Shown here piece by piece: positions 1-20,000 of a stretch of DNA of 20,000 bases. The stretch comes from an uncultured virus (IMG/VR IMGVR_UViG_3300037963_003458) (lineage: Duplodnaviria; Heunggongvirae; Uroviricota; Caudoviricetes). The stretch's first letter is position 1, and each line of letters begins with the position of its first letter. Location of the stretch: IMG/VR virus record IMGVR_UViG_3300037963_003458. The stretch is one strand, 5' to 3'. The translations under genes and the position numbers were made by a program. Below the pieces are notes generated by a model. The model had not been told where the DNA came from, did not search any database, and saw nothing but the letters and a program-made list of their open reading frames with translations.

Positions 1-1
1 A

Positions 2-3000
2 GTTATTATCTACTGCATAATCAATACCATCTACTTGATTTCGGCCAGCGGACCATATGGCTTGTTCTGTCCAATCTACAGAAGATTGTGGTTTTACTCT
101 AAAAAGTGTTTCAGCCTGACCGTTACTCTTAACAGGTCCTTTTATTGTGTAAATTACAAAACCACTATCTTCGATAATTTGTTTAATATCTAAAACTGTA
201 GGGCGGGTTATTTCTTTTTCCCTTAATGATAAAAGAATAGAATAAGAAAGATCTCGGTCTCCACCAAAAACGCTATTTAATGTACCAATAGTAATAGGTT
301 GACTAGCTAACTTACCGTCTAGTCCTTTTTCATCTGTAGTCAAACCGGCATAAACTACATCATTAGTGCTAATAGTACTAAAGACAGTATCTTGAAAACC
401 AGCGCTTATAAACCCATCTTGGTATTTTCTTTTTAAGCGTGCCTTTAAAACATTCATTTTACCCGGATCGTTTTTAACATCAATAAGCTCAGCTGCTATT
501 TCTCTGCTATCTTCTGCAGATATGATATAAGAAGGGAACATTTCTTGAACTAAAGCAGATACTCTTTTTCTTTTATTATCTGCAGTTAAATTTGAAGTTT
601 CTAAAATATCCATAAAAGATAACTCTTTATTCGACTCATCGATAACCGGACCTTGTGCTCCTGAGAAAGGTAAAAATAAACGATCAAAGATTACATCAAT
701 TCCCTCGCCTATCTTAGCACCGATAGTAGGAGTAGCTAGTGTCTCAGAAACTTCTGTTAAACCTAACATAAGAGGGGCTTGCTTATTAAAATCTTCTGGT
801 TTTCCTAGAATATCATGCATAGTTTCAAGCGGAGTCAGCGGAGCAGTTAAAGTAAACTGACCCGATGTTGGCCCAGATGTGGGATAAGTTTTCTTATCTA
901 AAAAGTCATCTCGAACAGCATCTAATGCTGCCAGAACTTTAGAATCATCAAAAGGGTTGCTTATCCCAGCTGGATCAGCAGCTTGTTCAATTGCTGATCT
1001 AAGATCTATTAGAGGACCTACCATAGGAGAAGATATAAAAGCTCCTACTTGCATTGCTAGTTGTTGAGCAGATTCAGGAGATAGCTCAATTTTACCTTCT
1101 TTTAAACGATCTTCTAATCTTAAAATAGAATCTGCAGGAGCATCTCCTGTTTCTCTAGACTCAAATAAAATATCTACAACAGCTGCTTCTAGATCTTTTA
1201 AGAGAGCAGCCTGTTCGCTAGGCGGTAATTTATCAATTCCGGGTATTCTTCCTAAATTAATACCAGCTCTAACGAAATCTCTTTCCATAACAGACCCTAT
1301 AGCTGTATCTACATTCTGTATTAATTCCTCAGCCATTCCAGGTCTTTGGATACCCGGAAGAGCATGATAACGTTTTAATTGAGTTCTAAAAACTCCGTAA
1401 TTAAAAGTAACATTGCCTGTAGTACTGTCTACTTTAACAGGATTCATGTTTGTTTCAAGAAACTGTATATCTCGTTCGCTACGAGGCTGCTCAAAATTAA
1501 CCACCTCTAAAACTTTTTCTCTGAGGTTTTTTGTATACTCTTCAGAAAAACCCGCTTCTTCAAGTTCTTCTAACATTAAATTTAAATTAATTACAAAAGA
1601 TTCTTGTGGATTGCGTGGATCAGTATCTACGTCATGAAGAGTAAGTTCTTGTACCAAGTTTGTTAAATGCTCTTGAATAGCTATATCAGCAACCATAAGT
1701 TTTCCGGCTTCACTTGCAGCATCATGAAAATCTTTAAAACGATTAGCAACATCTCCTATTGCTTCATACCGTTCTGGAGCAGTAGCACGTTCAGGCTCTC
1801 CTAAAGCAGTTTCAACTCCACTTACTTCTGTTTTTAAATTACCTAAAGCATAAGTATATTTTTGTTGATCATCTACTGCCTTAATTTTTTTCTTAGCAGC
1901 GTCTAATTTTTTATCCAACTCTGGCTGAAAGACTTCTTGAATCCGCTCACTCATAGCTAGATCAATATCATCTTCATCAAAAAGAGGAACACCCTTTTCT
2001 ACAGCTAACCAAGTTTCAAATTCAGAGTAAACAGTAGAACTATCATTGTAATCAAAAGGTAAACTTCCTCCTTCAAGGTTAAGTCTCCAATCAATAAACT
2101 CATCAGCGTATTGACTCCACTTTGTACCAAACTGACCTAAAAGATCCTTAACAAAGTTTCTTTCTAAAGAAGCTAATTGTCTTCTTTGTGGTCCTATTAT
2201 TTTTTGAATAGCTGCATTACGCTGTCTTTCTGACAAATTAGGATATGTCTCTAAATCAGCCAGTCCTTCGTCAATAAGCTTATCCAATGCCTCCATTCTT
2301 TCTGTCTCATCTAAAATTGAATTTACTTCATCCACATCACTTCTAAACTCTACTTCCCAGTCACTTACCCCTTGGTTTATAAGAGTTCTAGATCCAGTAG
2401 CATCAAAAGATTTTACGCTTATTTCTAAAGCCCGAAAAGCAGCTTCATCCGTTTTTGATAGAATTGGATGCTTCTCATCAAAAGCTTTTAACTTCATTTG
2501 AGCACGCTTTTGAAATTGTTCCAAAGCATCAGCTGGTATAGCTTCGCCAGATCTAGCAGATTCTATGCGAAGAGTTTCCCTTTCAGCCTCTAAATCAGCC
2601 CGCAACAGACGAAGATCTTCGTTTTGAAGGCGTCTATCGGATCTGCTTTTAAGACCATCAACTTTAAATCTAAGTTTTTCAACTTGAGGTTCTAATGTTT
2701 TATTGCCTTCAAACTGTAAAAGCTTTTCTCTTAAATCGTCACCAACTTCTTCATAAGCCGCTAAACGATCTTCTTCTGTATAATACTCATAGCTTTCAAT
2801 ATGAGATACTTTATTATCAAAATCTGTTTCAATTTCTGTGAACAAAACACCCGGATACTTTAACTTATCTTGTCTTCTTAAAGCCTTTAAATTTCTTTTA
2901 TTACTCCTAAGATACATTTTTTTCTTGTACTCAGAATACTTAGCTTCCTTTAAAAGAAGTTTTTCAGACTCAACAATGTCAGTTCTTTCGTCAATCTTAA

Positions 3001-3342
3001 AAATCTCTTTTGACAAAACATCTAGATTATCGTTATCTTTGACTTTACCGTAAGTTTGTTTAGCAGCAACATATGCAGCGCCAATTTCAGCACTGTCTGT
3101 GAGCATATCAGCTATAATGCTAGTTTGATTGTCCCCTATAAACTTGCTAAAACCACCAGATGTAACTGTGCCAAAATCAACTTGACTTCGCTGTATGTTA
3201 GGAGCAGNNNNNNNNNNNNNNNNNNNNNNNNNNNNNCTGGATTTTCCATTCCTACTTGATTTAGCTGTTCATAGAAAGCTTCGTTAGATCTGGATCTTTC
3301 GTATTCTTCAAAATCACTTTGTTGTCTTTTTCGTTTAGCCAT
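2..3342 (-). CDS. Large internal virion (ejection) protein, gp15/gp16-like by position; partial, runs off window
   Basis: Starts MAKRKRQQSDFEEY at 3342. After the 29-N gap an alpha-helical, charged reading frame (APNIQRSQVDFGTVTSGG...) is in the same phase at spot checks down to base 2 (...NQVDGIDYAVDNN). The phase change lies in the N gap. Follows a gp14-like gene. Missing from the ORF track. Confidence 0.7.
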
Positions 3343-3360
3343 ATTTTCCAGCTCTTTCTA

Positions 3361-4002
3361 CTATTTTTGTACGTTACCGTAGACACCAGCACCAGCAGAG
3401 ATACCGCTAGCAGCTCCTCCGAGTATAGCTGCTACCATACCTAGAGCACCAGAACCGGGCTCAACTCCTGTTGTTCCCGGTATAAAAACGTTAGCTGACT
3501 GATAAGAAAGCATATCTCTTTGGTTTAAAGAGTTTTTATATTGAGCTTTAGCGCTAGTATCTGCTTGGTATTTACGTTTAAAAATGTTTTTTCGTTCTTG
3601 CTGAAAGTTTTCTTTAGCTAGACTTTGCATTCTATCAGCCATACCACCTCTAAGATTTTTACCAGTAGCTTTGGCTGTTAAACTAGCTTGATAACTAAAC
3701 TGCTGTTTTGCAGTGTTTTTTAATTCAGCTTTAAAAGCATCTCTGTTAAACTTAGAAACATCTGCAAAGTTTTTAATTGCAGCTTTTTCAATTTCTTTGT
3801 TATTCCAACGACGCAAAGCATTTGCTCTTGCAGCTGCAACATTCTTTTTATCGTTAGCTAATGATTTTTCAAAGTTGTTACGTTCTGTTTGAACAACAGA
3901 AGACAAGTACTGAGCCTCAGCGTTTTTTTGACCGCCTATTGCGCTCATAATACCACCGGCCATAGCAGCTCCGCCAACGCCTATAGCTAATGCAACACCC
4001 AT
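3361..4002 (-). CDS. Internal virion protein B (T7 gp14-like)
   Basis: 213 aa with Gly/Ala-rich hydrophobic N- and C-termini around a Q/A/K/N helical core, the usual gp14 architecture; SD AGGAG. Confidence 0.7.
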   Translation of the reverse strand: MGVALAIGVGGAAMAGGIMSAIGGQKNAEAQYLSSVVQTERNNFEKSLANDKKNVAAARANALRRWNNKEIEKAAIKNFADVSKFNRDAFKAELKNTAKQQFSYQASLTAKATGKNLRGGMADRMQSLAKENFQQERKNIFKRKYQADTSAKAQYKNSLNQRDMLSYQSANVFIPGTTGVEPGSGALGMVAAILGGAASGISAGAGVYGNVQK

Positions 4003-4003
4003 A

Positions 4004-4468
4004 TTATTCTCCTAAAAATTTAATAATTTTATTTATGTTAAAATCAAGTTCTTCTGTGTAATATAAACGGCTTTCTACTTTATTATTTAAAAGCCATTCT
4101 TGCAAAGTAACGTCTGCTAACCCTATTATTTCTTCTGCTTCTAAAGTAAATTCTAAAGGCTCACGTTCCATTTGTTTTACACAAGACTCAATTTGTTTTG
4201 TTGTGTCTTTTCGTTCTAGTATAATCATTCGATGTACTGGAACAGTTAGATATTGTAAAGACGTAGGCCAAACTTTGGCTACACCACTGGTTAATTTTTG
4301 TACATCCCAAGGCCATATATCATAATACCCATTAGGGTTTCCCTCAACAGGTAAAAATCCGTCTAAAAAACCATCGCCTTGTACAGGCAAACCTTGTGCC
4401 TTACATTGCTGCATGACAAAAGACGAGCCTACTCTAGGACCTTTTCCAGTAACAATGTTTAACGCCAT
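4004..4468 (-). CDS. Sulfotransferase-like (P-loop, PAPS-binding) protein
   Basis: N-terminal IVTGKGPRVGSSFVMQ resembles the G-x-PRSGTS-xx-M PAPS-binding loop; GNPNGYYD resembles NPxGYFE; MIILERKD resembles the 3'-phosphate-binding strand. Confidence 0.6.
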   Translation of the reverse strand: MALNIVTGKGPRVGSSFVMQQCKAQGLPVQGDGFLDGFLPVEGNPNGYYDIWPWDVQKLTSGVAKVWPTSLQYLTVPVHRMIILERKDTTKQIESCVKQMEREPLEFTLEAEEIIGLADVTLQEWLLNNKVESRLYYTEELDFNINKIIKFLGE

Positions 4469-6186
4469 TTCTTACCTCGTTGGCCAAAAATAGTTTTATT
4501 AATTTGTTGTGGAGTTAAAGTTTTTGTTCTAGTTCCGCCAGAAACTCTGTCACCTAATAAAAGAGAAGCTCTTCTAGAGTCGTCTTCCCACGAAGCTATT
4601 ATTTTCATTTGATCTTCGTGTTCATTTCTAGCAATAACATCATCAACGTCAATACCTAAAGTATGTTCAAAATATTCAACAGAAGCTGCTAACACATCTA
4701 CACGGTCGTCGTGCTTTAAAGCACCCCGTCTTTCATATAAACGCGTTAACTGTTTCTGAGTTTCTTCTTGTCTAATTACTTTTCTATCTACAACTAAACG
4801 ATGCTGAGCCATAACAGGCTCTAAGCTTTTAATCATTCGAGCTTCCTTCATACCGCTTACACGATATCCTTCTATGCCTATCTTTGATCCAGATAAACGA
4901 CCTACATAAGGCATAAGAAGAGAGCCAAACATGCCATCGCCATAGTTTTCTTCGTATCTAATTAAATTTAAACTAGGATAATCTAAAGCTAGCTTTACTA
5001 TTTTCTCTAGTAAAACATCTTCATAACCTCCATCAAATCCTAGTAACTCATGAATCCATATGTATCCATTACCAAACGACGAGATACAAACTGAAGTTTC
5101 ATCATTACCTCGTCCAGAAGGATCAATATGCATCACTGTATGTTTATAAGGAGTATAGCTATCTGCTACCCACATGGGTTTAGATAGAACATCTCCATTT
5201 AAACCAAAAGATGGAAGATCTCTAGCTGGATCAGAACACCAAACTACTTTGTCTGGGTGGACTTCGTGGTCAAGGTCCAACACAATAAGGTCGTTAAGCC
5301 TAAGCGGGTAACGATCTTGGTCAGCCAAGGAGGTGTCCAAGTGATAATGCAAACTGAATAGTTTTGGTCCAATTCTTGCTTTACGCTCTGCGAGAAGGTC
5401 ATCCGAAAATCTTTCTGGTTGCGTCGAGTCACCGATTTGGAGATCCAATTCAAGAACAGAAGAATCCACATCGCGCATTTGTCCCGGAAAATCTGGGTCC
5501 GGGAACAACGCTGGGAACTTAAAACATGGATATGCATCACGCAGTTTATTATAGATAGATTCCGAGCTTTGAGGAGTTCCCAAAATTCGGATAAGCCCTT
5601 TACCGGGGTTTCTAATTTGCTCAATTTCCCATACCTTATTTAACAGTTTCTCTCTTGCTTCTGCAGTTTCAGAATTTTTCTCAATCTCTACATCATCAAG
5701 GATAACAGTATCTGCGTGAGATCCAGTTATCTGAGACGAAATACCTCTAGAAAATACAGATAAATCTTGACCAGTTGTTTCTCTACATTCTACATTAAAA
5801 CCAAAAGCCGAGTCTCTTGTATTAGGACCAGGCTCTAGGTGTTTCATATAGGGAACTAGAGTTAAAATTTTACGAGTCATGCTTATAAACTCAGTGCTCT
5901 TAATGGCTGTTGCAGACAAAACCATAATCACATGATTAGGATCTCGTAAGAGAAGCCAAGAAGCAAACATGGACGTTAGGACAGACTTGCCTGCCCCTCG
6001 GCCTGCTTGAAGCTGAAACTCGTCAGAGCCATCCTGCAGCCTTTCAGCCATCATGTACTGAAGAGGAGTAGGTTCTCCTAGTCCCAAGTACTTCATGCAT
6101 TGATGCAAATGGTTTCTAAAATCTTGTACAATTTCTTGAGGAAGATTCTGAGGAAGAAGCTCTTCATTTATTTTAGGTATAGGCAT
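4459..6186 (-). CDS. terL: Terminase large subunit (T7 gp19-like)
   Basis: Walker A LQAGRGAGKS, ITGSHADTVILDDVE (Walker B), LGTPQS, nuclease motifs IDPSGRGNDET and HDDRVDVLA. Confidence 0.97.
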   Translation of the reverse strand: MPIPKINEELLPQNLPQEIVQDFRNHLHQCMKYLGLGEPTPLQYMMAERLQDGSDEFQLQAGRGAGKSVLTSMFASWLLLRDPNHVIMVLSATAIKSTEFISMTRKILTLVPYMKHLEPGPNTRDSAFGFNVECRETTGQDLSVFSRGISSQITGSHADTVILDDVEIEKNSETAEAREKLLNKVWEIEQIRNPGKGLIRILGTPQSSESIYNKLRDAYPCFKFPALFPDPDFPGQMRDVDSSVLELDLQIGDSTQPERFSDDLLAERKARIGPKLFSLHYHLDTSLADQDRYPLRLNDLIVLDLDHEVHPDKVVWCSDPARDLPSFGLNGDVLSKPMWVADSYTPYKHTVMHIDPSGRGNDETSVCISSFGNGYIWIHELLGFDGGYEDVLLEKIVKLALDYPSLNLIRYEENYGDGMFGSLLMPYVGRLSGSKIGIEGYRVSGMKEARMIKSLEPVMAQHRLVVDRKVIRQEETQKQLTRLYERRGALKHDDRVDVLAASVEYFEHTLGIDVDDVIARNEHEDQMKIIASWEDDSRRASLLLGDRVSGGTRTKTLTPQQINKTIFGQRGKKWR

Positions 6187-6205
6187 AATGTAATATTCTC
6201 CGAAG

Positions 6206-6236
6206 AGTTAGCCCTAGATTTTATCCACGGCTAACT
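6206..6236 (-). promoter_or_regulatory. Stem-loop just upstream of the terL SD
   Basis: Minus strand AGTTAGCC-G-TGGAT-AAA-ATCTA-G-GGCTAACT, followed by CTTC GGAGA. Confidence 0.55.
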
Positions 6237-6270
6237 GGTTGTGTTCTCTCTTAGACTCAGGCGTTAAGGC

Positions 6271-6471
6271 CTAAGTTCCAAATTTAAATGGCAAATCAAT
6301 TTTCTCTTCAATTACTTTATCAATGTTTCTTTCAGTAAGCTCTAGTTGATCTCTGTTTTCTTTTAAAACGTCTAAAACAACTTTGTAAAGCTGTGGATTT
6401 CTCCGTTCAGGGTCTTCTAAATCATTCATTAGCGACCAATAAAGACGTTCATTTAGTGTTTTATAATTCAT
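6271..6471 (-). CDS. terS: Terminase small subunit (T7 gp18-like)
   Basis: LMNDLEDPERRNPQLYKVV closely resembles the T7 gp18 segment recalled as MLADLSDHERRSPQLYNAI; lies directly upstream of terL. Confidence 0.85.
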   Translation of the reverse strand: MNYKTLNERLYWSLMNDLEDPERRNPQLYKVVLDVLKENRDQLELTERNIDKVIEEKIDLPFKFGT

Positions 6472-7133
6472 CTTTTTCTTCTTTTTATAAATAAAATCCC
6501 TACTGCAAAACTCAATAATACGCTAGGTCCTGGTATAGGAGGAGAGTNNNNNNNNNNTTTAAAAATAAAAGGATCTATATCTATAGGCAGTAAAGGTTCA
6601 GGTCTAGTGTATATTAAATAATCAGACCAACTAGTAGGTAAATAGTCTACAGTTTGATCTAATACAACTGATGTGTCAATTGAGTAAGGCGTTGTTAAAA
6701 CAGATAACATATTAGAGTTACTTGTAAAAGTATCTAGTTTATCTGCTTCGTACATTTGAACATTTAAAAGTTTTGGCATAGCCTGTTTAAAGGGCTCAGA
6801 AGTTTCTGAGTTTTTCAAAACAAAAGGCCAAGTTTTTATATTTGGTTTACTAGGAGCAAAAGAAGATTCAGAGATTAAATCTGAACCTGCTTCTTTAACC
6901 GAGTTAAAGCTATCTATATATCCAGCTACCTTATCTACAAACTCTTTGCCTAAAAGTGTTCCTGCCACGACAACAATTAAAGCTATAACTACAAACTGTT
7001 TCTTTAGTTTTTTTCTTTCGTCTTCGCAGTTTTTAAGAGAACTTTTAGTTTCTTTCTCTATGTTCCGTTTAGTCTCTTCTAGTTCCTCTTTTATACTTTC
7101 GTAGTCTGAACAATAAGGACATCTATCGGACAC
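6468..7133 (-). CDS. Membrane protein with N-terminal CxxC/coiled coil, one TM and a C-terminal PEP-CTERM-like sorting signal
   Basis: GTG start with AGGAGG SD; CPYC; TM FVVIALIVVVAGTLLG; C-terminus PIPGPSVLLSFAVGILFIKRRKR (Pro motif, TM, basic tail). A 10-N gap lies just before the tail. Confidence 0.7.
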   Translation of the reverse strand: MSDRCPYCSDYESIKEELEETKRNIEKETKSSLKNCEDERKKLKKQFVVIALIVVVAGTLLGKEFVDKVAGYIDSFNSVKEAGSDLISESSFAPSKPNIKTWPFVLKNSETSEPFKQAMPKLLNVQMYEADKLDTFTSNSNMLSVLTTPYSIDTSVVLDQTVDYLPTSWSDYLIYTRPEPLLPIDIDPFIFKXXXXSPPIPGPSVLLSFAVGILFIKRRKR

Positions 7134-7154
7134 TTATATACCCTCCTAAAAATA

Positions 7155-7286
7155 CTACGATTCTTTATTCCACGGGAAAAATTTACGTACCCAATACCAA
7201 ATCTTTTTACCAGATAAAGCACCTAGTCCAAAAATTACCAGTGTATAAAAGAAAGTTCCTAAAATACTTTCTAAATTAAAATCCAT
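7155..7286 (-). CDS. Small membrane protein (43 aa)
   Basis: Hand translation: MDFNLESILGTFFYTLVIFGLGALSGKKIWYWVRKFFPWNKES*; fills the gap between flanking genes. Confidence 0.75.
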   Translation of the reverse strand: MDFNLESILGTFFYTLVIFGLGALSGKKIWYWVRKFFPWNKES

Positions 7287-7294
7287 GATATCTC

Positions 7295-7561
7295 TCAACA
7301 TTTCCATCGTCGTCGCGCTTTTCGCAAACGACTGTTAGGGTCTTTAGCAGCCTTTGGGAACTTCTTCATTTGTCCCGCAGATCTTGCACAATAACTTTTT
7401 TTACGAGCACCACCACCAGGTTGAGGAGCTTTAAGCTTACTACCAGTCTTTCGATTAATCATTCGACGACCTTTAGCAGTAAGACCGCCTTTTTTAGATT
7501 TGCAACCGTTGCTGATATTGCAACCTTTCATAGCTCCTTTTTTCTTTGATTTCTTAGCCAT
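7295..7561 (-). CDS. Small basic Cys-containing protein (DUF6321-like, from memory)
   Basis: GGLTAKGR...GSKLKAP...RKKSYCARSAG...DPNSRLRKARRRWKC motif common in marine phages; TAATG overlap with upstream ORF. Confidence 0.8.
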   Translation of the reverse strand: MAKKSKKKGAMKGCNISNGCKSKKGGLTAKGRRMINRKTGSKLKAPQPGGGARKKSYCARSAGQMKKFPKAAKDPNSRLRKARRRWKC

Positions 7562-7686
7562 TATTTTTTCCCCGTAGGTTTGTACTCTTTTTTTATAACA
7601 GCTTTTTTATTCAAAGCTTTATAAGCATCTTTTTCTGTAGCTCGCGTAGTTGTACCACAAGCACATTTAAATTTCGAATGAGCCAT
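7561..7686 (-). CDS. Small basic protein (41 aa)
   Basis: Hand translation: MAHSKFKCACGTTTRATEKDAYKALNKKAVIKKEYKPTGKK*; TAATG overlaps at both ends. Confidence 0.75.
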   Translation of the reverse strand: MAHSKFKCACGTTTRATEKDAYKALNKKAVIKKEYKPTGKK

Positions 7687-7910
7687 TATTTCTTCTTCTT
7701 TCCTTTTTTCCAAGAAACTCTAGCTGGGCCTTTTTTGGCTGACGTTCCTTTTTTAGTACATTGAGCTTTAGTAGGACGACAAGCAGGATAAGGACGTTTG
7801 CTTGATCCTTTAGCAGATTTTCGTCCACAAGGTTTGCCTGTTTTACAATCAACCCAACCTTTGCCTTTATTACGGCCAAACCATTTTCTAAGACCTTCTT
7901 TTTTTGCCAT
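7686..7910 (-). CDS. Small basic Cys-containing protein (DUF5872-like, from memory)
   Basis: GLRKWF...WVDCKTGKPCGR...YPACRP motif; TAATG overlaps at both ends. Confidence 0.8.
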   Translation of the reverse strand: MAKKEGLRKWFGRNKGKGWVDCKTGKPCGRKSAKGSSKRPYPACRPTKAQCTKKGTSAKKGPARVSWKKGKKKK

Positions 7911-8065
7911 TACTTCTTTTTACCTTTCCCCCAGTTTTTAGCTCCTACCTTACGACATTTTACTAAAGCACCAGAAGCATAGGCACTAGGCCATTTTGTA
8001 TAACGGCTTTTTACTTTATGATAACAAGCGTCACGCTTAGCTGTTTTTTTCTTTTTCTTAGCCAT
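7910..8065 (-). CDS. Small basic protein (51 aa)
   Basis: Hand translation: MAKKKKKTAKRDACYHKVKSRYTKWPSAYASGALVKCRKVGAKNWGKGKKK*; SD GGAGA; WPSAYASG motif familiar from marine phage proteins. Confidence 0.85.
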   Translation of the reverse strand: MAKKKKKTAKRDACYHKVKSRYTKWPSAYASGALVKCRKVGAKNWGKGKKK

Positions 8066-8075
8066 AAGAATCTCC

Positions 8076-8108
8076 AAAAGCTCAAAGAACTCTGCAGTTC
8101 TTTAAGCC
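8076..8108 (-). terminator. Hairpin plus short U-tract (terminator or processing site)
   Basis: GGCTTAAAGAACT-GCAG-AGTTCTTTGAGCT then TTT GGAGA. Confidence 0.6.
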
Positions 8109-8118
8109 GTGTTAAAAT

Positions 8119-8247
8119 TCAACGCTTCTTTTTCTTCATCTTTCTCATACCAGTAGTAGATTTACGTGTAGTGCCAGTACGGTTAACGCCGTTTCCACCG
8201 TTTGCGTTTCGCTTTTTCATACCAGCTTTTTTCATTCCTCTAGCCAT
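8119..8247 (-). CDS. Small basic protein (42 aa)
   Basis: Hand translation: MARGMKKAGMKKRNANGGNGVNRTGTTRKSTTGMRKMKKKKR*; SD AAGGA; overlaps the end of the upstream gene. Confidence 0.75.
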   Translation of the reverse strand: MARGMKKAGMKKRNANGGNGVNRTGTTRKSTTGMRKMKKKKR

Positions 8248-8743
8248 TATTGTTATTCCTTTTGTTAACATAAGACATAAACTGAGTAGACAAGTTTTTA
8301 TAGTAGCCTTGTCTATTTAATAGATTAGACGCTTTCTTTAATTCAGAAAGAGGTTGAATAAACACAGCTCCATAAGCATAATCAACTACGCTTTCATACG
8401 CTTCTTCATGAAGACGAGGATCATCTGGCTCGTCTTCTGGATTAAATACAATAAGATAAAGATCCGTAAATTCAATAACCTTATTTAAAGACTCGGCCCA
8501 CTTATCCATATCCTTTTCTATTTTTGGATCGTAAACTATAATAGCCAAATCTTTACTTCTATCAAAAAACGTTACGTTCTCTAATACAGTCTGTTTATCA
8601 CCTAGAATAGTTTTAGTTTTATCGCCAAACCAAGCTTTATGTGCAAAAGGACAAGGCTTTAACCCATTGTAATATTCATTAGGTACATCTAAATAGTCTT
8701 TAACCCAATTAGAAATTTCTTGTTTAATTTTGTTTAAATCCAT
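8240..8743 (-). CDS. Conserved phage protein, DUF1415-like
   Basis: 167 aa; ISNWVKDYL...LKPCPFAHKA resembles the DUF1415 N-terminal CPFA motif. Confidence 0.6.
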   Translation of the reverse strand: MDLNKIKQEISNWVKDYLDVPNEYYNGLKPCPFAHKAWFGDKTKTILGDKQTVLENVTFFDRSKDLAIIVYDPKIEKDMDKWAESLNKVIEFTDLYLIVFNPEDEPDDPRLHEEAYESVVDYAYGAVFIQPLSELKKASNLLNRQGYYKNLSTQFMSYVNKRNNNNG

Positions 8744-8799
8744 AGCGTTTTCTCTTTTGTGATTTAACTAAAGCTAGCCTAATTCTAGGTAGCTGATTT

Positions 8800-9036
8800 T
8801 TACGAAACGGTTTCTTGCTTTGTTTCCTCAAGAACAGTGATCCTTGTATCATGTTCATGTAGAGTATTACGCATATCGTGAATATGTTGACGAGTTTTAG
8901 ACTGTTCCTCGTCTAGTATTTCTATCTTTTGCTGCATGGCGGGTATTGCCCATACACGGTATAACACAGCTCCTACCATAGCGGCAACAATGCCAATAGC
9001 TAGGAGAAGTAAATCAAACATCTGTGATTCGTTCAT
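8800..9036 (-). CDS. Small protein with N-terminal TM and coiled coil (lysis-associated?)
   Basis: TM LLLLAIGIVAAMVGAVLYRVW, heptad tail ending HDTRITVLE. Confidence 0.7.
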   Translation of the reverse strand: MNESQMFDLLLLAIGIVAAMVGAVLYRVWAIPAMQQKIEILDEEQSKTRQHIHDMRNTLHEHDTRITVLEETKQETVS

Positions 9037-9322
9037 TTTTCTTATTTACCTCTCGCAATGGAAGAACCGCCAAGGTAAAAACCAACGGCGGCAAGAAGAG
9101 CAGCGCGAAGCTCAGGTAACACGATGATTCCTTTGAGATCCACCCAGCCGCCTGTGAAGATGCCAAAGAGGTCCCAAGGGGCTCGATCGGTTTGGACCCA
9201 TGTGTCAATTCCGAGGAGGGCTCCAAGGAACGGGGCGACTGCAAGGACCCATAAGACGGTAAAGACGAGCACCCGCCTACCAAGATGAGTGCCACGCTTA
9301 GCAGCCCTATCAGCTGAGTCAT
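9014..9322 (-). CDS. Candidate nested lipoprotein (spanin-like) in the +1 frame of the holin-like gene
   Basis: MTQLIGLLSVALILVGG-C lipobox-like signal, S/P-rich linker, C-terminal hydrophobic segment and basic tail; SD is weak. Confidence 0.35.
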   Translation of the reverse strand: MTQLIGLLSVALILVGGCSSLPSYGSLQSPRSLEPSSELTHGSKPIEPLGTSLASSQAAGWISKESSCYLSFALLFLPPLVFTLAVLPLREVNKKNERITDV

Positions 9323-9449
9323 CTGCCGCTGCTTGTTTTTGTAAAAGCATTTCTGTAGTTTTTTGTTGATTTTCCACAGACATTGCCATAAAACGGAATA
9401 TGAAACCTGCAAGGCCTCCTCCTAACATTGAAATTAATTCCATGCTCAT
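9042..9449 (-). CDS. Putative holin-like multi-TM protein
   Basis: 135 aa with N-terminal amphipathic/TM segment, central TM after RR, and C-terminal AAVGFYLGGSS resembling the GFYFG ending of 3TM holins; lies between tail fibre and terminase. Confidence 0.55.
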   Translation of the reverse strand: MSMELISMLGGGLAGFIFRFMAMSVENQQKTTEMLLQKQAAADDSADRAAKRGTHLGRRVLVFTVLWVLAVAPFLGALLGIDTWVQTDRAPWDLFGIFTGGWVDLKGIIVLPELRAALLAAVGFYLGGSSIARGK

Positions 9450-9460
9450 GGATATAATCC

Positions 9461-9724
9461 TTATCTGGGCATTTCTTTTGCGATTGACATCATTCTATTA
9501 GTAGCCCATTCTCCTTGTTTGTCTACCTTTGAAATAATCATGTCTATATCTCGGTTAGTTTGAGCTACATCTTTTTGTTGTAAGCTTGCTAAACTATCTA
9601 TTCTTTTTGAATTCTCTGAAACCTTGTGGCTTATTTTCCACACAAAACCAACTAATCCCAGTAAAGCTGAGCCAACAAGCATCATTAGTAATTCAATTAT
9701 TCTTTCATCAGTAATGATTTCCAT
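9461..9724 (-). CDS. Small protein with N-terminal TM and coiled coil
   Basis: SD AGGAGG; TM LLMMLVGSALLGLVGFVW followed by heptad repeats. Confidence 0.75.
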   Translation of the reverse strand: MEIITDERIIELLMMLVGSALLGLVGFVWKISHKVSENSKRIDSLASLQQKDVAQTNRDIDMIISKVDKQGEWATNRMMSIAKEMPR

Positions 9725-9763
9725 CTCGCCTCCTAGTTGAATTCAGCTCTCTTTTAAATAAAG

Positions 9764-10339
9764 CTAACACACATCATTCCAATTAGCTAAAAGAATAGCT
9801 AAGTCTTCTCCATCTGTAACACCATCAGAGTTAAAATCACTAACTCCATCCAAACCCCAGTTTCCAAAAAACATTCCTAAGTCATTTCCATTTACACAAC
9901 CATCATTATTAAGATCTCCATAAGGATCTATAGTTACCGTATAAGACCAAGGAATAAGCGAAGGAGTACTAGTAAAAACATAAGACTTTAAAGCAAATGT
10001 TACTTTACCATTATCAGCGCATACTTCATAATATTCACCATTTTTAGAAATCGTATATTCACCAAAAGGGATTTTTACCCAATGTCTATATTTCACAAAC
10101 CTGTTCTGGTCCGTTAAATTTTCAAGAATTACTCTTCCGTCTGAATGAAATATATAGGCGTTCTCTTTTCTATTGTCCCAATAATCTACTTCAAGTCTGT
10201 AGTTTTCTTTTACTACGCCTCCAGTAGAGTGTACCCAACCAGAATCTTTATAATCACGATGAACATCAAAGGATTTTAAACGAGGAGGGCAACTTACATC
10301 TATAGCAGATAGCAAAGATAACATAATACCTAATTTCAT
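9764..10339 (-). CDS. Secreted protein with C-terminal dockerin-like (double EF-hand) domain
   Basis: Start revised to MKLGIMLSLL (ATG 10339, SD GGAGAG). C-terminus GDLNNDGCVNGNDLGMFFGNWG...SDFNSDGVTDGEDLAILLANW has two Ca-binding repeats. Confidence 0.8.
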   Translation of the reverse strand: MKLGIMLSLLSAIDVSCPPRLKSFDVHRDYKDSGWVHSTGGVVKENYRLEVDYWDNRKENAYIFHSDGRVILENLTDQNRFVKYRHWVKIPFGEYTISKNGEYYEVCADNGKVTFALKSYVFTSTPSLIPWSYTVTIDPYGDLNNDGCVNGNDLGMFFGNWGLDGVSDFNSDGVTDGEDLAILLANWNDVC

Positions 10340-10350
10340 ATTAACTCTCC

Positions 10351-10385
10351 AAAAGACGTTAGGGGACACAGCGGCCCCTAACGCC
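10351..10385 (-). terminator. Rho-independent terminator-like hairpin
   Basis: GGCGTTAGGGG-CCGCTGTGT-CCCCTAACGTC-TTTT. Confidence 0.75.
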
Positions 10386-10392
10386 ACTATGA

Positions 10393-10483
10393 TAAGCCCG
10401 ACGCTGCTACCCGAGGGCTAGCTGCACTGAATGGCGTAACCAAGTACGTCCGACTTCAGCTGCAACAGCAGCAAACGGTCCTA
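10393..10483 (-). ncRNA. Candidate structured RNA of unknown family
   Basis: GC-rich intergenic segment with nested helices: TAGGACCG/CGGGCTTA, TGCTGCTG/TAGCAGCG, TTGCA/TGCAG, CTGAA/TTCAG, CGTA/TACG, plus a small side hairpin CCCTCGGG. Confidence 0.45.
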
Positions 10484-10486
10484 AGG

Positions 10487-11698
10487 TTATTCTGTATATT
10501 TAACATTCCACACTAAATCAACACCAGAAGAGTTCGAGGTAGTTACAATAGTAATAGCTTCATCAGCTGATACACTAGTATTAGCCAATGAACTTTGAGC
10601 GCCGCTAGAGCTAGTAACACTAGCAGCTTTAACTACGTCTGTTCCAACCTTGAGAGTTGCTGTAACAGTACCTGAAGTCGTCTTAATAAAAAACCCAGTA
10701 ATAGTTCGAGCAGTAGCTGCAGCTGGATCAAGTGTATATGTTTTATTAGCCACTGTTTCAATATGTCCAGTGTAAGCGCCAACATTAGTAACACCTAAAG
10801 CAGTTCTAGCACTAGAAGCACTAGTAGATCCAGTACCTCCATCAGAAATAGCTAAAGCACCCGTAATATTACTAGCTCCTAAATCAACGGCTAATTCTGT
10901 TGATTCAATAACAAGTCCACCGTTAGCCTTTAAATCAGCCGAAACAGTAGCCGTATAGTTACCAGAAGTAGTATTAGTTTGGCTGATGTCTAAACCATCG
11001 CCAGCAGTAATATCTACTCCAGTCATGTCTCCAGAACTGCTTCCACTTCCAGCAGGTGGATCAATCCACTCATAGATAGGTGTACTAGCTGGGTTATATT
11101 GAAGAATTTTTGTAGAGCCTCCGCTTTGAGCAGGAATGTCTACTAGACTTTGAAAGGGAAGACCAGCTCCCGACTCGTATGTACCACCTTCAATTTTTAC
11201 TAAACGCTTATCTAGTTCTTGAACAGAGTTAAAAACCTGTCCAACAGCGTTGTTTAAAGATACGTGAGAAATTCTAGACCCCGGTGCAAACGTCTGTGAT
11301 TTATTGTTTATATCTTGTGCTCTAATAATACGAACTTTTGTACCTGAGTCATGCAAAGGTCTTGTGTAAGTTGTTCCACTAGAGTTAGTAACGGTTCCTA
11401 AAGAACCAGCTGCAGTTGCACTAGTAATAATTACTTGTTGTTGACTATCTTTAAATTCTACAACAGTGTTTCCACTGGCGTCTTGTAAAGGCAGTAAGTA
11501 AGGATCATACCAGTTATCAAAGGCTGTAGGATCTACAGTAGTTCCGTCCGTAAAAGTATCAAAATAAAACAAAACAATTAACTGAGAAGCAGCCGATCTT
11601 TCAGGATCAATTCCTGATATTGTGTTAAACAAATAACTATTAGACGCTGAATTTATTGAGTACTCTATTTCTGTGACTATATCTGAACTAATAGGCAT
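10487..11698 (-). CDS. Tail fibre protein (T7 gp17-type N-terminal adaptor)
   Basis: GTKVRIIR...TFAPGSRISHVSLNNAVGQVFNSVQE matches the gp17 N-domain pattern; fibre repeat LAISDGGTGSTSASSARTALGV. Confidence 0.85.
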   Translation of the reverse strand: MPISSDIVTEIEYSINSASNSYLFNTISGIDPERSAASQLIVLFYFDTFTDGTTVDPTAFDNWYDPYLLPLQDASGNTVVEFKDSQQQVIITSATAAGSLGTVTNSSGTTYTRPLHDSGTKVRIIRAQDINNKSQTFAPGSRISHVSLNNAVGQVFNSVQELDKRLVKIEGGTYESGAGLPFQSLVDIPAQSGGSTKILQYNPASTPIYEWIDPPAGSGSSSGDMTGVDITAGDGLDISQTNTTSGNYTATVSADLKANGGLVIESTELAVDLGASNITGALAISDGGTGSTSASSARTALGVTNVGAYTGHIETVANKTYTLDPAAATARTITGFFIKTTSGTVTATLKVGTDVVKAASVTSSSGAQSSLANTSVSADEAITIVTTSNSSGVDLVWNVKYTE

Positions 11699-11713
11699 AG
11701 TAATTCCTTTCTA

Positions 11714-11968
11714 CTAGTAAGTAGTATCAGAATCTAATACCACAGTTTTCATTGTGCTGTAAGCGGTTGAGCCAGTGTTATAAATCTGAGTTACTTCAAA
11801 AGGATAAATCTGACCAGCTACCATATTTTCTAAAGTAACTGTACCACCACCTATAAAATCTACCTTAAGATTACCAGCTCCGCCTACATAAATAGCATCA
11901 TAGTTAGTTACTGTAACGTTTCCACTACTATGATCGGCAGCCGCAGCTTTTACATATTTAGCTTTCAT
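11714..11968 (-). CDS. Head spike base protein (RcGTA Rcc01079-like)
   Basis: AIYVGGAGNLKV...VTLENMVAGQIYPFEVTQIYNTGSTA matches the remembered family pattern. Confidence 0.7.
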   Translation of the reverse strand: MKAKYVKAAAADHSSGNVTVTNYDAIYVGGAGNLKVDFIGGGTVTLENMVAGQIYPFEVTQIYNTGSTAYSTMKTVVLDSDTTY

Positions 11969-11983
11969 TTCTATTATTCCTTA

Positions 11984-13078
11984 TTATCTATGAAATATTC
12001 TAAATTCTATAATATCACCACTACCTAATGCAGAGCCTAAACTAGAACTAGCGTTTAAATATTTAGGCTGCGCCGATCCTGCTATAGGATCACCATAGGT
12101 TGTATAAGAACCAGTCGGCAAGACTCCACTAGCTTGTCTGTATTCAATCTTCCAACCGTTGCTACCTAAAATAAAATCGCCATTCTTAGATAAGTTAGTT
12201 GAATCACCTGCAAAAATAATAGCAGTATTTCCATCAGAGCCTGGGTTATCTTGTTTTAAAGCAATCACACCAGGGCTGATAATACTAGCTGTCATAAGAC
12301 TACCTTGACCATTTGTAGTATCGTTTATACAGTCTCTTAAAGATTGAGCAGTTTCCGCTGCCGTTCCGCTATTTTCAAATTGATTAGCTGCTATATTTTC
12401 AGTAGGCTTTGCTGCATATATTTTTTGTACATCTGTACCACTTGGGTTATAAGCCGTTATTAGAATCAAACAATCAGTTGTAATGCTGCCACTTATAGTT
12501 AATTGTGCAGTAGCAGTGCCTTCCCAGTAAGCATCACTTTCTGCGTTAGTATCAAACTCATAGTTAGTAGTAGTACCGTCTTCACTTGCATGACCAGTAG
12601 TTCCTGCATAGCCGCCATTCCAAAAACGGAATTTTGCGCCTTTATTGATAGCTACTCCAGAAGTTATACCGGGAGCAATTACTTGTTCTGACTCAGCACC
12701 TGTAGCAGTATAAGACGTAACAGCACTAGCTGTAGTCTGACCACTCATTGTAAATACAATGCGTTGTTGTAGATCACCTGGATTAGTTCCAAATACTTCG
12801 CCAGCAACACCGGGAATATCTCCGGCACTTTGTCCATCACCCTCAAGAGCTATTAAACTACTAGCAGTAGAAGAGTCCATAACTAAATTAGCCTCTACTG
12901 GAACAACGCTACCCGCTAAAATATTTTCAATTGTTTTTTGAGTAGCAGTGTCAAATCGATCAGTATACGTTAAATTACCAGCTCCGCCTACGTAAATAGC
13001 TGTATGTTTATCTAAAGGAGTATCAGATACAGCAGAAGCAGGCGTGATACTAAAAGCTTTAAAATATCTATCGCTCAT
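11984..13078 (-). CDS. Spike-base-domain protein with long beta-rich C-terminal extension
   Basis: Start revised to MSDRYFKAFSITP (ATG 13078, SD GGAGA). N-terminal ~78 aa contains AIYVGGAGNL...ENILAGSVVPVE...STASSLIAL. Confidence 0.7.
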   Translation of the reverse strand: MSDRYFKAFSITPASAVSDTPLDKHTAIYVGGAGNLTYTDRFDTATQKTIENILAGSVVPVEANLVMDSSTASSLIALEGDGQSAGDIPGVAGEVFGTNPGDLQQRIVFTMSGQTTASAVTSYTATGAESEQVIAPGITSGVAINKGAKFRFWNGGYAGTTGHASEDGTTTNYEFDTNAESDAYWEGTATAQLTISGSITTDCLILITAYNPSGTDVQKIYAAKPTENIAANQFENSGTAAETAQSLRDCINDTTNGQGSLMTASIISPGVIALKQDNPGSDGNTAIIFAGDSTNLSKNGDFILGSNGWKIEYRQASGVLPTGSYTTYGDPIAGSAQPKYLNASSSLGSALGSGDIIEFRIFHR

Positions 13079-13089
13079 ATTATCTCCAT

Positions 13090-13128
13090 AAAAGAAAACC
13101 CCCGACTCTCCCGAAGGAGAGCCGAAGG
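13090..13128 (-). terminator. Rho-independent terminator after tail tubular B
   Basis: 13-bp stem CCTTCGGCTCTCC-TTCG-GGAGAGTCGGGGG with C(UUCG)G tetraloop, then TTTTCTTTT. Confidence 0.85.
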
Positions 13129-13143
13129 CTAAAAGAGAGAACA

Positions 13144-16100
13144 CTAACGGACAAAGCCCGACGTTTTAGTCGTGAATTTGCCCTTGAGTTCTATTTGTGC
13201 AATATTCATTGGGTTAGGGTAATCAGAAACAATAAAGATATCTGTTTCTGCAGCATAACCCATTATCTTTGTAAACGACTCGCCATTCTTTTCATACAAA
13301 GGCAATGGAGAATCGTCCTCATCCCGAACATCAGAAGCTGAACTGGGATACTCGCTTAGCTCTTTGGGTGTAACCGTAAGAGCTGTTTTTCTTCTACCGC
13401 GTGTAGCTTTTTCTATTCTATAAGTACCTGTATTATGATGTTGTAAGTGAAGAGTTCGTAAAGACAAAACACCTTCTACAACATTATTACCCTCGTCTCT
13501 TACGTACTGAGGAGAAAGTTCAATAGTACTATTATAAGTTGTCCCAAAAATAAACGTTCTATAGTTAGAAGATGTCGTGTAGTTACCGTTTAACACTACA
13601 GTTAAAGTACCGTCCGTGTGTGCCAGTGATACTACAACATCACTGTCCCTGTTAGAACCTATAAGAATAGCTTCGCCATCTCGTTCTTCTAATTGGTTAG
13701 CAGTAGCAGCTATGTATAGATAGTCAGGAGCAGGGTTACCATACTTCTTAACTATAATTGTAGTATGACCCGTAGATGCATCATAAGTAATGCTTCCAAA
13801 CTGAGCCGCTAGTCCTTCAGGAACTACGACTTGATGGTCTAATCTAGGTATAGAGTTATCTTCTTCGTAAAACTTTTGATACTCTAAGAAGTAATTAAAC
13901 GTAGTGCTTCCTGTTGGCTGCTGTCTAAGAACAAGATAAATATCGTTATCGTAAGACTGAACTGACATAACATCTTGATCGTAAACATATCTATAGAAAG
14001 CGTTTTGAACTACATCTGCTCCTCTGTATCTATTAGTATAGATGTAAAGAAACTTCCTATTGTCTTTATCTATCATACACAAAGAATCGTATCCAGGTAC
14101 AACAGCTATGTCACCAAAAGTAGCTGGCAAATAGTTAGGACAATTAAGACTAACTTCAATAGCTTGGTTTACTGTAACAGTACTATCGTTAAAGTAAACA
14201 TAAGCTCTATTAGGAGCAAAGAAATAAATCTGAGATCCTAACAAAACTGGATTGACCAAAGGAGATGTAGAGTAAAAAGCTGTTGGACTTACTTCTGCAG
14301 TAAATGGAGTAATGTTATTTTCAGAACCTTTAAGAGTAAACTGAATGTCTGATCCTGTGTTAACAAACATACTAGACGCAAAAGGAGTCATTGACTCTAC
14401 TTCTGCGTACTTGTTAGTCGAAAGACGCACATCAATAGGATCTGTATCAGCAATGACACCGGGGTTTGAAACCCAGAAGTCAGAAAAGTCCCCGGTCCTA
14501 GAAGAAAATACTGTATCTCCTGCAGATAAAAATAAACGATCTCTAAAAAACGCCATGCTTTTAATTGGAATTTGTACACCATTTTTAAAAGCTTCAGGTC
14601 CTGTATTAGTTTTTAAGTTACCAGATCTACGTTCTTCTAAATCCATGTTTTGAACTATAAACTGTTCAATGCCACCGACAAAAGAATTTATCTTTATAAT
14701 CTTAGGAAATCGTTTTTCATCTAAAACAGAATACTCTTCTGGAGTTCTTACTAAACGAGTATAAGGTGTATTCTCTACATCTTTAACAATGTAATAACCG
14801 GGAACTTCGCCCGCAAAAGAATTCTGGACATAGTAAATTTTACCGTCACCGCTAGAATCTATATCAGAATACAAAGCAAGAAGAGTAGCAGGAATTTTAC
14901 CATGCATATTTACTGCTGGTTTATTTAATTTAGCAACCTTAGCGTCAGTACCAGCACCATCGCTTTCTGCTGTAGCCTCGTTAGATTTTGGAGGAAAGTT
15001 AAACTGAGAAAAATCTGATAACTGATTTCCTAAGTAACGTCTTTGAGCATCAGGATACTGCCAATCCTCTACTGGAATATACTTTGCAATAGGTCCTCCA
15101 TCATCTTCAGACCTTAATGTAAAGTAAGCATCAGCGCTAGTAGCTGTTTCAGCACTTGCGGGAGTAGACTCATTTGCAGTACCATCTCTTACACAAGTAA
15201 ATACTAAAACATTACTACCACCTTCAGCGTATGTGTTTTGTAAAACATTGTTGCCGTCTACAAAAGCAGCTAAAGAAGTAGGAAGAGACTTTCCTGTTGG
15301 ATTAAAAACACCTTTGATATCAAAAGCCGTACTAAAAGGAACACTGCTGCTATAAGCTGATTTAACTGCATCAGCAACAGCATGAACATCGTCGTTACTA
15401 GTACCTCCAGCTGTCCACTTAATAGCAGGTAGACCGCTATAAGTAGCAGCAACAGCGTCTGAGTCAGCTAAACTTAAAGACTTACCGCCAACACTTAGTC
15501 TAGTTAAACCAGTTCTAAAGTTGTTTCTAATAGTTGTTTCACCGCTCTCAAAAACTAAATAAACTTCTTCTTCACCATCAGTATCAGAGTTAACAGTATG
15601 ATCTACTACAAAACTGTGTACTTTGTTTTGTTTTAAAATGTTAGGTAAATCGTCTTGCGTAACAGTAAATTTATGATCACCGCTAGCTGCATCAGCTGTA
15701 GAAAAACTAACTGTACCTGTAAAGTCAATATCTTCAGAAAGATACGGATCTAAATCAACTGTACCATCTGCAGTTATGCTTGCAAATACTTGATCATTTT
15801 TTACATAGAATTTACCTTCAACGTAAACACTAGCTTGACCTTCAGTATCTACTGGAGTAGTAGTAAAGTAAGTTAATTTTCTACCTTTGATGTCTTCTTC
15901 ATAATCGTCAGTAGCTAGAGTATTAAACTCACCGTCTAAACCAATAGTACACCAAGCAGTTCCGCTGTTTTTACTAACACCGTCTAACTTATCACTGCCG
16001 CTAAAAGTTCTTTCTTTGCTAGTATAGCCAGCAAAAACACTGTTATTATTAATAAGCATCTGAGGACCTACCGTAATAGACGATAGAGAATCATCTGCCT

Positions 16101-16605
16101 TTTTTGTTGAGTCAGAACCTTTATATGTAAAATACTTAAAAAAGTCTGCTGTATTATGACCAGAAAGACCACATTCTAGAAAACCATCTTTGGTTACTCT
16201 AAAAATCTGCATATACTGTGCAAGCTCATCTGAAGTAGGGCTTCCTGCACTAGCTTCGCTTTTATAGTTTATTGCAATTAAGTAACGCTGATCTTCAGAA
16301 ATCTGAAACCAAAAAAACTTATAATCTGCCGTAGCTGATTTATCATGCAAGTCTAACTGAGAAGAGTTAGGAGATGCAGCATCTAGCGTGGTAAAAGCAG
16401 CGTCACTATATCTTTGAATAAAGTTAGTACCAGCTCTTTTTTCAGCAGATCTTTCTAAGGTAACTAAAATGTTATCTAAGTTTTGAGCCTCGTTAATAGC
16501 TCTCTTAGTAGGTGCTTGACGCCCTACTCCACCCGATAATGTAGGAATAGCTATTCTAGATTGATTGCCAGGATATCTAGCTCTTTTATCAAAAGTAGGC
16601 ATCAA
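13144..16605 (-). CDS. Tail tubular protein B / nozzle (T7 gp12-like), enlarged
   Basis: IPTLSGGVGRQ...SAEKRAGT, FFRDRLFLSAGDTVFSSRTGDFSDFW, DTDPIDV, PVLLGSQIYF; follows tail tubular A with ATGA overlap. Confidence 0.92.
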   Translation of the reverse strand: MMPTFDKRARYPGNQSRIAIPTLSGGVGRQAPTKRAINEAQNLDNILVTLERSAEKRAGTNFIQRYSDAAFTTLDAASPNSSQLDLHDKSATADYKFFWFQISEDQRYLIAINYKSEASAGSPTSDELAQYMQIFRVTKDGFLECGLSGHNTADFFKYFTYKGSDSTKKADDSLSSITVGPQMLINNNSVFAGYTSKERTFSGSDKLDGVSKNSGTAWCTIGLDGEFNTLATDDYEEDIKGRKLTYFTTTPVDTEGQASVYVEGKFYVKNDQVFASITADGTVDLDPYLSEDIDFTGTVSFSTADAASGDHKFTVTQDDLPNILKQNKVHSFVVDHTVNSDTDGEEEVYLVFESGETTIRNNFRTGLTRLSVGGKSLSLADSDAVAATYSGLPAIKWTAGGTSNDDVHAVADAVKSAYSSSVPFSTAFDIKGVFNPTGKSLPTSLAAFVDGNNVLQNTYAEGGSNVLVFTCVRDGTANESTPASAETATSADAYFTLRSEDDGGPIAKYIPVEDWQYPDAQRRYLGNQLSDFSQFNFPPKSNEATAESDGAGTDAKVAKLNKPAVNMHGKIPATLLALYSDIDSSGDGKIYYVQNSFAGEVPGYYIVKDVENTPYTRLVRTPEEYSVLDEKRFPKIIKINSFVGGIEQFIVQNMDLEERRSGNLKTNTGPEAFKNGVQIPIKSMAFFRDRLFLSAGDTVFSSRTGDFSDFWVSNPGVIADTDPIDVRLSTNKYAEVESMTPFASSMFVNTGSDIQFTLKGSENNITPFTAEVSPTAFYSTSPLVNPVLLGSQIYFFAPNRAYVYFNDSTVTVNQAIEVSLNCPNYLPATFGDIAVVPGYDSLCMIDKDNRKFLYIYTNRYRGADVVQNAFYRYVYDQDVMSVQSYDNDIYLVLRQQPTGSTTFNYFLEYQKFYEEDNSIPRLDHQVVVPEGLAAQFGSITYDASTGHTTIIVKKYGNPAPDYLYIAATANQLEERDGEAILIGSNRDSDVVVSLAHTDGTLTVVLNGNYTTSSNYRTFIFGTTYNSTIELSPQYVRDEGNNVVEGVLSLRTLHLQHHNTGTYRIEKATRGRRKTALTVTPKELSEYPSSASDVRDEDDSPLPLYEKNGESFTKIMGYAAETDIFIVSDYPNPMNIAQIELKGKFTTKTSGFVR

Positions 16606-17270
16606 TAACCTCCACCGCTGCCGCCGCTTCCTCTACGGCTTCTGTTATAATCGTAAGTTATTCTACGATCTACGGCTTTATTAGCTCCTTTATGTAAATC
16701 AAATAGATTATAACCTTTTGATCTTGTATCAGAGCCTTTAGATTTAGCTTGGTAATAAAGTTCTAGCTGAGCTAAATAGTTATCAACAGCTCCATCACCT
16801 TGCGTTAACATTTGATACTGACGAGCTGCTTGCGTAGCTATATTTTTTTGGATTGGAGTATCCATTTCTTCCCACGTAAGTTTTAAAATAATCTCAGCTG
16901 TATAAGTACCTGCTGGAAATCCAGTAGTGTTGTCAGTAAGATTTAAAAAAACTGGGTTAGTTGGCCATCCAGTGGTTGTTATTCTAGCGTAAGTTACATC
17001 TGGATGAGCAGCTTCTACTAAATCTAACATTTCTGCAGATAACACATTTTGACCTATAGCCAAAGCTGAGTTATCAGTAGCAGCTGTAAAATCTCTGACA
17101 GTTATGTTATTAGCTAATCCTCTAGCCTGCACATCTAAAACTTTTTGGTCTAAGATTTTTTCAGCAATTGTTGTATCTACACCATTAGATCCTTCTAAGT
17201 CATCTACTGGTGTTTCTCCTGAATAAAGGAGCATTTCATTAATAGCTTGGAGTTTTGAATAAGCTCCCAT
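16602..17270 (-). CDS. Tail tubular protein A (T7 gp11-like)
   Basis: KLQAINEMLLYSGETPVDDL and WEEMDTPIQKNIATQAARQYQ motifs; directly after capsid. Confidence 0.92.
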   Translation of the reverse strand: MGAYSKLQAINEMLLYSGETPVDDLEGSNGVDTTIAEKILDQKVLDVQARGLANNITVRDFTAATDNSALAIGQNVLSAEMLDLVEAAHPDVTYARITTTGWPTNPVFLNLTDNTTGFPAGTYTAEIILKLTWEEMDTPIQKNIATQAARQYQMLTQGDGAVDNYLAQLELYYQAKSKGSDTRSKGYNLFDLHKGANKAVDRRITYDYNRSRRGSGGSGGGY

Positions 17271-17296
17271 AATATTCTCCTAAAATATAAGATTGT

Positions 17297-17333
17297 AAAA
17301 GCCGATCTCTGAGGCGACCCCCAGAGACCGGGC
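17297..17333 (-). terminator. Post-capsid terminator (T-phi position)
   Basis: CCGGTCTCTGGGG-GTCG-CCTCAGAGATCGG then CTTTT. Confidence 0.8.
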
Positions 17334-17371
17334 GAGTGCGGATTTAGCGCCATTGATTACCGCTGGCGAGA

Positions 17372-17385
17372 CTGGATCACCTCCT
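17372..17385 (-). promoter_or_regulatory. 14-nt perfect complement of the 16S rRNA 3' end (extended Shine-Dalgarno)
   Basis: Minus strand AGGAGGTGATCCAG; plus strand CTGGATCACCTCCT equals the conserved 16S 3'-terminal sequence. Confidence 0.75.
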
Positions 17386-17409
17386 GTTAAAGAAGATAAT
17401 CAAAACCAT
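17377..17409 (-). CDS. Putative 10-aa peptide MVLIIFFNRR
   Basis: AAAGGA SD, 6 nt, then ATG GTT TTG ATT ATC TTC TTT AAC AGG AGG TGA. Confidence 0.45.
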   Translation of the reverse strand: MVLIIFFNRR

Positions 17410-17434
17410 AAAGGTTCCTTTCAGTCTAAAAGGA

Positions 17435-18784
17435 TCAGGCGTAGTAGCCTGCGCTAGCAGCAGTATTAGTATACTCTGCAGTCATACCAAGAAGTTCGCG
17501 CATACGAGCTTTAGTTTCTGCAGCAGTACCGCTACCGTGGCTATCAAGGTCAACCTTCATAACAACAGAAGCGCACTCAGGCTTGAGAACGCCAGTGCCG
17601 CTTAACATCGAAGCAACGGTAAATACAGTGTTACGACGAACGTCATCTACAGTATCAACCTTAAGACCGCTCTTCTGAATAGAAGCAACTGCACCACTCT
17701 GCCAGATAATAGCACCAACACCAATACCATCTTGGTTGTTAGCACTATCGACAGTGCTAGAGAAGTTTAAGTTATAGCGAGCTTCGCCAATCATCTCAGT
17801 ACCAGCACCACCGCTAATAGTAGCGCGAGCATCAAAGTCAGGCATGTGGTTAGTCTTAACAATAGTGCATCCCATGTACTCAAGAGTATCAGTGATGTTC
17901 ATAAGACCATTAGCAAGACCAGTACCAAGACCGCCTGCTTCAGCTACGCCACCAAATAAGGGACGACCAGCGCCACCAGCTAGGTCAGCAGTAGTACGAG
18001 CAACACCTAGAGCACGAATGTCTTGGAATGCCTGAGGATTAACAGCACAGAAGACACCATTGGTATCTCCGCCGATTTCCTGAAGGTGAACCATAAACAT
18101 TTCAATGCTTTCAAGAAGAATGAGAGCAGCCTTTGCGCGGTTCTCATCGCTCGAAGCAGAAACGCCAAGGTGCTGTAGATCAGTACCCATGCCAAAGACG
18201 CGACCAGTAGTGGCAGCGCTAGCGTGGAACTGAGGAGCTTCCTGTAGGTTGTTACGCCACTTGGATGTAGCAGCCGAAGCAGCAAGACGAGGATCGTTTG
18301 CAACTAAGTCTTCAGCAGCAGCACGCACAAGGTAAGCACCAACCTGAAGGTCTCTTGCGTTAGCAAGGGTCTGACCAACCTGTCGGGCTAGCTCCGAACG
18401 GAACTCCCACTGGCTAATCATAAGGTCAATGTTATCAATTTCAAAGTGCGATGCAATTGGACGAGCGTCCAAAGTAACTGCAATAGTCTTAGAAACGTGG
18501 TGATCAACGTTACCAATTAGTTCTTCACCAGCACCCCAAGCAGTCTTAAGAGCAGCGGTTCCGGTGATTGGGAATTCCATAGCTCGACCGCTTGAAATAA
18601 CGCGGGATTCAACCATTGGTTCAAAAATACGATAATGGTCATATGCACGAATTACTTCGCCCGACCAAATAGGAAGCCAAAGCTTATCAGTACCAGCAGC
18701 ACCGCCAGTAGTAGCAGTTACGCTAGCGTCTCCAGTGCGTCCGTACATAGAGTCAGTTCCAAAGGGAACGTCAGGATATGCCAT
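17435..18784 (-). CDS. Major capsid protein (T7 gp10-like)
   Basis: DKLWLPIWSGEVIRAY...RVISSGRAMEFPITG, FRSELARQVGQTLANARD, GTGVLKPECA; strong codon bias; follows scaffold. Confidence 0.95.
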   Translation of the reverse strand: MAYPDVPFGTDSMYGRTGDASVTATTGGAAGTDKLWLPIWSGEVIRAYDHYRIFEPMVESRVISSGRAMEFPITGTAALKTAWGAGEELIGNVDHHVSKTIAVTLDARPIASHFEIDNIDLMISQWEFRSELARQVGQTLANARDLQVGAYLVRAAAEDLVANDPRLAASAATSKWRNNLQEAPQFHASAATTGRVFGMGTDLQHLGVSASSDENRAKAALILLESIEMFMVHLQEIGGDTNGVFCAVNPQAFQDIRALGVARTTADLAGGAGRPLFGGVAEAGGLGTGLANGLMNITDTLEYMGCTIVKTNHMPDFDARATISGGAGTEMIGEARYNLNFSSTVDSANNQDGIGVGAIIWQSGAVASIQKSGLKVDTVDDVRRNTVFTVASMLSGTGVLKPECASVVMKVDLDSHGSGTAAETKARMRELLGMTAEYTNTAASAGYYA

Positions 18785-18854
18785 TTTATTTTTCCTTAAT
18801 TTAAAAGTTAATTAAAAGTTTACAAGTTGTTTAGGATTATGTTTTTAACTAATT

Positions 18855-18875
18855 ACGGTTATCCTTGCGGGCCGT
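18855..18875 (-). promoter_or_regulatory. GNRA-capped hairpin in the capsid 5' leader
   Basis: ACGG-C-CC-GCAA-GG-ATAA-CCGT in an otherwise AT-rich intergenic region. Confidence 0.45.
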
Positions 18876-18911
18876 TGTCTTTTATTCAGTTTACTAAGTC
18901 CGTAGAGTAGC

Positions 18912-19799
18912 TTACTGAATAACCGACCAATCAGTCTTTGCCATACGTTCTTCAACGCGAGCACGTAGAGTTTTGTCATGAGGAGTCTGTTGAAGCTTAG
19001 CAGCATCTGTATAATAATCAGACTTAGACTTATAACCTTGAACTACTTCTCTTCCTGCTGGGTTTTGAGAAGGCTTTCTTGTAGATCGCATCTCATTAGT
19101 AGCAGGAGACTCTGCATTAGCAGTGTCATACATAGAAGCAAGGCCTCTCAATGTAATCTCACTTGCATTACTGGCTAAGCCAGCATTAATGTGGGTTCTC
19201 TGTACTTCATCAAGAGTATGAGCAGCCCATCCAAAAATTTTAGATAATCTATCTGAGCCGCCAACAATATCAGCTGCTTGAGCGTATTGTTGACGCATTC
19301 TAGCACGCTGTCCTTCTAGTACAGCATCAATAACAGCGTTATCAACACCTCTAGAATTTAACGTGCTTCTTTGATCTTCTGAAATAGTACCTGTTCTCAT
19401 AAGCTCAGAAGTCATAACACCAAGATCTTCTTGAGTAATGCCTACTTTTTCTGCTTGTTCGACTACTTCTTCTTCAGAAGCATCTACTTCAGGAACACGT
19501 AATTCTTCAACTAAAGCGTCAGGTCCATCAGAAGACTCGGTGTTAGAAGCTTCTTCAACAACGGGTTCTTCCTTTGGAGCATGGAATTGTTTCTCTAGTT
19601 CCATGTAGGACTGAGCAAAAGCTTCCATGTTTACTGTACCATCTTCGTTCTTAAACTTATCAGGTACACTACCTAACGCTACAGATCCTTCAGCAGCCAT
19701 ACGAGCATTATACTCATCAGTACCAGGTTCAGGAGCTGGAGGAGTAACAGGTGCTTCGGTTTCAGTAGATTCAATATTTTGTGTGTTCTCTTCATTCAT
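18912..19799 (-). CDS. Capsid scaffolding protein (T7 gp9-like)
   Basis: Acidic; VPDKFK...AFAQSYMELEKQF, IVGGSDRLSKIFGWAA, C-terminal LRARVEERMAKT. Confidence 0.9.
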   Translation of the reverse strand: MNEENTQNIESTETEAPVTPPAPEPGTDEYNARMAAEGSVALGSVPDKFKNEDGTVNMEAFAQSYMELEKQFHAPKEEPVVEEASNTESSDGPDALVEELRVPEVDASEEEVVEQAEKVGITQEDLGVMTSELMRTGTISEDQRSTLNSRGVDNAVIDAVLEGQRARMRQQYAQAADIVGGSDRLSKIFGWAAHTLDEVQRTHINAGLASNASEITLRGLASMYDTANAESPATNEMRSTRKPSQNPAGREVVQGYKSKSDYYTDAAKLQQTPHDKTLRARVEERMAKTDWSVIQ

Positions 19800-19800
19800 T

Positions 19801-19998
19801 TCACTTTACCTTTTTCTTAAAGTCTCGTAAACCGGGAATAAACTTAGTTGTATATTCAGAGTCATTAGCAATATCGTAATCACCACCGTTAGCAAAGTTG
19901 GTTTTTGTAAAGGTAGCAAAATCTTCGGTAATTGTGGTGTCTCCTGCGGAGCCAATAGTAGCTTGAGTAAGGGACATGGACTGAACACCATCAGCTTG
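19801..19998 (-). CDS. C-terminal part of an unknown, probably virion-associated protein (partial)
   Basis: Open frame from the window edge: QADGVQSMSLTQATIGSAGDTTITEDFATFTKTNFANGGDYDIANDSEYTTKFIPGLRDFKKKVK*, stopping just before the scaffold ATG. Confidence 0.75.
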   Translation of the reverse strand, partial: QADGVQSMSLTQATIGSAGDTTITEDFATFTKTNFANGGDYDIANDSEYTTKFIPGLRDFKKKVK

Positions 19999-20000
19999 AG

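Follow-up and report, generated by a model that had tools for sequence, protein, structure and literature searches.

Extended, non-initiating pairing of an RNA with the whole 3' tail of 16S rRNA has so far been described in few places, namely the 5' stabilisers of Bacillus and the rre mini-mRNAs (rreB/rreR, CC2171) of the Alphaproteobacteria. According to excerpts of the rre study (PMC5711450), the 17-nt region of these mini-mRNAs binds 30S subunits strongly, and translation from it is weak, being impeded by the extended Shine-Dalgarno (SD) sequence and by the GTG. Most of the region lies in a hairpin with the 5' seed, and replacement of the start codon resulted in higher transcript stability. 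The same excerpts describe a '14c' variant of rreB that was found much less at ribosomes, report that overproduction of rreB left the growth of B. japonicum unchanged, and state that the function of the rre mini-mRNAs is still unknown (PMC5711450). Elements of the STAB-SD or 5' 'roadblock' type, such as those in the Bacillus cryIIIA and ermC leaders, act via bound ribosomes and not by starting a protein, as far as the excerpted source describes them (PMC3997798).

We analyzed a stretch of 20,000 nt (the window) from an uncultured T7-like marine phage, in which every gene in the part considered here lies on the minus strand. An element of about 140 nt, found in a clade of uncultured T7-like phages, fills the untranslated stretch at the 3' end (3'UTR) of the capsid gene, from the capsid stop to a T-phi-like terminator. 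The major capsid gene occupies 17435-18784 (-) in the list of open reading frames, has tblastn matches to 'major capsid protein 10A' of T7-like phages, and ends with a UGA at 17435..17437 (-). Downstream lies the gene for tail tubular protein A (16602-17270, minus strand; Pfam Tube), whose ATG (17270-17268) is preceded by an ordinary ribosome-binding site, AGGAG at 17277..17281 (-), with a predicted duplex of -7.3 kcal/mol with the 16S tail; this AGGAG sits beyond the terminator. By fold prediction the intrinsic terminator (17297..17331, minus strand) is a 13-bp hairpin (17331-17302) followed by only four U (17300-17297), and its short U tract caused it to be missed in a consensus scan. The sequence of the terminator stems varies among relatives, with complementarity kept. 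A single-subunit phage RNA polymerase is encoded in three of five related contigs and in both of the near-complete ones. There are no cultured close relatives, capsid identity being below 37% to those compared; a search for capsid relatives in bacterial genomes found none, nor did a tRNA and tmRNA search. The sole RNA run that holds the phage is a metatranscriptome, with a contig spanning 17487-17709, inside the capsid gene and outside the spacer.

The original prediction, made from the sequence, had placed a 14-nt complement of the 16S rRNA 3' end behind the capsid gene, and our analysis located it at 17372..17385 (-): the motif is AGGAGGUGAUCCAG, and AGGAGGTGATCCAG is read at 17385-17372 on the minus strand. 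When all 20-nt windows of both strands were scanned against a generic 16S tail, which may not be that of the host, the duplex at the motif ranked first with -20.2 kcal/mol, compared to -16.0 for the runner-up. The exact 12-mer AGGAGGTGATCC occurs a single time in the window. The chance of encountering a given 14-mer, assuming uniform bases and both strands of 20 kb, is 2x20000/4^14 = 1.5e-4, a recomputation that agrees with the earlier figure of ~1e-4. Also as predicted, no ATG, GTG or TTG was found 4-12 nt behind the GGAGG core in the window, and GUC stands at the place of the start codon. Opening the local fold is predicted to cost 11.3 kcal/mol, against -20.2 kcal/mol for the duplex with the generic tail, so that predicted net binding would still be within the normal SD range. 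The last three pairs (CAG) would presumably require opening the base of 16S helix 45, which counts against the reading that we prefer below.

Judged by sequence, the closest known relative of the motif is the '17c' extended SD of the alphaproteobacterial rre mini-mRNAs (Rfam RF01867, CC2171); on the same grounds, the phage element is not a member of the rre/CC2171 family. Bacterial rre carries GAAAGGAGGUGAUCCAG, the relatives L047 and L003 carry GAAAGGGGGUGAUCCAG, and the window carries AGGAGGUGAUCCAG followed by U-S-UC. With the 16S tail of the host assumed, the motif in the window represents 14 contiguous letters of the 17-nt rre region, those at its 3' side. All 17 positions are present in L047, L003 and L018, where a single A-to-G change gives a G-U pair, and L001 has 16 positions with one G-U. 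In both systems most of the region is paired, within a hairpin, to a mimic of the 16S tail, the unit ends with a terminator, and the translation start is poor despite very strong predicted 16S pairing. However, the last base of the rre complement opens the GTG (rarely ATG) of a conserved small ORF (sORF) of 14 or 18 codons, while the phages have GUC or AUC (0/55 canonical) and lack such an sORF. Furthermore, rre is a free-standing transcript of about 165 nt with its own promoter and terminator and the phage element is a capsid 3'UTR, and many of the phages add a separate strong SD and a mini-ORF upstream of the motif, which rre does not have. The phage element is also far below the CC2171 gathering score, with the middle of the model absent. 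The window gave no Rfam match at E <= 10, and CC2171 matched none of five phage contigs at E <= 1. A scan of 20 related loci produced two sub-threshold matches, to tmRNA_permuted (by chance) and to CC2171; the 5' end of CC2171 aligns to L047 over GAAAGGGGGUGAUCCAGUCUC, scoring 26.2 bits against a gathering score of 75, in an alignment that covers the two model ends only and skips 100 middle positions. In bacteria, the 21-mer with GUG was found in at least 120 species, and 68 of 80 among the matches listed were named Alphaproteobacteria. All 120 bacterial matches, from these at least 120 species, had both the GUG and an sORF. The sORF has 14 codons in the Bradyrhizobium type and 18 in the Rhodobacterales type, and most of the remaining ones are 21-26 codons long. 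No conserved neighbors of the bacterial CC2171/rre genes were found across five genomes.

To quantify the conservation of the motif, we surveyed 201 capsid loci, which yielded 97 distinct downstream regions, and scored a region as core-positive when GGUGAUC was accompanied by UCU within the next 12 nt. At least 55 of the 97 regions carry the core, one copy each, and fall into 14 sequence clusters, demonstrating that the motif recurs among relatives. The other 42 are without the core (at least six of these are script errors in which the wrong ORF was picked), and three cultured T7-like phages have the terminator alone behind the capsid gene, indicating that the element is dispensable for the gene module. 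Each of five phage contigs contains one core, the two copies in G004 lying at its two contig ends. In the 8 nt located 5' of the core, an average of 5.7/8 positions are complementary, in register, to the 16S tail, compared to 3.4/8 for 45 GGTGATC sites elsewhere in these loci (Mann-Whitney p = 9.5e-6). Register 0 was the best overall, and the four D-type clusters reached 6-8/8 after a shift of 2-3 nt. It is conceivable that the purine flank is kept for intramolecular pairing alone, which would count against our preferred reading. While the GGUGAUC strand is invariant, its intramolecular partners vary between clusters, which points to an invariant partner acting in trans; we looked for a conserved GAUCACC partner within the capsid message and found none. 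A long-range GAUCACC present in the window at about 18500 lies in minus-sense coding sequence and is not conserved. Not one of the 55 regions has AUG, GUG or UUG 4-12 nt after the core, and 48 of them have AUC 7-11 nt after it.

According to our fold modeling, the spacer between the capsid gene and the terminator is a conserved structured RNA consisting of a three-way junction and a pseudoknot. The minimum-energy fold of the 151-nt stretch has z = -3.05. The junction (17369..17427, minus strand) is formed by the helices P1 (AGACUG/CAGUCU, 17427-17422/17374-17369), P2 (17418-17413/17407-17402) and P3 (17401-17391/17385-17375), and is predicted to fold by itself at -20.8 kcal/mol; the 5' strand of P1 starts 6-8 nt past the capsid stop. 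It is followed at 17338..17368 (-) by the hairpin P4 (CGCCA 17368-17364/UGGCG 17352-17348), whose loop GCGG (17363-17360) pairs with CCGC (17341-17338) to form the pseudoknot. A CGCCA/TGGCG hairpin with a terminator behind it had been announced in the original prediction, and both were located (17368-17348 and 17331-17302). In the alignment of group A, 95.3% of cells in the junction helices were paired, compared to 37-47% when the partners were slid. P3 was 86% paired across six variants and showed one double change from G-C to A-U, and the C-G of the pseudoknot has become U-A in three of six distinct sequences. The expected covariation was therefore seen for P3 and the pseudoknot, with one compensatory double change each, but not for P1, P2 and P4, which are unvarying within group A and give zero covariation signal; P1 and P2 are thus uninformative. 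Relatives of the L100 type have CGGCA/UGCCG and GCAGG/CCUGC at the places of P4 and the pseudoknot, and a covariance model of group A gave weak matches to the L100 type only (E = 0.1-1).

Within this fold the motif constitutes the 3' arm of P3 and the first part of the 3' strand of P1. The 5' arm of P3, GAUUAUCUUC, is predicted to serve in the window as a masking strand that imitates the 16S tail, so that most of the complement is held in a hairpin, the arrangement expected for masking of the rre type. A different pairing, TCCTTTTA with TGAAAGGA, had been proposed to hide the upstream SD. It could form, but it lies outside the minimum-energy fold, which uses P1 and P2 instead, and it is missing from all five other sequence variants of close relatives. 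In 18 of 22 representatives the motif is costlier to open than other 11-mers are on average, and it is unmasked in the remaining four (L013, L024, L189 and L099, the last of these a tie).

The spacer also contains the 10-codon ORF that had been noted earlier, MVLIIFFNRR, running from 17409 to 17377 (-), with its AUG in the P2 loop and its UGA inside the motif. Six nucleotides before the AUG is its predicted ribosome-binding site, SD1 (GAAAGGA, 17416..17422, minus strand), which forms 7 bp with the generic 16S tail at -9.6 kcal/mol, equaling or exceeding most genes in the window (range -2 to -12). The mini-ORF is kept in all of the group-A variants; our script finds it in five of the six distinct regions, and the sixth, L003, has by sequence the same ATG ORF as L047. 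The peptide is poorly conserved, and the frame relative to the capsid gene is not conserved either. Mini-ORFs of 5-11 codons, with SDs of -9.3 to -17.7 kcal/mol, were found in 25 regions representing seven groups, their stop codons beginning 7-9 nt before the core in 19 regions and inside the core in six. Conservation of the small ORF thus applies to group A and to these 25 regions, but a convincing mini-ORF is missing from seven of the 14 clusters.

We consider the element to be best explained as a start-less ribosome tether, gated by translation, at the 3' end of the capsid mRNA, and we give this reading a probability of roughly 0.55. The GGUGAUC core and its purine-rich 5' flank would represent the phage counterpart of the rre '17c' extended SD, which would pair with essentially the whole free 16S 3' tail, tethering the RNA to the 30S subunit with weak translation. 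In the phage version the start codon would be gone (GUC here, AUC in most relatives), the site would be masked by an upstream mimic of the 16S tail (P3 in the window), and upstream translation would be placed to unmask it, as the well-driven mini-ORF crosses P2 and P3 before stopping at or within the motif. Ribosomes finishing the capsid gene or translating the mini-ORF would open the fold, and a 30S subunit or post-termination ribosome would then pair its 16S tail with the motif. We propose that this ribosome would stay parked just upstream of the terminator hairpin because it has no start codon to leave from. By analogy with rre, the motif probably detains ribosomes where the capsid message ends; we infer ribosome binding in this phage from the predicted pairing and the likeness to rre. 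The consequence that we rank first is protection of the 3' end or retention of ribosomes on the capsid mRNA, and it may secondly tune expression of the tail genes behind the terminator.

The element had originally been interpreted as a ribosome trap, decoy or mRNA-stabilizing device that perhaps tunes capsid-to-tail stoichiometry. Part of that interpretation is supported, in that the 16S complement lies at the conserved center of an element shared by a phage family and is start-less, and the masking strands are positioned to be opened by ribosomes that end the capsid gene or read the mini-ORF; it needs correction in that the motif is not freely displayed, being the 3' arm of P3. Some observations count against the tether. 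The window holds only the '14c' part of the rre region, and the excerpted rre study describes the 14c form of rreB as much less associated with ribosomes (PMC5711450). In addition, the fast single-subunit phage polymerase makes co-transcriptional control of the terminator by ribosomes unlikely.

If ribosomes do dock at this site, it would provide a new viral way to manage message stability or ribosome supply on the most abundant transcript, would point to Alphaproteobacteria as the hosts of a clade without a cultured member, and would offer a natural separation-of-function variant (tether without translation) for the study of rre-type tethering. Here the same sequence has been retained across a large clade of uncultured phages, where it is located in a 3'UTR, start-less, and placed for gating by upstream translation. 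A bolder and unlikely extension is that phages of Alphaproteobacteria captured the rre 17c of their hosts, dropped its start codon, and placed it downstream of the gene that is translated most heavily, as a viral, translation-gated 'ribosome leash' or rre mimic. Active capsid translation would then load the 16S tails of nearby ribosomes onto the 3' end of the message, allowing the phage to exploit or sense ribosome supply for capsid-to-tail output, or to take over the host rre pathway. Such an element would be the first natural start-less variant of the rre family, and a handle on the purpose of 16S-tail tethering.

Comparison with other known systems further delimits the proposed tether. In the RNA phage MS2, masked ribosome-binding sites are opened by upstream translation (translational coupling). 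The site described here is similarly paired to a strand near or in the upstream frame, and could be exposed by translating or terminating ribosomes; it differs in having no downstream cistron to switch on, as there is neither a canonical start nor a conserved ORF behind the core. Calicivirus TURBS and the luteovirus 3' BTE are viral RNAs that retain ribosomes through base pairing with small-subunit rRNA, the BTE doing so from a 3'UTR, but they belong to another domain of life, use other rRNA sites, and serve a real downstream or upstream start. The STAB-SD elements share with the phage element a strong SD without a start codon; as described in the excerpted source, however, they lie in the 5' leader and protect RNA downstream, while the phage element is at the 3' end, upstream of a terminator, and is masked and much longer than a core SD (PMC3997798). 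The analogy to STAB-SD drawn in the original prediction therefore fails on position, since the element is in the 3'UTR and not in a 5' leader. A literature search found no paper describing such an element in phages.

The alternative that survives best, which we nevertheless consider unlikely, is that the element has a structural role only, as a protective fold in the 3'UTR or as a processing site of the RNase III/RNase E type, in which case the likeness to a ribosome-binding site would be an inherited by-product and no ribosome pairing would take place. Intergenic hairpins serve as RNase III sites in T7, and a long irregular hairpin or three-way junction is predicted in nearly all of our clusters. 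Compensatory changes in P3, in the pseudoknot, in P4 (compared to the L100 type) and in a C-group helix (CCUUCUGU/ACAGAAGG versus CUCUCUGU/ACAGAGAG) are also consistent with selection on structure. However, a helix needed only for its shape lets both strands drift, whereas here one strand is invariant in 14 clusters and its partner varies, and the in-register 16S complementarity of the flank is well above the control. A structural role also needs neither the absence of start codons in 55 of 55 regions nor mini-ORF stops that abut the core in 25.

Slightly less probable again is a working ribosome-binding site, with initiation at the AUC (GUC here) yielding either a start-stop or a few-residue peptide, thereby melting the terminator or relaying ribosomes to the tail tubular gene. 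The AUC found 7-11 nt past the core in 48/55 regions would be explained by this, as would the five clusters in which AUC is directly followed by UAG, with the terminator stem a few nucleotides on; phages of the L175 type even have the same AAAGGAGGAGGUGAUC immediately before the AUG of the tail tubular gene. Yet AUC and GUC are very poor start codons, the group of the window and L138 are without AUC, and in the window P4 and the pseudoknot put about 40 nt between the site and the terminator. The ORFs behind AUC or GUC are unconserved in length and sequence, and the hairpins that they cross vary by compensating changes, as expected of RNA, although weak translation of rre mRNAs from this site, reported in the excerpted study (PMC5711450), is in keeping with initiation.

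It is improbable that the capsid 3'UTR gives rise, by cleavage or internal transcription, to a small RNA spanning roughly the motif to the terminator. Such an RNA would imitate host rre in trans and compete for ribosomes or an rre partner. Among the late RNAs of T7-like phages the capsid message is the most abundant, and the layout from motif to terminator fits the two ends of the CC2171 model, but the middle 100 positions of that model are missing, and we sought a promoter copy and a processing site and found none. The excerpts of the rre study place the bacterial motif near the 5' end of a terminator-ended transcript of about 165 nt, which suits a small RNA, while the lack of an effect of rreB overproduction on B. 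japonicum growth argues against one (PMC5711450).

We see very little room for a DNA or RNA signal addressed to the phage RNA polymerase, such as a pause or terminator helper resembling the class II signal of T7 and placed just before the hairpin terminator. The element is single-copy, the terminator always follows it directly, a conserved (A)TCT lies a few bases past the core, and the T7 class II signal also contains ATCT. These four bases are all that it shares with the T7 signal, and a polymerase signal leaves unexplained the in-register 16S complement, the masking strand, the mini-ORF, and the identity with a bacterial rre site that is transcribed by the host polymerase. A repeated promoter for the phage polymerase was also rejected, since the motif is single-copy (one per contig, n=5) and is not repeated in the window.

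We regard as refuted a chance match, a chimeric assembly that took up 16S or primer sequence (the same letters occur in the universal 16S reverse primer), and a frameshifted tail of the capsid protein, because the chance expectation is 1.5e-4, the spacer occurs in independent DNA assemblies of three other studies (X4 record 11, with 0 differences; X3 record 3; X5 record 15) and in six distinct variants, and the frame relation to the capsid gene differs between relatives. Capsid protein 10B of T7 is made by frameshift, and in the window the mini-ORF frame extends back into the capsid gene without a stop for 34 codons; in L001, however, the mini-ORF is in frame 0 behind UGA UAG, and tandem stops are present in five of six variants, which also excludes read-through of the 10A/10B type.

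Other candidate features were rejected as well. An ORF from the ATG at 17354 stops after seven codons in L001, and leader-peptide attenuation, by pairing of UGGCG with a CGCC beside the terminator, lacks its partner in relatives. GUGAUC and CUGA were also considered, by hand, as a K-turn or box C/D motif, but the geometry did not fit. Pattern scans for more copies of group A produced matches that were mostly chance occurrences in coding sequence, and added one contig, L036.

The genes in the ORF list of the window all lie on the minus strand, and the block around the motif consists of T7-type structural genes for scaffold, capsid, tail tube and nozzle. The scaffold protein (18912-19799) matches Pfam Phage_T7_Capsid, while the major capsid gene (17435-18784), without a Pfam match, was recognized by tblastn to T7-like 'major capsid protein 10A' (about 30-36% identity over 28%). 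A 164-nt spacer separates the capsid gene from the gene at 16602-17270, a Pfam Tube match that encodes tail tubular protein A, and the nozzle gene occupies 13144-16605. With one difference, tail tubular A (17266-17285) and a gene whose start is at 4002 (3998-4017) have the same 20-mer as their RBS region, TTTTAGGAGAATAWTATGGG on the coding strand. No cultured phage near the window was found at the DNA level, and capsid identity to cultured phages never exceeded 37%. Minus-strand reading of the spacer bore out the predicted motif, mini-ORF, hairpin and terminator behind the capsid stop: the stop UGA (17437-17435) is followed by GAAAGGA (17422-17416), a 10-codon mini-ORF (AUG at 17409, UGA at 17379-17377), the motif AGGAGGUGAUCCAG (17385-17372), which includes the mini-ORF UGA, a CGCCA/UGGCG hairpin (P4) and, last, a terminator of a 13-bp hairpin and four U. 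This element is real, conserved and absent from Rfam, and no description of a phage element of such kind was found in the literature searched. We consider it, with a probability of roughly 0.55, to be a translation-gated ribosome tether that lacks a start codon; on this view a bacterial sequence for tethering ribosomes, so far little known, also occurs in a large clade of phages, where both its location and its form are new.

When a generic 16S tail was slid over both strands of the window, the motif was the best site (-20.2 kcal/mol; runner-up -16.0), and the true gene starts gave values between -2 and -12 kcal/mol. An exact 12-mer of the motif occurs once in the window. The last three motif-16S pairs would compete with helix 45 of the 16S rRNA. 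At 18487-18506 (minus-sense), the capsid message also contains GAUCACCACGUUUCUAAGA, which encodes DHHVSK and resembles the 16S tail over 8+9 letters; relatives lack this stretch, so the resemblance is probably due to chance.

The motif, the mini-ORF and compensatory pairing recur in the capsid-to-tail spacers of relatives. With the capsids of two more distant relatives as further queries, 201 loci with a capsid ORF yielded 97 distinct downstream regions, and at least 55 of these, in 14 clusters, carry the core [G/A]GUGAU[C/U] followed by UCU within 12 nt; the count is a lower bound, since at least six of the 42 regions scored as lacking the core rest on a wrong ORF choice. GGUGAUC is invariant in the core-bearing regions except for two variant forms, AGUGAUC and GGUGAUU, and a terminator lies 3' of it, either directly or after one further hairpin. 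The terminator alone occupies this site in three cultured phages of the T7-like type, which infect Prochlorococcus, a roseobacter and Limnohabitans. Over the 14 clusters, in-register pairing with the 16S tail in the octamer directly 5' of the core averages 5.7 of 8 positions, compared with 3.4 of 8 at 45 other GGTGATC sites in the same loci (p = 9.5e-6), a conservative test, as the control contained some true core sites. Register 0 was the best overall; the four D-type clusters reach 6-8 of 8 after a shift of 2-3 nt, equivalent to two blocks and a small bulge, and one phage group reads UAGAAAGGGGGUGAUC, a 16/16 complement with one G-U.

Compared with shuffled versions, the 151-nt spacer stretch has a more stable predicted fold (z = -3.05); its minimum-energy fold is a three-way junction (P1, P2, P3) followed by P4 and the terminator. 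P1 is AGACUG/CAGUCU, the mini-ORF AUG lies in the P2 loop, and the motif forms the 3' arm of P3, whose 5' arm GAUUAUCUUC differs from the 16S-tail motif at three positions, all C-to-U. The UCCUUUUA/UGAAAGGA hairpin proposed originally has to be abandoned, as it lies outside this fold and its 5' half is missing from the five other variants of the closest group. This group, assembled by capsid-based searches and DNA patterns, comprises six distinct variants with about 70% capsid identity. Pairing is kept in 95.3% of cells of a model-based alignment, compared with 37-47% for shifted partners. One G-C to A-U double change is seen in P3, and in the pseudoknot that joins GCGG in the P4 loop to CCGC downstream, C-G becomes U-A in three of the six sequences. 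P1, P2 and P4 do not vary and are thus uninformative on covariation. In the more distant L100-type group, P4 and the pseudoknot are retained but built from other letters, CGGCA/UGCCG and GCAGG/CCUGC. Such a fold might be the whole of the element, a reading that we regard as possible but rather unlikely. Across the family, the intramolecular partners of the invariant core strand vary from cluster to cluster, and no conserved partner was found in the capsid message among the family loci; such an asymmetry would be expected if the core strand had an invariant partner in trans.

Opening the 11-mer around the core is costlier than opening the spacer's average 11-mer in 18 of 22 representatives, and often costliest of all (exceptions L013, L024, L189 and, as a tie, L099). 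The masking strand is pyrimidine-rich, resembles the 16S tail, and sits just behind the capsid stop or within the mini-ORF. In the C group masking covaries (CCUUCUGU/ACAGAAGG versus CUCUCUGU/ACAGAGAG), with the stop codon itself included in some members. The distance from the capsid stop to the start of P1 is 7 nt in the window and 6-8 nt in relatives. A mini-ORF of 5-11 codons, with a start-codon SD of -9.3 to -17.7 kcal/mol, is present in 25 regions of seven groups; its end point is constant while its length varies. In 19 regions the stop begins 7-9 nt upstream of the core, and in the six group-A regions it lies inside the core. All variants of the window's own group A have it, once with a 3-nt deletion, and its peptide drifts. 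In the tether model, upstream translation would open the spacer fold, the 16S tail would then pair with the exposed motif (predicted opening cost 11.3 kcal/mol, against -20.2 kcal/mol for the duplex), and the subunit, finding no start codon, would park beside the terminator hairpin.

The predicted lack of a start codon at SD distance holds throughout, as AUG, GUG and UUG are absent 4-12 nt after the core in all 55 regions. AUC does occur 7-11 nt after it in 48 of the 55, directly followed by UAG in five clusters; at 7 nt the window group carries GUC instead. Weak genuine initiation at these codons is improbable, somewhat more so than a purely structural role, because the frames behind them lack a conserved length and the hairpins that they cross vary by compensatory change. 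In its favor, the L175-type lineage (L175 and two siblings) has the capsid stop, the terminator, AAAGGAGGAGGUGAUC and then directly the AUG of the tail tubular gene, an arrangement indicating that these phages do use long 16S-complementary sites for real starts. It also suggests that the orphan site and that of the tube gene may have a common origin.

When related loci were scanned against Rfam with permissive settings, RF01867 (CC2171) matched the phage locus L047 at 26.2 bits, below the gathering score of 75: model positions 1-29 (consensus ..GAAAGGAGGUGAUCCAGUGUC) align to the locus and the last 30 to its terminator. A 21-mer scan of one genome per species, with A/G and G/C allowed at two places, found this sequence in at least 120 species; among 80 of the matches listed, 68 name alphaproteobacterial taxa, 10 are unspecific and two are other genera. 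In all 120 matches listed (L262-L381), AGGAGG is followed by GUG at exactly 7 nt, and there is an sORF of constant length in each lineage: 14 codons in the Bradyrhizobium type (MS..KRCHLAGIAR), 18 in the Rhodobacterales type (MSRVILERGVGT..) and 21-26 in most others (MSHC...). Hahn et al. 2016 (PMC5711450) describe rreB (Bradyrhizobium) and rreR (Rhodobacter/Roseobacter lineage) as mini-mRNAs with a 17-nt stretch ('17c') perfectly complementary to the 16S 3' end, the last base of which opens a GTG codon. The shared GUG position and lineage-fixed sORF indicate that CC2171, filed by Rfam as an sRNA and confirmed as expressed in Methylorubrum in a preprint, is this rre family; no cross-reference between the two names was seen in the Rfam and literature records compared. 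The RNA is single-copy in five of five genomes, across which no conserved neighbors were found, and three of seven example folds pair the motif with a CACCUCC-like strand inside the RNA. An RNase R-like gene (RNB and cold-shock domain) directly follows it in one genome, and a DEAD-box helicase is close by in another (Bosea L384, Alloyangia L386), which may be chance, given the absence of such neighbors in the other three.

The phage core equals the rre 17c letter for letter, in L047 and L003 over 17/17 positions (one G-U) and in the window over the 3' 14. The bases that follow also agree (CCAGUCUC against CCAGUGUC), and several phage groups have UCUAG after the core, as in rreR. Against membership, neither GUG nor AUG nor a conserved sORF is present, the location is a 3'UTR, and the score is below threshold with the middle of the model missing; we therefore file the phage element as probably working like the rre tether, but not as a family member. 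Since the rRNA forces most of the shared letters, descent from a host rre gene cannot be told from convergence on the same 16S tail. Mimicry of rre in trans seems distinctly improbable. The window has the '14c' part alone, which in rreB bound ribosomes poorly, according to PMC5711450.

The most likely consequence of the proposed tether would be 3'-end protection or ribosome retention on the capsid message, consistent with the higher stability of start-less rreB reported in PMC5711450. Tuning of tail-gene expression would rank second. A T7-type RNA polymerase is encoded by the near-complete contigs of the clade, which measure 62-68 kb. Phage single-subunit polymerases are fast, making co-transcriptional antitermination unlikely. 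A polymerase signal is very improbable, and a repeated promoter is ruled out by the single core copy in each of five phage contigs. Artefact, chance or frameshifting is the least credible reading: contigs of three other studies cover the spacer, one with zero differences, which excludes an assembly chimera, and group-A variants differ in the frame of the mini-ORF relative to the capsid gene, which excludes a capsid frameshift product.

One 68-kb contig (G004, the contig with locus L114, rated 100% complete) has the motif at 1410 and 68005, with one base difference, which fits terminal redundancy or a slightly over-assembled circular permutation. Two separate frames of its C1 (40516-41667 and 49271-50362; 687 and 832 aa) match PF00940, the single-subunit RNA polymerase family. 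A co-occurring strain variant (run X5, record 17) has six listed differences at 17324-17352, between P4 and the terminator, including the U closing P4 and two adjacent bases of the terminator 5' arm; its motif is identical as far as the contig extends.
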